From IMG/VR virus record IMGVR_UViG_3300046689_000199: a DNA stretch of 64,000 nucleotides, one strand, 5' to 3'. A model generated the notes under the pieces. That model did no database searches, was not told the DNA's origin, and was given only the letters and a program-made list of their open reading frames with translations. The translations under genes and the position numbers were made by a program. The DNA comes from a virus. Of the stretch, positions 1 to 64,000 are shown piece after piece. The stretch's first letter is position 1; every line of letters starts with the position of its first letter.

Positions 1-438
1 GTACTTCGGTCCCACACCCCCCAGGGAGCGTCGTACAACCCCCAGTACCCTCCCGGCGGGGTCGCGGAGCGGGTAGGTGGCGGCACCGGCCTCCGAGTCG
101 TAGCCGAGTCGGAAGGCACGGGCCGCCGCCACACCCACCCGCTCTACCCAGTATTGGTGAACCGGGCCGGCATCCCAGCGGGACAGCCAGGACTCGGGGA
201 AGACCTCTCCCTCGGCCAGCTTGTTGTCGACCCAGAGCCTCATCTGCTGGTAGTCGGGCTCGGCCAGTCGGGCCTCACCGTTCAGGTCACCAGTGGCGTG
301 GCAGGTGTAGCAGTACCACTTCCCCTTGATGATGTTCACCGAGGCGCTGGGACGGCTGTCACCGTGCTCCGGGCAGAGGAAGGACCTCTCGACCCCCCGC
401 CCGTAGCGGAGGGCCTCAGCGAGGGTCAGTGCTCGCAT
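1..438 (-). CDS. dnaG: DnaG-type DNA primase, N-terminal part only (gene runs off the window start); N-terminal zinc finger CPEHGDSRPS...CYTCHATGD
   Basis: Manual translation of the minus strand from ATG at 438: MRALTLAEALRYGRGVERSFLCPEHGDSRPSASVNIIKGKWYCYTCHATGDLNGE... Zinc-finger pattern typical of DnaG primases; lies directly downstream of the DnaB-like helicase on the same strand. Confidence 0.65.
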   Translation of the reverse strand, partial: MRALTLAEALRYGRGVERSFLCPEHGDSRPSASVNIIKGKWYCYTCHATGDLNGEARLAEPDYQQMRLWVDNKLAEGEVFPESWLSRWDAGPVHQYWVERVGVAAARAFRLGYDSEAGAATYPLRDPAGRVLGVVRRSLGGVGPKY

Positions 439-559
439 CGCACATACACGTGGTGCGAGCCATCGCAGTAGGGGTGGACGCACACCCAGGTGAACCTCCC
501 CCAGGTGACCTTGTGCGTGATCGGCATACCGATGGTGGGCTTCTCCGCTACAGCAGTAC

Positions 560-1858
560 TCACAGCTTGTCCTTGCTCTTGATCACCCGCAGCGCAGGTG
601 GGGGCGTGGTGGAGGTGTCGGCCAGAGCCTCGGCGTTGATCACCAGGTCCTCGGCGTGGTCCGCGGAGATCTCGGTGTAGGTGCCGGTGTTCGGGTCGAA
701 GGTCGTGTAGAAGTGGATGCCGCTGGGTCCGTGCCGGTTCTTCTCGATCGAGAAGTGCGTGGCCACGTCCTTGGGCTTCGCACGCATCGTGAGCACCACG
801 TCCCCGTCCTGCCCGAGCGCGTCGGACTGAGCCAGGTTCTTCACCTTGGGCGGTGCGTGTCCGGTCTCACCGTCCCGGTTGATCTGAGCAGCGCAGAGCA
901 GCGAGGTCTTCTGCTGCAGCGCGATGGTCTTCAGGGAGTTGCTGATCGAGGCCATCACCCGCCAGTCGTCGATGGCTCGGCCACCGCCGTCCTGGCTCAT
1001 CAGCCCCACGTAGTCGATGTTGGTGAGGTGGTACTCACCGCAGCGAGCAGCCACCACTGACGGGGACACCGGTCCGTCCGCCGGCGTGTGGATGTCCAGG
1101 GCTCCGCCACAGCCCTCCAGACGCTCCGCGAGCTCACCGATGAACTTCCGGTAGGACGTGCGGTCCACGCTCCAGGAGCGGAGGTTGGTCAGGGTGATCG
1201 AGGGGTAGCCCATCTCGGTCGCCAGGGAGGCATGGAAACGGGCCCTGACCTCGTCCTCAGACATCTCCAAGGAGTAGAACAGGACCCGGTTTCCGGCCAG
1301 GACGGCGTGCTTGCTGAAGGACGACAGGTGGGCGCTCTTGCCCTGGCCCGGCCTGGCGGCTAGGTACCACAGGTTCCCGGCCCGCAGGCCCCCTGTGTGC
1401 CGCTGGAGCGTCGCGTAGGGAAGCTCCACGGTGTACGGACGGTGATCCCAGTTGTCCAGGTGGTCCGTAGCCACCAGGAGTGGCTTCGGCTTCACCACCG
1501 CGCGACGCGGAGCAGCGTTCACCAGGGTCTGGTGGGCCTGCTCGGTCTCACCCAGATGCATCAGCTCCATGGACTCGGTGATCGCGGTGGTGATCCGTCT
1601 GCGGTTGGCCTGGTTGTGCACCATGTCCGCTGCCGACCTGACGTCGGCGTGCTCAGAGAAGGAGAAGCCCGGGAACTTGTGGTTGAAGATGTCCCGGGTC
1701 GGCTGGCACTGGTAGGTCTCGACGTAGTTGCTGAGCCAGTTGTACTCGTCGGAGTACCCCTCGAAGAGTCCTGCGCTGATCCCGTACTTCACCTCCTCGC
1801 CGACAGACTCGGTGTTCAGCAGTGCGGAGATCAGCAGACCTTCGGCGGAGAGTGGCAC
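560..1858 (-). CDS. dnaB: DnaB-family replicative DNA helicase (GTG start at 1858, SD AGGAG 7 nt upstream)
   Basis: 432 aa. Walker A AARPGQGKS; Walker B-like HLTNIDYVGLM; AAQINRDGE and EKNRHGPSG motifs typical of DnaB H3/H4; N-terminal DnaB-like domain. Confidence 0.85.
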   Translation of the reverse strand: MPLSAEGLLISALLNTESVGEEVKYGISAGLFEGYSDEYNWLSNYVETYQCQPTRDIFNHKFPGFSFSEHADVRSAADMVHNQANRRRITTAITESMELMHLGETEQAHQTLVNAAPRRAVVKPKPLLVATDHLDNWDHRPYTVELPYATLQRHTGGLRAGNLWYLAARPGQGKSAHLSSFSKHAVLAGNRVLFYSLEMSEDEVRARFHASLATEMGYPSITLTNLRSWSVDRTSYRKFIGELAERLEGCGGALDIHTPADGPVSPSVVAARCGEYHLTNIDYVGLMSQDGGGRAIDDWRVMASISNSLKTIALQQKTSLLCAAQINRDGETGHAPPKVKNLAQSDALGQDGDVVLTMRAKPKDVATHFSIEKNRHGPSGIHFYTTFDPNTGTYTEISADHAEDLVINAEALADTSTTPPPALRVIKSKDKL

Positions 1859-1887
1859 GTGGTGCTCCTGTCAGACGTGTGTGCCAC

Positions 1888-1916
1888 ACACTATGCAGTG
1901 TATGGAGTGAGTGCAA
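1888..1916 (-). promoter_or_regulatory. Candidate sigma70-like promoter for the helicase/primase operon (TTGCAC-17-TAGTGT on the minus strand). It overlaps a variant copy of the conserved GTGTATGGAGT...CAAT motif.
   Basis: Reverse complement of 1888-1916 gives TTGCAC, 17-nt spacer, TAGTGT. It lies 30 nt upstream of the SD and GTG start of the helicase gene. Confidence 0.35.
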
Positions 1917-1924
1917 TGCCCTGT

Positions 1925-2266
1925 CTACGCTGATCTGCGGTAGAGCGGCATCTGGTTCGCATCAGGCCACGCCCAGTGCCTGTGTCCGTGCCGGCTCGTC
2001 ACCAGGACGCCGCCGTTGTGCTCACAGGCGTGTGCGGACCTGCAGGTGTAGCAGTACGGGTGCCGCATCTTGATCCGCGGGGCATCCGGGTAGCAGATCT
2101 TGCAGGGCCGGACGAACACGTCCTCCAGGTCAGCGGCGATCAGGTCATGACCGTCGCCACGAGCAGGGCCCTTGGTGAGCTGGTAGCACTCTGGGTGCCG
2201 GTGGAACCTGGTGCGGTGCTTCGGATCGCTCCGCATCCAGACCGTGGGCATCTGCCGAACGTACAC
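1925..2266 (-). CDS. Small Cys/His-rich (putative zinc-binding) protein; start uncertain (possibly the MPTVW methionine at 2248)
   Basis: ORF of 113 aa containing CKICYPD...HPYCYTCRSAHACEH; lies upstream of the helicase on the same strand. Confidence 0.4.
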   Translation of the reverse strand: MYVRQMPTVWMRSDPKHRTRFHRHPECYQLTKGPARGDGHDLIAADLEDVFVRPCKICYPDAPRIKMRHPYCYTCRSAHACEHNGGVLVTSRHGHRHWAWPDANQMPLYRRSA

Positions 2267-2286
2267 CTGTACGAGTGGTCTGTGAA

Positions 2287-2457
2287 CCTACCCGGAGGGC
2301 TTGTTCCAGGCGTCTCGAATGTGAGACAGAACGGCCAGCAGAACGTGGGTGGTAGCCACCGTCACACCGATCGCGAAGCCGGCCAGGATCAGGACACAGA
2401 GCAGCACCGGAACGATGTCACGCAGCTGCAGCCACCAGTACCACGGTGGTCGTCTCA
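2287..2457 (-). CDS. Possible small membrane protein (about 56 aa, GTG start)
   Basis: Manual translation: (V)RRPPWYWWLQLRDIVPVLLCVLILAGFAIGVTVATTHVLLAVLSHIRDAWNKPSG. One strongly hydrophobic segment; GGAGGA just upstream but with very short spacing. Confidence 0.3.
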
Positions 2458-2532
2458 CAGTCCTCCCCCGGACATGAGGAAGCCCCGGCGTCTCGGGTCA
2501 CCAGGGCTTCGTCGAGAGGACGGTAGCAGACA

Positions 2533-2578
2533 GAACGAGGCCCCCGGGAGAGTCTCAGTGCTCTCGGGGGCCTCGGAG
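2533..2578 (-). terminator. Long GC-rich hairpin (gaggcccccgggagag...ctctcgggggcctc) downstream of the minus-strand collagen-like/membrane gene pair; candidate intrinsic terminator
   Basis: About 14-bp stem with a short loop seen directly in the sequence. No clean U-tract, as is common in high-GC hosts. Confidence 0.35.
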
Positions 2579-2849
2579 CCTTGACCCGTGTCTGACGGCG
2601 GGTCTAGCGTGCGCTCTGACTAGGAGTGCAGGTTGATGGTAACTGTCATCGCCTGTCACCTCCAGTCATCAACTGGAGAGCGGACACGAACGCAGCCACC
2701 AGCGTGAGGTGGATCTTGACCCCGGTTGCACTCCGGGTGGGGCCGTCAGAGGGGCAGCTCGTGCATGACCATGTTTCATCTGTTTCCCCCTACGGGGGGA
2801 TGGGGGGCATGAGACAGCGCGTAGCTCTTGGGCTCCAGAGGAGCCGTGC

Positions 2850-3386
2850 TCACTGCCCGTTCTGTACACACACCGCCACGGTGAGATCCCGGTCCTGTGG
2901 TGCTCGTTGATGCAGAGCTACCACCTGAAAGGTGAACCCAGCAGGACAGGCACCAGGTGCAGTGGTTGGACCAGGAGGACCTGGTACTCCACGCTGACCC
3001 CGTGGACCTCTCCTCCCTCTGGGACCTCTCTCACCCGAAGGACCTGGCGGTCCACTGGGGCCTCGTGCTCCTGCTCTTCCTGGTGGTCCTTGCCCACCAT
3101 CCGCGCCAGTAGGACCAGTCAGACCAGGGATGCCTGTACCCGTGGCTCCAGTGGCTCCTCTGGGACCCACAGGTCCCTGGGGTCCAGTAGGGCCAGTAGC
3201 ACCTGGTGGGCCCGTTACAACGGACTGAGACGGTTCTGGTGAGACCGGTGCCGTACTAGGTGAGGAGGAGGGAGAGGGGTTCGTAGCTGGAGTCGCCGAG
3301 CTGTTCCCGGTGTTCAGTACTACAGCCAGTACCACCGAGGTGATCATCAAGACACCCGAGACGACGTAACCGACTACGATCCTCAT
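2850..3386 (-). CDS. Membrane-anchored collagen-like protein. It has an N-terminal TM segment, a Ser/Pro-rich linker, about 30 Gly-X-Y triplets and a Cys-containing C-terminal domain.
   Basis: 178 aa: [25 protein letters not shown]... then [25 protein letters not shown]...[20 protein letters not shown]. The ATG overlaps the stop of the upstream gene (ATGA). Confidence 0.7.
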
Positions 3387-3637
3387 CCTTCGTCCTTCGG
3401 CTCCTTCCTGGAGGAAGCCAGTACATCTGTCTTCCCGGCTAGAAACCCAGCCAGGAGACCGATCAGTGTGGTGAGCAGATCGGCGATGGTTCTAGCTCCA
3501 GCGCCAGGATCGAACTCCGGTCTGACGAAGGCCAGGATGATCAGAGCAGTCCCACCCAGCACCACTGCACCGCAGACAGTGCCGGCGATCATCAACACCA
3601 TGATCTCGCCGGTGCTCCGGTCTCTCAGTCTCGCCAT
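3383..3637 (-). CDS. Small two-TM membrane protein (start at [14 protein letters not shown] 9 nt upstream)
   Basis: 84 aa with two hydrophobic helices ([27 protein letters not shown]; [18 protein letters not shown]). Translationally coupled to the collagen-like gene. Confidence 0.55.
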
Positions 3638-3674
3638 CGGCTCATACCCCCTGTGCTCACGGTAAGTCATGGGG

Positions 3675-3703
3675 TTGTGCACATGTGGTGTATGGAGTAC
3701 AAT
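3675..3703 (+). promoter_or_regulatory. Promoter-like element TTGTGC-17-TACAAT carrying the conserved motif GTGTATGGAGTACAAT
   Basis: -35/-10 hexamers with 17-nt spacing. The same 16-mer family recurs at 3851-3866 and 19686-19701, and as a variant at 1897-1918. Confidence 0.4.
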
Positions 3704-3811
3704 GGAGACATGCGGAACCTGTAGCCAGTACATCTGGTGCTAGTGCACACGGGGTTCCGTCGAAGTCACCCGGATCAGTCTCCTGATGAGGAGCACCGGC
3801 ACTTCCGAACA

Positions 3812-3835
3812 GGCCGAGACCTTCGGGTCCCGGCC
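3812..3835 (+). terminator. Stable hairpin with a UUCG tetraloop (ggccgagacc-ttcg-ggtcccggcc) about 110 nt downstream of the 3675-3703 promoter-like element
   Basis: 10-bp stem with a TTCG loop seen directly; followed by cttgt. Confidence 0.4.
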
Positions 3836-3836
3836 C

Positions 3837-3866
3837 TTGTGCGTTATGTAGTGTTTGTGATACAAT
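3837..3866 (+). promoter_or_regulatory. Promoter-like element TTGTGC-18-TACAAT with an extended -10 (TGaTACAAT); carries the conserved motif GTGTTTGTGATACAAT
   Basis: Heads the rightward block of small genes. Confidence 0.5.
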
Positions 3867-3877
3867 GAACACAGTGC

Positions 3878-3900
3878 GTTACTCGCCATGCGCGAGTAAC
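3878..3900. promoter_or_regulatory. Perfect 9-bp inverted repeat GTTACTCGC-n5-GCGAGTAAC, 12 nt downstream of the -10 element (about +3 to +25); candidate operator
   Basis: Palindrome seen directly; the position overlaps the predicted transcription start. Confidence 0.45.
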
Positions 3901-3943
3901 CACACCCTCACCCGGACCCCATGTACGGGCGAGGGGGAACCGG

Positions 3944-3989
3944 CCCGGTGTCGGAGGTTATTCGTAGCCTTCGACACCGGGCTTTTTTC
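3944..3989 (+). terminator. Intrinsic terminator (cccggtgtcg...cgacaccggg followed by TTTTTT). It lies about 115 nt downstream of the 3837-3866 promoter and before the first plus-strand ORF.
   Basis: 10-bp stem with a U6 tract. Confidence 0.6.
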
Positions 3990-4009
3990 ATGCCCACACA
4001 TCGAAAGGG

Positions 4010-4339
4010 ATGAGAACGACGAACGACATGACGCACATTCACATGGGTCCACCCGAAGAAGGGCAGACCCCGATGGAGGACTTCGCTCTGCAGTACCTGA
4101 TCCTCGGCTGTTGGCGAGGAGCAGCTGCCTTCGAGTCCTTCCCGATCAAGGTCGACCACATCGAGGACAACGTCGACGATGCGGGCGACATCCAGTCCTT
4201 CACCATCGTCACTGAGTCTGGTCTGAGGTTCACCACCACAGTGACCTTCGAGGAGCCTCCTGCTGTTCCGCACACCAAGGAGGAGAACATCGCCTTCCGC
4301 AAGGACTGGGATGAGCAAGTAGACCGGGGGAAGTCATGA
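4010..4339 (+). CDS. Hypothetical protein (start uncertain; in-frame alternatives at 4028 and 4043)
   Basis: ORF with high GC3. The conserved CACATCGAAAGGG element abuts ATG 4010. Confidence 0.45.
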   Translation: MRTTNDMTHIHMGPPEEGQTPMEDFALQYLILGCWRGAAAFESFPIKVDHIEDNVDDAGDIQSFTIVTESGLRFTTTVTFEEPPAVPHTKEENIAFRKDWDEQVDRGKS

Positions 4340-4707
4340 ACACCTGGGTGCTCTGGACGCACTACGACTGCGAGGTCTACGTGTCTCTCCATGCCAGTGA
4401 GGACGCAGCCTGGAACGAGCTGAAGACGGCTTGGCTGGAGGACTGCGACGAGGACTGTGGTCACAACCCGGAGGGAGAGATGTCGATCTCGGAGATCGCC
4501 TCGGCCCTGGAGTACCACGTCGACGAGCTGGAGTTCGGCATCTGCGAGTTCGAGGTGCCTCAGCTCACGACAGCGGAGCAGAGCCTGCAGAACGCGAAAC
4601 AGCTCACTGCTGAGCGGGTCGAGAGGCCCACTGAGCAGAACGCGATGCCCACGGAGAGAGCTGACGAGCTGCTGGCCCGTCTCCAGTCCTTCCAGGGGTC
4701 GTCATGA
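4336..4707 (+). CDS. Hypothetical protein
   Basis: ATGA overlap with the upstream gene; codon bias. Confidence 0.55.
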   Translation: MNTWVLWTHYDCEVYVSLHASEDAAWNELKTAWLEDCDEDCGHNPEGEMSISEIASALEYHVDELEFGICEFEVPQLTTAEQSLQNAKQLTAERVERPTEQNAMPTERADELLARLQSFQGSS

Positions 4708-5057
4708 ACGTCGAAGTTGAGATGCCTTGGCTCACTCCCAAGGTCGATCAGCGTGTGGCTTTCATGGTCGAGAAGGGGGCTCTGGACATCGCTCGGGAAG
4801 CGGGCACGAACTTCATCATGAGCCTGCTCGACGAGGGCGAGGAAGACATGTCGGCAGAGGAGATAGAGCGCTGGGAACGGACCTGTGACAACTGCGGGAA
4901 GTACGTCCCTCCCGAGCCTGACAGGCCCAACTACACCGAGTTCTACAGCGGATACGTCACCCGCACCATCGAGGGAGTGCAGATCATGCTCGCCTTCGGC
5001 GTCTGCGGTACATGCAAGGAAGACACAGCAACCATGAAGGGGAACACAGATGACTGA
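4704..5057 (+). CDS. Hypothetical Zn-ribbon protein (CDNCGK...CGTCK)
   Basis: ATGA overlap; two CxxC pairs. Confidence 0.55.
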   Translation: MNVEVEMPWLTPKVDQRVAFMVEKGALDIAREAGTNFIMSLLDEGEEDMSAEEIERWERTCDNCGKYVPPEPDRPNYTEFYSGYVTRTIEGVQIMLAFGVCGTCKEDTATMKGNTDD

Positions 5058-5457
5058 ACTGATCGACTTCGACCTGGCCGATGTCCTGGCCGAGTCACGT
5101 GAGTACATCGACAAGTACGGCTGGGGCAAGGGCGAGTTCGTCGTCAAGACGTACGACGACAACGACGACGACTACGAGGTGATCGGCTACTGCGCGATGG
5201 GCGGTGTCCTGTACAGCCAGGAGATCTTCGAGTCCGAGTGCTCCACGGACCCGCGGACTCGCGCTGTCGCTGCTGCTCTGGCCAACGCTCTGGGTCTGGC
5301 CAAGCACCTCTCCACGGAGTGCACGGACGACGGTCAGTGCTCCTGCGTCATCAACTGGGTCACCTCCTGGAACGACGACGACGACCGCACCAAGGACGAT
5401 GTCCTGGACGCCTTCATGAAGGCCGAGAAGATCGCTCGGGGTGGCACCGTTGACTGA
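5050..5457 (+). CDS. Hypothetical acidic protein
   Basis: 8-nt overlap with the upstream gene; codon bias. Confidence 0.5.
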   Translation: MTELIDFDLADVLAESREYIDKYGWGKGEFVVKTYDDNDDDYEVIGYCAMGGVLYSQEIFESECSTDPRTRAVAAALANALGLAKHLSTECTDDGQCSCVINWVTSWNDDDDRTKDDVLDAFMKAEKIARGGTVD

Positions 5458-5932
5458 GTACCAGCAGCGAAGGGACGCCTTGGATCAGAAGATCCTCGAC
5501 GACATCGAGAAGCACGGCTGGTCGGACATGAGCATCTTCCCGACCAAGGACCTGCCCGGTCTGCCGTTCAACTACACGGTGGGCTTCTCCACACATCACG
5601 ACCAGCCAGAGCTGCTGATCATGGGCATGGACCACCGACAGATGCACGGTGTCCTTGGATCAGCCTTCGTACGGATGGGAGGTGGTGAGAGGTTCCGTGC
5701 CGGCGAGTACTACCACGAGGTTCTGGTGGAGCACCGGGTGGCCTTCGTGGAGATCCCGGACCCGATCGACAACGGGTACCCGATGTCCATGACCCACCGC
5801 CTGATGGGTGAGTTCAAGGCCCTGCAGCTGGTCTGGCCAGACATGAACGATCGGTTCCCCTGGCACGTCGGCTTCGACAAGAACTACCTCGATCACCAGG
5901 AGCTGCTCGGCCCCTGGAAGGGAGACCTCTGA
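5441..5932 (+). CDS. DUF4262-like protein
   Basis: Segment PFNYTVGFSTHHDQPELLIMGMD resembles the conserved core of the DUF4262 family found in Actinobacteria and their phages, as recalled from memory (not searched). Confidence 0.5.
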   Translation: MAPLTEYQQRRDALDQKILDDIEKHGWSDMSIFPTKDLPGLPFNYTVGFSTHHDQPELLIMGMDHRQMHGVLGSAFVRMGGGERFRAGEYYHEVLVEHRVAFVEIPDPIDNGYPMSMTHRLMGEFKALQLVWPDMNDRFPWHVGFDKNYLDHQELLGPWKGDL

Positions 5933-6204
5933 TGGGGATCACTGACCTCCACAAGGCCCCGATCCCGTTCGACCGGCTCACCGAGCTGGCCAACGAGATG
6001 CAGGAGCTGGCTCAGACCGCGGAGAACTCCGACGTGAGAGGGATCATCTGCCTCTCCACCGAGGACCAGGGCGGCATCGTCATGTTCGGTTTCGACGATG
6101 CCTCTGAGGCGATCGCTCAGCTGCTGCTGCACGTCAAGGCGATCTTCCAGTCCGAGGACAAGGAGTTCGGGATCATGACCGACCAAGGATTCATGGTGCT
6201 GTGA
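5932..6204 (+). CDS. Hypothetical protein
   Basis: TGATG overlap with the upstream gene. Confidence 0.5.
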   Translation: MGITDLHKAPIPFDRLTELANEMQELAQTAENSDVRGIICLSTEDQGGIVMFGFDDASEAIAQLLLHVKAIFQSEDKEFGIMTDQGFMVL

Positions 6205-6452
6205 TGGCCGGCGGACAACGCCAGATAGACCAGATGTACGCCTTCACCCAAGTTGACCCCCTCGACAACACCGAGGGGGTCATCGCCTTTCTGGCCGAGT
6301 CTGGCTGGATACCGATGGTCGGTGCCGACATGGACCGGATCGAGTACCTACGACCGATGGCCCAACGTGTGGCCAACGAGACGAGGACCCCGGTGAAGCT
6401 GCTCCGGTTCTCGTTCCGTCAGGTGATGGAGGAGCTGATCCCAGATGGGTGA
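6201..6452 (+). CDS. Hypothetical protein (GTG 6201 or ATG 6204 start)
   Basis: GTGATG junction with the upstream gene. Confidence 0.5.
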   Translation: MMAGGQRQIDQMYAFTQVDPLDNTEGVIAFLAESGWIPMVGADMDRIEYLRPMAQRVANETRTPVKLLRFSFRQVMEELIPDG

Positions 6453-6675
6453 CCTCTACGACATCGCTCGGATCATCACCGATGCAGCGCTGGGAGAGGG
6501 CACGTACGCCGACCTGAACAGGGACAACCCAGACCCTGGCGTACAGGCAGCGATCCAGCGTTTCGAGGCAGGGTCCTTCACCTGTCCTCGGTGCCTGATG
6601 ACCTCCTACAACCCGAACGACATCAGAGAGGGGTACTGCGGAAACTGCCATGACTGGACCCGAGGAAGTAGCTGA
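6445..6675 (+). CDS. Hypothetical Zn-ribbon protein (CPRC...CGNC)
   Basis: 8-nt overlap with the upstream gene. Confidence 0.5.
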   Translation: MGDLYDIARIITDAALGEGTYADLNRDNPDPGVQAAIQRFEAGSFTCPRCLMTSYNPNDIREGYCGNCHDWTRGSS

Positions 6676-6823
6676 GAATCAGCGGTTCATCAGACCGGAG
6701 GGCTGCATCTGTCCGATGTTCACCGACATCGGGGAGGCCCGGATCGCTGATCTGACCTGTCCGGTACACGGAGTCGACGGCACAGAGCCTGGAGATGGGT
6801 TCTGGGAGGTGAAGGATGAATGA
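6650..6823 (+). CDS. Possible small Cys-containing protein (57 aa)
   Basis: Manual translation: MTGPEEVAENQRFIRPEGCICPMF...CPVHGVDGTEPGDGFWEVKDE. It fills the gap between flanking genes and overlaps both. Confidence 0.3.
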   Translation: MTGPEEVAENQRFIRPEGCICPMFTDIGEARIADLTCPVHGVDGTEPGDGFWEVKDE

Positions 6824-7070
6824 TGTGACCAAGACTCACGTCATCGAGCTCGACAACATGTCCCTGATGATGTTGCAGCATCTTCGTGAGCATCAGGACG
6901 AGGAGCCGAAGCGTCCAGACGACGACGACCCGCGGTACCTAGTAGAGGAGATGACCGCTCGGCACTACGAGTGGTCCCGTACACACCAGGCGATCCGCTT
7001 GCTCCTCGGGGTGCAGCTGGTGAACCTGGCAGTAGAGCAACTAGACCAGAGAGGAGATGTACCTGGTTGA
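6816..7070 (+). CDS. Hypothetical protein
   Basis: ORF with codon bias. Confidence 0.5.
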   Translation: MNDVTKTHVIELDNMSLMMLQHLREHQDEEPKRPDDDDPRYLVEEMTARHYEWSRTHQAIRLLLGVQLVNLAVEQLDQRGDVPG

Positions 7071-7072
7071 CC

Positions 7073-7459
7073 ATGGACTGGCTCGACAAAGAGGGGAATC
7101 CCATCTCCACAGAGGAGTGGGGCCGCCTCAAAGAGGATGAGGACTACCACAGGGTCGGTCTGGACCAGGTGGGACCGTACATGGTCTCCACGGTCTGGCT
7201 AGGCCTGGATCACCAGTACATGGAGGGTGGTCCACCCCTCATCTTCGAGACGATGGTCTTCACCACCACGGCCTGGAACGCCGATCGGAGTGAGGAAGAC
7301 CACGAAGGACTGCTGGATCTGGACTGCATCCGGTACAGCACGGAACATGAGGCCCGAGTGGGACACCGCGACATGGTGACCCTGATCCGGGCTACATACG
7401 TCGAAAACCCCTACGAAACACCCTCGGAAGCGTCATCTGGCCCTGAAAGTAGTGTTTAG
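7073..7459 (+). CDS. Hypothetical protein (ATG 7073, two nt after the upstream stop)
   Basis: ORF with tight packing. Confidence 0.5.
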   Translation: MDWLDKEGNPISTEEWGRLKEDEDYHRVGLDQVGPYMVSTVWLGLDHQYMEGGPPLIFETMVFTTTAWNADRSEEDHEGLLDLDCIRYSTEHEARVGHRDMVTLIRATYVENPYETPSEASSGPESSV

Positions 7460-7530
7460 GGTGGCTTTTAGTGCCCTAAATAGGCTATAATAAGAGGGTC
7501 AGGGCGACTGCATACCCTGATACGCGCGAA

Positions 7531-7561
7531 AGGCCTCCTGCTTCGGCAGGGGGCCTTTTTC
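7531..7561 (+). terminator. Intrinsic terminator (aggcctcctgc-TTCG-gcagggggcct followed by TTTTT). A TATAAT hexamer at 7486-7491 lies just upstream.
   Basis: 11-bp stem, UUCG loop and U5 tract. Confidence 0.6.
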
Positions 7562-7597
7562 GTGTTCCCACCCACATCACATGAAAGGGGGGCCACC

Positions 7598-8080
7598 ATG
7601 GCCACCACTGACATCTTCCGCATCAAGACCCGGAACTCCATCTACGAGATCCAGGTCCGCGATTCGGGTATCTCCCGCTGCCGCAGGGAGGGCGAGTCCT
7701 GGCGACCCGTCACGGGCGACTCCAGCTACCTGGAGAAGCTCTGCATCGGGCCGTCGTTCGACGTGCCTGGCGTGGTCCAGACCTCCAACGTCGAGGACTA
7801 CGCCCACTTCGTGCTCTCCACGGAGCCGAAGCGCAAGGCCAAGGCCCTGCAGGGGTCTGGGACCGGCATCCCGGAGTTCTTCGGGATGGTGGCCGAGCAC
7901 GTCAAGGAGCAGGCCCAGCCGCAGGCCGTCATGGTCGCGCCAGACCCACGAGAGCGGGTCGAGGGCTGCGCGCAGTGCGAGTCCGGTCCGGTCTGGCACA
8001 ACGGGTCGAGGGGCTGCAAGTCCGGGTCCATCGCCTCCGGCGGGTCGCGGGCGCACTGCACCTGCGACTACTGCTTCTGA
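7598..8080 (+). CDS. Hypothetical protein (start MATTD; conserved CACATGAAAGGGG element upstream)
   Basis: ORF with a purine-rich RBS motif 7 nt upstream. Confidence 0.55.
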   Translation: MATTDIFRIKTRNSIYEIQVRDSGISRCRREGESWRPVTGDSSYLEKLCIGPSFDVPGVVQTSNVEDYAHFVLSTEPKRKAKALQGSGTGIPEFFGMVAEHVKEQAQPQAVMVAPDPRERVEGCAQCESGPVWHNGSRGCKSGSIASGGSRAHCTCDYCF

Positions 8081-8140
8081 CCTTCGGGTCACCCGGCCCC
8101 CGTCAATCGGCGGGGGCCTCACGCATGGAAGGGAAGCACC

Positions 8141-8467
8141 ATGGGTAACGGCAACATCTTCGACTACGCCGAGGTGGTCATCGAGACCTGCACCGGCGAT
8201 GTCAGCAAGGTCCAGTTCGACGAGGCCTCGTTCCGAGTGTCTCGGGCCAAGGCCAACCAGGCCCTGGCCACGCTGTCCATGATCGGTCTGGGCGGCAAGG
8301 AGCTGGCGCAGTACAAGACGGACCACGAGAACTGGTTCGCAGCCCTCCCGGATCACTCGCACCTGGTCCGGATCCAGGTCAACAAGATGAACCACCACTC
8401 CGACAAGGTGAAGCCCTTCGCGGAGCGGATGTACTCCTGCGAGCACACGGATGCGCTGACGTCGTGA
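8141..8467 (+). CDS. Hypothetical protein
   Basis: GGAAGGGAAG element 5 nt upstream of the ATG. Confidence 0.55.
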   Translation: MGNGNIFDYAEVVIETCTGDVSKVQFDEASFRVSRAKANQALATLSMIGLGGKELAQYKTDHENWFAALPDHSHLVRIQVNKMNHHSDKVKPFAERMYSCEHTDALTS

Positions 8468-8727
8468 GCACCCAGCAGGAGCGCAACCGCGCCCACTACG
8501 CGAAGAAGGCGGAGCAGAGGCAGTTCCGCAAGGACTTCGCTCCGAACGCGGAAGAGGCGGTCTTCATCAAGCGTCTCTGGCGAGGAGTCTTCCTGGGCTT
8601 CCTCGGCGTCGGTGCGCTGATCTACTTCCTGCCGGCCTGGGTACTCGGTCTCGGCATCCTCGTCGTCATCGGTCTGGTGACCGTGGTTGCCATCGGTGCC
8701 GGCGTGAAGCAGGGGCGTGGCGAGTGA
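8464..8727 (+). CDS. Small membrane protein (two TM segments), GTG start
   Basis: GTGA overlap with the upstream gene; hydrophobic segments. Confidence 0.5.
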   Translation: MSTQQERNRAHYAKKAEQRQFRKDFAPNAEEAVFIKRLWRGVFLGFLGVGALIYFLPAWVLGLGILVVIGLVTVVAIGAGVKQGRGE

Positions 8728-8867
8728 CCACATCGCTCGACGAGCCCCGCTACAAGCACATCAACCACCCCAGTCGACGCGAGATGTTCCTACTCCTCGT
8801 CGTCCTCGTGGGTCTGCTGATCGCCATGGCCTCCATCACGATGCTGGCGCTCAGCTCACAGACCTAG
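8724..8867 (+). CDS. Small membrane protein (47 aa, GTG start overlapping the upstream stop)
   Basis: Manual translation: VTTSLDEPRYKHINHPSRREMFLLLVVLVGLLIAMASITMLALSSQT. Confidence 0.35.
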   Translation: MTTSLDEPRYKHINHPSRREMFLLLVVLVGLLIAMASITMLALSSQT

Positions 8868-8886
8868 GCGTCTCGGGACGCCTAGA

Positions 8887-8918
8887 CCCCCGTCACATCG
8901 GTGTGGCGGGGGTTGTTT
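8887..8918 (+). terminator. Intrinsic terminator (cccccgtcacat-cg-gtgtggcggggg followed by ttgttt), preceded by a second palindrome taggcgtc-tcgg-gacgccta at 8865-8885
   Basis: Two consecutive hairpins seen directly; a U-rich tail follows the second. Confidence 0.5.
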
Positions 8919-8945
8919 CATGTCCACCTCGAAAGGAACAGATAC

Positions 8946-9206
8946 ATGTCGGTTCTCTCACACATCGAGATCCCCGAGGGCAAGCACGTCCTGAGGATCC
9001 TGGACAACAGCGGCGACTCCGTCATCACCTACGACCCGACCATCGAGGCCGAGGTCGCCAAGGCGATGGAGGCGTTCGACGAGTCGATGGGCAAGGGCAT
9101 GCGCGCCTTCGTCCTCGACGACGGTGCCGGCGGTGCCCACGTCTCCAGCACCTTCGAGCAGGAGGCCGTGCACACCGTCATCCAGCCGCAGTACGTCGGC
9201 GGCTGA
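8946..9206 (+). CDS. Ubiquitin-like (beta-grasp) small protein with a C-terminal Gly-Gly (86 aa), paralog 1
   Basis: VLRILDNSGDSVITYDPTIEAEVAKAMEAF aligns with ubiquitin [29 protein letters not shown]. It ends ...VIQPQYVGG and is a paralog of the 10117-10368 protein. Confidence 0.6.
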   Translation: MSVLSHIEIPEGKHVLRILDNSGDSVITYDPTIEAEVAKAMEAFDESMGKGMRAFVLDDGAGGAHVSSTFEQEAVHTVIQPQYVGG

Positions 9207-9207
9207 T

Positions 9208-9672
9208 GTGACGATCGCCCAACAGCGGGCGGCAGCGGAGGAGCGTGCCAAAGCGCTCCTCCGCAGCATCGTCCCTGCAGACGAGTGGAGGTACGTGCCC
9301 AGACGCAACATCCTCGGTCAGATCATCACCCGTGATCCCACCCACATCGAGTTCCTGGGCCACACCAAGAGGTTCACCTACCAGGTCTGGTTCAACCAGA
9401 CCTCGGAGAACATCCAGCAGATCGACTCTCGTGGGTACAGCCACGGGGTCTGTGGTGGGCCCTACGCCTTCGGCGACTACATCGTTCCTGGTTCTGCTCG
9501 GACCGGACGTTCCCCCGTGGTCGACCAGGAGCGTTACGACCGAGCCCGACAACAGGGGTACCGAGAGAACACGATGCCGGCGCATCTGCCAGACCATGAC
9601 ATCTGGCTCGGCCAGTACCTCGCTCTGAAGTACGACGAGCAGAGGTTCATGGAGTACGCGAACATCTTCTAG
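9208..9672 (+). CDS. Partner protein of Ubl paralog 1 (154 aa, GTG start 1 nt after the Ubl stop). Its C-terminal domain is homologous to the C-terminus of the 10368-11210 protein.
   Basis: Translationally coupled. Shares QIDSRGYSHGVCGG...HDIWLGQYLALKYDEQRF with VQVDEHGCKLGRVCV...ADGWVGQLLAIKTDEALF of the second partner. Confidence 0.55.
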   Translation: MTIAQQRAAAEERAKALLRSIVPADEWRYVPRRNILGQIITRDPTHIEFLGHTKRFTYQVWFNQTSENIQQIDSRGYSHGVCGGPYAFGDYIVPGSARTGRSPVVDQERYDRARQQGYRENTMPAHLPDHDIWLGQYLALKYDEQRFMEYANIF

Positions 9673-9847
9673 ACCAGTGGGCAGCGGGTGGTTCCTATCC
9701 CCCGAAGGGCCAGAACATGGGCCCGCTGTCCACCTCCGCTGTGCTTGGGGGTCATAGCCCGTCACACACACCGTTTCTACTGGGGGGTTGGCCGGTGTGT
9801 GTGGTGGAGGGTGACCCCATGCCACCCCACACATGAAGGGAAGATCC

Positions 9848-10120
9848 ATGCAAGGAGATCCGTACCAGGTAGCGCTCAGCTACTGCGACGGCGTCGTGAT
9901 GATGCACGACCACGAGGACGTCCACGAGGCCGTCCTGGACTACGCAGACGCTCTCCAGGAGGCCTTCGAGCCGACTGTGGACGAGCACGACCGCCGGCAC
10001 GTTCGTCAGGTCACCCTCATGAAGTTCAACAAGGAGGGCGCGATCGTCCGGCACATCGACTCTGGAGTCATGAACGATGACTGCAGTCACCGAGTAACAA
10101 CCACGAAGGGAACACAGTGA
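9848..10120 (+). CDS. Hypothetical protein (start MQGDPYQ; CACATGAAGGGAAG element upstream)
   Basis: Its stop overlaps the GTG start of Ubl paralog 2 (GTGA). Confidence 0.5.
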   Translation: MQGDPYQVALSYCDGVVMMHDHEDVHEAVLDYADALQEAFEPTVDEHDRRHVRQVTLMKFNKEGAIVRHIDSGVMNDDCSHRVTTTKGTQ

Positions 10121-10368
10121 GCACATCCACCGAAGAGAAGAGCACTCTCCACATCATGAGCAAGGAGGGTGACACCAGGATCATGTGGGACCCCCGGATC
10201 CCCGCCGAGGTCGCAGCAGCGAAGGCCGCGTTCGACGCGGCGAAGACCGGCGGCATGCTCGCCTACTCGGTCGACCCGAACTCCGGGGAGAAGACCGGGA
10301 CGGTGATCCGGGAGTTCGACGAGACGGCGGGCAAGATCATCATGTCGCCGCAGCTCGTCGGCGGCTGA
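10117..10368 (+). CDS. Ubiquitin-like small protein with a C-terminal Gly-Gly (83 aa), paralog 2, GTG start
   Basis: Ends ...IMSPQLVGG. Matches paralog 1 at HIMSKEGDTRIMWDPRIPAEVAAAKAAF and across the C-terminal half. Confidence 0.6.
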   Translation: MSTSTEEKSTLHIMSKEGDTRIMWDPRIPAEVAAAKAAFDAAKTGGMLAYSVDPNSGEKTGTVIREFDETAGKIIMSPQLVGG

Positions 10369-11210
10369 TGGCCGTCTTCGGCCCGACCATGAGAGTGCCG
10401 ACCTACAAGCGGAAGCTGAAGAAGCCGCTTGACCATCTCCCGCCGGGCTCGAAGTACGACACGGACCAGGACGGCTGGTACACGATGCCGTCCCTGACCT
10501 ACACCACCAGCACCACACTCACCTTCACCCAGGACATCGTCTGGAACGGGTGGACGGTGGGCAACACCACCACCGGCACCTCGACCTTCATCACCGACGA
10601 GCAGTTGGTGCGGTTCGAGGGCACTGGGATCACCTGGGACTGGATGAAGCGGACTGGCGACATCGGTCTGCCCGTCCAGTACCAGAACGTCTACAACCAC
10701 TGGCAGGTGATCCACGAGCGCGAGGTTCCTTCGCCAGAGGAGCTGCAGCGTCGTGCTGACGAGGCCCAGCGTCGGAGGGAGCAGGAGGCCCGTAGACGGC
10801 TCGAAGCCGAGCAGAGGTGGCAGAGGGCCGAGGAGGACCGGGTACTCGCTCAGATCAAGGGCCTGGAGCTCCTAGAGATGCTCCTGACCGACGAGCAGGC
10901 CGAGCAGTACGCCCTGAACGGCTCTGTGCCGGTTCGGGGCTCGGACGGCGGGATGTACGAGATCGACACCCTGTACGGCGGGGTGCACGGGAACGTCGTC
11001 CAGGTCGACGAGCACGGCTGCAAGCTGGGGAGGGTCTGCGTCGCTCCACGGATGAACGTGGGCGGTCATGCTCTCCCGATGGCTGATGGCTGGGTCGGCC
11101 AGCTGTTGGCGATCAAGACCGACGAGGCCCTGTTCCGAGCACGTGGGAACTGGTCCTCGGTTCGAGCCTGCGCTCATCCGGATGTTCCCATCCTGGCGAG
11201 CGCAGCCTGA
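10368..11210 (+). CDS. Partner protein of Ubl paralog 2 (280 aa; ATG overlaps the Ubl stop in TGATG). It has a Thr-rich N-terminal region and a coiled-coil region rich in Arg, Glu and Gln. Its C-terminal domain is homologous to the 9208-9672 protein.
   Basis: See the alignment to the first partner; conserved HG.C and W.GQ.LA.K.DE..F motifs. Confidence 0.55.
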   Translation: MAVFGPTMRVPTYKRKLKKPLDHLPPGSKYDTDQDGWYTMPSLTYTTSTTLTFTQDIVWNGWTVGNTTTGTSTFITDEQLVRFEGTGITWDWMKRTGDIGLPVQYQNVYNHWQVIHEREVPSPEELQRRADEAQRRREQEARRRLEAEQRWQRAEEDRVLAQIKGLELLEMLLTDEQAEQYALNGSVPVRGSDGGMYEIDTLYGGVHGNVVQVDEHGCKLGRVCVAPRMNVGGHALPMADGWVGQLLAIKTDEALFRARGNWSSVRACAHPDVPILASAA

Positions 11211-11216
11211 CATGGC

Positions 11217-11402
11217 GAGACCCCCGGAGGTCGGCATCTCCGGGGGCCTCGATCACCATGAAAGGAATGGGGCCAGCGTAGCTGGTCTCACGGAGGGGCA
11301 CCTGCATCGGGGGATCAGGTGCCCCTCCTCTGTCTCCTCTCCGCTATGGGGCGGAGAGGGCACACAAGCTGCTGGGGGCCCTGGATCGGGGGGTCAGGGC
11401 CC
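11217..11402 (+). ncRNA. Structured 215-nt intergenic region with four consecutive GC-rich stem-loops and no plausible ORF; candidate regulatory RNA (attenuator or antiterminator-like)
   Basis: Four hairpins at 11222-11247, 11304-11336, 11337-11361 and 11377-11402. Two of the loops share ATCGGGGG. Contains an orphan copy of the CCATGAAAGG element followed by a 4-codon mini-ORF. Confidence 0.3.
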
Positions 11403-11425
11403 TCAGCTTCACTTGAAGGGAAGAC

Positions 11426-11719
11426 ATGGAACTAGATCCGGTAGTACGAGCACATCCCAAGACACACCAATGCGTGTGCCTGCTGATCAAGAGCCCTCCC
11501 GGAGACCCGAAGATCCACGAGGCGGTACGGAAGGCCGGTGAAGCTGCCGGCATCCCCTCAGCCATCCTCGACTCCATCATCGGTCACGAGGACAAGTGCA
11601 AGCGGATGGTCGACAACCCCGACCAGCCGTTCTGCGATGGCTGCGAGGAAGACGGACATCACCTGCTGCCCAACCAACTGGGCATGCAGAACATTCACCT
11701 GAGAGGAAACAACACATGA
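11426..11719 (+). CDS. Hypothetical protein
   Basis: TTGAAGGGAAG element 4 nt upstream of the ATG. Confidence 0.5.
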   Translation: MELDPVVRAHPKTHQCVCLLIKSPPGDPKIHEAVRKAGEAAGIPSAILDSIIGHEDKCKRMVDNPDQPFCDGCEEDGHHLLPNQLGMQNIHLRGNNT

Positions 11720-11988
11720 TCACCACAACATTGGTTCGTCCGCAGAGGACCGAGCTGGCCGCAGCCATGATGCTGACGGTGTTCAAGGCGAACCCGAACA
11801 CCGTCATGACCCGAGAGGACATCGAGTCGCTGGTGAACGTCAGCGAGTTCTCGGTGTCCACGCGGTGGCGGGCGCTGAACTGCCTGGCGAATCGGCACCT
11901 CATTCACCAGGACAGCCGCGACGAGTGGGGCGGTCCCCATCCGCCCACGACCTACTGGATGTCGGACGAGGAGGCGAAGAGCGCATGA
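11716..11988 (+). CDS. Putative winged-helix DNA-binding protein (91 aa)
   Basis: ATGA overlap with the upstream gene. MTREDIESLVNVSEFSVSTRWRALNCLANRHLIHQ resembles a helix-turn-helix plus wing; inferred only. Confidence 0.4.
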   Translation: MITTTLVRPQRTELAAAMMLTVFKANPNTVMTREDIESLVNVSEFSVSTRWRALNCLANRHLIHQDSRDEWGGPHPPTTYWMSDEEAKSA

Positions 11989-12158
11989 CCACCCTGTCCT
12001 GGCTGGAACTGCTGCTCTTCGCCATCGTCATTGTCGGTGCCTTGATGTACAACTTCGGGCATGCGATCGGTCGCGAGCAGCAGAAGATCGACGTGGAGGC
12101 CAGACGAGCCTCGATGCGTCGGCACCCGAGCAACCACATCCGCATCGTCAAGGAGTAG
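11985..12158 (+). CDS. Small membrane protein (57 aa)
   Basis: ATGA overlap with the upstream gene; hydrophobic segment LSWLELLLFAIVIVGALMY. Confidence 0.4.
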   Translation: MTTLSWLELLLFAIVIVGALMYNFGHAIGREQQKIDVEARRASMRRHPSNHIRIVKE

Positions 12159-12161
12159 CTG

Positions 12162-12653
12162 ATGCTCCTGGACACCATCCGCTGCAATACCCCTCGGTGC
12201 TTCAACGAGTTCACCGAGAGCGCCTCGCGGTGGAGTCTCCTCGAAGACGCGATCGACGCCGGCTGGACCGTCTCCGAGGACGACGAGAAGGCCTGGTGTC
12301 CCGAGCACTCCGAGGACCGCGACCCCTTCGGCCTGGAGTCGGTCTGGGTCGTGGGCTGCCGTACCTGCGACTACGAGGAGGAGTACGACTCCGAAGAGGA
12401 CGCGAAGAACGACTACACGCTCCATGAGTGTGAGTCGGACACCTGGCTGTGGAAGCCCGAGGAAGTGCGAGTCAACCACGAGAGGCGAGCCCAAGCCCAG
12501 ATGGTGTGGGCAGAGAAGAAGGCCGCGGAGGACGTCGTGGCCAAGGCCGCGTTCGATCGAGCGATGGCCGAGCAGGACCGGATCCATCGGTGGGCCAGAA
12601 ACTGGCTCAGGATCCGCAACCTGTTCCTGTTCTGGGACAGGAAGCGCATGTAG
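12162..12653 (+). CDS. Hypothetical Cys-rich protein
   Basis: ORF with codon bias. Confidence 0.5.
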   Translation: MLLDTIRCNTPRCFNEFTESASRWSLLEDAIDAGWTVSEDDEKAWCPEHSEDRDPFGLESVWVVGCRTCDYEEEYDSEEDAKNDYTLHECESDTWLWKPEEVRVNHERRAQAQMVWAEKKAAEDVVAKAAFDRAMAEQDRIHRWARNWLRIRNLFLFWDRKRM

Positions 12654-12684
12654 CATCTAATCAGATACACCACCCATGAAAGGT

Positions 12685-12939
12685 ATGACCATGAACGACA
12701 CGAGAGACAAGCAAGTGCAGGACACCGCCTCGCTCCACGAGAAGGCCGTTCAGGCGGTCGCGAAGGGAGCGGTGGCACCCAGGCCCAGGAAGGCCCGGAA
12801 GAAGTCGGAGAAGCGCAACCACGCCGTCCACACGCACGTTGTGGTGGACGCGCGAGTGATGGCTGCAGCAAAGGAGCTCCTCCAGGGCTCGTACACCCGG
12901 ATCGAGATCGTCGACGCCGAGACCGTGAGGGTGCGATGA
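12685..12939 (+). CDS. Hypothetical basic protein (alternative start at 12676)
   Basis: CCATGAAAGG element upstream; the lysine/arginine-rich segment PRPRKARKKSEKR suggests nucleic-acid binding. Confidence 0.45.
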   Translation: MTMNDTRDKQVQDTASLHEKAVQAVAKGAVAPRPRKARKKSEKRNHAVHTHVVVDARVMAAAKELLQGSYTRIEIVDAETVRVR

Positions 12940-14090
12940 GCAATGACGAAGAGGAAGAGGAGGACCTGGCTACCAAGACCCGCAAGGCTTGGTACGCCGG
13001 GCACCAGGCTGCTGCGCCACTGGAGTCTGCGGGCTTCAGGGGCGTGCCTGGTGTACCCCATGGAGGTTCTCAATCCGTACGACCCGAACAGACCGCCGGC
13101 TCGATGGACTGGTGCTGGTGCGGTCAACCGTTCGATCACGACTGGCCGGGCAAGGCTGACGGTCGCAGACACCCGAAGGAAAGTCAGATGACATCAACCC
13201 CCGTTGAAACTGAGGAGCAGCCGCGCATCGAACGGCGTGCGCTGCGGGCCTATCACGCTGATCTGGCAGACATCATCATCACAGCGGTGAACGAGTACCA
13301 CACCAAGTACCGGCTCACTGCGCACAGCGTCATCCTGTTCCCGCTCGACGGCACCAAGCCGTACGCGATCAACGCACGCAACGGTGACCGACAGGTCAGG
13401 GGAGCCAGAATCTGGTTCGCCAAGCACTGTGTACCGCCGGACATCTCAATCAGGGACGCAGCCAAGAAGCCGGCTGTGTCCAACAAGCCTGTCGACGAGG
13501 AGACGGTCAAGGAGCTGGCAGAGATGCTCAACTCCGAAGAGCACCTCCCCAAGGGCGACGAGCCGGCTAAGGCGGAGGCTCAGCCCGCTGAGCAGCCAGT
13601 CGAGCCTCCAGCGGAGCCGCCTGTGGAGGAGCCGAGTGGAGAGTCGGCTCCCTCTGAGGAGTGGATGCCGTACAAGGTCAACCTCGGCAAGCACAACGAG
13701 CGGACGCACGAGTTCTACGTCGTCAACGCCGCGGGTGACGTGAAGTGCACCCTCGACGGCTGGATCGGCAAGAACACCGGGACCGGTGGGCACACTCGCA
13801 CCCACCACACCGATACCACGACGCTGTGGGGTCCGAAGGCCAAGGAGAAGGGGGTTCAGACCTACTTCACCAACAAGGCCAAGAACCAGGTGACCGAGGC
13901 GATCACCATGCTCCAGAACGCGATGGGTATCGAGCCTCCAGCGGCAGTGGACACGTCCACGCTGGAGGCTGAGGTCAAGAAGCTGAAGAAGCAGGTCGAG
14001 GAGCTCACCGTCGAGCGCGACGGACTGAAGCAGAAGTACTCCGACCTGGAGACCAAGATGGCTCTGGCGCGCGAGGCGTTCGGGTTGTAA
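12936..14090 (+). CDS. Hypothetical protein with a C-terminal coiled coil. An alternative internal start at 13192 is preceded by CCGAAGGAAAG.
   Basis: ATGA overlap at 12936; strong RBS-like motif before the internal ATG at 13192. Confidence 0.5.
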   Translation: MSNDEEEEEDLATKTRKAWYAGHQAAAPLESAGFRGVPGVPHGGSQSVRPEQTAGSMDWCWCGQPFDHDWPGKADGRRHPKESQMTSTPVETEEQPRIERRALRAYHADLADIIITAVNEYHTKYRLTAHSVILFPLDGTKPYAINARNGDRQVRGARIWFAKHCVPPDISIRDAAKKPAVSNKPVDEETVKELAEMLNSEEHLPKGDEPAKAEAQPAEQPVEPPAEPPVEEPSGESAPSEEWMPYKVNLGKHNERTHEFYVVNAAGDVKCTLDGWIGKNTGTGGHTRTHHTDTTTLWGPKAKEKGVQTYFTNKAKNQVTEAITMLQNAMGIEPPAAVDTSTLEAEVKKLKKQVEELTVERDGLKQKYSDLETKMALAREAFGL

Positions 14091-14102
14091 ACCAGATCAG
14101 GA

Positions 14103-14140
14103 GCCGGGCCCTTTTGAGGAAGGGGGCCCGGCTTCTTCTA
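14103..14140 (+). terminator. Intrinsic terminator (agccgggccc...gggcccggct followed by tcttctt)
   Basis: 10-bp GC stem with a U-rich tail. Confidence 0.6.
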
Positions 14141-14153
14141 TGAGAGGACACAG

Positions 14154-14393
14154 ATGGCAACGATCGGAGAGACGCGGATGTGGCACGACATCTCCGCTGG
14201 AGCACAGGCGCTGGTCAGGATCGCTAAGGCGATCGAGAAGATCGTCGACGAGGAGTTCAAGGACGAGCCGAAGCCCGAGGAGTACCCGCTCACCAAGATC
14301 GCCTGGCAGCACGAGGTGGCCGCGGGGAACACCGAGATGGGCTTCGCCCAGTGGCTGGCAGACCGACGTGACCTAGGAACCATGGATGGGTGA
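14154..14393 (+). CDS. Hypothetical protein
   Basis: Preceded by the TGAGAGGACACAG element, the same sequence that precedes the ATG at 23332. Confidence 0.5.
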   Translation: MATIGETRMWHDISAGAQALVRIAKAIEKIVDEEFKDEPKPEEYPLTKIAWQHEVAAGNTEMGFAQWLADRRDLGTMDG

Positions 14394-14607
14394 CGAGCCT
14401 GGAGCGTTCCTCAGCTGGTACGACCCCTCCAGCGAGCTCACCTTCACCTGGGACGGACAGACCTCGACCATCGCGGTGAGCAACGGCGAGACCATCAAGG
14501 TCGAGGGGACGGTGGGGGTCAGGAACGCCACCATCACCCGCTGGCTGCAGTGGTTCGAGCTCGTCTGCCACAACTACACCCGGCTGAACGTGAAGGTGAG
14601 CGAGTGA
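14386..14607 (+). CDS. Hypothetical protein, paralog of the next gene
   Basis: LSWYDPSSELTFTWDG...RWLQWFELVCHNY matches CYHDPTMNLSFAWDG...RWLAHFEVLCGLY in the next gene. Confidence 0.5.
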   Translation: MGDEPGAFLSWYDPSSELTFTWDGQTSTIAVSNGETIKVEGTVGVRNATITRWLQWFELVCHNYTRLNVKVSE

Positions 14608-14933
14608 TCTACATGGAGCAACCACAGAACCAAGACGGGGTAGCGCACTTCTGCTACCACGACCCGACCATGAACCTCTCCTTCGCCTGGGACGGGTTCG
14701 CACTGGAGATCGACGTCTTCCGTGACGACACGCTCGTCGGACAGATGCCGATCCCGGTGGGCTACATCAGCACCTCTCACAACCCCGGTCGGTGGTTGGC
14801 CCACTTCGAGGTCCTCTGTGGCCTCTACATCAAGGAGCGACATGACGAGATTGCTGCTGGCTCTGATCCCGATCGCCGCAGTGGCGGTTGGGGTCTGGCT
14901 GGGGAGAAGGAATCAGAAACCACCACGAGATGA
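14604..14933 (+). CDS. Hypothetical protein, tandem paralog of 14386-14607 (GTG start; 3' end overlaps the next gene)
   Basis: GTGA overlap with the upstream gene; paralogy as above. Confidence 0.45.
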   Translation: MIYMEQPQNQDGVAHFCYHDPTMNLSFAWDGFALEIDVFRDDTLVGQMPIPVGYISTSHNPGRWLAHFEVLCGLYIKERHDEIAAGSDPDRRSGGWGLAGEKESETTTR

Positions 14934-15078
14934 ACATGCAGAGCTCGTCGGGCTGAGAACCATGCGCGAGGAGCTGATGACCAAGGCCGCGGAGCACGCC
15001 ACGTTAGGCGATGACTTCGCGGTCATTGCATTGGGGATCTTGTCCAGGAAGGGGAAGCCAGATGCCCGAGACCGATGA
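14842..15078 (+). CDS. Small protein with an N-terminal TM or signal segment
   Basis: MTRLLLALIPIAAVAVGVWLG... Confidence 0.35.
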   Translation: MTRLLLALIPIAAVAVGVWLGRRNQKPPRDEHAELVGLRTMREELMTKAAEHATLGDDFAVIALGILSRKGKPDARDR

Positions 15079-15343
15079 GCCGGAGCCTCCGATCTGGGAG
15101 GCCACTGTCGATGACCACGCCTGGAAGGCACAGGTGGACGGCATCGAGTCCAACAACTACCGAGGTGTCCTCACCGTGCGCCGGCTCTCTGACGACAAGG
15201 AGATCCTCCGTGAGGAGGTCGGTCTCTCCTACGGGGCGATCTTCGGTCCCGACGTCAGCGACGTGAACCTCTGGGGAGCCATGGTGCTCGGCTCCATCGA
15301 CCACTACCTGGCTCAGCACCCCGAGGAGGAGACCGATGGCTAG
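15062..15343 (+). CDS. Hypothetical protein (start MPETDEP; GGAAGGGGAAG element upstream)
   Basis: RBS-like motif 4 nt upstream of the ATG. Confidence 0.5.
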   Translation: MPETDEPEPPIWEATVDDHAWKAQVDGIESNNYRGVLTVRRLSDDKEILREEVGLSYGAIFGPDVSDVNLWGAMVLGSIDHYLAQHPEEETDG

Positions 15344-16025
15344 CTACGAAGAAGGCATCCCGCTCACCCTCCGGCGACGGGACTACATCCTCAACATGCT
15401 GGCCAGGCAGATGGCTGGCGGGACATGGATCCGGATCTCTGCGTACGAGCTCCGGGACTTCGGCGGCAAGGCCTTCTTCGAGGGCTGTGAGGTCACCTAC
15501 GTCCACGACAACACCTGGTTCACCCTGCGCTACAAGAACGGCCACGAGATCGAGGACGAGAACCGGGGCACCAGAGTCCATCTGCCATGGAAGATCCAGA
15601 CCCGCGACCCGCAGGGCTGGCGTCCCGAATACCACCCACGCAGCACCAACGAAGGGAAGACACAGATGGAACACCACGTCGATCGACAGAAGCTGATCGA
15701 GACGATCACGGCCAACAAGGACGCTCATGCTCTCCTTCGAGGTCGCGCGCAGGAGCTGTACCGCGCAGAGATCGAGAAGAAGACCGAAGAGCACGTCCAG
15801 GGCAGGCTCGCCCAGAACGAGATCAAGGTCGTCGACACAGCGGGTCCGATCTCGCTGCCACCCGACCAGAGCAAGGGGTTCGACGACCAGCTCGCCGTCG
15901 CAGAGCTGGACACCCGCGACGTGATGGTCCTGAACGACGAGGAGTTCGACGCCTACATCCACGCCCAGTGGTCCGGGCTGGAGGCGCTGGCGAAGCTGGT
16001 GAAGCGGCTGGAGGACCTGACATGA
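15336..16025 (+). CDS. Hypothetical protein. An in-frame internal ATG at 15666 is preceded by a perfect CGAAGGGAAG element, so a nested shorter product is possible.
   Basis: ORF of 229 aa; conserved RBS-like motif seen internally. Confidence 0.5.
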   Translation: MASYEEGIPLTLRRRDYILNMLARQMAGGTWIRISAYELRDFGGKAFFEGCEVTYVHDNTWFTLRYKNGHEIEDENRGTRVHLPWKIQTRDPQGWRPEYHPRSTNEGKTQMEHHVDRQKLIETITANKDAHALLRGRAQELYRAEIEKKTEEHVQGRLAQNEIKVVDTAGPISLPPDQSKGFDDQLAVAELDTRDVMVLNDEEFDAYIHAQWSGLEALAKLVKRLEDLT

Positions 16026-16381
16026 CCTGGGCTGACTTCCTGAAGTACTCCAAGTACATCGCGGTGTTCTACGCCTCGGCGTTCCTGATCGGCGTCATCG
16101 GGATCTGGGCCCAGCCACACGCGCAGTGGATCTGGACCGCGGTGATGTTCTTCGGCGCTGCTCTGGCCGGGAACATCGCGCTCGGGTTCTACCACGCCAA
16201 CCACCACAGCTCGATGGTGATGGCGAAGAACGAGTACCTGTCCAAACAGGAAGAGCATGTGGTGATCACGGGTGAGACCACCAAGGCTCTGGACTTCCAG
16301 CGACGCGCCGTCAACGCCGAGATGGAAGACCTGATGCGCGACAAGGTACGTCAGGTGATCCGCGAAGAGCGGGGTTACTGA
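16022..16381 (+). CDS. Membrane protein (two TM segments)
   Basis: ATGA overlap with the upstream gene; hydrophobic helices. Confidence 0.55.
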   Translation: MTWADFLKYSKYIAVFYASAFLIGVIGIWAQPHAQWIWTAVMFFGAALAGNIALGFYHANHHSSMVMAKNEYLSKQEEHVVITGETTKALDFQRRAVNAEMEDLMRDKVRQVIREERGY

Positions 16382-16728
16382 TGCGGGTCAAGCCGCTCAT
16401 CGCCGCCGGCATCGCCTTGACCATCATCGGCTGGATCGCACTGATGGTCAGCTTCTGGCTACCCGGAGTGATCGGCCATGCCCTCCAGGCCACCGCTCTC
16501 TCGGTGGGCATCCCCGGGCTGGTATTCGCGATCGTCCCCGCCGTCTTCTGGCAGGAGATCGAGGAGTTCCAGCCGACCAAGAAGCCGCAGTCACTGCGCT
16601 GTACCGACTGCGGCAGCAAGATCCTCAACGCCGGTGGGACCACCATCGGCGACCAGATCGAGGGCGAGCTGATGGTCGGTCCTTGGACCCCACCGTCAGC
16701 GAGCCCGTTCGATAGAAAAGGGAAGTGA
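16381..16728 (+). CDS. Membrane protein with a C-terminal Zn-ribbon-like CTDCGSK motif
   Basis: TGATG overlap with the upstream gene; TM helices. Confidence 0.55.
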   Translation: MRVKPLIAAGIALTIIGWIALMVSFWLPGVIGHALQATALSVGIPGLVFAIVPAVFWQEIEEFQPTKKPQSLRCTDCGSKILNAGGTTIGDQIEGELMVGPWTPPSASPFDRKGK

Positions 16729-17211
16729 ATGACGAAGCTTGCTCACATCACATCTCGACCCGGCCACGAGCTGGGCGAGAAAGTCCTTGGCCTGTGTGGC
16801 AAGGAGTTCAAGGTCAAGGTCCTCTGGGCCGACCTCCCGGACGACAAGCCGATCTGTCGGACCTGCGTCGACGCCGCGATGAAGGCGCTGACGGAGGCCG
16901 ACGAGCTCATCATGATGACTCGGTCACGAGTCCGCCGGCTGAGCGTCCATCTGAAGATCCTCGGCGAGGTCATGGACGCTGGTCTGCTCCTCGACGACAT
17001 CTCCGAGAGGGACGCCGATCACCTGGAGAAGCAGGTCGGTGACGCCCTGGCCAAGGCCGACCGGAAGCGGGCCAAGCAGACCTGCACCTGCACCTGGACC
17101 TCCGCCGAGATGTTCGAGGAGAACCCGGACTGCCCGATCCACGGTGGAGAGCTGGATGCCGTCCCGGTCGAGATCGAGGACGTTCCTCTCCCTGAGGAGG
17201 ACCAGGAGTGA
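16729..17211 (+). CDS. Hypothetical protein
   Basis: GAAAAGGGAAG element 4 nt upstream of the ATG. Confidence 0.55.
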   Translation: MTKLAHITSRPGHELGEKVLGLCGKEFKVKVLWADLPDDKPICRTCVDAAMKALTEADELIMMTRSRVRRLSVHLKILGEVMDAGLLLDDISERDADHLEKQVGDALAKADRKRAKQTCTCTWTSAEMFEENPDCPIHGGELDAVPVEIEDVPLPEEDQE

Positions 17212-17576
17212 AGCCCACCACGGTCTCCACTGACGAGCTCCTAGAGAAGCTGAAGGCGAACCGGGAGAAGCACATCGCCGAGTACAAGTCGGCCAGGAAG
17301 ATCTGGCTGAAGCAGGCGATCAAGGAGCTCCGGAAGGTGGCGGACAGGGCGGAGAAGACCAAGACGCTCAACAACAAGAGCTTCTCTCCGCTGAGGTCGC
17401 TGCCGAAGCCGGTCAGCTACGCACACTCCTACGACGTCATGATCGCTCGCCTCGAAGCAGAGGTGAACGACCAGGTCGAGCTGGACGAGCGTGACTTCAA
17501 CGCCTACTGGCTCGACAACTGGGACTGGTCCGGAGCGTTCGTCGGCACCACGTCGCTCTACAACGCAGCGCCATGA
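17208..17576 (+). CDS. Hypothetical protein (GTG start)
   Basis: GTGA overlap with the upstream gene. Confidence 0.5.
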   Translation: MKPTTVSTDELLEKLKANREKHIAEYKSARKIWLKQAIKELRKVADRAEKTKTLNNKSFSPLRSLPKPVSYAHSYDVMIARLEAEVNDQVELDERDFNAYWLDNWDWSGAFVGTTSLYNAAP

Positions 17577-17758
17577 GCATCGAGATCCCGCGGATCGACA
17601 CGGTGATGCACTTCACCGACGAGATCGCGGTGGTGGAGATCTCCACGTTCCGTGACGAGCTCACCCTCGTCGTCGGAGCGCCGTACACCAACGTCTCGAC
17701 CGTGCACCACGAGGGTCAGACGATCATCACCATCGGGAAGGACCCGGAACACACATGA
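17573..17758 (+). CDS. Hypothetical small protein
   Basis: ATGA overlaps on both sides. Confidence 0.45.
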   Translation: MSIEIPRIDTVMHFTDEIAVVEISTFRDELTLVVGAPYTNVSTVHHEGQTIITIGKDPEHT

Positions 17759-18681
17759 GAAGGATGAAGCAGGCCGCCCTCGCACTGGTCGGGGGCGGCC
17801 TCGTATTGAGCGGGTGCGGCTACAACGTGCCCTCAGACATGGTGGCGATCCACGTGAAGAGTGGGCCCACCGACTCCAAGCAGGTCGTTGGCTGCGTCGA
17901 CTCGGCGTCCAGGAAGCACTTCTGGCAGACCAACGACTCCTACCCTCTCTTCCCCACCTCCGAACGGGAGTGGGACGCGACCGGCCAGTCCGGCAGCGAC
18001 AGCAAGGACTTCACCTCGGTCACCAAGGACAAGGTGGTCATGAACGTCCCGGTGACCATCCGGTTCACCCTGAAGACCGACTGCCCCACGCTGGAGAAGT
18101 TCTACACCTCCTACGCACGTCGGTACGGGGTGTCCTTCAAGAGCGACGGCAGCTACAACGACCAGTGGGAGACCCTGCTCCGGAAGCTGGTCGCTGACCC
18201 GTCCGACCAGACCCTGGACCGGATCGTCCAGCAGTACAACTGGCAGAACGTCTGGAACGACCCGAAGACCAAGACCGAGATCGAGCAGCAGATGAACGAC
18301 GCGCTGCAGTCGGACAGCTCGCTCATGGTGCAGACCGCCAAGGGCAGCTACTTCGACGGCATCTCGGTGCTGATCGGTACCCCGCAGCCACAGAACCCGG
18401 ACCTCGCCGCCGCAGTGGCCTCTGAGCAGACCCTGGTCGCTCAGGCCGACGCAGCACGGGCCCAGGCCAAGGCGGACAAGGCCAAGGCAGTCGCGGAGAC
18501 CGCGGTCGCCAAGGCGGAGGCCGCGAAGCAGCGTGCCGGCATCGAGGGCTACGAGCTGAAGGGGATGACTCCCGCACAGGCGGTCCGGGCCTACAACGAG
18601 GCCCAGCTGATCGCTCAGGGTGGGAACCCGTACCAGCCGCAGTACATCGTCGGTGGCACCGTTCCCCAGGGAGGCCAGTGA
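17755..18681 (+). CDS. Secreted lipoprotein (lipobox LSGC) with an SPFH/band-7-like body and a coiled-coil tail rich in Ala and Lys
   Basis: MRRMKQAALALVGGGLVLSGC signal and lipobox; the central domain plus AQAKADKAKAVAETAVAKAEAAKQRAG coiled coil resembles the HflK/C (SPFH) architecture. Inferred only. Confidence 0.5.
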   Translation: MRRMKQAALALVGGGLVLSGCGYNVPSDMVAIHVKSGPTDSKQVVGCVDSASRKHFWQTNDSYPLFPTSEREWDATGQSGSDSKDFTSVTKDKVVMNVPVTIRFTLKTDCPTLEKFYTSYARRYGVSFKSDGSYNDQWETLLRKLVADPSDQTLDRIVQQYNWQNVWNDPKTKTEIEQQMNDALQSDSSLMVQTAKGSYFDGISVLIGTPQPQNPDLAAAVASEQTLVAQADAARAQAKADKAKAVAETAVAKAEAAKQRAGIEGYELKGMTPAQAVRAYNEAQLIAQGGNPYQPQYIVGGTVPQGGQ

Positions 18682-18821
18682 TGGACTGGATCGGAACCAT
18701 CCTCACCGCAGTCGGGTCCTCCGTGATCACCTGCGTGTTCATGGAGGCCTACTACCAGCGTCGGGCGCAGGACCAGATGGGCGAGCACGATGCCCAGCTG
18801 TCCGACCACCGAGCGGGGTGA
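18681..18821 (+). CDS. Small membrane protein (46 aa)
   Basis: TGATG overlap with the upstream gene; hydrophobic segment ILTAVGSSVITCVFM. Confidence 0.35.
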   Translation: MDWIGTILTAVGSSVITCVFMEAYYQRRAQDQMGEHDAQLSDHRAG

Positions 18822-18825
18822 GGTC

Positions 18826-18963
18826 ATGAAGATCAAGGTTCAGCTCGAACCGAACGAGGTAGTCGACGACTGGTCCGCGTTCCGCGACGCCTTCGAGGAG
18901 GCAGCTCGGAAGATGGACCTCGGCATCTCGATCATCATCCACACCGACGAGGAGCTGGCATGA
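18826..18963 (+). CDS. Possible small protein (45 aa)
   Basis: ATG 5 nt after the upstream stop; ATGA overlap with the next gene. Confidence 0.3.
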   Translation: MKIKVQLEPNEVVDDWSAFRDAFEEAARKMDLGISIIIHTDEELA

Positions 18964-19658
18964 GCGACGAGAACGCGGCGCACCCACTGATGGTGATGCT
19001 GTTCGGGCAGCAGTCCTTCGTGGGGGACGCCGAGAAGGTCGAGAACGAGATCATGCCGTTGGAGGAGCAGCTGGCCTTCGACGTGGGTGACTGCGCGATC
19101 ATCGCCCAGGCCAACACCCAGCTGGAGAACGACCTGGTGTTCGTGCAGATGCTCTCTGCCATCGACCACCAGGACACCTTCCCCGACTGGGCCGACCGCG
19201 AGATGAACTCCTTCGTGCTCTGCGAGTACTTCAGCGCAGGGGACAAGGAGTTCAACATCGGCTGGTTCAGTCGGCTGAAGCTCCTGCCGATCAAGAAGTA
19301 CCGGTACAAGCAGGCTCGGGGGTGGCGCAAGAACGGCTTCCCCAACGAGATGCCCGAGTGGATCATGGCCAACCACGAGAAGTACACCGAGCAGCTGTCG
19401 AAGCACTCACCAGAGACCGTGCCCCGGGTGAGTCACTGCCCGAACTGCCAGTCCACCGACGTCGAGATCGTCGTCATCCGGAAACTGGAGTACCGCGGTC
19501 GAGTCGGTGTGCTGACGATCGACGGGCACGAGTTCTACGTGCCGGTCACCGACCCAGTGGAGACCTCGACTCACATCGCGCGTCTGCACTGCAAGGGCTG
19601 CGACTCGAAGGCTGATCTAGCCGACGACGAGTGGCAGCTCCCCGGGATCAGTAACTGA
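18960..19658 (+). CDS. Hypothetical protein with a C-terminal Zn-ribbon (CPNC...CKGC)
   Basis: ORF of 232 aa. Confidence 0.55.
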   Translation: MSDENAAHPLMVMLFGQQSFVGDAEKVENEIMPLEEQLAFDVGDCAIIAQANTQLENDLVFVQMLSAIDHQDTFPDWADREMNSFVLCEYFSAGDKEFNIGWFSRLKLLPIKKYRYKQARGWRKNGFPNEMPEWIMANHEKYTEQLSKHSPETVPRVSHCPNCQSTDVEIVVIRKLEYRGRVGVLTIDGHEFYVPVTDPVETSTHIARLHCKGCDSKADLADDEWQLPGISN

Positions 19659-19678
19659 TCCTCAGCTCTTCCTGTTGT

Positions 19679-19701
19679 GTCGTGTATGTGATACAATAGG
19701 T
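19679..19701 (+). promoter_or_regulatory. Promoter-like element with an extended -10 (TGTGATACAAT), third copy of the conserved motif GTGTATGTGATACAAT. A structured leader of about 150 nt follows.
   Basis: 16-mer identity with the 3851-3866 copy; hairpins at 19709-19735 and 19747-19785 in the leader. Confidence 0.45.
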
Positions 19702-19852
19702 ACGTACCTCAGCGACAGCATGTCCTGAGGTGCACAGCCCTCACGGCTCAGATAGCCGTGGGGGCTTTCGCATGCCCGCACTAGGACCTAGTGGCGGTGG
19801 GACCCACCCAGGGCGTGTGCAGAGATCCATCAACCCGAAGGGAAGTAAGACA

Positions 19853-20662
19853 GTGACTACTGTCGCCAACGAGTCGACCCCGTCCGTGTGGACGCAGGTC
19901 GGCCAGCACCTCAGGAACTGGGGTGCGAAGGTCGTCGACATCGCCAAGCGAGTCGGCAACTGGTTCGTCAAGGGAGCCAAGTGGCTCTGGAACACCAAGC
20001 CGGTCCAGTGGACCGTCTCCAAGACGCAGTTCGTTGCGGGGAAGGTCTGGCTCGGCCTCAACGTGGCGTTTCACTACGCCAAGGGTCCGATCCTCTGGGT
20101 CGGTACACCCGTACTCGCGCTCTGGGCCATGCCCACGGCTTCGACGATCGTTCTGGGCGTGGGTGTTCTTGCTCTGGCTGGGATCACCTTCTTCACGTGG
20201 CGGGCCTACCGTCACCTCCGCACCATCTCCACGCAGGAGGAGCTCATCGACCTGACCGAGCGTGTGGTGGAGGCACTCAGCGACGAGAAGAGCAACCCGC
20301 TCGTGTTCGAGGGCCCGCTCACCGCAGAGGAGACCGTGGACTCGCGGTACTCCTACCTGCAGGACCGACTGGCCGACGCGGTCAACACGAACAACACCGA
20401 CCAGTACGCGGAGGCCTTGGGCCGGATGCACCTGCTCGAAGTCCGCGCTGGCAGGACCGTTGGTACGCGCAAGGAGAAGTTGACGAAGGACTCGTCGGTC
20501 TCCGAGATCTACCGCGCGGCCAAGAAGAAGGCCGAGGGGGAGTCCAAGGACTTCACCTGGAACTGGACCTTGATGTACCGCGCTGTGCAGAACGAGAGCA
20601 AGCGCTTCAAGGACAGGGAGAAGCTCCTCCGGGAGCACGGCAACTTGGTCCCGATCAAGTAG
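19853..20662 (+). CDS. Membrane protein (two to three TM segments) with a cytoplasmic coiled-coil C-terminus; GTG start 7 nt after CGAAGGGAAG
   Basis: Hydrophobic segments WLGLNVAFHY...VLALAGITFFTW; first gene after the promoter-like element. Confidence 0.5.
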   Translation: MTTVANESTPSVWTQVGQHLRNWGAKVVDIAKRVGNWFVKGAKWLWNTKPVQWTVSKTQFVAGKVWLGLNVAFHYAKGPILWVGTPVLALWAMPTASTIVLGVGVLALAGITFFTWRAYRHLRTISTQEELIDLTERVVEALSDEKSNPLVFEGPLTAEETVDSRYSYLQDRLADAVNTNNTDQYAEALGRMHLLEVRAGRTVGTRKEKLTKDSSVSEIYRAAKKKAEGESKDFTWNWTLMYRAVQNESKRFKDREKLLREHGNLVPIK

Positions 20663-20739
20663 CCGGTAACACCGGTAAGGGGGAGAGGTCTGTAGGCCTC
20701 TCCCCCTTCTGCCATGACATCACATAGGAGGTACCAGTT

Positions 20740-21003
20740 ATGGCGCAGAACCAGAAGCAAGGAGCGAGGGAGATGCGACTGGTCTTCAGGACCGACAGCC
20801 CGAACTTCGCACGTACCGACATCCACTGGATGGATCGCGTCAGTAACGCGATGGCGCAGGTACAGAACACCAGCGCGATCTTGGAGTTCGTCGACTCCGA
20901 GTCCGGTCACATCCTTCGCCGAGTCGAACTCGGCGAGCCCACGAAGGAGATGCGCGATCTCTTCGACTTCGAGTTCGGAGCAGAGGAAGTGATTGGTGCG
21001 TGA
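20740..21003 (+). CDS. Hypothetical protein (SD AGGAGG)
   Basis: Canonical SD 8 nt upstream. Confidence 0.5.
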   Translation: MAQNQKQGAREMRLVFRTDSPNFARTDIHWMDRVSNAMAQVQNTSAILEFVDSESGHILRRVELGEPTKEMRDLFDFEFGAEEVIGA

Positions 21004-21380
21004 GGCATTCTCCCGATGACGCAGCCTTCAACAGGGTGCTACGGGAAGAGGTGGAGCAGACGAACCATAACGAGCGGGTGATCTTCATCGACACCGACAA
21101 CAACGTTCGTGAGGCCGTCTACCCCAGCGAGTTCACCACTGGAGTCCTCCAGGCTGTACGTCAACGTCTGGAGGACTCCGGTCAGCTGAAGGCGGTAATC
21201 CACATCTCAGCTCACGTTCTCGGTGGGCCGGGAGGACGAGGACCGCGCACCTCTGTCGTTGAGTACCTCCCCACCCAGGAGTGGTACACAACCCGTTTCC
21301 AGATCCCACTCATGACTTGGACCCAAGAGCCACCTGAGGTCCTAGAAGCCACCAAGCAGCTCTTCAGAGAGGAGGAGTAG
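21000..21380 (+). CDS. Hypothetical protein (GTG start)
   Basis: GTGA overlap with the upstream gene. Confidence 0.5.
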   Translation: MRHSPDDAAFNRVLREEVEQTNHNERVIFIDTDNNVREAVYPSEFTTGVLQAVRQRLEDSGQLKAVIHISAHVLGGPGGRGPRTSVVEYLPTQEWYTTRFQIPLMTWTQEPPEVLEATKQLFREEE

Positions 21381-21415
21381 CCCGTACACGTCCAGTTCCA
21401 CCATGAAGGGAAACC

Positions 21416-21685
21416 ATGTCCGATCTCACCATCGTGAGAATGCGACTGACGGCTGACCTGATCGCCAAGGTCAAGAAGCCGTTGCCCGCGCCTCACCTCG
21501 TCACCATCGCCAACCGCAGCATGACCTATCTGCGGACCGGTGCTGTGGAGGGCTTCGAGGATCGTCTCGAAGTCATCTACGACGACCAGTTCCGGAACGT
21601 GCACATGCACCACCACGACGCACGATTCGACACCTGTCGGATCTGCCTCAGGTACGCCCAGGACTCCCTGGGTGTCATCGAGTAG
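21416..21685 (+). CDS. Hypothetical protein
   Basis: CCATGAAGGGAAACC element directly upstream of the ATG. Confidence 0.5.
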   Translation: MSDLTIVRMRLTADLIAKVKKPLPAPHLVTIANRSMTYLRTGAVEGFEDRLEVIYDDQFRNVHMHHHDARFDTCRICLRYAQDSLGVIE

Positions 21686-21742
21686 TTCAGTTCAACCCAC
21701 ATCACACAACCGCGGTAATCCAACCGAAGGAGCAACATCCGT

Positions 21743-23242
21743 ATGTCGGACACGAAAGACAGCATGTGGAGTGACAAGGCAGCGAAGAAGGACGTGAAGG
21801 CGGCCAACGACTTCCTGAAGGACGTCGCCGGCGGTCGGATCACGGTGGAGAGCGCATTCGAGTACCGCGAGGACGGCGGAATCCGGATCGCACTCCCCCA
21901 GGTCCCCTCGAAGCTCAGCCTGAAGAAGGCAGCGAACATGCTGCTCTCGCAGGCGGAGGCCGAGGAGGCCATGCACGAGTACACCAAGCCGTTCGACTGC
22001 CGTCCCATGGACGGTGCCTTCGCCTTCAACAAGGTCCTGAAGGACGTCTACGGCATGACCGCGCTGGGCAAGGAGATCCGGAGCTTCTTCGGAAGCCAGC
22101 TCCCCGAGCTCCGCACGGTCAAGGTCAGCCCGACCGAGGAGGTCCAGGTGCCGTTCGGCCTCCTGGAGTTCCCGCCGCTGGGCGCGCAGTTCTACCTGCA
22201 GGAGCGCGCCGACGACGACTACGGGATGGCGTTCCAGGTGTACGTCATGGCCAAGAAGAAGTACGAGGTGGAGATCCGCGGCCTGCTGATGCTGGTCGAG
22301 GCCTACATCCGGGAGCACTCGATCTACCGCAACAAGGCGCTCATCGGCGTCGGGCGGATCGTGAACGGCTCGTACAAGGAGCCGGAGTTCTTCAACCCGT
22401 ACACGGTGGACCGCACCGAGGTCGTCTACTCCAAGGACGTCTTCGAGGCACTCACCGACGAGATCTGGGGCGTGGTCGAGACCGCGGACCTGCTTCGTCA
22501 GAACGGGAACGACCTGGGCAACAAGGTGCTCCTGCACGGGGAGAACGGCACGGGTAAGACGCTCGCCGCCGCGATCTCCGCGCAGATCTGCGTGGAGAAC
22601 GACTGGTCGTTCATCCAGGCTCGGTGGGACGAGGACCTGAAGCACGTCATGCGCTTCGCGGAGCTCCTCGGCACGCCGGTGGTCCTCGTGATCGAGGACG
22701 TGGAGAAGCTGATCAGCAGCAGCCCGCAGAAGATGGACCAGCTCCTGGAGCAGTTCGACGGGATGCGGACCAAGGGCCGTGAGGTCCTGCTGCTGATGAC
22801 GTCCAACCACGTCGGTGAGCTCCCCAAGGCGATGACTCGTGCGGGGCGCATCAACCGGATGATCTACGTCAGCGACCTCGACAAGGAGGGCGTGGAGCGC
22901 CTGATCAACGTGCTCATCCCGGCGGCTCAGCGGGAGGAGCTGGACTACGAGCAGCTGCACACCGCCTACGAGGGGTTCTCTCCCTCGTGGATCGTGCAGG
23001 CTCTGAAGGGTGTGTCCAAGCAGAGCGTGATCCGTACCAAGGAGCTCGGCCAGCCGCTGGCGACCGAGGACTTCGTGAGGTGCGCCAACGCGCTGCGTGC
23101 GGCCTGGCAGCTGCACACGGACACCGAGGCACGTCCCTCCAAGCCGGTCCTGGAGACCGCGCTGCGTGAGGTCATCGCTCAGGAGCTGCAGGCCCACTTC
23201 GTGGACGTCGGCGACTCGGGCGACATCCTGGTCCGGGACTGA
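21743..23242 (+). CDS. Classic-clade AAA+ ATPase (499 aa) with a 260-aa N-terminal domain of unknown function
   Basis: Walker A LLHGENGTGKTLAA; Walker B VVLVIEDVE; sensor-1 and second region of homology MTSNHVGELPKAMTRAGRINRMIYVSDLD. Confidence 0.8.
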   Translation: MSDTKDSMWSDKAAKKDVKAANDFLKDVAGGRITVESAFEYREDGGIRIALPQVPSKLSLKKAANMLLSQAEAEEAMHEYTKPFDCRPMDGAFAFNKVLKDVYGMTALGKEIRSFFGSQLPELRTVKVSPTEEVQVPFGLLEFPPLGAQFYLQERADDDYGMAFQVYVMAKKKYEVEIRGLLMLVEAYIREHSIYRNKALIGVGRIVNGSYKEPEFFNPYTVDRTEVVYSKDVFEALTDEIWGVVETADLLRQNGNDLGNKVLLHGENGTGKTLAAAISAQICVENDWSFIQARWDEDLKHVMRFAELLGTPVVLVIEDVEKLISSSPQKMDQLLEQFDGMRTKGREVLLLMTSNHVGELPKAMTRAGRINRMIYVSDLDKEGVERLINVLIPAAQREELDYEQLHTAYEGFSPSWIVQALKGVSKQSVIRTKELGQPLATEDFVRCANALRAAWQLHTDTEARPSKPVLETALREVIAQELQAHFVDVGDSGDILVRD

Positions 23243-23250
23243 TCTAGTCC

Positions 23251-23305
23251 CAAGCTAGACCGCCTCGGAGGGGTGGGAGTTGGCTTCCCTTCGCCCGCCC
23301 CTCCG
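23251..23305 (+). terminator. GC-rich hairpin (ggaggggtggg...cccgcccctcc) after the AAA+ gene; candidate terminator without a U-tract
   Basis: 11-bp stem with one mismatch, seen directly. Confidence 0.35.
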
Positions 23306-23331
23306 GGGCCCCAGGCATGAGAGGAACACAG

Positions 23332-23613
23332 ATGGATGTAGAAGACGCCTTCACAGAGGAGGCGATCAACGCGCTCGGTACCAATGTCGTTGACGAGACA
23401 GAGGACGAGCTGAGAGACATCATCAAGCGGATCTACACGACCAACGAGATCGCCCCAGTCACGGACGACCACGTGAACATCGCCATGCTCTGCTTCGTCG
23501 CTGGCCGGACCTACCAGTCCGATCAGACGGAGCCGGCGGTGGTCTCGATCGAGATGACTCCGCAGACGGCCACGGACTTCATTCACTTCCTGGTCGAGAG
23601 AGGAGCGCCATGA
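23332..23613 (+). CDS. Hypothetical acidic protein (start MDVEDAF; alternative at 23317)
   Basis: Preceded by TGAGAGGAACACAG, the same element that precedes the ATG at 14154. Confidence 0.5.
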   Translation: MDVEDAFTEEAINALGTNVVDETEDELRDIIKRIYTTNEIAPVTDDHVNIAMLCFVAGRTYQSDQTEPAVVSIEMTPQTATDFIHFLVERGAP

Positions 23614-24290
23614 CCGATCTGATCGACGAGGTCAGGACCAGCTTCGAGATGGCCAAGCACACCGACACCAGTGGGCCCGTCACAGTGATGACTGCTGAGG
23701 ACGTGGTCCAGGCTCCTGGGTTCATGGCCATGAAGGGCTACTTCGAGAACCGCATCAACATCGTCACCAGGCGTGGCTACCGGCACTTCGCGGGAGCCAC
23801 GTTGACCCATGACGCGGACGAGCTGCTGAAGCAGACCGCTGCGGTGATGGTCACTCCCCTGCTGGCCACCCTGTTCCGAGCCTTCTCGGACGGGGTGATG
23901 GTGGGGCACCAGGACAACCACCTGGTGCGGATGATGTTGCACTTCAACCAGGCCGACGAGCTCTGGGGCGACGACGACTTCCTGAAAGCGTCGAAGGACC
24001 TGGGCAGTGGGTTCGCGGATGACGACGAGGTGTGTCACTACTTCGCCGACTACCTGATGGGTGGGGTCAACCACCTCGCCCATGTCACCGGCTTCGCGCA
24101 CTCACACGTGGAGCCGGCCAAGGTCTGGGACATCTGGATCATGGGCGGGACGGCGTGCGTCTGCGCGTCCTTCCTCGCCGGCAACAAGCTCGGAACTAGC
24201 TGGCGTGAGCGCGATGTGCTGGATGGCATCGCGATCGCGACTGAGGAGGCTCCCGTTGGACATACGGGAGAAGACGCAAGCGATCACTGA
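23610..24290 (+). CDS. Hypothetical protein
   Basis: ATGA overlap with the upstream gene. Confidence 0.5.
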   Translation: MTDLIDEVRTSFEMAKHTDTSGPVTVMTAEDVVQAPGFMAMKGYFENRINIVTRRGYRHFAGATLTHDADELLKQTAAVMVTPLLATLFRAFSDGVMVGHQDNHLVRMMLHFNQADELWGDDDFLKASKDLGSGFADDDEVCHYFADYLMGGVNHLAHVTGFAHSHVEPAKVWDIWIMGGTACVCASFLAGNKLGTSWRERDVLDGIAIATEEAPVGHTGEDASDH

Positions 24291-25023
24291 GGTGATGAAG
24301 AAGACCAAGGAGGACTGGGTCGCCACCAGGCCGGAGAACACCGACATCGCGATCTACCTGCACTTCTGGCGTGGTGATGATCTCATCATCACGCTGCAGT
24401 GTGAGGTGGACCGGGACACGGCGATGGCAGCTGGTGAGGTCGGAGCCATGGGCTTCGGTGCAGACACGATGGCGATCACGTTCGAGTCCTTCCACAGCAA
24501 TGAGCCCAACTCACCGCTGTCCGGGAAGCGGTGGAGACCACATGAGATGCAGTACGTCTTCGAGGCTGTGCCAGAGAACGCGGTGGAGCACTGGGTCGAT
24601 GAGTGCCTCACCACCACTCTGCACGAGCGAGGTGGGGGCTACGTCCTCAACTCGAACGGGTACCGGATCAACGGCGGCGAGCTGATCTGGACTGAAGCCC
24701 AGATGCATGTCACCTCGGAAGATGAAGATGGATCGGCTGCGGGGGTGATGTTCGAGTACCTCCAGCACGCCATGGCTGCTCCGACGATCGAGGAGAAGAT
24801 CGTCGAGGACGCCAAGACCAACCCGCTCAGCGCGATGATGGCCACCCTGGTCGAGGAGTCGGAACGTCGACTGTTCCACACCGACATGGCCACACTCACC
24901 GCGTTGAACGAGCGCGGGCTGATCAAGTCCGCACTCGTGGGTGCAGAGCCAGGCACCTTGCGCGAAGAGCTGCTCACCGAGCGTGTCGGCAACGACGGCA
25001 CCTGGAGCGTCACGCAGGTGTGA
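24256..25023 (+). CDS. Hypothetical protein (TTG start with SD GAGGAGG 5 nt upstream; alternative ATG at 24295)
   Basis: Strong SD inside the 3' end of the upstream gene. Confidence 0.45.
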   Translation: MDIREKTQAITEVMKKTKEDWVATRPENTDIAIYLHFWRGDDLIITLQCEVDRDTAMAAGEVGAMGFGADTMAITFESFHSNEPNSPLSGKRWRPHEMQYVFEAVPENAVEHWVDECLTTTLHERGGGYVLNSNGYRINGGELIWTEAQMHVTSEDEDGSAAGVMFEYLQHAMAAPTIEEKIVEDAKTNPLSAMMATLVEESERRLFHTDMATLTALNERGLIKSALVGAEPGTLREELLTERVGNDGTWSVTQV

Positions 25024-25093
25024 TCAGACAACCCCGTCGAGAGCGTTGTTGGCCAGCGCTCTCGGCGGGGTCCTTCACATGAAAGGGATACGC

Positions 25094-25372
25094 ATGCCCG
25101 AATGGGGCGAGAAGCCGGCAACGGCGCTAGACACAGCGCTACACAAGGTTCTGGAGGGCCTGGAGGAAGAGGTCATGGACGACCCGACCTTCGACCAGGT
25201 CACTGGGATTCCGATCGACAAGATGATCCCGCATGCGACCGAGGCGATCAGCAGCGTCTTCGGTAAGAAGAGGTCAGACCTGGACGACTTGATCCAGTGC
25301 TACGCGATGGGCTTCGTGATCGGGATGAAGTTCTCGCAGTTCCAGAGGGAGCACCCTGATGGAGACCACTGA
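25094..25372 (+). CDS. Hypothetical protein (start MPEWGEK; CACATGAAAGGGA element upstream)
   Basis: RBS-like motif 5 nt upstream of the ATG. Confidence 0.5.
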   Translation: MPEWGEKPATALDTALHKVLEGLEEEVMDDPTFDQVTGIPIDKMIPHATEAISSVFGKKRSDLDDLIQCYAMGFVIGMKFSQFQREHPDGDH

Positions 25373-25526
25373 GGAGCCCAAGTGCGAATGTGGAAGGCCT
25401 TCCGTCGTGAGCGTCAACGGCGCGCGATCGTGCGTCGGATGTCTCGACTCGGTTATCTCGGACCGGTTGTCAGGCGTCCGGACAGCCCTCCGCCAGTACT
25501 ACGCCCAGGCCGCAGAGGACGTGTGA
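25359..25526 (+). CDS. Small Zn-ribbon protein (55 aa; CECG...CVGC)
   Basis: Manual translation: METTEEPKCECGRPSVVSVNGARSCVGCLDSVISDRLSG... Confidence 0.35.
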   Translation: METTEEPKCECGRPSVVSVNGARSCVGCLDSVISDRLSGVRTALRQYYAQAAEDV

Positions 25527-25541
25527 ACAAGGAGGACTGAC

Positions 25542-25913
25542 ATGACCAGTGCGTTCGGGGATCAGAAGGTCCCCATGATGACCAGCATCAACAACGTCGG
25601 CGAGGGCTGGCACGAGCTGATCCGGACTCTGGAGGAGAAGCTCAACAAGATCGACCCGGAGTTCGAGCTCCTGCAGGTCAAGGAGAAGTTCGGTGGGCTG
25701 CGCTACTACGCGAACACGAGCCATACTGACGAGCACGACAACTTCCACCAGCTGATCTCGCTGGCAGAGGAGGCCTCCTCCCATCTCTGTGAGGTGTGTG
25801 GAGAGCCGGGTGAGAACAAGGCCACCCGGCACTGGCTGAAGACCCTCTGCGAGACACACCGCGCGGAGGACGAAGAGCGACGCCTGGCTGAGGACAAGCA
25901 GTTAGGTATCTAG
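25542..25913 (+). CDS. Hypothetical protein with a CEVCG motif (SD AAGGAGGA)
   Basis: Canonical SD 6 nt upstream. Confidence 0.5.
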   Translation: MTSAFGDQKVPMMTSINNVGEGWHELIRTLEEKLNKIDPEFELLQVKEKFGGLRYYANTSHTDEHDNFHQLISLAEEASSHLCEVCGEPGENKATRHWLKTLCETHRAEDEERRLAEDKQLGI

Positions 25914-26003
25914 ACGCCAGTGCCCGTTCTGCACTGGTGTTCAAGGAAGGCCCCCGTCTCCCCCTGCTGGGAGGCGGGGGTCTCTGACGTGAAGGGAAGC
26001 ACC

Positions 26004-26405
26004 ATGGCAGCACAACCAGTGGAATCGTTTTGGGACCACGAGAAGCTCGTAGGGGTCCTGGAGGAGATCGAGACCGCCAAGCGCAAGCCGCTGAAGAACT
26101 GGATCCTCATCAACACCGTTGCCCTGCGACGTGGAGAGGGACAGGGCAACGAAGAGGACATCACCATCTGGTGGGGTTTGATGAGGATCGCCGGGAAGCG
26201 CCTGAAGCAGCTCAACAAGCTCCGCAAGGAGAAGACCCAGAGCTGGTGGCGACGGTTCTGGAATGGGGCCAAATCCTTCTTCAAGCAGGCCTTCGGCTGG
26301 GCCAGGAAGGTCGCGAACTGGGTCTGGAACGAGACCAAGGTGCCAGACATCCTGCGAGCAGCAGTCGAGATCTTCGTCGCCCGCAAGGTCACTACGTTCG
26401 CCTGA
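26004..26405 (+). CDS. Hypothetical basic protein
   Basis: GTGAAGGGAAG element 4 nt upstream of the ATG. Confidence 0.5.
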   Translation: MAAQPVESFWDHEKLVGVLEEIETAKRKPLKNWILINTVALRRGEGQGNEEDITIWWGLMRIAGKRLKQLNKLRKEKTQSWWRRFWNGAKSFFKQAFGWARKVANWVWNETKVPDILRAAVEIFVARKVTTFA

Positions 26406-26494
26406 TACCACCCCAACCACACCGCTGCACGACGCATCCCTGCGGGCGGTTGAGGGGAACGGAGATAGCTAATGCGTCAGCGAGTCTCCATGGC

Positions 26495-26552
26495 CATGGG
26501 CCCCTGTCTCCACCTACGGGTGGGGCAGGGGCCCTACGGGCCCTTTTTTTAT
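26495..26552. terminator. Bidirectional terminator region between the convergent plus-strand early block and the minus-strand late operon
   Basis: Hairpin gggcccctg...caggggccc followed by the palindrome gggccc-tac-gggccc and TTTTTTT on the plus strand; the complement gives AAAAAAA on the minus strand. Confidence 0.6.
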
Positions 26553-26560
26553 GCCCAAAA

Positions 26561-26926
26561 TCAGCCGAAGGAGATCGCGATCAGTCCGGCGTGCAGGACG
26601 TAGCCCTTCCCGGTCAGCACCACAGCAGGGGTCGGGAGCTCTCCGTAGGAGCGGAGCATCCCCTTGTTCAGCGAGTCCCAGATCCCGAAGTAGACCAGTT
26701 TGGTCTGCTGCAGCCCGGTGAACCTGGCGTCGACCAGAGACCAGATCGCCCGATTGTTGGGCTGGGAGAAGCTCATCTTGAACCGCTGGTAGCCACCACC
26801 GGCGATCTCCGCTCGGTCCTCACCACCCAGAGCTGGGCTGTCGTAGTGCAGGCTCACGAAGCCCTTGTCCGCGATGTCCTGCAGCCACAGGTGGGCCTGC
26901 TCGTCGGTGATGCTGCCGTCGCTCAT
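26561..26926 (-). CDS. Minor tail/virion protein (last gene of the late operon)
   Basis: ORF of 121 aa coupled to the upstream gene. Confidence 0.45.
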   Translation of the reverse strand: MSDGSITDEQAHLWLQDIADKGFVSLHYDSPALGGEDRAEIAGGGYQRFKMSFSQPNNRAIWSLVDARFTGLQQTKLVYFGIWDSLNKGMLRSYGELPTPAVVLTGKGYVLHAGLIAISFG

Positions 26927-29175
26927 GTCTGACCAGGCTCCTGCCTTATGAAGCGGCCCATGAAGTACACAGACTGATCGTCCTGATCGTCGCAGTAGAT
27001 CATGATGAAGAGCATCCCCGAGTACTCCTCGTTCTGGTTCCCGAGCTTCGGGTCCTTGGGCTTGTCCAGGTTCAACAGCTGGCTCAGGTCCCAGCTCCAG
27101 GATGCGTCGTCATCCAGCAGCCCGGTCCGAGTCGCGCCCTTGGAGAACCGGCCTGGGGAGTACCCAGCGGGCTCGTAGTAGTTGCCCCAGCCCACCACCT
27201 GATCGGCTCCCTGCGCGACCAGCTGGACATCAGGACCCCAAGGGAAGTGGGTGCCATCGGGCTGGATGTTCTCCCACCCGCCCTTGTAGAACGGGTGAGT
27301 CATCGCCGGGACCAGGTTGGTCTGGTAGGTGGTCGGGATCACCGCACCACCCACCGTGCGCGCGTCCAGGTACGGCGGGAACAACGGGTCGGTGCGGATC
27401 ACCGGGAACCGGGGCATCGCCTTCGCGTCCACCCCCGAGTTGCTGTACACGCTGACATGGAACTTCACCGGCAGCACGTTGCCGTTCTTGTCGTACGCCG
27501 CGATCTGGGTGGACCGGATGTTGCCGGCCTGGGACATCCGGATCGGGATCGCAGCCAGAGCGATCCCATCCCTCTTCATCGAGCTCCAGTTGTTCAGGGA
27601 GTTGGCCCGGTCGGTCTTGGTGAGCTCGATGTAGTACGGCTTCGACTTCGGGTTGGAGGGCGGCCACTGCTTGGTCCACTGTTCGTACGGGAAGGTCGCC
27701 GTCGAGGGCAGCTTCTCGACGAAGAACTCCTTCGCGGCAGTCGGGATGATCCCGGACCCCGCCTTGTAGGACCAGGGCAGCACCAGGTCCTGGATCGTGT
27801 TGGAGTACTTCCCCACCTGCAGCGCTCGCATCGGGGTCAGTGCGTCCCTGGTCCTGGCCTTCACCTCCTCCACGGTCAGCTGGTCGCGGTACTTCGTGTC
27901 GTAGGTCAGCTGCACGCTCAGTGCATCGAAGTCCGCAGAGACCTGGGTGACGTGCGCCAGCACACCCTCCTTGATCCCGAACAGCCCGTTCAGCCGGATC
28001 GTCTGCCCGCCTCGGATCATCAGTCGAGGCACCAGTGCGCCAGCCGAGGTACGGGGATCGGTGGTCAGAGTGATCGACCCGGTGATCCCAGGCTCAGCGA
28101 ACCGCTGGTACTGACCCTGCGCGATCTTCATCGCGCTGAGCTCGTCCACCCCGTCCTGGAATCTCAGCAGGGTCTCCTTGGGCTTCACCCGCGGGTCGTA
28201 GCTGGGGTTGTTCTTCCTCGGGTACATCCGCGGGTTGTAGGAGAACGGCTCGAAGTAGGTGGTCTTCCCGTCCGGGGTGACCTGGATGTTGGAGAACGCG
28301 ATCCCAGCCTCGTCCTGTCCGGTGCCGTAAATCACTCCGGCCCGCTGGGTGTAGTCCCGAGAGCCCTCCATCTGGACTCCTGGCGCACCCAGCGTGATCT
28401 CGATGATCGAGTCGTCCTGGCTGTCCGGGATCCGACGCAGGAACAGCTCAGGCCGGCGCTGTCCTCGGTTCCTGATGCTCCACTGGCTCCCGCCCTCCGC
28501 GAACATCACGGTGAGCAGGGACTGGACGTGACCGGTCAGCAGCGGCTCCCAGCTCCCGGTGCTCCGCGAGGTGAACCCGGTCCACCGCTGCCCGGTGGCC
28601 ACACCCCAGGGCTTCAGCGCCACCAGGTAGCTCGGGTCTCCGAACGGAGGCACGGTCAGGGCCCAGTCCTCGGGGAACAGGATCCGGAACTTCCCCAGGT
28701 GCGCGGGGTGCTCGTCCTGGTCGAAGGCCTGGGCGATCAGGATCTCGTACGGGATCGGCTGCTTCGGGAAGGATGGCATCGCCAGGTAGTCATCCAGGCC
28801 GTAGAAGGCTCCCTTCAGATCCATCGAGAACGCGGAGTCCTGGCCGGACAGACTGAAGGAGTAGGCCGCGATGTACCCCTCCCAGCGCCAGTCGAAGTCG
28901 TAGCCGCCCACGTTCTGCCAGACGATGTCGACATCGCTGTTCGGCACCAGCCAGTCCAGGTCTCCCTCGCCCGGCGTGTCGAAGACGGTGATCTGCGGGA
29001 AGGTCAGGCTGGCGGTCACCTCGGTGAACGGGTCCTGGGTGGAGACCGTGCCGATCTTGGTCGGGGCATCCCGGAACAAGGTGATCTCGCGCTGGTACCC
29101 ACCAGGAGGCGTGGCGAAGATCCGGAAGAAGCCCATCGGCTGCTGCTCGGAGGGGTAGGCGGTCAGGGACTTCAA
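26923..29175 (-). CDS. Large minor tail protein (750 aa; candidate tail-tip/baseplate component)
   Basis: Size and position downstream of the tape measure gene. Confidence 0.55.
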   Translation of the reverse strand: MKSLTAYPSEQQPMGFFRIFATPPGGYQREITLFRDAPTKIGTVSTQDPFTEVTASLTFPQITVFDTPGEGDLDWLVPNSDVDIVWQNVGGYDFDWRWEGYIAAYSFSLSGQDSAFSMDLKGAFYGLDDYLAMPSFPKQPIPYEILIAQAFDQDEHPAHLGKFRILFPEDWALTVPPFGDPSYLVALKPWGVATGQRWTGFTSRSTGSWEPLLTGHVQSLLTVMFAEGGSQWSIRNRGQRRPELFLRRIPDSQDDSIIEITLGAPGVQMEGSRDYTQRAGVIYGTGQDEAGIAFSNIQVTPDGKTTYFEPFSYNPRMYPRKNNPSYDPRVKPKETLLRFQDGVDELSAMKIAQGQYQRFAEPGITGSITLTTDPRTSAGALVPRLMIRGGQTIRLNGLFGIKEGVLAHVTQVSADFDALSVQLTYDTKYRDQLTVEEVKARTRDALTPMRALQVGKYSNTIQDLVLPWSYKAGSGIIPTAAKEFFVEKLPSTATFPYEQWTKQWPPSNPKSKPYYIELTKTDRANSLNNWSSMKRDGIALAAIPIRMSQAGNIRSTQIAAYDKNGNVLPVKFHVSVYSNSGVDAKAMPRFPVIRTDPLFPPYLDARTVGGAVIPTTYQTNLVPAMTHPFYKGGWENIQPDGTHFPWGPDVQLVAQGADQVVGWGNYYEPAGYSPGRFSKGATRTGLLDDDASWSWDLSQLLNLDKPKDPKLGNQNEEYSGMLFIMIYCDDQDDQSVYFMGRFIRQEPGQT

Positions 29176-30149
29176 CTGTCGCCTCCGTAGACGGTGCTCA
29201 GGGTGGTGATCTCAGCAACCACCTGGGCCTTGGTCAGCGGCTTCCCGTAGATGCTCAGGTCCATCAGCGCCATGTCCATGGTCGCCGAGTCCAGGAAGGG
29301 GCCGTTCCCGAGCCAGAAACGGGTGCTCAGCGGCTCAGGGGCTGCTCCTGCGGCCAGAGCCCGGGTCAGCACCTTCGAGGGCCCTGAGGCGGCGTACAGC
29401 GTCGTCTGTGGTCTACCCACCACCATCGCCAGATAGGTCAGCGCAGTGCTGTTCAGCCCGTTCCCGATCGCCACGCCCTTCTGGTCCGGCATCTCCTCGG
29501 TCCGCATCCAGACCGCCTGGTCCTTGACCGTGAACATCGACCAGGCCCCGGTGATCGAGTCCGGGCCCCAGAGCGCGTTGTTGTCGACCGTGTCGTCGTT
29601 GCCGTAGATCGAGTTCGGGCTCAGCACCATCAGCACGGTGTAGCCACTCGTGCCGCCCATGAACAGGTCCAGGTTGATCCACATGTAGTCGCTGGTGTTG
29701 GAGTCGAAGTTCAGGGCGGTCATCGAGGTGAACCGCTCGTCCCCGACCGTGTACTCGTAGTCGGTGACCATGGTGGGCGCGTGGTCGACCGAGGTCAGCC
29801 AGGGCCCGGAGCTGCCCTGGATCGGGATCCACTGCAGCGTGACCTGGTCGTAGTAGGCGGTGTCAGCCACCCAGCGCATGTCCGCTCCTGTGACCAGGGC
29901 GGTCGGAGCATCTCGGTTCCCCACCAGGTCGCCCTCAGCTGAGACCAGGCACTCGATCCGGATGTCGCAGTCCGGGACCGGAACCGGCCAGCCGGACAGG
30001 ATCCGGTACTCGTCGACCTCGTACGCCGCGCTCTGCAGCGGGAACAGCCCACCTGGCACGTTCAGCAGCGCGGGTGGGATCCGCTGACCTCGCGCGCGTG
30101 CGGTGAGCTGGGCCTCGGTCTTCCCCGGTACCAGCGCGAGGATGGCCAT
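29172..30149 (-). CDS. Minor tail protein (325 aa)
   Basis: Position; ATGA overlaps. Confidence 0.5.
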   Translation of the reverse strand: MAILALVPGKTEAQLTARARGQRIPPALLNVPGGLFPLQSAAYEVDEYRILSGWPVPVPDCDIRIECLVSAEGDLVGNRDAPTALVTGADMRWVADTAYYDQVTLQWIPIQGSSGPWLTSVDHAPTMVTDYEYTVGDERFTSMTALNFDSNTSDYMWINLDLFMGGTSGYTVLMVLSPNSIYGNDDTVDNNALWGPDSITGAWSMFTVKDQAVWMRTEEMPDQKGVAIGNGLNSTALTYLAMVVGRPQTTLYAASGPSKVLTRALAAGAAPEPLSTRFWLGNGPFLDSATMDMALMDLSIYGKPLTKAQVVAEITTLSTVYGGDS

Positions 30150-30589
30150 CAGGCCTCCTCAGCGAGGTAGAACGGCCCCAGGGACACGCTCAGATCACCC
30201 TCCGAGATCTCTACCTGGTCCCCGGTCGAGACCAGGAGCGGGTTCTCCAGGTCGCCCACCAGGAAGTTGTAGCCGTCCACCTGGGCGTTGCAGAGCGCCC
30301 AGAACCCGATCTGTCCCCAGTCTGCGGTGGCGGTCACGTACTGCGCCGGCAGCACGTTGTAGATCTCCTGGGGCTGGGAGTCATTGGTCCAGTTCGCCAG
30401 GTCGTTGGGGATCTCGATCCGGGAGTAGTCATCTGAGTCCGGCTCGTCTAGCTCGCTCCCGGACATGTACGGATCCGGCGGAGTAGTCCGGACCAGGGCC
30501 AACCAGAACGAGGGTGGCGGAGTTGTTCCCTGAGTGAAGTAGGTGGTCAGGAGCTGGCTGGCACCCCAGACCGTGAGCCGGCCCGACAT
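30149..30589 (-). CDS. Minor tail protein (146 aa)
   Basis: Position and coupling. Confidence 0.45.
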   Translation of the reverse strand: MSGRLTVWGASQLLTTYFTQGTTPPPSFWLALVRTTPPDPYMSGSELDEPDSDDYSRIEIPNDLANWTNDSQPQEIYNVLPAQYVTATADWGQIGFWALCNAQVDGYNFLVGDLENPLLVSTGDQVEISEGDLSVSLGPFYLAEEA

Positions 30590-31041
30590 CAGATCCGCTC
30601 CGTCGTCACGTCCGGGTACCGGGGGATCGCGAACTCGGCCCTGGCCATCAACGAGTGGGTCCAGACCTGGCCCCGGCTCATCGTGGTGTCGGCCAGCTGG
30701 CAGCGCCAGTACTCCCGGTACTCATCGAAGGTCCACCTGATCCGGTAGTCGTACTGCTCGAACAGGTCGGTCAGTGTGAACAGGTTGTCGTTCATCTCGG
30801 TCTGGGACTGCCCGTACACCCAGACCCCGATCTGCTCCTGGACCATGTCCGGGACCGCGTGCACCAGGTAGTTGCCACCGAGGATCGGCGACTCCGCGAC
30901 CACCTTCCGCCAGGTCTTCGCAGTGGAGTCCCGGGTGGTGTCCCCGGTGATCTTGTAGGTCTCGCCGTCGTTGACGTTGACCCAGCGGGTTCCGTAGCTG
31001 ACCTCGACAGCCAGGTAGTCCAGTCCTGTCTTCGATGTCAT
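30589..31041 (-). CDS. Minor tail protein (150 aa; candidate distal tail protein)
   Basis: Immediately downstream of the tape measure gene. Confidence 0.45.
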   Translation of the reverse strand: MTSKTGLDYLAVEVSYGTRWVNVNDGETYKITGDTTRDSTAKTWRKVVAESPILGGNYLVHAVPDMVQEQIGVWVYGQSQTEMNDNLFTLTDLFEQYDYRIRWTFDEYREYWRCQLADTTMSRGQVWTHSLMARAEFAIPRYPDVTTERI

Positions 31042-34000
31042 GCAGCAGATCCTGTCAGGGATGGCCGGCTCAGAGCCATCACCCGCTGGCGAGCCTGCAG
31101 CTTGGCCAGCAGCTCGTTGGGGTCGTTCGCCTGGACCGTGATCGGTCCGGTGAAGTTGGTGCTCTTGTCGATCCGGGTGTTGTAGACGCTCACCCCACCA
31201 CGCATCGGCGAGGAGCCCATCCCGATCCCACGCGCCTCCGCGCCATGCATGGCCATCGCCAGGAAGTTGGCCCCCTGGTCGTTCAGCGGGATGACGGCCT
31301 CCGGGCCACCCTCTCCGACTCCGATCGCACGCGGGCCGGTGAACACCCCGCCGTTCGCGAACCAGCTGTGGGTCTTGTTCGGGTTGACCCCCTCCAGGGA
31401 CTCCGCGTAGCGCTTCCTGACCAGCTCGTTCATCACGTGGCTGATGTCTCCGGGGAACAGCGGGTGCACGCCCTGCATCGCTGCCGCAGCCGCCTCCGAG
31501 TGCGGGTAGCGGTGCTTCAGGATCGAGGCCAGCCGAGGAGTGGCTGCAGCCCCTGCCTGGTGTGCGTCCCGGACCGAGGCCAGGGCCGCGAACTGTCCCA
31601 GCATCCCGCGCAGGCCGGGGATCATCCCGGGGTTCGGGCCGTAGTCCAGACCACCCAGACCGTCCTGGCCGGCGTAGAAGGCCGCGATCTGACTCTGGTG
31701 CGCAGCGCCGGGGTCAAGCAGGGATACCGCGTGCACGTGCGCACCAGAGCCAGCCGTGGCTGCACCGGGGAAGTTACGGCCCCAGGCAGCGAACCCGACC
31801 CGACGCAGCCAGTACTGAGTCCGGAAGTTGCCTGGGGACTCGTCGACCACTCCAGGGCCCATGTGCGAGGAACCGGAGTAGGCGGTGTACGGCTGCCACG
31901 AGCCCTGCATCGTGGTCAGGTTCATCCGAGAGAGGTGCTCGGCCAGCAGCAGCTGGGCCTTGGTGATCTTCGAGACCGGCTCGCCGTCCATGTAGACCCG
32001 GGCGTCCGGGTTGACCAGACCACCATCTGCGTAGCCGCCGTGCTTCGCCGCGTGGTTGGCCGCGTTGATGTAGCCCTCGCCCATCGCCCGCGCCCACTCC
32101 GGGCGCATGATCGCCTCGCCTCCAGACAGCGGGACCATCGTGGTGTCCCTGCCTGGAGTCCAGCCGGGGACCACACCGCCGGACGCCATCCCGCCTACGG
32201 TGTGGCCTCCGGTTCCGTGCATCGACATGTCCTGGGTGCCACGGGTGTCCGGGGCCTGGTTGTTGGAGACGCTCTTCGGGACCTTGTACTTGAACCCGAA
32301 GATCGAGGCCAGGTCCTGCATGGTGGCGATCGCCTCGGCGCTGGTGCTGCCCTTCAGAGTCCGGAAGGACTTCAGGACTGCATCGGCCTGGGTCGCTGCG
32401 TGCCCAGTCAGCTTGTGGGTGGCCTGGACCAGGATCGACTCGAAGTTCCCGTCGATCTCCTTGCCGACGTTGGCCAGGTCCTGAGCGGAGCGCTGCATGG
32501 ACAGCGCGTAGGCGTCGGCCTGACGACCCATCTGGGTGTCGTAATCCTGGGCCTGCTGATCCATCACGATGTTGAACTCCTTGCGCTGCCGATGCAGGGC
32601 GCGCAGGAAGTCCTCGTGACCGAGCTCCATCTGGCGTGTGAAGTCCTGTCGGGACCGTGCCAGCTGGAGTCGGTGCGACCGCTGTGTCTCGCTCCAGTCC
32701 AGAGACGAGGGGTCCTGCAGCAGGTTCTTGGCAGCGCCCTCTCGCAGGCTGCCGGCCACCCGGTTGAACTGCTTGATCACCCGCGGCGTGGCCTCGGTCA
32801 GGAACCTGGCCAGCTGCTGCTGGTTGGCCGGGTCCGTGAACTTCATCTGCTGGATCATGGCGTCCGAGGCACCCATGCCCCGGAGCTTGTTCAGGTCCGA
32901 CTCCTGCTGACGCATCCGCTGGAGCTGGTCCGCAGCGTTGCTCAGGATCTGGCTGGCCGAGCTGGTCCGTTGTACCTGCACCCGCTGGTAGATGTCGTAG
33001 ACGGTCGTCGCCATCTGCTTGGCCTGCACCTCGATGGAGTGCTGGAAGTCGTCCTCACTCCGCTTCCGCTGCAGGTTGAAGTCGTAGTGCGCTCGCCGAA
33101 CGCTGCGGTAGTAGTCGGCGGTGGCGTAGTTCTGCTGTCGGGCGAAGGAGGACTCAGCGCGAGATCGCTGAAGCTGAAAGTCATGCTCCTGGTAGGAGCG
33201 CTGCAGGCTGTAGTCCTGCTGGGACCGGGTCCGCTGGATCTCGAACTGGTCCTGCATCAGCAGCATCTGCTTGAAGTACTGGCCCTGGTCCACGAAGGAC
33301 TGCGCGGTGGTCGCCTTCTGGGTCTCCAGCTGAGTCAGCTGCTCCTGGGTCATCCCCGTGGTCGGGATGGCCTCCAGGTTCTGCAGCTGGGTGACGTTGG
33401 TCTGGAACTGCTGGGCCCGACCCATGAACGGCATCTGCATCTGGACGTTCTGCTGGGCCTTGGCCGAGAGCGCCATCTGCAGCTCGTAGGGCCGGCTGTT
33501 CTCGTCCCCGATGTTCGCCTGCTCGCGCTCGGCAGACCTGATGATCTGCTCGTCCGTCATCCCCTTCCTGCGCAGCCGGTCGTACGCCTGGTTGGTGCCC
33601 TGGTAGTAGGCCCCGACGTTCTCCTGCTGGACGGCGGAGATCCGAGCCGCCGGAGACGCAGCCATCGCTCGACCAGCCGCAGTCGTCGACTGACCAGCGA
33701 GCATCTGCTCTGCAGCTTGTGGAACCAGGATCTTTCGCAGCATCGCCGTGTACTCAGGACCACCCTTCTGCTGAGCAGCCACCAGCTGGTCCCAGCTGAC
33801 CCCGGCCTGGCTGAGCAGTCCCTCACCACGATCGGACATGAACTGGGTGAGCTGGTTGGTCTGCTGGGCCTGGGTGCCAGTGAGCTTCTGGCCGTACTTC
33901 TTGGCGATGTCTGCAGCCGCAGTCCGCTTGGAGTCGAACTCCTTCACCGCGTCGTCGTACTTGTGCTGAGCGTCCTCGACGTCGGAGGTGCCGAAGAAAC

Positions 34001-36440
34001 CCTTGATGGCGTTCTTGGTCGACTCGAAGTCCAGGAAGTTCCCCTTGGCCAGCGGGCTCTCGTACTTCGGGGCCTCCTTGCCGAATCCCAGCGCGCCGAA
34101 CCACTTGTTCATGCCCACACGGGAGTCGTTGATGTCGGAGGAGAACTGGGTGAAGTTGGAGCCACCGTCCTTGATCGAGGTGTTCAGGTCGGTGAGGTTC
34201 TGCATCGTGGCGTCGTTCTGCCTGGCCATGTCGATGCCAGCACCAGCCACGGTTCCGACCCCGGCCCCGATCGCCGTTCCCACGCCGGGGATCATGCTGC
34301 CGATCATCGCGCCGGTCGCGCCCATCATGACCATCTGCGAGTTGACGCCCAGGGCGCTGGCCCCAGCCATCGTGCCCATCGCTGCCATCGGGCCAGCCGC
34401 GCCCGAGCGCATGAACGCGCCGAACCCCGCTCGACCAGCACCCAGGACCCCGCCACCTGCGCCAGCCGCGAACCCGCCAGCAGCCTGAGCCAGTCGCCGG
34501 AACCCGGTAGTGGTGTTCCCGGTCTCCTGGTTCAGGGACTTGATGGTCGCGACCTGCTCCTTCTGAGCAGTCATCGAGGCCCGAGTGCTGGAGATCGCCT
34601 CCTGGTTGGCCCGGTGCATGTCCCGCCGGGCCTGCTCAGTCGCAGGGTCACTGGGGGAGGCAGCCAGCCGGGACTGGTAGACCGCTCCCGCAGTACGAGC
34701 CCGCTCCCGAGCTGCGTCAGCGTTCGCGGCACTCTCAGCGACGGCCTCAGACATCCCCATCGGGGACCGCTGGAAGAACCGGCTCCGCTCCCGCTTGGTC
34801 GGGTCCGCGTACCGCATCTGGTCGAAACCAGGGGTGAGGAACATGTCGATCCCACGACCGAGCCCGCCAGCCATGTAGGACAGCGCGCTGCGCGGTGGTC
34901 CTGGGGTGTAGTTCGGGTCAGCCCAGCCTCGCGCACGCTCATAGCCCGAGCGGATCGCACCTAGGCCACTGCCGGCCAGACTGCCGGCCACCTGACCACC
35001 GGTGTACTGAGCACGCTGGAACCAGGTGCCACGCTGCTCCAGCTGCTGCCCGCGCGTGCCCGCGCCCTGACCCAGTGGTCCTCCGCCCGCGAAGCCCTCC
35101 CTGACGCCGTACGCCGCGCTGGAGCGGAACAGGGTGAACGCCGCGGCCACCTTCATCAGGGCCCCTGCGAAGAGCAGCAGCATCCCGGCCCCGGCAGCCA
35201 GCGGGGCAACGATCCCCATCACCAGACCGAGGAACTTACCCATCGGGCCTTCGGCGATCTTGTTGACCACCTCCATGGCCTTGTTCATGCCCTGGAGGAA
35301 CTTCTCCAGGATCGGCCCGAAGTAGCCACCCATGGTCTCGGCCAGCTGCTGGAAGTTCTGGTTCAGCTTGGAGATCTCGTCCGACATGCCTCTGGTCGAG
35401 GCCGCAGCCCCTTCCGCAGCAGCACCCTTGCCCTGGGTGGTCAGAGCCATCGACTGGCGCAGCCCACCAGACCCGATGATCGCCTGGATGGCCCGGATCG
35501 AACGCGGTCCGTCCAGACCCAGTCGAGCCAGCTCAGCGGCTGCGCCCTTGCCCTCGGAGTGCAGCTTCTCCAGGATCTCGACGACCTGTTCGCCGGCCCC
35601 CATCTGCTTGAACGCCTTCTGGGTGACCCCCAGCATGTTGGCGTAGTGCGCGATCTCGGGAGATCCGGTCTGCATCGAGTGCGTGATGTCGGTGGTGATC
35701 TTGGAGAAGACGGTGGCCGCTGCTCCACTGTCCTGGCCAGCCTTGGCGAAGGCGGTGGCGAACCCAGCAACCTGGTTGTTGGTCATCCCCATCGCCTTGG
35801 CGGTGGGAGCCAGCTGAGCGGTGAAGTCGATCAGACCCTGGGCTGAGGTCTGGGTGTGGGCTGCCAGGTAGGTGAACTGGTCGGCGAACTGCCGGGTGTT
35901 CTTGGAGTTGATCGGAGCGCCCATCACCCGCTGCAGGTTGGTCAGCGAGGTGGCGAGACCCTCCGAGCTCTCACCGGTGGCGTGCGACATGTCCTCGAAG
36001 ACCTTGCTCAGGTCCTTCAGGTCCCGGCTCTGCCGGATGTCGGTGACCTTGGAGAGGACCTCCACCAGCTTCGCGGCCTCAGAGGTGGTGGCCCCGTACT
36101 CCGTCCGCAGCCCCTTGACCGCCGAGGTGTAGTCCTTCATCACCGTGGTCTGCTGGCTGTTGGTCCGAGTCAGGATCGCCGACTGCGCCTGCAGCCGGGA
36201 CATCTGCTTCTCGTAGCTGGACCAGGCCGCGGTGGCCCCAGTGATCGTCGCCACGTCGGCAGCGCTGATCCCGATCAGAGTCTTGCCGGCGGTCTTGGAG
36301 AGGTTGTTGATCTTGCGACCGAGGCCGTCGACCGCCATGCCCAGCTGATCGGTGTTCCCAGCCGATGCGGTCATCGCCCGGTCGTACTGGGAGTTGTCGC
36401 TCGTCAGTACGACGTTGGCTTCGATCGGCTGAGCCGTCAC
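31038..36440 (-). CDS. Tail tape measure protein (1800 aa)
   Basis: Very long ORF rich in Ala, Gly, Gln and Met directly downstream of the G/GT frameshifted chaperone pair. Confidence 0.8.
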   Translation of the reverse strand: MTAQPIEANVVLTSDNSQYDRAMTASAGNTDQLGMAVDGLGRKINNLSKTAGKTLIGISAADVATITGATAAWSSYEKQMSRLQAQSAILTRTNSQQTTVMKDYTSAVKGLRTEYGATTSEAAKLVEVLSKVTDIRQSRDLKDLSKVFEDMSHATGESSEGLATSLTNLQRVMGAPINSKNTRQFADQFTYLAAHTQTSAQGLIDFTAQLAPTAKAMGMTNNQVAGFATAFAKAGQDSGAAATVFSKITTDITHSMQTGSPEIAHYANMLGVTQKAFKQMGAGEQVVEILEKLHSEGKGAAAELARLGLDGPRSIRAIQAIIGSGGLRQSMALTTQGKGAAAEGAAASTRGMSDEISKLNQNFQQLAETMGGYFGPILEKFLQGMNKAMEVVNKIAEGPMGKFLGLVMGIVAPLAAGAGMLLLFAGALMKVAAAFTLFRSSAAYGVREGFAGGGPLGQGAGTRGQQLEQRGTWFQRAQYTGGQVAGSLAGSGLGAIRSGYERARGWADPNYTPGPPRSALSYMAGGLGRGIDMFLTPGFDQMRYADPTKRERSRFFQRSPMGMSEAVAESAANADAARERARTAGAVYQSRLAASPSDPATEQARRDMHRANQEAISSTRASMTAQKEQVATIKSLNQETGNTTTGFRRLAQAAGGFAAGAGGGVLGAGRAGFGAFMRSGAAGPMAAMGTMAGASALGVNSQMVMMGATGAMIGSMIPGVGTAIGAGVGTVAGAGIDMARQNDATMQNLTDLNTSIKDGGSNFTQFSSDINDSRVGMNKWFGALGFGKEAPKYESPLAKGNFLDFESTKNAIKGFFGTSDVEDAQHKYDDAVKEFDSKRTAAADIAKKYGQKLTGTQAQQTNQLTQFMSDRGEGLLSQAGVSWDQLVAAQQKGGPEYTAMLRKILVPQAAEQMLAGQSTTAAGRAMAASPAARISAVQQENVGAYYQGTNQAYDRLRRKGMTDEQIIRSAEREQANIGDENSRPYELQMALSAKAQQNVQMQMPFMGRAQQFQTNVTQLQNLEAIPTTGMTQEQLTQLETQKATTAQSFVDQGQYFKQMLLMQDQFEIQRTRSQQDYSLQRSYQEHDFQLQRSRAESSFARQQNYATADYYRSVRRAHYDFNLQRKRSEDDFQHSIEVQAKQMATTVYDIYQRVQVQRTSSASQILSNAADQLQRMRQQESDLNKLRGMGASDAMIQQMKFTDPANQQQLARFLTEATPRVIKQFNRVAGSLREGAAKNLLQDPSSLDWSETQRSHRLQLARSRQDFTRQMELGHEDFLRALHRQRKEFNIVMDQQAQDYDTQMGRQADAYALSMQRSAQDLANVGKEIDGNFESILVQATHKLTGHAATQADAVLKSFRTLKGSTSAEAIATMQDLASIFGFKYKVPKSVSNNQAPDTRGTQDMSMHGTGGHTVGGMASGGVVPGWTPGRDTTMVPLSGGEAIMRPEWARAMGEGYINAANHAAKHGGYADGGLVNPDARVYMDGEPVSKITKAQLLLAEHLSRMNLTTMQGSWQPYTAYSGSSHMGPGVVDESPGNFRTQYWLRRVGFAAWGRNFPGAATAGSGAHVHAVSLLDPGAAHQSQIAAFYAGQDGLGGLDYGPNPGMIPGLRGMLGQFAALASVRDAHQAGAAATPRLASILKHRYPHSEAAAAAMQGVHPLFPGDISHVMNELVRKRYAESLEGVNPNKTHSWFANGGVFTGPRAIGVGEGGPEAVIPLNDQGANFLAMAMHGAEARGIGMGSSPMRGGVSVYNTRIDKSTNFTGPITVQANDPNELLAKLQARQRVMALSRPSLTGSAA

Positions 36441-36443
36441 GTC

Positions 36444-37231
36444 CTACTCCATCTTGATCGAGCGTCGGTTCCGAGCCTTGATGGCCATCTGGGCGGTCAG
36501 CTGCAGGGTGGTCGGGATCAGTTTGACATTGGTGCCCGGCAGTGACGAGCCCTGCGTGTCCCCGAAGACGGACTTCTGGTAGCAGCCCTGACAGAACTCG
36601 TCCACAGCAGTGAACGCGAACTTGTTCTCCTCCCACTCCCACGGGGCGGTCCCGCACATCTGACACCGTGCTGAGGACTCCAGCGCGTAGGCGATGGTCT
36701 TGGCCCGATCCTCGGCGTCCCACTTCAACCACTTCGAGTGCGGGATCCCATGCTCGAAGCAGTAGGACATCTCCAGGTAGAAGTTGCGATCCTTCCTCAG
36801 CCGCTCACGCTGAAAGGGATGTCCAGCCCCCGGTTGTTGAGCTCGACAGCGTTCCGGAACAGCACCATCACGTCACCGCGGGACCAGTCCTCGGAGTCCC
36901 AGATCTGCTTGGCCTCGGCAGGGGTGATCTCGGGGTCCACCGAGCAGGCAGCGATCAGCGCCGGCGCGAAGGAGTCGATGTCGAAGGAAGCACCCTCAGC
37001 GCGCTGCTCCGGCTTCGGCGGGTGCTTGGCCACGAGCCGGTCGTAGGCCCGCATCCCGATCGCCTGGTACTTCAGGGTGACCTCGTTCGAGCCACCGTCC
37101 CCGTCGTTGAGGAACAACGAGAACTCGGTGGTGGAACGAGGCTTGTTGACGAGCGCATCCACCGTGGCGCGCTTCTGCGCCTGGGACTGCTTCTGTCGAG
37201 CCTCGGTGGTCTTCGCTGCTGTGGTGGGCAT
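36444..37231 (-). CDS. Tail assembly chaperone G-T fusion, made by a -1 programmed ribosomal frameshift at the slippery heptamer C.CCU.UUC (plus-strand coordinates 36812-36818). The G product alone is complement(36797..37231).
   Basis: G ends ...LDIPFSVSG*. The -1 frame is open from 36872 down to 36444 and reads ...QRERLRKDRNFYLEMSYCFEHG... The heptamer is in the canonical X.XXY.YYZ register, 7 codons before the G stop. Confidence 0.7.
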
Positions 37232-37288
37232 CTGTCGCTTCCTGAGCGGAGGGATGTAGTCGGTGTGATGCTATCCCTCCGCCAGGAC

Positions 37289-37768
37289 CTATGCTCCTAC
37301 GATCGCAGCTTCAGCCGGCTCCACGTTGACCGAGCAGGACGCGGTGAACGTCAGCACGGTGTTGGAGCTCATGTTCGCCATCGTCCGTGACGTCACCATC
37401 ACTGGCCAGACCTCGATCTCGTCAGTCGCGATCGGGAGGTTGGCCGTACCCTTCCCGCCGAACCGGGCGATCAGGAAGTAGCCACGGGTACCACGAGGGA
37501 GGGTCTCCCAGGCGGTGTCGTCCTCGTCGTCACGGTAGAAGTCCGCGTCGAAGGTCGCTGCCGAGGTACCAGCGGTGCTGGTCTCGAAGAGGCTGTCGAA
37601 CGCCGGGGTCGGCACCGTGTTGCCTCGTGAGGAGGCGTTCAGGCTGATGCAGTACCCGGTGAGGTCGACTGCAGCTGCCACCTGAGCCGCCGTGGGGGCC
37701 TCGATGTCACTGATCGTGGCGATCGAAAACCCGATCCAGGTGTTCTCATTCGGGATGATCCGTGCCAT
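37289..37768 (-). CDS. Putative major tail protein (159 aa)
   Basis: Position immediately upstream of the G/GT chaperones; size. Confidence 0.45.
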   Translation of the reverse strand: MARIIPNENTWIGFSIATISDIEAPTAAQVAAAVDLTGYCISLNASSRGNTVPTPAFDSLFETSTAGTSAATFDADFYRDDEDDTAWETLPRGTRGYFLIARFGGKGTANLPIATDEIEVWPVMVTSRTMANMSSNTVLTFTASCSVNVEPAEAAIVGA

Positions 37769-37971
37769 CAGTCGGCCTTCCTCGTGGTCGTCTTCTTCGT
37801 AGCTGCGGCCTGGGTCTCCAGGGGCTTCTCGGTGACCTCGGCAGCTTCTGTCTCACTACTCTCATCATCCGCAACCGTCCAGCCGTTGCGCTCCCACGCT
37901 GCGACGGACTCGCGGAGGACGAAGCCCTCTTCGCCGTCCTTCGTGATCTTGATCTGCTTGGCTCGTGGCAT
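37768..37971 (-). CDS. Hypothetical small acidic protein (67 aa)
   Basis: ORF coupled on both sides. Confidence 0.4.
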   Translation of the reverse strand: MPRAKQIKITKDGEEGFVLRESVAAWERNGWTVADDESSETEAAEVTEKPLETQAAATKKTTTRKAD

Positions 37972-37974
37972 GTT

Positions 37975-38439
37975 CTATCCCTTCGTGACCCAGACCTCGA
38001 ACGAGTCTGCTTGTGTGAAGTAATCCGGATAGGCAGACCCGATCCGGTTGGTGTTGCCGATCGACGTGCAGGTGACCTTCTGGATCCGCCACGCGCCCGT
38101 GTCGGTGTCGATCGACTCCCTGACGATGTTCGTCAGGTTCATCCTCATCCGGTCTGCCAGCGCCTCCGTCTGCTTCCTGGAGATGCCGGCGTAGACCACC
38201 GAGTAGGACAGTCGCCACTCGGACTGGCTGTCCCCCATGGCCCCACCAGGGGCCTGGAGGCTGGCTGCACCAGGCGACAGGGAGAGCCACGGGGTGAAGG
38301 TGGTCCCGGGCTCGTTCGGCTCTCCCTGCCACCCGAACGGAGCAGTCGGCTGGGCGTTGTCGCCCACGGGGAACCCCTCGGTCACCAGCTCAGCCAGCAG
38401 CCGAGTGGTGATCGGTCCTCGTGAGATGGAGCTAGGCAC
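37975..38439 (-). CDS. Putative tail terminator/completion protein (GTG start overlapping the upstream stop in TAGTG)
   Basis: Position between the gp10-like gene and the major tail gene. Confidence 0.4.
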   Translation of the reverse strand: MPSSISRGPITTRLLAELVTEGFPVGDNAQPTAPFGWQGEPNEPGTTFTPWLSLSPGAASLQAPGGAMGDSQSEWRLSYSVVYAGISRKQTEALADRMRMNLTNIVRESIDTDTGAWRIQKVTCTSIGNTNRIGSAYPDYFTQADSFEVWVTKG

Positions 38440-38900
38440 TACCTCGCACCGTCCTTCAGCACCTTGATGTTCGCCTCTGCTGCCATCGTCCCAAGCGAGT
38501 CCACCCATGCCTCAAACGCAGGGCGGACGAACGGCTGCGCCTTGGTGCCAGGGTGGTTCACCTTCTTGGCGTAGACGGTCGTGCCGTTCATCTTGAACAC
38601 CAGGACGCCCCCTGGCGTCTTGGGACGAATGACGTGGGGCTTGGTGCCGAACTCCACGTAGCCGCCGTAGTCGGCGATGTTCGGGTTGGGCCCGATCACG
38701 ACCCTGTCGGAGTCCACTCTGATCTGCAGCGAGCCGCGCAGCTTCCCGGTGTCGACCGGGACCAGCGCCTCCATCTCCGCCAGGATCTGGTTCGCGCTCT
38801 GGATCAGCACCTGCTGGGTGGTGACCTGGGAGTCCTCTGCAGTCTGTCGGAGTGCGTCCGCCAGCTTGGAGATGTCCGCCTGTCCGACAGCACCCATCAC
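38439..38900 (-). CDS. HK97 gp10-like head-tail joining protein
   Basis: Motif ALVPVDTGKLRGSL is typical of the HK97 gp10 family. Confidence 0.5.
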   Translation of the reverse strand: MMGAVGQADISKLADALRQTAEDSQVTTQQVLIQSANQILAEMEALVPVDTGKLRGSLQIRVDSDRVVIGPNPNIADYGGYVEFGTKPHVIRPKTPGGVLVFKMNGTTVYAKKVNHPGTKAQPFVRPAFEAWVDSLGTMAAEANIKVLKDGAR

Positions 38901-39325
38901 ATCAGCCCAGTGACCTCGAACCGGCGCGTAGCACGCAGCTCACCGGCCTTGGCGACAGTCTGGATCTCGTAGCGCTTCCCCACCATCTGGGAGTCCTGGG
39001 GAGCGGTCAGGATGGTCACCTCGTCGTAGCGCTTGATGATCTCCGGTACGTCCCAGGGGATCGAGAGGTTCGTGGTCATCTGGTAGACGTCGACATCGCC
39101 GACCACCACCGAGGAGGCGTTGGCCACCTCCCAGATCCGGCACACGCCCTGGTAGACCCGCTCACCCAGTCCGGTGGGGGTGAAGATCAGGGAGTCCTCG
39201 TCGTAGCCCCCAGGCACCTCTCCGCGGACGATCAGGCAGGTGTACTCCATCACCGCTGTGGCCCGAGCCCGGACGTACGAGCGGGCCTGAGCGGTGATCG
39301 GTGAGCTCGTGGGAGTCGTACTCAC
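38897..39325 (-). CDS. Head-tail connector/adaptor protein (putative)
   Basis: Position; 142 aa. Confidence 0.4.
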   Translation of the reverse strand: MSTTPTSSPITAQARSYVRARATAVMEYTCLIVRGEVPGGYDEDSLIFTPTGLGERVYQGVCRIWEVANASSVVVGDVDVYQMTTNLSIPWDVPEIIKRYDEVTILTAPQDSQMVGKRYEIQTVAKAGELRATRRFEVTGLM

Positions 39326-39834
39326 GGCTCGACGATCTTCTCGGAGTCGGGCACGTTCTGGCTCCCGGTGATCGGGATGTCAGGTGGGTAGACCCCACCG
39401 TAGTCCTGAGCGCCGGCCTCCAGGTTGTCGTGCATGCCCTTGCCGAAGGCGAACGGCTTGGTGTCTGGGAGCAGGGGCTCGTTGGGACTGACCCCACCTG
39501 CATCCGGAGCCGTCCCAACGAGCTGAGCCTGGTACTGCTGGCGAAGGTTCGCCGCCAGCTGGCGATACTGCTCGCCCACAGGCCCGAGAGAGACGCTCAC
39601 TCCATCAGCGGAGTAGGACGCCTCGCGTGCGTAACGCGCTGCGATGGTATCTGCTACCGACGCAGCGACATACTCCAGAGAGTGGTAGAGCGGGAACCAG
39701 GTGTCGTAGGCCCACTGGATGTCCTCATCGGAGACCAGCCACTCGTTCGCTCCGAACGGGTCCACGTCCTGGACCAGGAACCGGACGGTGTCCTTGTCGG
39801 TGGTTCCAGCGCCGTCGTAGGTGTAGCTCGGCAT
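39322..39834 (-). CDS. Head-tail connector protein (putative)
   Basis: Position downstream of the capsid genes; 170 aa. Confidence 0.4.
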   Translation of the reverse strand: MPSYTYDGAGTTDKDTVRFLVQDVDPFGANEWLVSDEDIQWAYDTWFPLYHSLEYVAASVADTIAARYAREASYSADGVSVSLGPVGEQYRQLAANLRQQYQAQLVGTAPDAGGVSPNEPLLPDTKPFAFGKGMHDNLEAGAQDYGGVYPPDIPITGSQNVPDSEKIVEP

Positions 39835-40136
39835 CAGCGCGCCTTCTTCCTGGGCTGCTTCTCACTCAGGAGCTTGTAGCTCGCCGCGCCGCCTCCCCCC
39901 ACCAGTGCTGTACCGGTGAGACCCGGGTGCCGCTGCATGAAGCCGCCAGCACGGCTGACGCCTGAACCAGCGCTACGGCCTACCTCCTTGATGGAGATGT
40001 CCTTCTCGCCGAGCCGGTTCAGGCTGCCCTTGATCTGACTGGCCCGAGAGGGCGCGCGCACTCCAGTGCGGGGTGGGCGGGGCACGCGGACCTTGGAGAT
40101 CTCGCCGTGTTCGATCCCGAACGCCGACTCCATCAC
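39834..40136 (-). CDS. Small basic head protein beginning MMESAFGIEHG
   Basis: N-terminus shares the SAFG(I/V)(E/D)HG motif. Confidence 0.5.
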   Translation of the reverse strand: MMESAFGIEHGEISKVRVPRPPRTGVRAPSRASQIKGSLNRLGEKDISIKEVGRSAGSGVSRAGGFMQRHPGLTGTALVGGGGAASYKLLSEKQPRKKAR

Positions 40137-40477
40137 TGCCGCCTGCGATTCATCAGGCTGGACGCGCCGAGACCACCAGCTACTCCGCCAGCTCCTGCCA
40201 CTCCGAGACCAGTCTTCATCGGACTACGTCCCATGCTGACACCAGCTTGACGCATGCCCATCCCGGCCCGCTGCATGCCCATCCCGAGCTTGGGCTTCAG
40301 CACGCCGCCCTTGCCCGCCATCCCAGCACCAGCGCTCTGCAGGCCACGACCAGCCTTGCCGGCCATCATCCCGACCTTCTGGCCCACCTTCACGGTCTGC
40401 TTGGCCGCGAGCGGAGTCATCAGGCCCAGCTTCGAGAACTCCTCGGAGCCGTGGTCGATGCCGAATGCGCTCTCCAT
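40133..40477 (-). CDS. Small Gly/Met/Ala-rich head protein beginning MESAFGIDHG
   Basis: SD GGGGAGGA upstream; N-terminal motif as above. Confidence 0.5.
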   Translation of the reverse strand: MESAFGIDHGSEEFSKLGLMTPLAAKQTVKVGQKVGMMAGKAGRGLQSAGAGMAGKGGVLKPKLGMGMQRAGMGMRQAGVSMGRSPMKTGLGVAGAGGVAGGLGASSLMNRRRQ

Positions 40478-40971
40478 CAGTCCTCCCCTAGGAGACCCTT
40501 GCGGCCACGACCTGCGCGCTCCATCGCCAGGACTGCGTCCCGCTGCTCAGGGTGCTCGTCCAGGTACTCCAGGACCGCGTCTACGTTGTGCTCAGCCGGG
40601 TCGTAGGTCTCTTCGAGGCTCTCCGGCGGCTCAGGGTCAGCAGCAGGCTCTTCAGCAGGATCCTCAGCATCAGCCACATCCTCCGCCTCCGTCTCCGCCA
40701 CCGACTCAGGCGTGGGCCAGACCAGCTGGACCCGCTCCCGGTTCAGGTACTCCTCGGCCTCTTCCCGAGTCCTGACGTGGGTGTGCCAGTGCCGGGGCTT
40801 CAGGTGGCCCTCTTCCAGCACCGGGATCACGAAGCGCGCGCGCACGAGCGTCTCGATGTTCCGGGCCTCCTCCTGCGGGAACTCCTGGCCCATCACGTAC
40901 GGGACGCCGGCGTAGACGAAGTTCTTCGCAGCGACGAAGGAGATCCCATCGTTCTTCAGCAGCTGGACCAT
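40477..40971 (-). CDS. Head protein with an acidic C-terminal tail (164 aa)
   Basis: Position just downstream of the major capsid gene. Confidence 0.45.
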   Translation of the reverse strand: MVQLLKNDGISFVAAKNFVYAGVPYVMGQEFPQEEARNIETLVRARFVIPVLEEGHLKPRHWHTHVRTREEAEEYLNRERVQLVWPTPESVAETEAEDVADAEDPAEEPAADPEPPESLEETYDPAEHNVDAVLEYLDEHPEQRDAVLAMERAGRGRKGLLGED

Positions 40972-41035
40972 CTGTCCTCCTCAGCAGAGACGGGCCGCGG
41001 GCCGAAACCCACAGCCCGTCTCAGAGTAGATCTGA

Positions 41036-42034
41036 CTACGCCACCGCGTTGGACAGGAAGATTCCCATGTCCTTGGCAACCACGCGCATGTCGTAGGTCA
41101 TCTCGCCCTCGATGCGGTCCGCAGCGATCGGCTCCATCCGGAAGTTCTTCATCCGGATCCCGTAGCTGTTCCCAGCCAGGTACCCGTTCCAGGTGAAGGT
41201 GTAGCCACCAGCCGGGGTCATCAGGGACGGCGAGCTCGGGGTGTAGACGAGCAGCGCCGACTTGCTGTTGGACATGAAGGAGTAGGTCGCCGCAGCGTCC
41301 TGGGCCTTCGCGTCGTTCAGCTCGGCCACACCGGTCACCGTCGCGTAGCTGACCAGGATCCGCTCGACGTCGAACAGCGACGCGAGGAGGTCGGTGGTCA
41401 CCACACCACGCTGGGTGTACTTGATGCGGTCGATGATGTCCGGGTGGTTCTTCAGCTGGGTGATCGTCCGAGCACCGAGGACCAGCGTGTTGGCCTTGCG
41501 GCCTGACTGCTCCACGAAGTTCGTCTGCAGGTCAGCGAACTGCACGATCGGGTCAGACGCCGGGTCACTCCACTGGAGGAACTGGCCAGCACCCACCGTG
41601 CCGGTGACTCCAGCGAGGTCGGTGCCCCACTGGCCGGTGGTGAAGAACTTGGCGTTCCAGTCCAGGTCCCGCCGGAGCAGGAGCTGGTTGGTGACGAACG
41701 TGGTGGCGTCAGAGTCGAGCCTCCAGTTCGAGTCGGCGTTCGACCGGACCTGGTCGTCGATGTCCTTGTGGACACCCCAGACCTCGCAGAAGTACTGCCC
41801 CGTGTCGACCTTCCAGCCGACTCCAGCCGTCTCGGTGCCAGGGGCGCGCTTCTGCGCGTCCGTGCGACGCCAGTCGGACTTCGAGTACTTCCAGTACATG
41901 TCGGACTGCTTCTGCACCGGCACCCGCGGGAACACCTTGTCCGCGATGAACTGGGCCTTGTCCTGCATGTAGGCGACGCTGACGTTGGTCAGCGGCACGT
42001 TGACGTGGAGATCGCTCTGAGTGGGGTTCGGCAT
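41036..42034 (-). CDS. Major capsid protein, lambda gpE-like
   Basis: N-terminus MPNPTQSDLHVNVPLTNVSVAY... matches the conserved start of the gpE-like capsid family; 332 aa; directly preceded by a small decoration-like gene, as in the lambda D-E pair. Confidence 0.75.
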   Translation of the reverse strand: MPNPTQSDLHVNVPLTNVSVAYMQDKAQFIADKVFPRVPVQKQSDMYWKYSKSDWRRTDAQKRAPGTETAGVGWKVDTGQYFCEVWGVHKDIDDQVRSNADSNWRLDSDATTFVTNQLLLRRDLDWNAKFFTTGQWGTDLAGVTGTVGAGQFLQWSDPASDPIVQFADLQTNFVEQSGRKANTLVLGARTITQLKNHPDIIDRIKYTQRGVVTTDLLASLFDVERILVSYATVTGVAELNDAKAQDAAATYSFMSNSKSALLVYTPSSPSLMTPAGGYTFTWNGYLAGNSYGIRMKNFRMEPIAADRIEGEMTYDMRVVAKDMGIFLSNAVA

Positions 42035-42047
42035 GGCTTCTCTCCTC

Positions 42048-42449
42048 TCAGATCGTCAGGAGAACGTTGACGAGTTCTCCAGCGTTGGCGGTAGTGGACA
42101 GGGCGATACCGACGACCGCAGTGGCACCAGCACCGGTGGCCTGGCCATCGGCACTGACCTGGACCTTGGTCCCGGCAGTGATCGGTACGTCGCAGACCAC
42201 CTTGGAGACGCCGGCGATGGCGATGGTGGCCGCCTGCCCGGTCCCCTGTGGCTTGTTCTGCATCACTCCGACGCAGGGGCCAGCGCCATCACCAAGACCA
42301 ACCTGGTGGACACCGGTCACCTTCACGAAGTGGTACTGACGCCCTCCGTGAGGATCAGGGGAACCGGGCTGACCCGGGACTCCCGTGTAGATGCCCAGGG
42401 ACGAGTCCGCGTTCAGCGTGATCGACCGTAGGCTCTCTTCGTAGGCCAT
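42048..42449 (-). CDS. Head decoration protein (gpD-like, putative)
   Basis: 133 aa immediately upstream of the gpE-like capsid gene. Confidence 0.5.
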   Translation of the reverse strand: MAYEESLRSITLNADSSLGIYTGVPGQPGSPDPHGGRQYHFVKVTGVHQVGLGDGAGPCVGVMQNKPQGTGQAATIAIAGVSKVVCDVPITAGTKVQVSADGQATGAGATAVVGIALSTTANAGELVNVLLTI

Positions 42450-42464
42450 GAGCTACTTCCCCTC

Positions 42465-43286
42465 CTACCGGGCCTGCTGCGAGCGCAGGTACTCGTCGTA
42501 GGCGTCCGGATTCTGGTCGAACACCGTATTGATGGCTGAGACAGAGTCGAAGTTCTCCGACTTGCCGAAGGTGTCGTAGGCGTGAGCCTCGACCTGGGAG
42601 TACACGTCGGAGTTGTCGCCTCCGCCGGTGTAGCCCCGCTCCTCGAAGAGGATCTCGCCAGCCGTCTCCAGAGCCTTGGCGATCACCGAGCAGTCCTCGA
42701 AGCTCATGGTCTCGGCCATCCGGTAGAGCACTGGGCCGAGCTCCTGGGCAGGGATCGGGAGGTTGTACTCCGCAGCCTTGGAGATGTACTCGCGGGTCAG
42801 GCGCAGGTCGCGCTCGGCCTTGGCGATCTTGGTGGACTCCTGCTGAGCCTTCTCCAGCTCCTCGACCCGTCCGAGCGCCTTGGCGATGACAGCGTCGCGG
42901 TCAGAGTCGGAGAACGCCTTGCTGAGCTCCTCCATCACCGCTGCACTGAAGCTGCCGGCCTTCGGAGCCGACTTCTCGAAGAACGCCGACTTGCCGACTC
43001 CTGCGAGCTCGGGCACTGGCTGGTCCTCTTCCTTCTCCGCAGCTTCGTCCTCGACCTCGTTCTCGACGTACTCGTAGGCAGCGCCTGTGTCGTCGTACAC
43101 GATGTCGCCGAACTCCAGCTGGTCCTCGTCGAGGGGCTGGCCCTCCTGGTTGTAGAGCTTGGGCATCTCTTCCTCCTCGGGAGCCCGCTTCGCGATGACG
43201 AACCGTGAGTGCTGGTTCGCGGCCTTGTCGACGGTGGAGATCTCGTCGATCTCCATGTCGGTCAGGTTGTTCTTCGGTCGTGGCAT
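42465..43286 (-). CDS. Scaffolding-like acidic coiled-coil protein
   Basis: 273 aa, Glu/Asp-rich with predicted helices; position before the decoration and capsid genes. Confidence 0.5.
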   Translation of the reverse strand: MPRPKNNLTDMEIDEISTVDKAANQHSRFVIAKRAPEEEEMPKLYNQEGQPLDEDQLEFGDIVYDDTGAAYEYVENEVEDEAAEKEEDQPVPELAGVGKSAFFEKSAPKAGSFSAAVMEELSKAFSDSDRDAVIAKALGRVEELEKAQQESTKIAKAERDLRLTREYISKAAEYNLPIPAQELGPVLYRMAETMSFEDCSVIAKALETAGEILFEERGYTGGGDNSDVYSQVEAHAYDTFGKSENFDSVSAINTVFDQNPDAYDEYLRSQQAR

Positions 43287-43297
43287 CTCATCTACCT

Positions 43298-44149
43298 CTA
43301 GTTCTCAGTCTCACGGTGCTGTCCATTCGGGTTGTCGGTGTGATCGACTCCGAACGCCGATGTGGCATCGCGCTTGGCGTACGGCTGCCAGCCGCCCTCC
43401 TTCTTCCGCTTGATCGCAGAGTGGGTAGCTGCCGCTCCAGCGACTGCCGCCAGACCCGCCGCGGCCTTCCCGCCGTGACGTCCCACTGCCTTCAGGGACC
43501 CAGTCGAGATGGCCTTGTAGTGGTTGGCCCGAGCAGAGCTGATCTTGGCCGCGCCCTTCACATCCCGGGTCACCTCGGCCACCACATGGGGCTTGATCCC
43601 CTTCCCCGCCTCGACGGCCTTCAGTCCGTGGTGTGCGGCGTACGCGCCGCCACCGCCGGCACCTACCAGCGCTGCTCCGCCGTAGGCGTCAGCTCGCTTC
43701 TTCCGGCTCCCCTCGGAGTCGAAGTTGGAGGCGGAGGGGGTCCAGGCCTTCTCGATCTCAGCCTCGATCTGCTCGTGCGTGAGCGGGCGACCCTCCTCGC
43801 CGTAGTAGCCCATGTCCATGCCCAGCTCCTTCTTCACCGGTACCGCCGGCTGCTTCCGCCTCCGCGACTCAGCCGAGTAGATGCTCGCCTGGTTGAACCC
43901 ACCCACGCCACCGATGCCACCGGAGACGATCCCGGACTTCAGGGCAGCACCCTCCATGCCCTTGGGGGTGGCTGTCTTCAGCCCCGGGAGCTTCTGGATC
44001 GCCTTCAGCGCACCGGGCTTCTTCGCCGCGACCGCAGCCGCGCCAGTCACTCCGAGCGCAGTCAGACCCATCGTGGAGGTGGTCCGACCGATCTTGGACT
44101 GCAGCTTCTGTCGACGGCGCTGCTCCGCCTCACTCATCAGTCTGGCCAT
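43298..44149 (-). CDS. Gly/Ala/Lys-rich head-module protein ending ...SAFGVDHTDNPNGQHRETEN (paralog set, member 3)
   Basis: Paralogy with the two genes upstream; carries the shared motif near its C-terminus. Confidence 0.5.
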   Translation of the reverse strand: MARLMSEAEQRRRQKLQSKIGRTTSTMGLTALGVTGAAAVAAKKPGALKAIQKLPGLKTATPKGMEGAALKSGIVSGGIGGVGGFNQASIYSAESRRRKQPAVPVKKELGMDMGYYGEEGRPLTHEQIEAEIEKAWTPSASNFDSEGSRKKRADAYGGAALVGAGGGGAYAAHHGLKAVEAGKGIKPHVVAEVTRDVKGAAKISSARANHYKAISTGSLKAVGRHGGKAAAGLAAVAGAAATHSAIKRKKEGGWQPYAKRDATSAFGVDHTDNPNGQHRETEN

Positions 44150-45165
44150 CAGTGCTCCACTCCGAACGCGCTCATCCGCAGATTCTTCTGCACGGGCTTC
44201 TTGTCCCTGACTCTGGTCGCGATCAGACCGCCGGCACCAGCGGCACCTGCGATCGCAGCCGGAACTCGACCTCTGCCGATCACCTTCGCAGTGTTCCCGT
44301 ACACATGCGAGAAGTGCTCTCCCTGGGCCGCTGCCCCACGCAGGGCTCCGGCCTTCCGAGCGGTCTCCGGGTTCACCCCGTGGAACACCTTCTTGTCCCG
44401 GAGGATGTCAGTCATCTCGCGCTCGGGCCGCATGGTCTTCGGGAAGTTCTCTGCCGTGCCACCCCTGGCGAGGTGCTTCTTGTACCGGCGGAGGTCCTGG
44501 TCAGGCTTGCGGCCTCCCAGACCTGGGACCAGCTTCTGCGCCTGGTCGATGCTGGCGTTCGTGCGGGTCGTCCACTTCCGCTCCTGCCCCCGCAGCAGCT
44601 TCGTACCGCCATGGCTGAGCGCCAGTCCAGTTCCGCCCACGCCCGCCAGGGTGGCGTTGTACTGGTCCGAGTGCCGCTCGCTCTTCTGCACTCGCTCGCG
44701 CTTCGCGCGCTTCAGACCCCACGCCGTCGTCGCAGCACCTCCGATCAGGGCTGCCCCGGCCACCTTCTTGCCGCCCTTCATGTGCCGGATGATCTGCTCC
44801 TCGGGGCCGATCTTCCCCGTCGTGTAGCCATGGGAGAAGGCGTGGCTGGCTGCCTTCTCCGGAGCTACCTGGCGCGCGCCGATGGTCTTGGCCTGGTCGG
44901 TGAAGCCGTACAGACCTCCCTCGTGCGCGTGCGTACGGAAGCCGAGGACACCACCGGGCAGCGCCTTGGCTGCTGGTGCCTTCCCAGTCACAGTGGAGAC
45001 CGCTCGCTTCACGCCCTTGCCACTGGCCGGCCTGGTGCGGAGCACTCCAGTGAAGTCAGACTTCGCCCCAGGGATCCCGCCAGCCGCCAGGCCAGCACCA
45101 GCAGTGACCGCGCCACCAGACGCGATCGCAGCTCCCGAGGCACCGTGGTCCTTCTTGCTAGCCAT
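44149..45165 (-). CDS. Gly/Ala/Lys-rich head-module protein ending ...MSAFGVEH (member 2)
   Basis: TGATG coupling with the next gene; shared motif. Confidence 0.5.
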   Translation of the reverse strand: MASKKDHGASGAAIASGGAVTAGAGLAAGGIPGAKSDFTGVLRTRPASGKGVKRAVSTVTGKAPAAKALPGGVLGFRTHAHEGGLYGFTDQAKTIGARQVAPEKAASHAFSHGYTTGKIGPEEQIIRHMKGGKKVAGAALIGGAATTAWGLKRAKRERVQKSERHSDQYNATLAGVGGTGLALSHGGTKLLRGQERKWTTRTNASIDQAQKLVPGLGGRKPDQDLRRYKKHLARGGTAENFPKTMRPEREMTDILRDKKVFHGVNPETARKAGALRGAAAQGEHFSHVYGNTAKVIGRGRVPAAIAGAAGAGGLIATRVRDKKPVQKNLRMSAFGVEH

Positions 45166-45829
45166 GGTCGACTCCGAACGCCGAGATGGTCATGGACTTC
45201 TTCACCTTCCGGTGCCCGAGCCCAGCTCCCACTGCTGCACCACCGAGAACCGCGGCAGCCACTGCCGGCTTCTTGTTCAGTGCAACCCCGACCTTCCGAG
45301 CTCGGTAGGAGGGGATGCCCTTCGGGAAGTGCTCGTCGAACATCTTGGCCTTCTGCCGCACGTCTCCCTTCGGCGTGCGCTTGTACTTGTTCAGTGCGGG
45401 CTTGTGCGGGCCCTCGGTGTACGGCCCGTAGTTGCCCTTGGTGGTCAGCGGCTTGAACTGGTGCTCAGCGATCGACTTGGACCCGTAGTCCGCTCCCGTG
45501 CGCGCGAAGTGCCCAGCTCCAGCACCGACCGCAGCCCCAGCCGCGGCGTTCTTCTTCCGGTCGTCGGCCTTGGAGACCTTCTTGTCCGGTGCCACCAGAG
45601 CAGCCCCACCGGCAGCGATCCCGCCTCCAGCCAGCGCGTGACCCGGGTTGTTGATGATCGCGTTCGCCTGCCAGCGCGGACTCGTGAGCTTGTCCCGGAG
45701 CAGGGGGGCCTTCACGTACTGGCCTCGACCCACCTTGGGCCGGTGCTTGTGCGCCTTCGCCCGACGACTGACGACACGAGCACCACCAGCCACGCTCTTG
45801 GGCCGGAAGGCGGCGGTGGCCACGCTCAC
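45158..45829 (-). CDS. Gly/Ala/Lys-rich head-module protein ending ...ISAFGVDHG (member 1)
   Basis: Shared motif; 8-nt overlap with the downstream paralog. Confidence 0.5.
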   Translation of the reverse strand: MSVATAAFRPKSVAGGARVVSRRAKAHKHRPKVGRGQYVKAPLLRDKLTSPRWQANAIINNPGHALAGGGIAAGGAALVAPDKKVSKADDRKKNAAAGAAVGAGAGHFARTGADYGSKSIAEHQFKPLTTKGNYGPYTEGPHKPALNKYKRTPKGDVRQKAKMFDEHFPKGIPSYRARKVGVALNKKPAVAAAVLGGAAVGAGLGHRKVKKSMTISAFGVDHG

Positions 45830-46860
45830 GACGGCGTCCGCTTCCCGTGGCCGTGGATCGAGAACCCGGTCCGCTTCCCGACCTTGATGTCACTCCAGAC
45901 CTGCTGGTCCTGGACCTGGAAGCCGACCCACCAGCCAGTGGGGACCGAGTCCGGGAGGCCCATCGCGTCCCGCTTCTCGGGGGTGACGATGAAGCTCTCG
46001 ATCATCTCGGACTTCTGGATCGGGGCCCAGTTGTCCCGTAGGTGCATGTCGCCACCCTTCCGGGACTTCATCACGTACTGGTAGCCGGCCTTCTCCATCT
46101 CGTCGGCGGAGATGTAGTCACCCTGCAGGTCCACCACCGGCTGACCGTCGACCTCGACCACGCTGGCCCAGCCGAACACCTGCTGCTTGTCCGCGTCGGC
46201 CTTGGCGAAGTCACCCTCCCAGACCACGTCGATCTCGGTGTCGGCCTTCTCGACCTTGTTGGTGGTGGTGATCTTGTCCGGGAGCTTCTTCAGCGCTCCT
46301 GCGCCCTTCTTGGTGTACTCCAACCCCTTCTTCTGGACCTTGGGGTTGGTGAGCATCGCCCGGGTCACACTGCCCTTGGTCGGCGGCTCCTTGACGTTGT
46401 TCAGCAGCATGTCGGTGGCGCTCTTGCTCACCGGCTTCAGGTTGCCCTTCTTCTTCGTGTCCCCGTGCAGGATCTTGGTGGCCATCAGCTCACCACCCAG
46501 TCCACCAACCTCCAGCGGAACCAGCGCGGAGGCGAACTTCTTCTCGCCCACTGCGGTCTTCAGAGCAGCTCGCCGAGCACCAGGAGCGTGGAACCCGAAC
46601 GCGGCCTTCTGCGCACCGCGCGCGACCCGGTAGGCACCCCCGGTCTCCTTGGCGGCTAGGCCCAGACCAGCTGCGCCGGCGGTCGCACCGACCGCGCTCA
46701 GGCCAGCGGTGATCGCTCGCTTCTTCTTGTCGTGAGTCGCCAGATCGGACTGCACCGGGCTGATCTTGGAGACGAGCTCATCTCCCCCGCCACCGAACAG
46801 CAGGTCAGCCACCTCACGGAACGTCTCGTCCGTGGCCAGCAGCTTGCGGATGTCGCTCAT
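45826..46860 (-). CDS. Putative prohead protease/scaffold-like protein (start at MSDIRKL, 344 aa); lysine-rich N-terminal half
   Basis: Position after the MuF-like gene. Contains an AAFGFHAPG segment that resembles the SAFGVDHG motif. Confidence 0.4.
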   Translation of the reverse strand: MSDIRKLLATDETFREVADLLFGGGGDELVSKISPVQSDLATHDKKKRAITAGLSAVGATAGAAGLGLAAKETGGAYRVARGAQKAAFGFHAPGARRAALKTAVGEKKFASALVPLEVGGLGGELMATKILHGDTKKKGNLKPVSKSATDMLLNNVKEPPTKGSVTRAMLTNPKVQKKGLEYTKKGAGALKKLPDKITTTNKVEKADTEIDVVWEGDFAKADADKQQVFGWASVVEVDGQPVVDLQGDYISADEMEKAGYQYVMKSRKGGDMHLRDNWAPIQKSEMIESFIVTPEKRDAMGLPDSVPTGWWVGFQVQDQQVWSDIKVGKRTGFSIHGHGKRTPS

Positions 46861-46882
46861 GTCTCCATCGTCCTCACGTGCG

Positions 46883-48922
46883 CTAGTCGAAGAAGGGTGA
46901 AGGCTGCTCGACCTCCTCCACCTCTGGCTCCAAGTGGAAGATCTGCAGGGACAGGTCACCGTACTGGGCCCACTCCGCCGGCAGCGGCTCAGCGTTGTAG
47001 TTGCCCGAGGTCACCCAGGTCTCCTTACCGGCCTTGCTGCCATGCGTGACCTGGGTGGTGGTTCCCAGATCGGAGTCGTGGCCCTCGTCCAGACGGAGGA
47101 TCTTGTAGTCGAAGTCGTCGTCGGTGATGTTCATCCGCTCCGCCAGCTCGGAGTACTTCATCTGCTGAGGATGGTCCGCGTTGGAGTAGTTGCTCTTCCA
47201 CATGACCGTGGCCTCGGGATCGCCACCGTTCCAGTCCGAGTCCAGCATCCGTCCCTGGTAGGCCTTCCAGGCGATCACATTGAGGATGTCGTCGTCGCTG
47301 ACCACCGCGTGCCACCGGTTCCCTGGCGTTGGGTCCCAGGTCAGCTGCTCATCCTCGCCGTAGATCACGGTCTCGTAGACCGCGCTGATCGACTCCTCGA
47401 ACCGCTCGTAGGCACTTCGTCTGACCTCGTCCAGGTCCGGGCTGAACTGCACGTCGTGGTTCAGCGCGTACTTGTTGCGGTAGACATCGACGTCAGTGGG
47501 ATCGACCACCGCGTAGACCGGGTACCGGTGCCCAGCGTCGTCCTGGATCTTGATCGTGGCCTTGGTGTAGGTCTTCAGCGGGCGCGGAGTCGCTGGCCGC
47601 TGTGCATCCGCCAGGATGGCCCGGGTCAGCTTGGTCTCCATCGCCACCCGCATCTGTGGTGTGACCCTCAGCGCGACCTTCTGCTTGACCTCCTCAGGAG
47701 TGAGCATGACCTTGCCCTGGGCCATGCCAGTCCGCATCGAGACCTTGGGCTCGCCCATCTTGACCCCACCACTGGCCATGCTCACGTTCCCAGCCATGCT
47801 GACCTGACCAGCCATCTTGACCTTGGCGGGCTTGCTCGCCATCGAGACTCGCTCGGTGGTCAGGCTGACTCGCTCCGGCTCCTCCTTCGCTTCATCCCGT
47901 AGCTCCTGGAGCTGCTCGAAGATCGTGCTCTCGGGCTGAGCGATCACGTCCGGCTCACGGTCCTTCTCTGCCACTCGGGAGAACCGACCGGGGTTCTTCG
48001 GGTCACCCCCGCGCGGGTGCTCCTTGGGGTCCCAGTCGTCCGCTGCCTTGGAGAACCGGTTCTCGATCAGCCGGACCACGCACCGGCAGTTCGGGTGCAG
48101 GCCAGGCGTCCAGAACTCCCCGACGTGAGTCCTGAACCGGTCGTTGACCCCGATCTTCTGACCGTGCAGTGGACCGCACACCGGGCAGACCCGCTCGTCC
48201 TTCGCGGTGATCCACATCTTCTGAGCCTTGGGCGAGAGCTGGCCCTTGTCTTGCATCCACATCCAGGCGAACTGCTTCGCCTGCTCGTCGATGTTGTGCT
48301 CCTCCTGGCGAGCCAGCTTCCTGACCCGAGTGGTGAAGGACTTGTCGATGTACGCCCGCGCGCGTGCCTTCACGTCGAACCAGGCTGGTGAGTCGACTGG
48401 CACAGCGAACTGCTTGTTCGAGGTGAACCCACGCATCTGCCGCGGGGTCAGCCCGTAGGCGTCCAGCACCTTGTCCGCAGCAGCCTTGGCCGGCACCCGG
48501 CGGTTGACCATGGTGTTGAAGCCATCAGCCAGAGCATCCCGCGAGGAGCCATGGAAGTAGTCCCCGATCTTCTCCGCGTGCTTGTCGGCCAGGTCGTAGA
48601 TGACACTCATCGGGACGTCACCAGCCCCAGCCGCCCGGTACGCCCGGATGTAGGCGTCCGCCATGATCGGAGCGGAGATCTTCCGGTACCGCCAGAACAC
48701 CAGCTGCCAGGCCACGTCAGCAGCCCTCAGCAGCGAGGCCTCAGTGGGCTCGACCAACCCCCGGACCTCGGTCTTCATCTCCTCGATCATCCGCAGCCGA
48801 GCCGCCATCAGGGCAGCCTCGATCGCGTCCGAGGGAGACCCGAGGAACTCCCCAGCCTTGGGGAGATCCCGGGGTCGCAGATCAGTCGGGTTGAAGTGGA
48901 GCTCTACGGTCGGGTTGCTCAC
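46883..48922 (-). CDS. Phage head morphogenesis protein, Mu F/SPP1 gp7 family, with a long C-terminal extension
   Basis: CPVCGPLHGQ...HPNCRCVV motif characteristic of the Phage_Mu_F domain. Confidence 0.7.
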   Translation of the reverse strand: MSNPTVELHFNPTDLRPRDLPKAGEFLGSPSDAIEAALMAARLRMIEEMKTEVRGLVEPTEASLLRAADVAWQLVFWRYRKISAPIMADAYIRAYRAAGAGDVPMSVIYDLADKHAEKIGDYFHGSSRDALADGFNTMVNRRVPAKAAADKVLDAYGLTPRQMRGFTSNKQFAVPVDSPAWFDVKARARAYIDKSFTTRVRKLARQEEHNIDEQAKQFAWMWMQDKGQLSPKAQKMWITAKDERVCPVCGPLHGQKIGVNDRFRTHVGEFWTPGLHPNCRCVVRLIENRFSKAADDWDPKEHPRGGDPKNPGRFSRVAEKDREPDVIAQPESTIFEQLQELRDEAKEEPERVSLTTERVSMASKPAKVKMAGQVSMAGNVSMASGGVKMGEPKVSMRTGMAQGKVMLTPEEVKQKVALRVTPQMRVAMETKLTRAILADAQRPATPRPLKTYTKATIKIQDDAGHRYPVYAVVDPTDVDVYRNKYALNHDVQFSPDLDEVRRSAYERFEESISAVYETVIYGEDEQLTWDPTPGNRWHAVVSDDDILNVIAWKAYQGRMLDSDWNGGDPEATVMWKSNYSNADHPQQMKYSELAERMNITDDDFDYKILRLDEGHDSDLGTTTQVTHGSKAGKETWVTSGNYNAEPLPAEWAQYGDLSLQIFHLEPEVEEVEQPSPFFD

Positions 48923-51900
48923 GAGTTACCAGGCAGCCGCCTGTGCGCGGACTCGTAGACCGCCCACTCCCGTGGCCGCTGGCGCTTGAACGCATCCAGA
49001 TCACCACTGGTGGTCAACAGCCCAGCATCAGCCTGCGCCCGCAGGTCGTCGGCCAGGTCGTGGATCACCTTCAGCTCGGTCTTGTCCGCGTCCGGGTCCT
49101 TGCCCAGGTAGGCAGCGTCGATCTTCATCTGATCGGCCTGCTTCGAGGCCTGGGAGGTCGGCGCTGCACTCGCTGGCGGAGTCGGGTTGTTGATCGTCAG
49201 CGATCGGTTCGCCGGGGACTGCGACCGACGAGCAGACCGCTGGTCCTCAGAGAGATTGGCCAGCAGCGCCCGGGTCTTCTGGATGTACTCCATTCGGTCA
49301 GTGATCTTGTCCGCGTCGCGCATGATCCCGCCACCGAGTCCAGGGCTGGTGGTGTCCACGTTGAGCCGCTCCAGGTCGGAGCTGTTCAGCGCGATTCCGG
49401 GGCTGTCAGTGAGCAGCTCCTGCATGTTGGCCAGGGTCCGGTGCTCGCTCTCCAGCTCGGAGTCAGTGAGGTGGCTGAGCGGGATCCCATGCACCACGCT
49501 CGCGCGCGAGGAGGAGTCCACCTTGTCCAGCTCCTTGGTCACCTTCTGCTCGTTCGCCCCAGGTCGGTAGGCCGGGCCCTCGAAGGTGGGCGGCTGCGGG
49601 GTCCACAGTGCAGCCGTCGAGCGGTCGAAGGGCTTCCGGTCTCGGAACCCAGTGGCCGACTGGTACTCACGTAGCATCCGGTCCGCGTTGACCGGACCGA
49701 TCGCAGTCCGCACGTTGGGGTCGTTCAGGTACGAGTCCACGAACTGCTTGAACCTGGCCTGCTTGGTCGGGTCCTTCATCTCCGCTGGGGTGTAGGCCAG
49801 CTGCTCGGCGAACCCCTTCTGGTCCTCCAGGTTCAGGGTCCGCTTGGCGCTCTCCTGGACCTTGGTCCCGACCTCGGTGGCCTTGTACTCCAGGGCCTGC
49901 ACCGCGGCCTTCTCCGCGCGCGCCTCGTGCACCTCTCGGACCGAGGAGCCACCGCCACCACTGGGCTGGTCCGGAGTGAGGTCGAGTGGCTTCAGCCGAC
50001 CGCCGCGTGCGCCCTGGTAGTCGGCCTCAGCAGCGGAGTACTTCCCGCCCTTGCCGGCGAACTGGGAACGAGTGTGGGCACCGAACAGCCCAGCCGCAGC
50101 CGCGGTCGGACGGTTCCGGCCAGGCTCGACGTAGCCCCGGTCCAGGGTGGTGTCGATCTTCTTCTCCGCGTCCCGAGGAGGCGTCCAGCGCGGCTTGGAG
50201 ATGTAGTACGGGAACTGCTCCTGGAGAGCGTCCAGGGCAGCCTTGTACCCGGCGCTGTTCAGCCGGAACTTGGTCTCCTTCTGGTCCATCAGGTCGTCCA
50301 TCACCTGGGCCCGGATCTTGGCCCGCTCCGGCTCCGAGGCACCAGCAGCCCGCGCGTTGATGATCAGCTCAGCGCGCTTCTCGTCCTGCTCGGTGATGTA
50401 CGGGTTCTCCTTGAACTCGTCGACCCGCTCCTTGATCGCGTCCTGGATGTCAGAGCGACGCCAGCCGGGCCCGCTCATCTCCTCCTTGACCTCGTTCTCG
50501 ATCTGGAGCCGCATCTCCGGGTCGATGTCGATCCGGTCCACCTGCTGGCTCTGGACCGCGTCCAGGAGCTGCTCGTAGCGCCGGGTCATCCGACGCGCCT
50601 TGTCGCTGTGCCGGCGTCCACCACGGAAGTCCGGCTCGAAGGTCATCGTGTAGGTGCCCGAGCGAGAGGTCACTGTGACCTGGCGCGCACCCGAGATCAG
50701 CCCGGTGTAGATGTCCTCGGAGGTGAGTCCACCCACCGAGCGGGTCCGGATGTACTCCCCGCCCTTCAGCCCCTTCAGGTGCTTCAGGTTGAACGGGAGG
50801 TAGTGGTCGTCGCCGTAGCCCACTGCCTGAGCGACCAGCTGACCCTCGGAGTTGATGATCACGCCCTCGGACGGAGGAGTGTTCCCAGCAGCCAGCTGCA
50901 GGTCGTACAGGCTCTTCTGGGGCATCTTCGCGCGCAGGTGGTCCACCACTGCCCGACGACCCAGCTCACGCTCGTCCCAGGTCGGACCGCGGTTCTCCCG
51001 CTCCGCACGCGCCAGGGCCATCTGGTGCGCAGTCGGCTGAGCGCCCGGCTTCCCGGCCCGACGAGGCTCCCGGACTCCGTGCTCCAGTTCGGTGGTGGGG
51101 CTGTACATCTTGGCCTGGTTCACACCCTGCCCGTACGCGCGCACCATCGCCCGCTCGGGGGTCTTCTCGGTGCCCCGGTACCGGTAGGCGGTCTTCCGTG
51201 AGGTGGGGCCGAGCACCTTCTCCGCCTCAGGACCGGCCTGGCCCACGATCTCCGCGACCTTGCCGGCCAGCTGGACCTTGGATCCAGGCGGGCCCACAGC
51301 ACCCAGGAACGTCCCTGCCGCAGCAGTCCGACCGTAGAGCTTGGCGTTGGTGTTCCTGTCTTCTCCAGACGACAACCACTGCTCAGCGAAGGTTCCAGCA
51401 TTCCGCCCAGCTGCGTTCGTGGACGCGACACTCTGCGGGGACATCGAGCCACCCATCGCGGTGGCCAGCCCGAAGGCAGCTCCACCAGCGGTCAGCGTCT
51501 CGGGCTTCGCGATCGCACCCATCAGCCGGGTGTCCGGGTCAGCCAGCAGGTCCTTGGGCGGGGTGCGCCCCGTGTGCACCTGAGACCAGGTCTCCCCAGT
51601 CTTCTTGTCCTTGAACTGCAGGAGCACCTGCTGGTTCCCGCTCCCGCCGGCGGACTGAGAGACCGAGCCCAGGAAGTCCGAGAGCTGCCGGTACTCGTCC
51701 TGGAACCGGATCCGGTCCTCCTCGTGGAGGTCCTTGTCCCCGACCTTCTTCGGGGTCTCGGTGCCCAGGATGGCCTGCGCCATCTTCGGCTTCAGCTCCT
51801 GGGTCTGCCGCTCGGTGACCTTCATCTGGAAGCGGCCAGTGGTGGGGTCACGACGGAAGTCGGACTCCTTGAAGTGGTAGCCGTGCTCGTAGGGGTTCTT

Positions 51901-52440
51901 CACCTTGGAGATGGCACCGTCGAACATCGCGAGCGCCTGGGCGTAGGCGACTGCCTGCTCGTCGTCCATGCCCTTGGCAACCAGCCGGAGGTGAGCCTGC
52001 TTCACGTTCGCCAGCTGCTTGGAGATCACCTCGTCCAGGTGCCGCTGCAGGGTGCCGAGGTTCTTCTCGATGTCGGTCTCGAACAGCTCTCCGACCAGGA
52101 TCACCGAGTACATCTCGGCGGTGTCGTCGTCCATCTTCATGATCAGGTCGAAGGTCTTCTGCGCGGCCTCCTGGTTGAAGGTGGGGTCGTCGGAGACCGG
52201 GAGCAGCATCTTCTTGACGGCCCCCTTCTTCTTCCGCCGGTGCGCCCGCTCGATGTCCTGCACGCGCGGGAACTGGTTGGCCAGGCCACCGGCGACCGTG
52301 CCGGCCACGACCGGCTTCAGCCAGCCCTCCGTCTTCACCGACATCTTCGACACCTTCTTCTCCTCGGCCTCCCAGCGCTGAGCGATCTTCGGGTGCTTGG
52401 CGTGCAGGTACCGGCGCTGTGCCACGCTCTTGAACGGCAT
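48919..52440 (-). CDS. Large virion-associated protein (1173 aa) of unknown function between the portal and MuF-like genes
   Basis: Start coupled to the portal stop (TGAGATG); no recognised domain. Confidence 0.55.
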   Translation of the reverse strand: MPFKSVAQRRYLHAKHPKIAQRWEAEEKKVSKMSVKTEGWLKPVVAGTVAGGLANQFPRVQDIERAHRRKKKGAVKKMLLPVSDDPTFNQEAAQKTFDLIMKMDDDTAEMYSVILVGELFETDIEKNLGTLQRHLDEVISKQLANVKQAHLRLVAKGMDDEQAVAYAQALAMFDGAISKVKNPYEHGYHFKESDFRRDPTTGRFQMKVTERQTQELKPKMAQAILGTETPKKVGDKDLHEEDRIRFQDEYRQLSDFLGSVSQSAGGSGNQQVLLQFKDKKTGETWSQVHTGRTPPKDLLADPDTRLMGAIAKPETLTAGGAAFGLATAMGGSMSPQSVASTNAAGRNAGTFAEQWLSSGEDRNTNAKLYGRTAAAGTFLGAVGPPGSKVQLAGKVAEIVGQAGPEAEKVLGPTSRKTAYRYRGTEKTPERAMVRAYGQGVNQAKMYSPTTELEHGVREPRRAGKPGAQPTAHQMALARAERENRGPTWDERELGRRAVVDHLRAKMPQKSLYDLQLAAGNTPPSEGVIINSEGQLVAQAVGYGDDHYLPFNLKHLKGLKGGEYIRTRSVGGLTSEDIYTGLISGARQVTVTSRSGTYTMTFEPDFRGGRRHSDKARRMTRRYEQLLDAVQSQQVDRIDIDPEMRLQIENEVKEEMSGPGWRRSDIQDAIKERVDEFKENPYITEQDEKRAELIINARAAGASEPERAKIRAQVMDDLMDQKETKFRLNSAGYKAALDALQEQFPYYISKPRWTPPRDAEKKIDTTLDRGYVEPGRNRPTAAAAGLFGAHTRSQFAGKGGKYSAAEADYQGARGGRLKPLDLTPDQPSGGGGSSVREVHEARAEKAAVQALEYKATEVGTKVQESAKRTLNLEDQKGFAEQLAYTPAEMKDPTKQARFKQFVDSYLNDPNVRTAIGPVNADRMLREYQSATGFRDRKPFDRSTAALWTPQPPTFEGPAYRPGANEQKVTKELDKVDSSSRASVVHGIPLSHLTDSELESEHRTLANMQELLTDSPGIALNSSDLERLNVDTTSPGLGGGIMRDADKITDRMEYIQKTRALLANLSEDQRSARRSQSPANRSLTINNPTPPASAAPTSQASKQADQMKIDAAYLGKDPDADKTELKVIHDLADDLRAQADAGLLTTSGDLDAFKRQRPREWAVYESAHRRLPGNS

Positions 52441-52441
52441 C

Positions 52442-54322
52442 TCAGCGTCCCTTCTTCGGCGGAGGCTTCTTCGCCGTCTTCTTCGCAGGTGAAGCGGTCT
52501 TCGCGGTCTTCTTCGCAGCCAGCGCGTTGGCCGGCTTCTGGGCCTTCATCTGCTGGAGCTTCAGCTTGGTGTTGGTGGCAGCCGAGCGGTCCTTGACCCG
52601 GATCTGCTCCTTGGTGCGCTTGTGCTCGCGGTTCGCCATCGTGTCGGAGAGCCGCATCTTCTCCTTCTCGCGCGAGTGCGCGCTCTGCGCAGTCTTCTCC
52701 GCCAGCATCATCTTCTCCTTCTCGCGCTGATGCTGCGGTCCAGCGTTCGGGTCCTCAGGCGGCGGCTGGTTGGTGGCCTCGGCCTGCATCTGAGCCTGCT
52801 GGGCCTGAGCGTCTGCCGTAGCCGGGTGCGGGGTCTCGGAGTGCATCTGGGCCTGCTCCGGGGTCATCCCCTGCGCCGTCATCTCGGCCTTCTGCTGCAG
52901 ACCGAGCAGCTCCATCTGGCCCGAGCCGTACTCCATGGCCTGCTGCTGCTCCAGCATGATCCGCTTGTAGTCCACGTCCTCGTCGGTCATCTCGGGCAGG
53001 CGGGCGATCTCGCGGATGTACTTCTCCAGCTCCGGGTCCGGGAACCACTGCATGCCCGCGCCGGCGGTCGAGGAGATGAAGGCAGCCAGCTGGTCCAGAG
53101 CCGGCGGGTCCACGTTGGTGGGCTCGAACCTGGGCAGCTCGTCCAGCTTCCAGCCGTTCACCGCGAACAGCCGAGGCACGGCGTACCGGTTCAGGGTGTC
53201 GGCGATGGTCTTGGTGATCGCGTTCAGAGCGGCCCGGAAGATGCCGGTCTTGTCGGTGTGCAGTGAGTAGGAGCCGGTGTCCTCGTGCCCGACCAGGATG
53301 AAGTCCGCCAGCACGCTCATCAGGATCCGCTGCTCGTAGCGGTTGATGATCCCGTTGGTGTCGAACTGACGGGTGCCTCCCGAGCTCATCAGCTCGAAGT
53401 CGAAGAGGGGCTGCTTGGTGTCCGGGTCGTACTGGGTCGGCAGCACCAGGCCCTCGTTCTCGTCACGCCTGACCCCGCGGACCATCTTCTTGAAGGCGTC
53501 CACGGTCTTCGCCTGAGGCGTCCCCTTGGCCGCCGTCAGGTAGTCCGCGGGGACCCTTCCTACAGGCATGCCCGCCAAGTCTCGCTCAACGCCGATCGCC
53601 TCGAACTCCTCCAGGCGCTTCTTGAAGTACCAGGAGCGGTAGCTGCTCCGGAGCAGGGACATGCCCTCGGGGTTGCCCTTGGCGATGGAGGTGCGGAACA
53701 GGATGCTCTTCTCGATCGGCAGCACCGTGGTCTGGTACCGAGGCGGGGCCATCTGCACCATCGCCCGGATCCCACCGGTCTCGTCGAAGGACCAGCGCAT
53801 CAGGGTCTCCTGCGCGCGGATCGGGATCTTCCTCCAGCCGATCTTCCCGTCCGTGTACTTCGAGCGCTTCCGGGGGTCCTTCTCCCAGGGCCCGATCCGC
53901 TTCTTGTAGACGATCTCGTGCCAGGACCAGCCGTAGGTCATCATCGAGAGGATCTCGCCGATCAGGTCGTCCCAGCTGTGGGACATGTCCTCCATACAGG
54001 ACTCCAGGAACTCCTGAGCCTGCTCGCCCTCCTCGCCGCCCTCGGGCGGGAGCACCTTCCACTCGACCTCACGGATCAGCTTGTCGATGCTGAACAGCAG
54101 CGCCCCGACCATGGAGTCGTTGGACGCCATCTCCCGGTAGACCCGGACCGCCTTGCGGCCACGCAGCGCCGGCAGGAACTCCTCGTCGACGTAGCCTGAG
54201 ACCCGCTTCAGCCCGGAGACACCGAGCTCCTCCATGGGCCCGACGCGCTGGGGGATCTCGTCGCCCGCGTTGTCCTCGTCCCAGGTAGAGATGTCGCCCT
54301 GGGGAAGCCGCACGTCTGCCAT
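52442..54322 (-). CDS. Portal protein (626 aa) with a Lys/Ala-rich C-terminal tail
   Basis: Position immediately downstream of TerL; size. Confidence 0.6.
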   Translation of the reverse strand: MADVRLPQGDISTWDEDNAGDEIPQRVGPMEELGVSGLKRVSGYVDEEFLPALRGRKAVRVYREMASNDSMVGALLFSIDKLIREVEWKVLPPEGGEEGEQAQEFLESCMEDMSHSWDDLIGEILSMMTYGWSWHEIVYKKRIGPWEKDPRKRSKYTDGKIGWRKIPIRAQETLMRWSFDETGGIRAMVQMAPPRYQTTVLPIEKSILFRTSIAKGNPEGMSLLRSSYRSWYFKKRLEEFEAIGVERDLAGMPVGRVPADYLTAAKGTPQAKTVDAFKKMVRGVRRDENEGLVLPTQYDPDTKQPLFDFELMSSGGTRQFDTNGIINRYEQRILMSVLADFILVGHEDTGSYSLHTDKTGIFRAALNAITKTIADTLNRYAVPRLFAVNGWKLDELPRFEPTNVDPPALDQLAAFISSTAGAGMQWFPDPELEKYIREIARLPEMTDEDVDYKRIMLEQQQAMEYGSGQMELLGLQQKAEMTAQGMTPEQAQMHSETPHPATADAQAQQAQMQAEATNQPPPEDPNAGPQHQREKEKMMLAEKTAQSAHSREKEKMRLSDTMANREHKRTKEQIRVKDRSAATNTKLKLQQMKAQKPANALAAKKTAKTASPAKKTAKKPPPKKGR

Positions 54323-54343
54323 GCCTTCAGTCTCCCATCGGTG

Positions 54344-55846
54344 TCACACCATCAGGTCCAGGTCCTCGGCGACCTCCTGGCTCTTGTTCTGGACCGAGCC
54401 CACCACCCAGTTCCCGGGCTTCCGCGCAGCGTCCTTGTTCTGACGCATCTCCTCCTCGATGAAGGTGGGCCCGTCGTCGCCCTTGATCATGATCGGGTGT
54501 GCGGGGATCGCCCGCTTGGAGACCAGCCGGTAGCACAGCGCCATCGAGCAGATCTCGTCCGGGAGGTGGAACTCCTTCCCGCGCGCGTAGAGCATGTCCA
54601 CCGAGGCGTACAGGTGGGCCTTGTAGAAGACCGGGACCCGCGGAGCCAGCCAGCGGTGGTTCTCGATCGAGCTCACGTACTCGCTCAGCATGTTGTCGCG
54701 GTTCGCCCCGGTCATCAGGAAACCCCGCGCCCGCCTGTCGATGTAGTCCGCCACCACCCCACCCAGCCCCGTCGCGTCGTGGATGCCTTCGGCGTTGTAC
54801 TCCTTCATCAGCCGGTTGAACTCCCCGATCATCACCGGGTAGGGCAGCCGGCGCATCCGGGACCAGTGCACGACCTTGCACGGGAACCGGGTCACGTCGG
54901 CCACCGTGATCACCGTCCAGTCCTGCTCCTTGGCCCAGTCCGCGCCGATCACGTACTCCGCGTCGCCCTTGGGGTCCTCAAAGCGGTGCACCTGGCGCTC
55001 CTTGGACACGCTCTCTCGGATCGCCTTCTCGGGTAGACCGAACATCTTCTCCACCGAGGCCGAGTCGATCGCACGGGAACCGATGCTGGGCTCACCGAGG
55101 TCGTACTCCACCCGCCACATCTCGGCGGGGATCTCCCGGCGCTTCTGGTCGATGGTCTCTTGGTCCAGCCAGCCGTCGATCGGGTTGGAGGTGTCCTTGT
55201 AGCACCAGGTGAAGATCGGGAGGTTCTCCTCCTGGAACCGCGCGTACTCGTGCGCGAAGGTCTTGTCCGGGTACTGCCAGGTGCTCGACATCGCTGTCTG
55301 CGGGCGGACGATCGTGCCCTCCCAGTTCTTCTGGGGCATCGGCTGGCCCTTGGCCGCGTCGAAGATGGCCTGGTCCATCTCGTCGATCTCATCGAGCAGC
55401 AGGGTGGGCGGGTGCGGTCCTCGGACCGTCTTCTGGGAGGCCGTGAGCGGCATGATCGTGGCTCGGTTCGTGAGCTTGATCTTGGTAGCCGACTCCTCCT
55501 TCACCAGGTAGGAGGGAGCGTTGCTGTGCTCCCAGGCGTCGCGGATGGTGTTGTGGATGTTGATGGACTGGTTCAGGGAGCCACCGACGATGTTCACGTC
55601 AGAGCCCAGGACTGCGGCCTTGGTCAGACCTAGGATGGAGAGCAGCCTGGACTTTCCGGACAGGCCGCGAGAGCCGTGGATGAGAATCTGCGGCTCTCGG
55701 TTGAAGTAGGCGGTCGCGAAGGCGTCGAACGGAGCGTCGTGGTCGCTGCAGACCTTGTGCCTGGGGATGGTGTGGCCCCAGAGGGCCTTGACTACCTCGT
55801 AGAGCTCGTCGTCGGTCCTAGGTCCGCGTCCCAGGATGATGCTCAC
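54344..55846 (-). CDS. terL: Terminase large subunit (GTG start)
   Basis: Walker A GSRGLSGKS; Walker B LLLDEIDEM; C-terminal nuclease-like segment VIGADWAKEQDWTVITV. Confidence 0.85.
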   Translation of the reverse strand: MSIILGRGPRTDDELYEVVKALWGHTIPRHKVCSDHDAPFDAFATAYFNREPQILIHGSRGLSGKSRLLSILGLTKAAVLGSDVNIVGGSLNQSINIHNTIRDAWEHSNAPSYLVKEESATKIKLTNRATIMPLTASQKTVRGPHPPTLLLDEIDEMDQAIFDAAKGQPMPQKNWEGTIVRPQTAMSSTWQYPDKTFAHEYARFQEENLPIFTWCYKDTSNPIDGWLDQETIDQKRREIPAEMWRVEYDLGEPSIGSRAIDSASVEKMFGLPEKAIRESVSKERQVHRFEDPKGDAEYVIGADWAKEQDWTVITVADVTRFPCKVVHWSRMRRLPYPVMIGEFNRLMKEYNAEGIHDATGLGGVVADYIDRRARGFLMTGANRDNMLSEYVSSIENHRWLAPRVPVFYKAHLYASVDMLYARGKEFHLPDEICSMALCYRLVSKRAIPAHPIMIKGDDGPTFIEEEMRQNKDAARKPGNWVVGSVQNKSQEVAEDLDLMV

Positions 55847-56153
55847 TGACCAGCTCCTTCAGCGTGTACCCGGTCTTGACCCAGGGCACTGAGAGCTCCC
55901 AGGTACCCGCCGGCGACTCCACACGGTAGCGCCACCAGAGTGCGTCGGTGTCGGTCGGCGTGAGCTGTACCGAGAAGCTCCCGTCCGATCTGAGCACCTG
56001 TTCCGGTGCCAAGCAGGCCCAGGCGATCTCTTCCTGGATTACCCAGAGCCTGCTTGGCATGAACCGGACCAGGCCCTGGACCGGACGACCGTTCTTGTAC
56101 TGGAAGGATCCTGTGACAGTCACTGTTCTCGGCATGGATCCCATCCTATCCAC
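55818..56153 (-). CDS. Hypothetical protein overlapping the TerL start (TerS not recognised)
   Basis: ORF of 111 aa coupled to the holin-like gene; no helix-turn-helix seen. Confidence 0.35.
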   Translation of the reverse strand: MDRMGSMPRTVTVTGSFQYKNGRPVQGLVRFMPSRLWVIQEEIAWACLAPEQVLRSDGSFSVQLTPTDTDALWWRYRVESPAGTWELSVPWVKTGYTLKELVSEHHPGTRT

Positions 56154-56389
56154 TACACCTGAGGCGCTACAGGCGGGTCAGCGGGTGGAGTGGCGGGAGG
56201 AGCATCTGCGTTCCCCTTCAGAGTCACCGCAGCTCCGGTCACGATCATCGCCACGATGGCAGTCACCCACTCACTACCCGTGATCGTGGTACCTCCATCG
56301 GAGTCGCTGAGCACCGAGCTTCCGATGACCACTGCTCCTGGCACCAAGAACCCGAGGATGCCCTTCCAGTACTCCTGCCAGCTGGCCAT
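56153..56389 (-). CDS. Holin-like small membrane protein (two TM segments)
   Basis: 78 aa with two hydrophobic helices, immediately downstream of the M23 peptidase gene. Confidence 0.45.
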   Translation of the reverse strand: MASWQEYWKGILGFLVPGAVVIGSSVLSDSDGGTTITGSEWVTAIVAMIVTGAAVTLKGNADAPPATPPADPPVAPQV

Positions 56390-56398
56390 GACGGCCTC

Positions 56399-56839
56399 CT
56401 ACTTCTTCTTCGGCTTCGGCGGCCTGAAGTCGATCGAGGGCTGGGGGTTGCGCACGATCGCGCACGACCAACCACCCGATGAGACCGAGTGCCGCTCGAA
56501 GTGCAGATGAGGCCCGGTCACGTTGCCTTCCTGACCGACCTCACCGATCTTTCGCCCGGCACGGATCCTTGCTCCGTTCGGGACGCTGCGGGTACGCATG
56601 TGCGCGTAGAAGTCCCGAGTGCCGTCACCACGCACGATCTCCAGCTGGTGGAAGCCGAAGGCCGAGCCGTGGTTGGCGTAGACCACCTTCCCGCCCCGAG
56701 CGGCGTAGACCGGGGTACCGACCGGAGCCGGGAAGTCGACACCGGTGTGGATGCCGTTCCCCCGGCTGTCACGCCGGCAGCTCCACCACGGACCACGGCG
56801 ACCGTACGGGGTTCCGATCGGACGGTTGACCGGTCTCAT
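56399..56839 (-). CDS. M23-family metallopeptidase (endolysin candidate)
   Basis: HTGVDF and HLHFE motifs (HxxxD...HxH) of LytM/M23 peptidases. Confidence 0.7.
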   Translation of the reverse strand: MRPVNRPIGTPYGRRGPWWSCRRDSRGNGIHTGVDFPAPVGTPVYAARGGKVVYANHGSAFGFHQLEIVRGDGTRDFYAHMRTRSVPNGARIRAGRKIGEVGQEGNVTGPHLHFERHSVSSGGWSCAIVRNPQPSIDFRPPKPKKK

Positions 56840-57018
56840 TCGTCGTCCACCTCGCCTTCCTCGGTACCGTCTCCACCTGCGCCGGGATCGGCTGAGTCAT
56901 CTGAGTCGACCCTCTCGTCGGGATCGAAGTCGACGTCGAGACCCTCCTCGGACTCCTCTTCCAGGTCTGCTTCGACCTGGTCGGTGTCCGCCAGTGGCTC
57001 ACTCGGGGTCTCGCTCAC
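56836..57018 (-). CDS. Hyper-acidic small protein (60 aa, about 40% Asp/Glu)
   Basis: MSETPSEPLADTDQVEADLEEESEEGLDVDFDPDERVDSDD... Confidence 0.45.
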   Translation of the reverse strand: MSETPSEPLADTDQVEADLEEESEEGLDVDFDPDERVDSDDSADPGAGGDGTEEGEVDDE

Positions 57019-57320
57019 TCAGACTCCTCCTCCTGTACCTGCTCCTCCTCGGAGCGGTCGGCAGGGTTCTCCCAGCCGCTCTCGTAGGCAGGGTCGTCCT
57101 CGGCACGCGGGTCGAGGTGCTCCTCCTTGCCACCGGCGTACGCAGCCGCGCGCTCGGCGTCGACGTAGACGTCCGGGTACTGGATCTGGCCCGGGATGCC
57201 GTTGAAGTCGTCCTCGCCCTCGGGGTCGACGAAGGGCTCCGGCTCGGTCTCTTCGTTCTTCTTGGTCGTCATGTCTTCATCCTCACTCGTTGGGCTAGTC
57301 ACTACAGGGCTTCCTCCCAC
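57015..57320 (-). CDS. Hyper-acidic small protein (101 aa)
   Basis: ...EDEDMTTKKNEETEPEPFVDPEGEDDFNG...RSEEEQVQEEESE. Confidence 0.45.
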   Translation of the reverse strand: MGGSPVVTSPTSEDEDMTTKKNEETEPEPFVDPEGEDDFNGIPGQIQYPDVYVDAERAAAYAGGKEEHLDPRAEDDPAYESGWENPADRSEEEQVQEEESE

Positions 57321-58411
57321 ACCAGATGTAGTTCCCCGCTGTGGAGGTTGCTACTCAGGGAGGCCATCGAGGAGTAGTCATTCGGGAAGGCATCGGCCTT
57401 GACCGGGTCCTTCCAGTCCAGACCCATCCCCTTGATGTTGGTGTTCAGGTTGTTGCTGAACGCAGCCGGCAGGTTGAACCAGCTGCCCTGGCCCTTGGCC
57501 AGCTGGCCGAGCTTGGTGATCTCGGTCTTCCCGAGACTCCCACCCGGAGCAGGCAGTCCGCTCTGCGCACCGATCGCCGTCCAGAACAGGTAGACGTTGG
57601 CGTTCTGGCTCCCGGTGTCATCGGTCCGCCTGATGAAGATCTGAGCGCTCTTGATGGTGACCGTGCCCTGCTGCCCGATCGAGTCGGTGATCTGGTTGCC
57701 GTACAGCCACAGCCCCACCGAGCGCGGGGACTTCTGCTGGATCAGGTTCCCGCTCTGGAACCCAGCGGCTACCCACGAGCCCGTGGTGTTCGGCTGGATC
57801 CGAGTCTCCTTGGTGACCACGTTCGGCACGTCCACAGAGTTCTTCGGGACATGGATCGCAGCTGCGGTAGCCACACTCCAGTTCCCCGCGTCGTCCAGAG
57901 CCCAGCCGGTGAAGTTGTAGGTCTGGTCGCCCTTGATGATCGAGCCCGCCGAGGAGTTGCGAGGCCACTGCTTGTAGGAGGTCACCGAGGTGTCGTTGTG
58001 CCCGCCGTAGTCGTTGTAGCGCCACTCGCTCCAGGGCTCATTCGGGTAGGTGGAGTCCGAGGCCGAGGTGTAGGTGCCGCCGAACTGGGTGGTGGGGGGC
58101 TTGCCGGCGTAGTCAGTGAGCACCCGAGTGAGTCGCGCGTCCGGGTCGTTGGACGCTCCTGGGAGCCGCACCCCAACCTGGATCCAACGCGAGACCAGGG
58201 TCTTCACACCCTTGATCGTGTTGAAGTTCTCGGAGATGGACAGCGAGATGGTCGGTGGACTGGGCGGCGTGACGTCGTACTCGTAGGCCCGAACCCAGGC
58301 TCCGGCCTGCTTGATGTGCGCCTCGGTGGCCGCTGTCCAGACCCCGTTGCGCAGCACGTAGGGCCGCTGGCACTGGACCCAGACACCGTCGACCTTCTGG
58401 TAGAGGGCCAC
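57302..58411 (-). CDS. Tail fibre-associated protein (369 aa; candidate receptor-binding or fibre accessory protein)
   Basis: Position downstream of the fibre gene; polar, beta-rich composition. Confidence 0.5.
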   Translation of the reverse strand: MALYQKVDGVWVQCQRPYVLRNGVWTAATEAHIKQAGAWVRAYEYDVTPPSPPTISLSISENFNTIKGVKTLVSRWIQVGVRLPGASNDPDARLTRVLTDYAGKPPTTQFGGTYTSASDSTYPNEPWSEWRYNDYGGHNDTSVTSYKQWPRNSSAGSIIKGDQTYNFTGWALDDAGNWSVATAAAIHVPKNSVDVPNVVTKETRIQPNTTGSWVAAGFQSGNLIQQKSPRSVGLWLYGNQITDSIGQQGTVTIKSAQIFIRRTDDTGSQNANVYLFWTAIGAQSGLPAPGGSLGKTEITKLGQLAKGQGSWFNLPAAFSNNLNTNIKGMGLDWKDPVKADAFPNDYSSMASLSSNLHSGELHLVWEEAL

Positions 58412-58414
58412 GGG

Positions 58415-58741
58415 CTACACCTTGAAGAAGACGTCGCCGTTGGCACCAGAGCTGTTCGCCGGGACCGAGGACCCTGAGGTGATCGCCGGCTGAGCGGGCG
58501 GGAACTTCACCCAGGCCGAGCCCGAGTAGTACCAGACCGAGTCGGTGTCCTGGGTGAAGGCGAACATCCCTTCCTGGACCCCAGCTGCAGTGGTCGCCGC
58601 GTCACGAGCAGCAGTGGTCGCGTAGACCCCCACCACCCGCTTCTCGATCTGCTTGGCGAGCTGGGTGATGTCGTCAACCACATCCGGGTCGTCCGTACTG
58701 ATCGGCACCCGGAAGGCTTGTGCGGGGGTAGTTCCTGGCAT
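58415..58741 (-). CDS. Tail fibre-associated small protein (108 aa)
   Basis: Position. Confidence 0.45.
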   Translation of the reverse strand: MPGTTPAQAFRVPISTDDPDVVDDITQLAKQIEKRVVGVYATTAARDAATTAAGVQEGMFAFTQDTDSVWYYSGSAWVKFPPAQPAITSGSSVPANSSGANGDVFFKV

Positions 58742-58775
58742 GTCTGCCTCCTCTACTCAGATCGTCTCATCCGCG

Positions 58776-61700
58776 TCACGTCTTGATGATGAAGTTGACC
58801 GTCAGGAACGGTGGCCGGTTCTCGTTGGATGTGTTTCCGCTACCAGTGCTTCCAGTGTTCTGCATCTGCGAGGACGCCGTGCGCCCGCTGATGGCGTGGG
58901 TGTGACCGCCGGAGTTGGTCGGGTTGTACGGACCGGTCGCGCCCGTGTTGGCGATCGTCCCATTGGTCTTCTGCAGAGAAGACGTGGAAGAGCCGGTCGT
59001 GTTGCCGATGTCGATGGGGTGGACGTGCACGGAACCGGAGTCGTTGTTGGCGTTCAGACCACCGGTCGAGGAGTTCGGGAACCCCGGGGCAGTGGTCGCG
59101 TTGTGGTAGTGGTCCCCGATGTCGTGGGTGTGACCAGGCATACCAGACTGGCCACCCGTAGCGCTGAGCGCGTTCAGCGGTCCAACACCTTGTGCGAACT
59201 TGTCTCGCATGTCTGGAACGTTCGCACCGACCACTGCCGCCAGCGCGGGGTAGCTCGCCGTAGACCCACCATCACAGAGGATCCAGCCAGCCGGTGGGGT
59301 GGCGGTCGGCCACATCATCATGCAGCCGGTCGGCACGAACCGTGAGTCGTTCCCTGGTGCTGCCTGGGTAGATCCAGTGCCCAGCGAGCGCAGCCCCTCG
59401 ACACCAACCGCTGGCGACTTCAGCGAGGCGTTGATGTCAGCTGCCACGATCTCGCCATCGTTGATCATGTTCGAGGTGACTCCACCGACCCCGATCGAGA
59501 GCGTGGTCCCGGTCAGCGCCAGTCCGGATCCCACGACCAGCTCAGTGGCCCTGGGGGCGTACGAGGTCGGCACCTCGCCGAGCTCGGCCTGCCAGGCACC
59601 GACGATGTAGTACAGCCCGACTGCGGGGTTGGCCTCACTGCCGGACCGCAGTGTGAAGGTGCCACTGGCAGCAGTGATGAACGAGACCGAGAGACGAGTC
59701 CAGGTGTCCTTGACCGTGGTAGTAGCGCTCGGGTTGGTGGTGATCCCAGCGCCGGTGGTGATGATGGCGACCTGCGCAGTGCCACTCGCAGTCGGGTTGT
59801 AGACCCACATCGTGAACGTGTAGGCGGTGTTCGGAGCGAACCGGTTCCCAGCTGCGACCGTCTCGCTGACCACTGCGTAGCTGCCGATCCCGAAGGCGTT
59901 GCTGGCGTTGGACGAGGTGACCCGCATCGCGCGCCCGTTGCGCCAGGTGGTGGTGGTCTCCTGGGTGATCGCAGCACTGCCGAAGTTGCTGGCCGCTAGC
60001 CCTGTGGTCTCGATGAAGTTGGAGTTGACCAGCAGGTTCCCGCCACCCATCAGCGGGAGCTGCGCCGGCGGTACTCGGGTAGTGGCGTCCAGAGTGGCCA
60101 GGCCGCTGGCTGCTCCAGCACCCAGATCGGTCTTCGCCGTGGCCGTCGACACCCAGTCAGGAGCGCCCGAGGTTCCAGCCGCCCTCAGGTAGGTGGTGAC
60201 CTGTGGGTTGTTGCCCAGCCGGTTCACGCCCATGATCCCGGCACTGATCTGGTTGGCGTTGAGCAGGACCGCGTCTGCCTGCCCGGAGCCGTGACTGGCC
60301 GCGTGTGCGATCGGCGTGCGTGCGTCGGTGAACCTGGTGTCGTTGCCGAGCGGGACCGTGGTCCCGGTCTGTCCGGTGGGGATCTGAGCGATCGGGACCT
60401 TGGTGCTGGCGTCCAGGGAGGCGACTCCGTTGGCCGCGTTCACCGACGAGGTGTTCACCTTGGTCGTCAGGGCAGGGACCGTGGGGTTCGGGTAGGTGCC
60501 GCTCAGGTCTCCACCTGCAGCCCCGTTGGGAGGCAGCGCAGTCGGAGTCGGGATGGTGACGATGGCCTCACCGGTCACTCCGGCAGTCGCAGTGACGCCG
60601 GTGCCCTTGAAGGACATCTGGGTGGCGTTGGAGACCACCAGCGTGGTCTCGTCCACCACGTTCACAGAACCCGCTGAGGAGCCTCCTGGCGGGCCCTGAG
60701 CACCGGTAGGGCCAGCGGGGCCGGTGATGTTGGTGCGCAGCGTCCAGGCGCTCGCTCCGGTCTTCTCGTAGACATCCCCGTTGGTCTGGTTCAGGTACCA
60801 GTCCCCGACCGCTCCAGTGGCTCCAGACGGAGCTCCAGCACCACCCCACCAGCCCTCGGCCTGACCCGTGGCACCGGTGTTGCCGATGGGTCCCTGGATG
60901 CCCTGGCTACCGGTCGCTCCCGTGGTGCCCTGTGGGCCCTTGATGTTCCCGCGCAGGGTCCAGGTCGAGGCCCCGGTCTTCTCGTAGATGTCGCCGGCAG
61001 TGGTGTCCAGGTCCCAGTCGTTGACTGCCCCGGTCGCGCCCGAGGGAGCGCCGGCACCCGAGAACCACTTCTCACCAGCCGTGCCCTGAGCACCGGTGTT
61101 ACCAGTCGGACCCTGGATGCCCTGAGCTCCAGTCGCACCCTGTGGCCCCTGAGCTCCAGTAGCACCCTGTGGTCCGGTGTTACCGATCGGTCCCTGGCCA
61201 CCAGTGGCTCCAGTCGGACCAGTAGCTCCGGTCGCGCCCTGAGATCCGGTAGCTCCGGTGTCGCCCTTGTCGCCCTTCGGTCCGGGTGGGCCGACCAGCT
61301 TGACGATCACCATCCTGGTGTGGACCGTGCTGAGGGTGATCGTGCCACTGTTGACCTGCGAGGCCTGAGCCTTGAACGTGTGGTTGCCCGCGGCCATCCC
61401 GCTGATCACCCAGCTCTGGTGCACCGTGGCACGAAGGTTGGCCGTGCTACCGCTGTTGAAGGTCGCTACCGCAACCTGGGCCGTGCCGTCAACCACCAGC
61501 TTCCCCGACATCACCGAGTTGTCGCCTGCTCCCGCAGTACGCGCGTCGAACGCGGCTACCACCAGGAACCGATCCGAGGGCCCTCCCACGGATACCGCCG
61601 TGGACATCCCGGGGATGTCGGTGTCGGTATTGGTCAGCGTCAGGCCCGCTGTGGCAGCGAGGGTGTAGGTATCCAGCGTGGTCGCACCACCGCTGCCGAT

Positions 61701-63959
61701 CCCGGTCCAGTTCCCGTTGGTGTCCCAGTACGCCGATCCCAGCCGTCCTGAGCCATCCCCGTTCAGCTGGATGAGCGGGCCTACGCCGTCGAAGGCGTAG
61801 CTGGTCAGCTGCGCCGGGTTCGCGCCCGGGAAGCTGGAGTAGTTCGCGTCGGGCTTCCCGTCCAGGCCGAACGCCGGCGCGGCTCCGGTGGGGTCAGCAG
61901 TGATCGTGACGCTGGACGGAGTTGATGCAGCACCGATCAGCCCGATCTGCTTCATCCCCGAACCGCCCGTGAGAGCGGTGGCGCTGCGCTGGTAGTACAA
62001 GCCCCACTGGTTCGGAGAGGCGGTCGCCCCCGTGTCCCCGGTCTCGGGCATCGTGATCATCAGCTTGGCCCGTCGCGCCTGGCTGATGCTGGCCAGCGCG
62101 CCAACCGGAGTCTCGTAGTCCGGAGCGGGCCTGGTGGCGATGGCCGAGGCCCCGACGTAGATGGTCGAGTTGGACTGGGGCCAGTTCCAGTTCGTGTAGA
62201 AGGTGATCTTCCCGGTCGCGTCCACCGAGACGAACTGGGAGCCGTTGTGACAGAACCCGCGAGCAGCAGCCGGCTTGGACCACTGCTCGTAGGCACCATC
62301 GGTGTTCTTCTGCACCCACGAGGTGTCGAAGATGTAGTTCTGCAGGTAGGTGTCGGCGTCGATGACGTACCGGTTCGCCCCACCGACCTGGGTGCCGTAG
62401 ACCAGCCCGTGCAGCCGCTGGGACAGGCCTCCACCAGCAGCGCTCTGCGTAGTGCTGTCCGAGACTGCTGTGCCCCACAGTCCGCCCGACCCGACCACAC
62501 CGTGGAACCGACGTACGTGCAGCGTGCCGTTCGCGCCGCCGTTGGACTGGAACATGATGTAGCGGCTGGCAGCAGCGTCGTACGCGAGCCCGGGCGGACG
62601 AGTGGCCGAGTCCAGGATCCAGCTGGCCGGGATGAAGTTGATGATGCTGGTGCCGGTCGAGGTGTAGCCGAACAGGAAGTAGCCGGTGCCCTGCTGGAAC
62701 AGGGTCACCAGGTCCCCGCCCACCGGGTCGTAGCAGACGAAGCAGTTGGTCCGCCCGTTCCAGTCGTCGAGCCAGGGTCGACCGGTGCCCGGGTTGGCCT
62801 TGACCGTGCCATTGGCGTTGAACCGCCAGATCCGGAACCCGGCGGACTTCTGCTGGATCACCGCCCAGTAGCCGCCGTAGGCAGTGATCCAGGCGATCGA
62901 GGTGATCTGGGAGGGATCGAGCGCGAAGGTGCCCAGGTTGTAGTCGGTCGCTGGGCTGTGCGGCGGGTAGGCGTTGGTCCGGTCCAGCTGCACCGTGTCG
63001 TAGACCGCAGCCAGGGTCGGCTGCGCGGTCGGAGCCGTGACCCCAGCGGCCAGCGTCAGCTCGGCCTCGGTGGCGATCTGGTTGTTGGTGCCGTGCATGG
63101 TGAAGTTGTTCTGCACGTCCGCCGACAGCATGTCGAAGTGCGCCTGCTTGACGAAAGCGTCCTGAGACGGGTCCAGTGGGAAGCCGGTGATCTGGGTGTT
63201 GGTCTGGTCGTAGACGAACAGCCCCAGCGGGCTGAGCTCTACCCGTGCGCCCGAGATCGTGCCATCCGGGTTCAGCGCGCCGGTACTGATCGTGGACCCC
63301 AAGAAGACCTGGCCACTGAACAGGTCTCCGGTCAGCGTGCCACCCACGATGTGCTCCGCCAGCACCGAGCCCACCATGATGTCCTCGCCGGTGATCGGCT
63401 GCATCGTGCCGGTCACCTGTGCGCCCGCGCCCGCGGAGCAAGGCCCGTCAGAGTCTCGGGACAGAATCTTGAAGTAGTACGGCTGGCCGTAGTTGAACGC
63501 GGTGGGCAGTCCAGTGGCCTGGTCGACCGGGATCAGGTTGCGCACCGTGACCGAGAACCCTGTGGTAGTGGTGTAGCGCGTGGTGCTGGTGGGTCCAGGA
63601 GTGGTGTCTGGGGTGAACCCAGAGGTGTCGCTGACGTGCACCTCGTAGGCCACCGGGTCGTGGTTGGTGATCGCCGGCCAGCGCAGGAAGAACGCACCGA
63701 TCCCAGCGATCACCTCGGGTGTGGGCGAGCTGGTGGGCGGCAGGTTGTCGGTGGCGACAGCGGCGTACGAAGAGACCTTGGTGACCACCGAGTAGCTGTA
63801 GTGCGCGTCGGAGTAGGTGGACTTGTCGGTGCGGTACAGCTCGGTGCCCACCGTGTAGGCCGGTTCGAGAGTGGCCCAGGGCGCAGGCGGAGTCGCCTGA
63901 TTGGTGGGCTGGGTGGGAGCTGCTGCTCCGTAGGTGACCGTGGCGAAGTAAGGGGTCAT
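58776..63959 (-). CDS. Tail fibre protein (1727 aa) with collagen-like Gly-X-Y repeats and a C-terminal phage tail-collar domain
   Basis: GPPGPKGDKGDTGATGSQGATGATG... repeats; the collar-domain signature is WILCDGGSTASYPALAAVVGANVPDMRDKFAQG; His-rich C-terminus. Confidence 0.75.
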   Translation of the reverse strand: MTPYFATVTYGAAAPTQPTNQATPPAPWATLEPAYTVGTELYRTDKSTYSDAHYSYSVVTKVSSYAAVATDNLPPTSSPTPEVIAGIGAFFLRWPAITNHDPVAYEVHVSDTSGFTPDTTPGPTSTTRYTTTTGFSVTVRNLIPVDQATGLPTAFNYGQPYYFKILSRDSDGPCSAGAGAQVTGTMQPITGEDIMVGSVLAEHIVGGTLTGDLFSGQVFLGSTISTGALNPDGTISGARVELSPLGLFVYDQTNTQITGFPLDPSQDAFVKQAHFDMLSADVQNNFTMHGTNNQIATEAELTLAAGVTAPTAQPTLAAVYDTVQLDRTNAYPPHSPATDYNLGTFALDPSQITSIAWITAYGGYWAVIQQKSAGFRIWRFNANGTVKANPGTGRPWLDDWNGRTNCFVCYDPVGGDLVTLFQQGTGYFLFGYTSTGTSIINFIPASWILDSATRPPGLAYDAAASRYIMFQSNGGANGTLHVRRFHGVVGSGGLWGTAVSDSTTQSAAGGGLSQRLHGLVYGTQVGGANRYVIDADTYLQNYIFDTSWVQKNTDGAYEQWSKPAAARGFCHNGSQFVSVDATGKITFYTNWNWPQSNSTIYVGASAIATRPAPDYETPVGALASISQARRAKLMITMPETGDTGATASPNQWGLYYQRSATALTGGSGMKQIGLIGAASTPSSVTITADPTGAAPAFGLDGKPDANYSSFPGANPAQLTSYAFDGVGPLIQLNGDGSGRLGSAYWDTNGNWTGIGSGGATTLDTYTLAATAGLTLTNTDTDIPGMSTAVSVGGPSDRFLVVAAFDARTAGAGDNSVMSGKLVVDGTAQVAVATFNSGSTANLRATVHQSWVISGMAAGNHTFKAQASQVNSGTITLSTVHTRMVIVKLVGPPGPKGDKGDTGATGSQGATGATGPTGATGGQGPIGNTGPQGATGAQGPQGATGAQGIQGPTGNTGAQGTAGEKWFSGAGAPSGATGAVNDWDLDTTAGDIYEKTGASTWTLRGNIKGPQGTTGATGSQGIQGPIGNTGATGQAEGWWGGAGAPSGATGAVGDWYLNQTNGDVYEKTGASAWTLRTNITGPAGPTGAQGPPGGSSAGSVNVVDETTLVVSNATQMSFKGTGVTATAGVTGEAIVTIPTPTALPPNGAAGGDLSGTYPNPTVPALTTKVNTSSVNAANGVASLDASTKVPIAQIPTGQTGTTVPLGNDTRFTDARTPIAHAASHGSGQADAVLLNANQISAGIMGVNRLGNNPQVTTYLRAAGTSGAPDWVSTATAKTDLGAGAASGLATLDATTRVPPAQLPLMGGGNLLVNSNFIETTGLAASNFGSAAITQETTTTWRNGRAMRVTSSNASNAFGIGSYAVVSETVAAGNRFAPNTAYTFTMWVYNPTASGTAQVAIITTGAGITTNPSATTTVKDTWTRLSVSFITAASGTFTLRSGSEANPAVGLYYIVGAWQAELGEVPTSYAPRATELVVGSGLALTGTTLSIGVGGVTSNMINDGEIVAADINASLKSPAVGVEGLRSLGTGSTQAAPGNDSRFVPTGCMMMWPTATPPAGWILCDGGSTASYPALAAVVGANVPDMRDKFAQGVGPLNALSATGGQSGMPGHTHDIGDHYHNATTAPGFPNSSTGGLNANNDSGSVHVHPIDIGNTTGSSTSSLQKTNGTIANTGATGPYNPTNSGGHTHAISGRTASSQMQNTGSTGSGNTSNENRPPFLTVNFIIKT
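60680..61295 (-). repeat. Collagen-like Gly-X-Y triplet repeat region inside the fibre gene, including an internal tandem duplication of a unit of about 96 aa (GAGAPSGATGAV.DW.L...GD.YEKTGAS.WTLR.NI.GP)
   Basis: Direct repeats visible at both DNA and protein level. Confidence 0.7.
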
Positions 63960-64000
63960 CGCGGTGACGCTGACTCCAGGTGAGCCAGTGCCGCCAGTCG
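63956..64000 (-). CDS. 3' end of an upstream gene (partial); its stop overlaps the fibre ATG (ATGA)
   Basis: 15 sense codons open to the window edge. Confidence 0.25.
   Translation of the reverse strand, partial: RLAALAHLESASPR

Follow-up and report, generated by a model that had tools for sequence, protein, structure and literature searches.

Two paralogous gene pairs in the early region of a phage

The window, the whole 64,000-nucleotide stretch of viral DNA that was analyzed, encodes a Mu-like portal protein, a terminase and DnaB, confirming the phage origin assigned to it in an earlier interpretation of the DNA letters (the sequence-only reading). The nearest relatives of the portal protein are from Arthrobacter phages (~46% identity), and the element is a soil actinobacterial phage. 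It carries two cassettes, each encoding a small protein and a partner protein. Both cassettes lie among early genes on the + strand (8.9-11.2 kb), and the - strand carries the structural genes, beginning at ~26.5 kb.

ORF calls recovered both small genes that the sequence-only reading had reported. The first (8946-9206, + strand) encodes an 86-aa protein ending in ...QPQYVGG (Gly-Gly codons 9198-9203), and the second (10117-10368, + strand) encodes an 83-aa protein ending in ...SPQLVGG (Gly-Gly codons 10360-10365). The two proteins are paralogous, as had been proposed (40% identity over 78 aa, E 9e-10), and both genes finish with GGC GGC TGA, so that VGG is directly followed by the stop codon. 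Neither tail (QYVGG, QLVGG) has an Arg or Lys beside the diglycine, so digestion with trypsin would not yield the usual Gly-Gly remnant. The translational coupling described for each cassette was also found. In cassette 1, a single nucleotide separates the stop codon (9204-9206) from the GTG start, at 9208, of the gene for partner 1 (9208-9672, + strand; 154 aa, ending in ...ANIF). This start is supported by homologues that begin (M/V)TIAQQRAAA. In cassette 2, the genes overlap by one nucleotide: the last letter of the TGA (10366-10368) is also the first letter of the ATG of partner 2, at 10368.

Partner 2 has 280 aa, is encoded on the + strand, and can be divided into four parts. Residues 1-103 (10368-10676) are variable, rich in Trp and Thr, and predicted to be disordered. 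Residues 104-172 (10677-10883) form long helices rich in Arg and Glu, and residues 175-261 (10890-11150) are a conserved α/β core with a helix, four strands and two helices. The C-terminal tail, NWSSVRACAHPDVPILASAA, is followed by the stop codon (11151-11210). Upstream of cassette 2 is an ORF of 95 aa (9833-10120, + strand) whose stop codon overlaps the GTG start of the second small gene (GTGA). This ORF had no match in Pfam or PHROGs. It is a frequent neighbor of the cassettes and not a core part of them; homologues were near the gene pair in nine other fetched loci (L005, L009, L028, L029, L031, L036 and L056-58).

The small proteins have a predicted beta-grasp fold and a Gly-Gly terminus

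In structure predictions the small proteins adopt a beta-grasp fold (ββαββ(α)β) and leave the C-terminal diglycine exposed, as the sequence-only reading had anticipated. The tail residues 79-83 are of low confidence in the predicted structure. On these models, the small proteins are a new ubiquitin-fold family of ~75-90 aa with a free, flexible tail of five residues. The likeness to ubiquitin is one of fold only: the N-terminal half had been described as close to ubiquitin in sequence, but profile comparison gave a probability of 0.1%. Comparisons by hhalign with ubiquitin, ThiS, MoaD, CysO, Urm1 and SAMP1/2 all gave probabilities below 1%. There was no match to the small proteins in Pfam (E up to 1), NCBIfam or PHROGs, and no related sequence in the PDB. 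Small protein 1 matches the HMM of the family with E 3e-31. The family includes a 'PQYVGG' subfamily (P0001, P0003, P0004 and others), whose members have 84-94 aa and start with MSVLS...

Homologues lacking a conserved Gly-Gly had been named as evidence that would count against a ubiquitin-like (Ubl) protein; the diglycine instead proved to be conserved more strongly than anything else in the family. It is terminal in all 115 database homologues, in 59 of 61 small-protein ORFs from the fetched loci, in the three small genes found upstream of diverged partners (3/3), and in each of four Bradyrhizobium copies. Two distant variants have no terminal Gly-Gly: one ends in PG (L017), and the other has a C-terminal extension (L019). 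The two glycines are encoded by differing codons (GGC, GGT, GGG and GGA), and GGA is rare as the first of the two (3 of 45 distinct ends), which argues for selection on the protein and not on a Shine-Dalgarno sequence. The Gly-Gly is also kept where another gene separates the small gene from its partner. On codon usage and the separated pairs, a Shine-Dalgarno origin was rejected.

The partner domain has an invariant Cys and no invariant His

The two partners share a C-terminal domain, as proposed. BLASTP aligned only 34 aa (E 3e-5), and iterated HMM searches extended the alignment to ~110-150 aa (E 1e-24 to 1e-44). The motif W.GQ.LA.K.DE..F was likewise confirmed. The domain is α/β, spans ~105 aa and has no recognizable relatives; the family comprises 818 cluster representatives. 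Profile searches against Pfam, NCBIfam and PDB sequences found no homologue, and Foldseek found no match in the PDB at E up to 0.001. Designed 'Cake' propellers, which appeared as candidate relatives, were rejected as artefacts because only a repeated β-hairpin motif matched, with no single significant stretch.

Invariant His and Cys residues had been reported in this domain. The Cys holds (186 of 187 homologues), but no His is invariant among ~187 homologues, and SHGVCGG had been paired with EHGCKLG in the wrong register. In partner 1 the invariant Cys is C82 (VCGGP, codon 9451-9453), and in partner 2 it is C224 (RVCVAP, codon 11037-11039), which is not the Cys of EHGC. Because no His is conserved, a catalytic Cys/His pair is excluded. 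A papain-like or JAB peptidase was rejected for lack of a Cys-His(-Asp) triad or JAMM metal motif, no His being invariant, and of any Pfam peptidase match. Across the ~187 homologues, the invariant positions besides the Cys are an Asn (187/187), two Pro (187/188 and 183/183), an Asp (183/183) and a Gln (183/183). The conserved residues in the core of partner 2 are N209, G217, C224, P227, P237, D240, Q245 and N261. The invariant residues could be structural or line a non-catalytic pocket.

The region upstream of the domain differs among partners. It may be missing, may consist of Trp/Thr-rich repeats and a long charged helix, or may be a zinc ribbon. In the AlphaFold2 model of partner 2, mean pLDDT per block of 10 residues was 82-96 across residues 121-270, and was below 50 over most of the N-terminal region (residues 1-80 and 87-103). 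WxxW/T-rich repeats recur in the long partners, and the sole match in a Pfam census of 144 of them was a phage zinc ribbon (7/144). Partner 1 belongs to a domain-only 'CGGP' subtype and has an insertion of ~34 aa after Cys82. Many partners end in AA (99/188) or VA (23/188). Within the HGN subtype, 97 of 109 have one of these ends, and the Ala codons vary synonymously.

The pair is a linked, co-diversifying module of mobile elements

A partner homologue was downstream of the small gene in every locus with enough DNA, in most cases starting between -13 and +11 nt from the stop codon. One partner-like ORF (L061) had no adjoining small gene. The two families have diversified together (Mantel r=0.74, a value reached in none of 2000 permutations). 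Paralogous cassettes keep their own pairings of small protein and partner, and the tail motif of the small protein follows the subtype of the partner. The closest relatives of partner 1 are the partners behind PQYVGG small proteins in L005 and L056-58. No fusion of the two proteins was found among the 188 partner homologues searched.

The pair recurs on plasmids of Bradyrhizobium and in numerous phages that have not been cultured, with several copies per element. Phage contigs that bear the module measure about 80 kb and 165-177 kb. Cultured Bradyrhizobium strains carry it (WP_247973535.1, WP_346732911.1). On the Bradyrhizobium plasmids the module lies in accessory regions, amid PIN/HTH and AbiEi toxin-antitoxin genes, a gene annotated as 'plasmid stabilization protein' and IS elements. 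In p195_2, both genes of the pair have become pseudogenes together, an observation that is neutral with respect to a non-covalent or addiction function. In GenBank phages, megablast with region 8800-11400, which spans both cassettes, found nothing, and neither did tblastn with small protein 2 and with two queries from the partner domain. A peptide-pattern search of GTDB representative genomes gave no true match, with a pattern too narrow to recover the Bradyrhizobium copies. The four module proteins had no match in Pfam, PHROGs, NCBIfam or PADLOC, nor did the 95-aa ORF in PADLOC, and full-text literature searches found no description of the pair. We conclude that the two genes are a new and widespread mobile-element module.

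The enzymes of known Ubl pathways were not found near the module. A Pfam scan of the 37 other ORFs in the window detected no E1 or JAB domain, which bears out the earlier statement that no E1 or JAMM gene is nearby. No ThiF/MoeB domain was present in the precomputed Pfam annotation of the flanks of L001, L002 and L005, or within ±20 kb on one Bradyrhizobium plasmid. There was no E2, JAB or other deubiquitinase in the window or the fetched flanks, and no sulfur-metabolism gene near the module.

Possible functions of the module

We tentatively favor a reading in which the small protein is a Ubl that acts together with the Cys of its partner. The two proteins would form a specific complex, in which the Gly-Gly tail reaches the site of the invariant Cys. 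The C-terminal carboxylate would probably be activated by a host E1-like adenylyltransferase of the MoeB/MoeZ/ThiF type, the host E1 being an assumption, and the activated small protein would probably stay attached to the partner Cys through a thioester or acyl-(per)sulfide bond. Targeting of the complex may be the task of the variable N-terminal region of the partner. In this scheme the partner would be a carrier analogous to an E2, although neither its fold nor its sequence matched an E2. The conservation of the Gly-Gly and of the partner residues, the linkage of the two genes and their co-diversification speak for this reading. The two variants without a terminal Gly-Gly (L017, L019), the solitary partner-like ORF (L061), the lack of a structural relative of the partner and the lack of an activating enzyme near the module speak against it. 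There are precedents for parts of this scheme: conserved C-terminal Gly or Ala residues have been the basis from which E1-type activation was inferred (PMC10097602), and Urm1 is reportedly conjugated with no E2 involved, in a way that requires a cysteine in the target (PMC9574740).

A non-covalent function is possible, if somewhat doubtful. The two proteins would be an obligate heterodimer in which the small protein regulates, inhibits or stabilizes the partner, its Gly-Gly tail sitting in a conserved pocket, much as MoaD docks into MoaE, without the chemistry; a toxin-antitoxin-like or addiction pair is included here. The absence of an activating enzyme fits such a pair. So does the genetic arrangement, which resembles that of type II toxin-antitoxin systems: coupled, co-diversified genes with the small gene first, on phages and plasmids, in several copies per element, and on the Bradyrhizobium plasmids close to toxin-antitoxin genes. 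The AA and VA ends of the long partners, which resemble a degron of the ssrA/ClpX type, would suit a labile component. However, a near-invariant Gly-Gly on the tail of a beta-grasp protein is a hallmark of carboxylate chemistry and an unusually strong constraint for docking, and an invariant Cys (186/187) is unexpected in a structural pocket. Scans of Pfam and NCBIfam matched neither protein to a toxin or antitoxin family, and PADLOC recognized neither. No antitoxin is known to combine a beta-grasp fold with an invariant C-terminal Gly-Gly.

A role of the module as decoy or inhibitor against Ubl-conjugating host immunity (Bil/Bub, CBASS Cap2) is improbable; the Gly-Gly protein, and perhaps the AA-ended partner, would be taken for a substrate and jam a host E1 or E2. 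Hosts do have anti-phage systems in which Ubls or cGAS are conjugated via a C-terminal Gly or Ala (10.1101/2023.09.04.556158; PMC10097602). The place of the module in the early part of the phage genome, amid small genes of unknown function, would suit an inhibitor, as would its duplication with diversified copies and the conserved small-residue C-termini of both its proteins. A decoy would leave unexplained, however, the obligate partner with invariant, catalytic-looking residues of its own, and the same pair is in accessory regions of Bradyrhizobium plasmids. Beyond the common fold, the small proteins have no sequence similarity to BilA or BubA. Nor is the module itself one of these systems. 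Bil (Ubl, E1, E2 and deubiquitinase), Bub and type II CBASS (Cap2/Cap3) are encoded by the host and always include an E1, an E2 and a deubiquitinase, whereas the module is encoded by mobile elements and consists of two genes, with none of these enzymes and no PADLOC match.

The sequence-only reading had ascribed E2-like proportions to partner 1, and the partner could accordingly be a UBC-like E2 in a Ubl-E2 conjugation module charged by a host E1. We consider this quite improbable. The partner core does resemble UBC E2s and the Prok-E2_A to E families in being a small domain that runs from a helix through a four-strand meander to further helices, and in that a conserved Asn comes before the conserved Cys in the chain. 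The details differ. An HPN motif is lacking, and both residues are at other structural positions than in UBC: the Asn lies ahead of strand 3, and the Cys is at the end of strand 4, whereas the Cys of UBC is in the loop after strand 4. The partner also has the additional invariant Pro, Asp and Gln. The Foldseek search mentioned above returned no E2, no UBC, RWD or Prok-E2 family matched in Pfam at E up to 1, and hhalign against four E2s gave probabilities below 0.4%.

Least probable is a sulfur carrier of the ThiS/MoaD type, thiocarboxylated by host MoeZ or MoeB, whose partner thiolates a nucleic acid or small molecule: a beta-grasp Gly-Gly protein with an overlapping partner gene recalls moaD-moaE, and the tail pattern hydrophobic-P-x-x-x-G-G presumably resembles the tails of MoaD, CysO and SAMP1, but the partner is very small and lacks similarity to PP-loop proteins, MoaE, ThiG and CysM, sulfur-metabolism genes are absent nearby, and hhalign against ThiS, MoaD, CysO and SAMP stayed below 1%. 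The module also differs from the ThiS, MoaD, CysO, SAMP and Urm1 systems in being on phages and plasmids, in bearing no sequence relation to them by Pfam, PDB profile search or hhalign, and in having no MoeB/ThiF E1, JAB or sulfur-metabolism gene nearby.

Phage lambda is known to encode a ThiS/MoaD-like beta-grasp protein, TAPI, whose domain ends in a conserved Gly (PMC1779556). TAPI belongs to the tail gene cluster, beside the JAB-NlpC/P60 peptidase TAPK, and continues into a further C-terminal domain. The module, in contrast, sits among early genes, with the tail genes on the other strand; its Gly-Gly is the true C-terminus, and it has no JAB.

Implications

Both protein families are new, having no Pfam, PHROG or NCBIfam model and no solved structure, and can be defined from the present alignments. 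Because the pair is present in cultured Bradyrhizobium, its function is directly testable without isolating the uncultured phages. If the carrier reading that we favor is right, the partner family might reveal Ubl carrier chemistry without a UBC fold. We regard as rather unlikely an extension of this reading in which the module is a minimal Ubl transfer system of phages and plasmids. Such a system would rely on a hijacked host E1 or another route of activation and on a non-UBC Cys carrier, and the modular N-terminus of the partner, with its Trp/Thr repeats, coiled coil or zinc ribbon, would select targets in the host or in rival elements for modification during establishment. If true, it would be an unseen branch of prokaryotic Ubl signaling with at least 800 sequence clusters, spanning phages of Actinobacteria and plasmids of Alphaproteobacteria. 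Recent work has shown that bacteria use Ubl conjugation to fight phages, and a large family of Gly-Gly-terminated ubiquitin-fold proteins encoded by mobile elements, each tied to an invariant-Cys partner and with no E1, E2 or deubiquitinase, would represent the opposing party.

The phage genome and its two cassettes

The window is a phage genome of 64% G+C, in which we identified genes for a DnaB-like helicase (560-1858, - strand), an SPFH/Band-7 protein (17755-18681), an AAA ATPase (21743-23242), a Mu-type portal (52442-54322, - strand) and a terminase (54344-55846, - strand), and no tRNA genes. The nearest portals among GenBank phages were from Arthrobacter phages (~46% identity). Both cassettes sit within + strand early genes. 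In the first, the ORF for small protein 1 (8946-9206, +) is separated by 1 nt from the GTG start of the gene for a 154-aa partner (9208-9672, +); in the second, the TGA of the gene for small protein 2 (10117-10368, +) and the ATG of the gene for a 280-aa partner (10368-11210, +) overlap by one base. These ORFs are exactly where the sequence-only reading had placed them. Its proposals that the small proteins are paralogues (40% identity, E 9e-10) and that the partners have a C-terminal domain in common (BLASTP and iterated HMM searches) were also borne out.

A 95-aa ORF (9833-10120, +) overlaps the start of the second small gene (GTGA). It had no Pfam or PHROG family match, and its homologues adjoin the module in nine other fetched loci. 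Clusters of G+C-rich inverted repeats flank each cassette (8864-8913, 9677-9818 and 11216-11407), and one inverted repeat, at 8885-8914, fits a terminator pattern. Adjacent DUF6197 and DUF4262 genes (5050-5932) lie upstream of the module, as do genes of the same two families in another locus (L005), and an SPFH/Band-7 gene is also found in the early region of the module-bearing contigs L001 (4704-6377), L044 and L050.

The small protein ends in Gly-Gly

The small protein is a beta-grasp protein, and no part of it is better conserved than its free Gly-Gly terminus. When 5.8 billion proteins were searched with a profile, 115 homologues were recovered, all metagenomic and 61-102 aa long. None contained a Pfam domain, and Gly-Gly was the C-terminus in 115/115. 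The same end was present in 59 of the 61 small-protein ORFs from 57 fetched loci and the window. Only the two most distant family members differ: one ends in PG (L017) and the other has a 20-residue extension (L019). All four Gly codons (GGC, GGT, GGG and GGA) are used freely at the terminus, with GGA seldom encoding the first Gly, and Gly-Gly is retained where the pair is interrupted by another gene. Because of these two properties, we conclude that the constraint acts on the protein; they also rule out ribosome binding ahead of the next gene as the cause. The resemblance to ubiquitin noted earlier stands as a fold assignment. The alignment by eye does not, as profile comparison gave no sequence relationship, and there was no sequence kinship to known ubiquitin-like modifiers in Pfam, NCBIfam, PDB sequences or hhalign comparisons with template sequences.

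The partner is obligate and co-diversifies with the small protein

Iterated HMM searches of downstream ORFs found a partner homologue downstream of the small gene in every locus with enough DNA, mostly starting -13 to +11 nt relative to that gene's stop. A minority of loci have a further small gene in between; in L001 (10255-10656 and 10901-11374) this is an HNH endonuclease gene, and the partner there is split across two frames. In the reverse test, starting from three diverged CAHP-type partners, a GG-ended beta-grasp gene was directly upstream in 3/3. The pairwise identity matrix of the small proteins correlated strongly with that of the partners (r=0.74, reached by 0/2000 Mantel permutations), a small protein and its own partner in two-cassette phages have the same nearest relatives elsewhere, and the small-protein tail motif follows partner subtype, indicating that cassettes are inherited and duplicated as units. 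Partners are obligate and co-diversifying, and they carry a set of invariant residues that includes a Cys.

We searched 1.84 billion cluster representatives exhaustively with HMMER, using a profile of the domain alone, and identified 818 partner-domain proteins at E up to 1e-3. Counted over about 187 of these, the essentially invariant residues were an Asn (187/187), a Cys (186/187), two Pro (187/188 and 183/183), an Asp (183/183), a Gln (183/183) and a final Asn (167/170). No His was invariant in this set, contrary to the sequence-only reading, which had also paired SHGVCGG with EHGCKLG out of register; C82 of the 154-aa partner and C224 of the 280-aa partner are the invariant Cys.

There are three partner subtypes: HGN..DEHGC, including partner 2; CAHP; and CGGP, which is short, has a ~34-aa insertion and includes partner 1. 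The N-terminal regions of long partners consist of repeated WxxW and Thr-rich segments and then a long Arg/Glu-rich helix (10368-10883 in the window; partner alignment A9), beginning with a Phage_zn_bind_8 zinc ribbon in 7/144. The C-terminus of the long partners is conserved: it was Ala-Ala in 99/188 and Val-Ala in 23/188 (homologues P0116-P0304; 11151-11207 in the window). One or the other ends 97 of the 109 HGN subtype partners, with synonymous variation of the Ala codons. Such an end resembles an ssrA/ClpX-type degron, or else a second E1-activatable C-terminus.

In a separate locus, L061, a 611-aa ORF with a partner domain (4001-5836) has no accompanying small gene and is close to genes for an integrase and a resolvase. 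A 59-aa ORF 1.4 kb upstream (2394-2573) opens with TTFDPDAEKII, apparently a remnant of the last strand of the small protein.

We modeled the 280-aa partner with AlphaFold2 using 57 sequences. Residues 1-103 are predicted to be disordered and 104-172 to form long helices. The confidently modeled core (mean pLDDT 82-96 by 10-residue block across 121-270) is predicted to contain a helix, four strands (186-224) and two helices (238-259); strand 3 is directly preceded by the invariant Asn, and strand 4 ends with the Cys. Its likeness to a UBC fold is superficial, being limited to the order of secondary-structure elements. No E2-type family in Pfam, Prok-E2 ones included, matched the partners, a Foldseek search of the PDB gave no match at E up to 0.001, and hhalign against four E2s gave probabilities below 0.4%. 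We therefore treat the proposed E2 analogy as unsupported, and a true E2 as very improbable.

The module is carried by phages and plasmids

Neither module protein was found in 50,697 GenBank phage records. A CAHP-type domain query matched 13 Bradyrhizobium plasmids, several of them twice. In the four examined, the partner-like gene, of about 140 aa, comes straight after a 73-aa gene ending ...FFPRLVGG (gene pair at 4683-5366 in L066 and 2674-3336 in L068; also L069 and L070). Their annotation is hypothetical throughout, and the pair had no Pfam match; on p195_2 both genes are frameshifted. Neighbouring genes include toxin-antitoxin genes, a plasmid stabilisation protein, IS elements and small hypothetical genes, and on one Bradyrhizobium plasmid the ±20 kb around the module contain no E1 or JAB gene.

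Possible mechanism and relation to known systems

We tentatively favor a covalent mechanism, which we consider possible rather than probable. The Gly-Gly tail would engage the partner's conserved site. In view of the meaning that an invariant C-terminal Gly-Gly has in all characterised beta-grasp systems, a host E1-like enzyme probably activates the small protein's C-terminal carboxylate, which would then be carried by the Cys of the partner. Conservation of a C-terminal Gly or Ala has been used to deduce E1-type activation (PMC10097602), and Urm1 conjugation proceeds without an E2 and requires a target cysteine (PMC9574740). Neither the window nor the fetched flanks contained an E1, E2 or deubiquitinase gene. 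That the pair is instead purely non-covalent, or toxin-antitoxin-like, seems to us rather unlikely.

No Pfam, PHROG, NCBIfam or PADLOC model fits the small protein or the partner, neither has a related solved structure, and the literature searched held no description of the pair. The module resembles prokaryotic ubiquitin-like proteins and sulfur carriers in fold and tail but differs in partner, context and enzyme complement; we give little credence to a role as a sulfur carrier or as a decoy.
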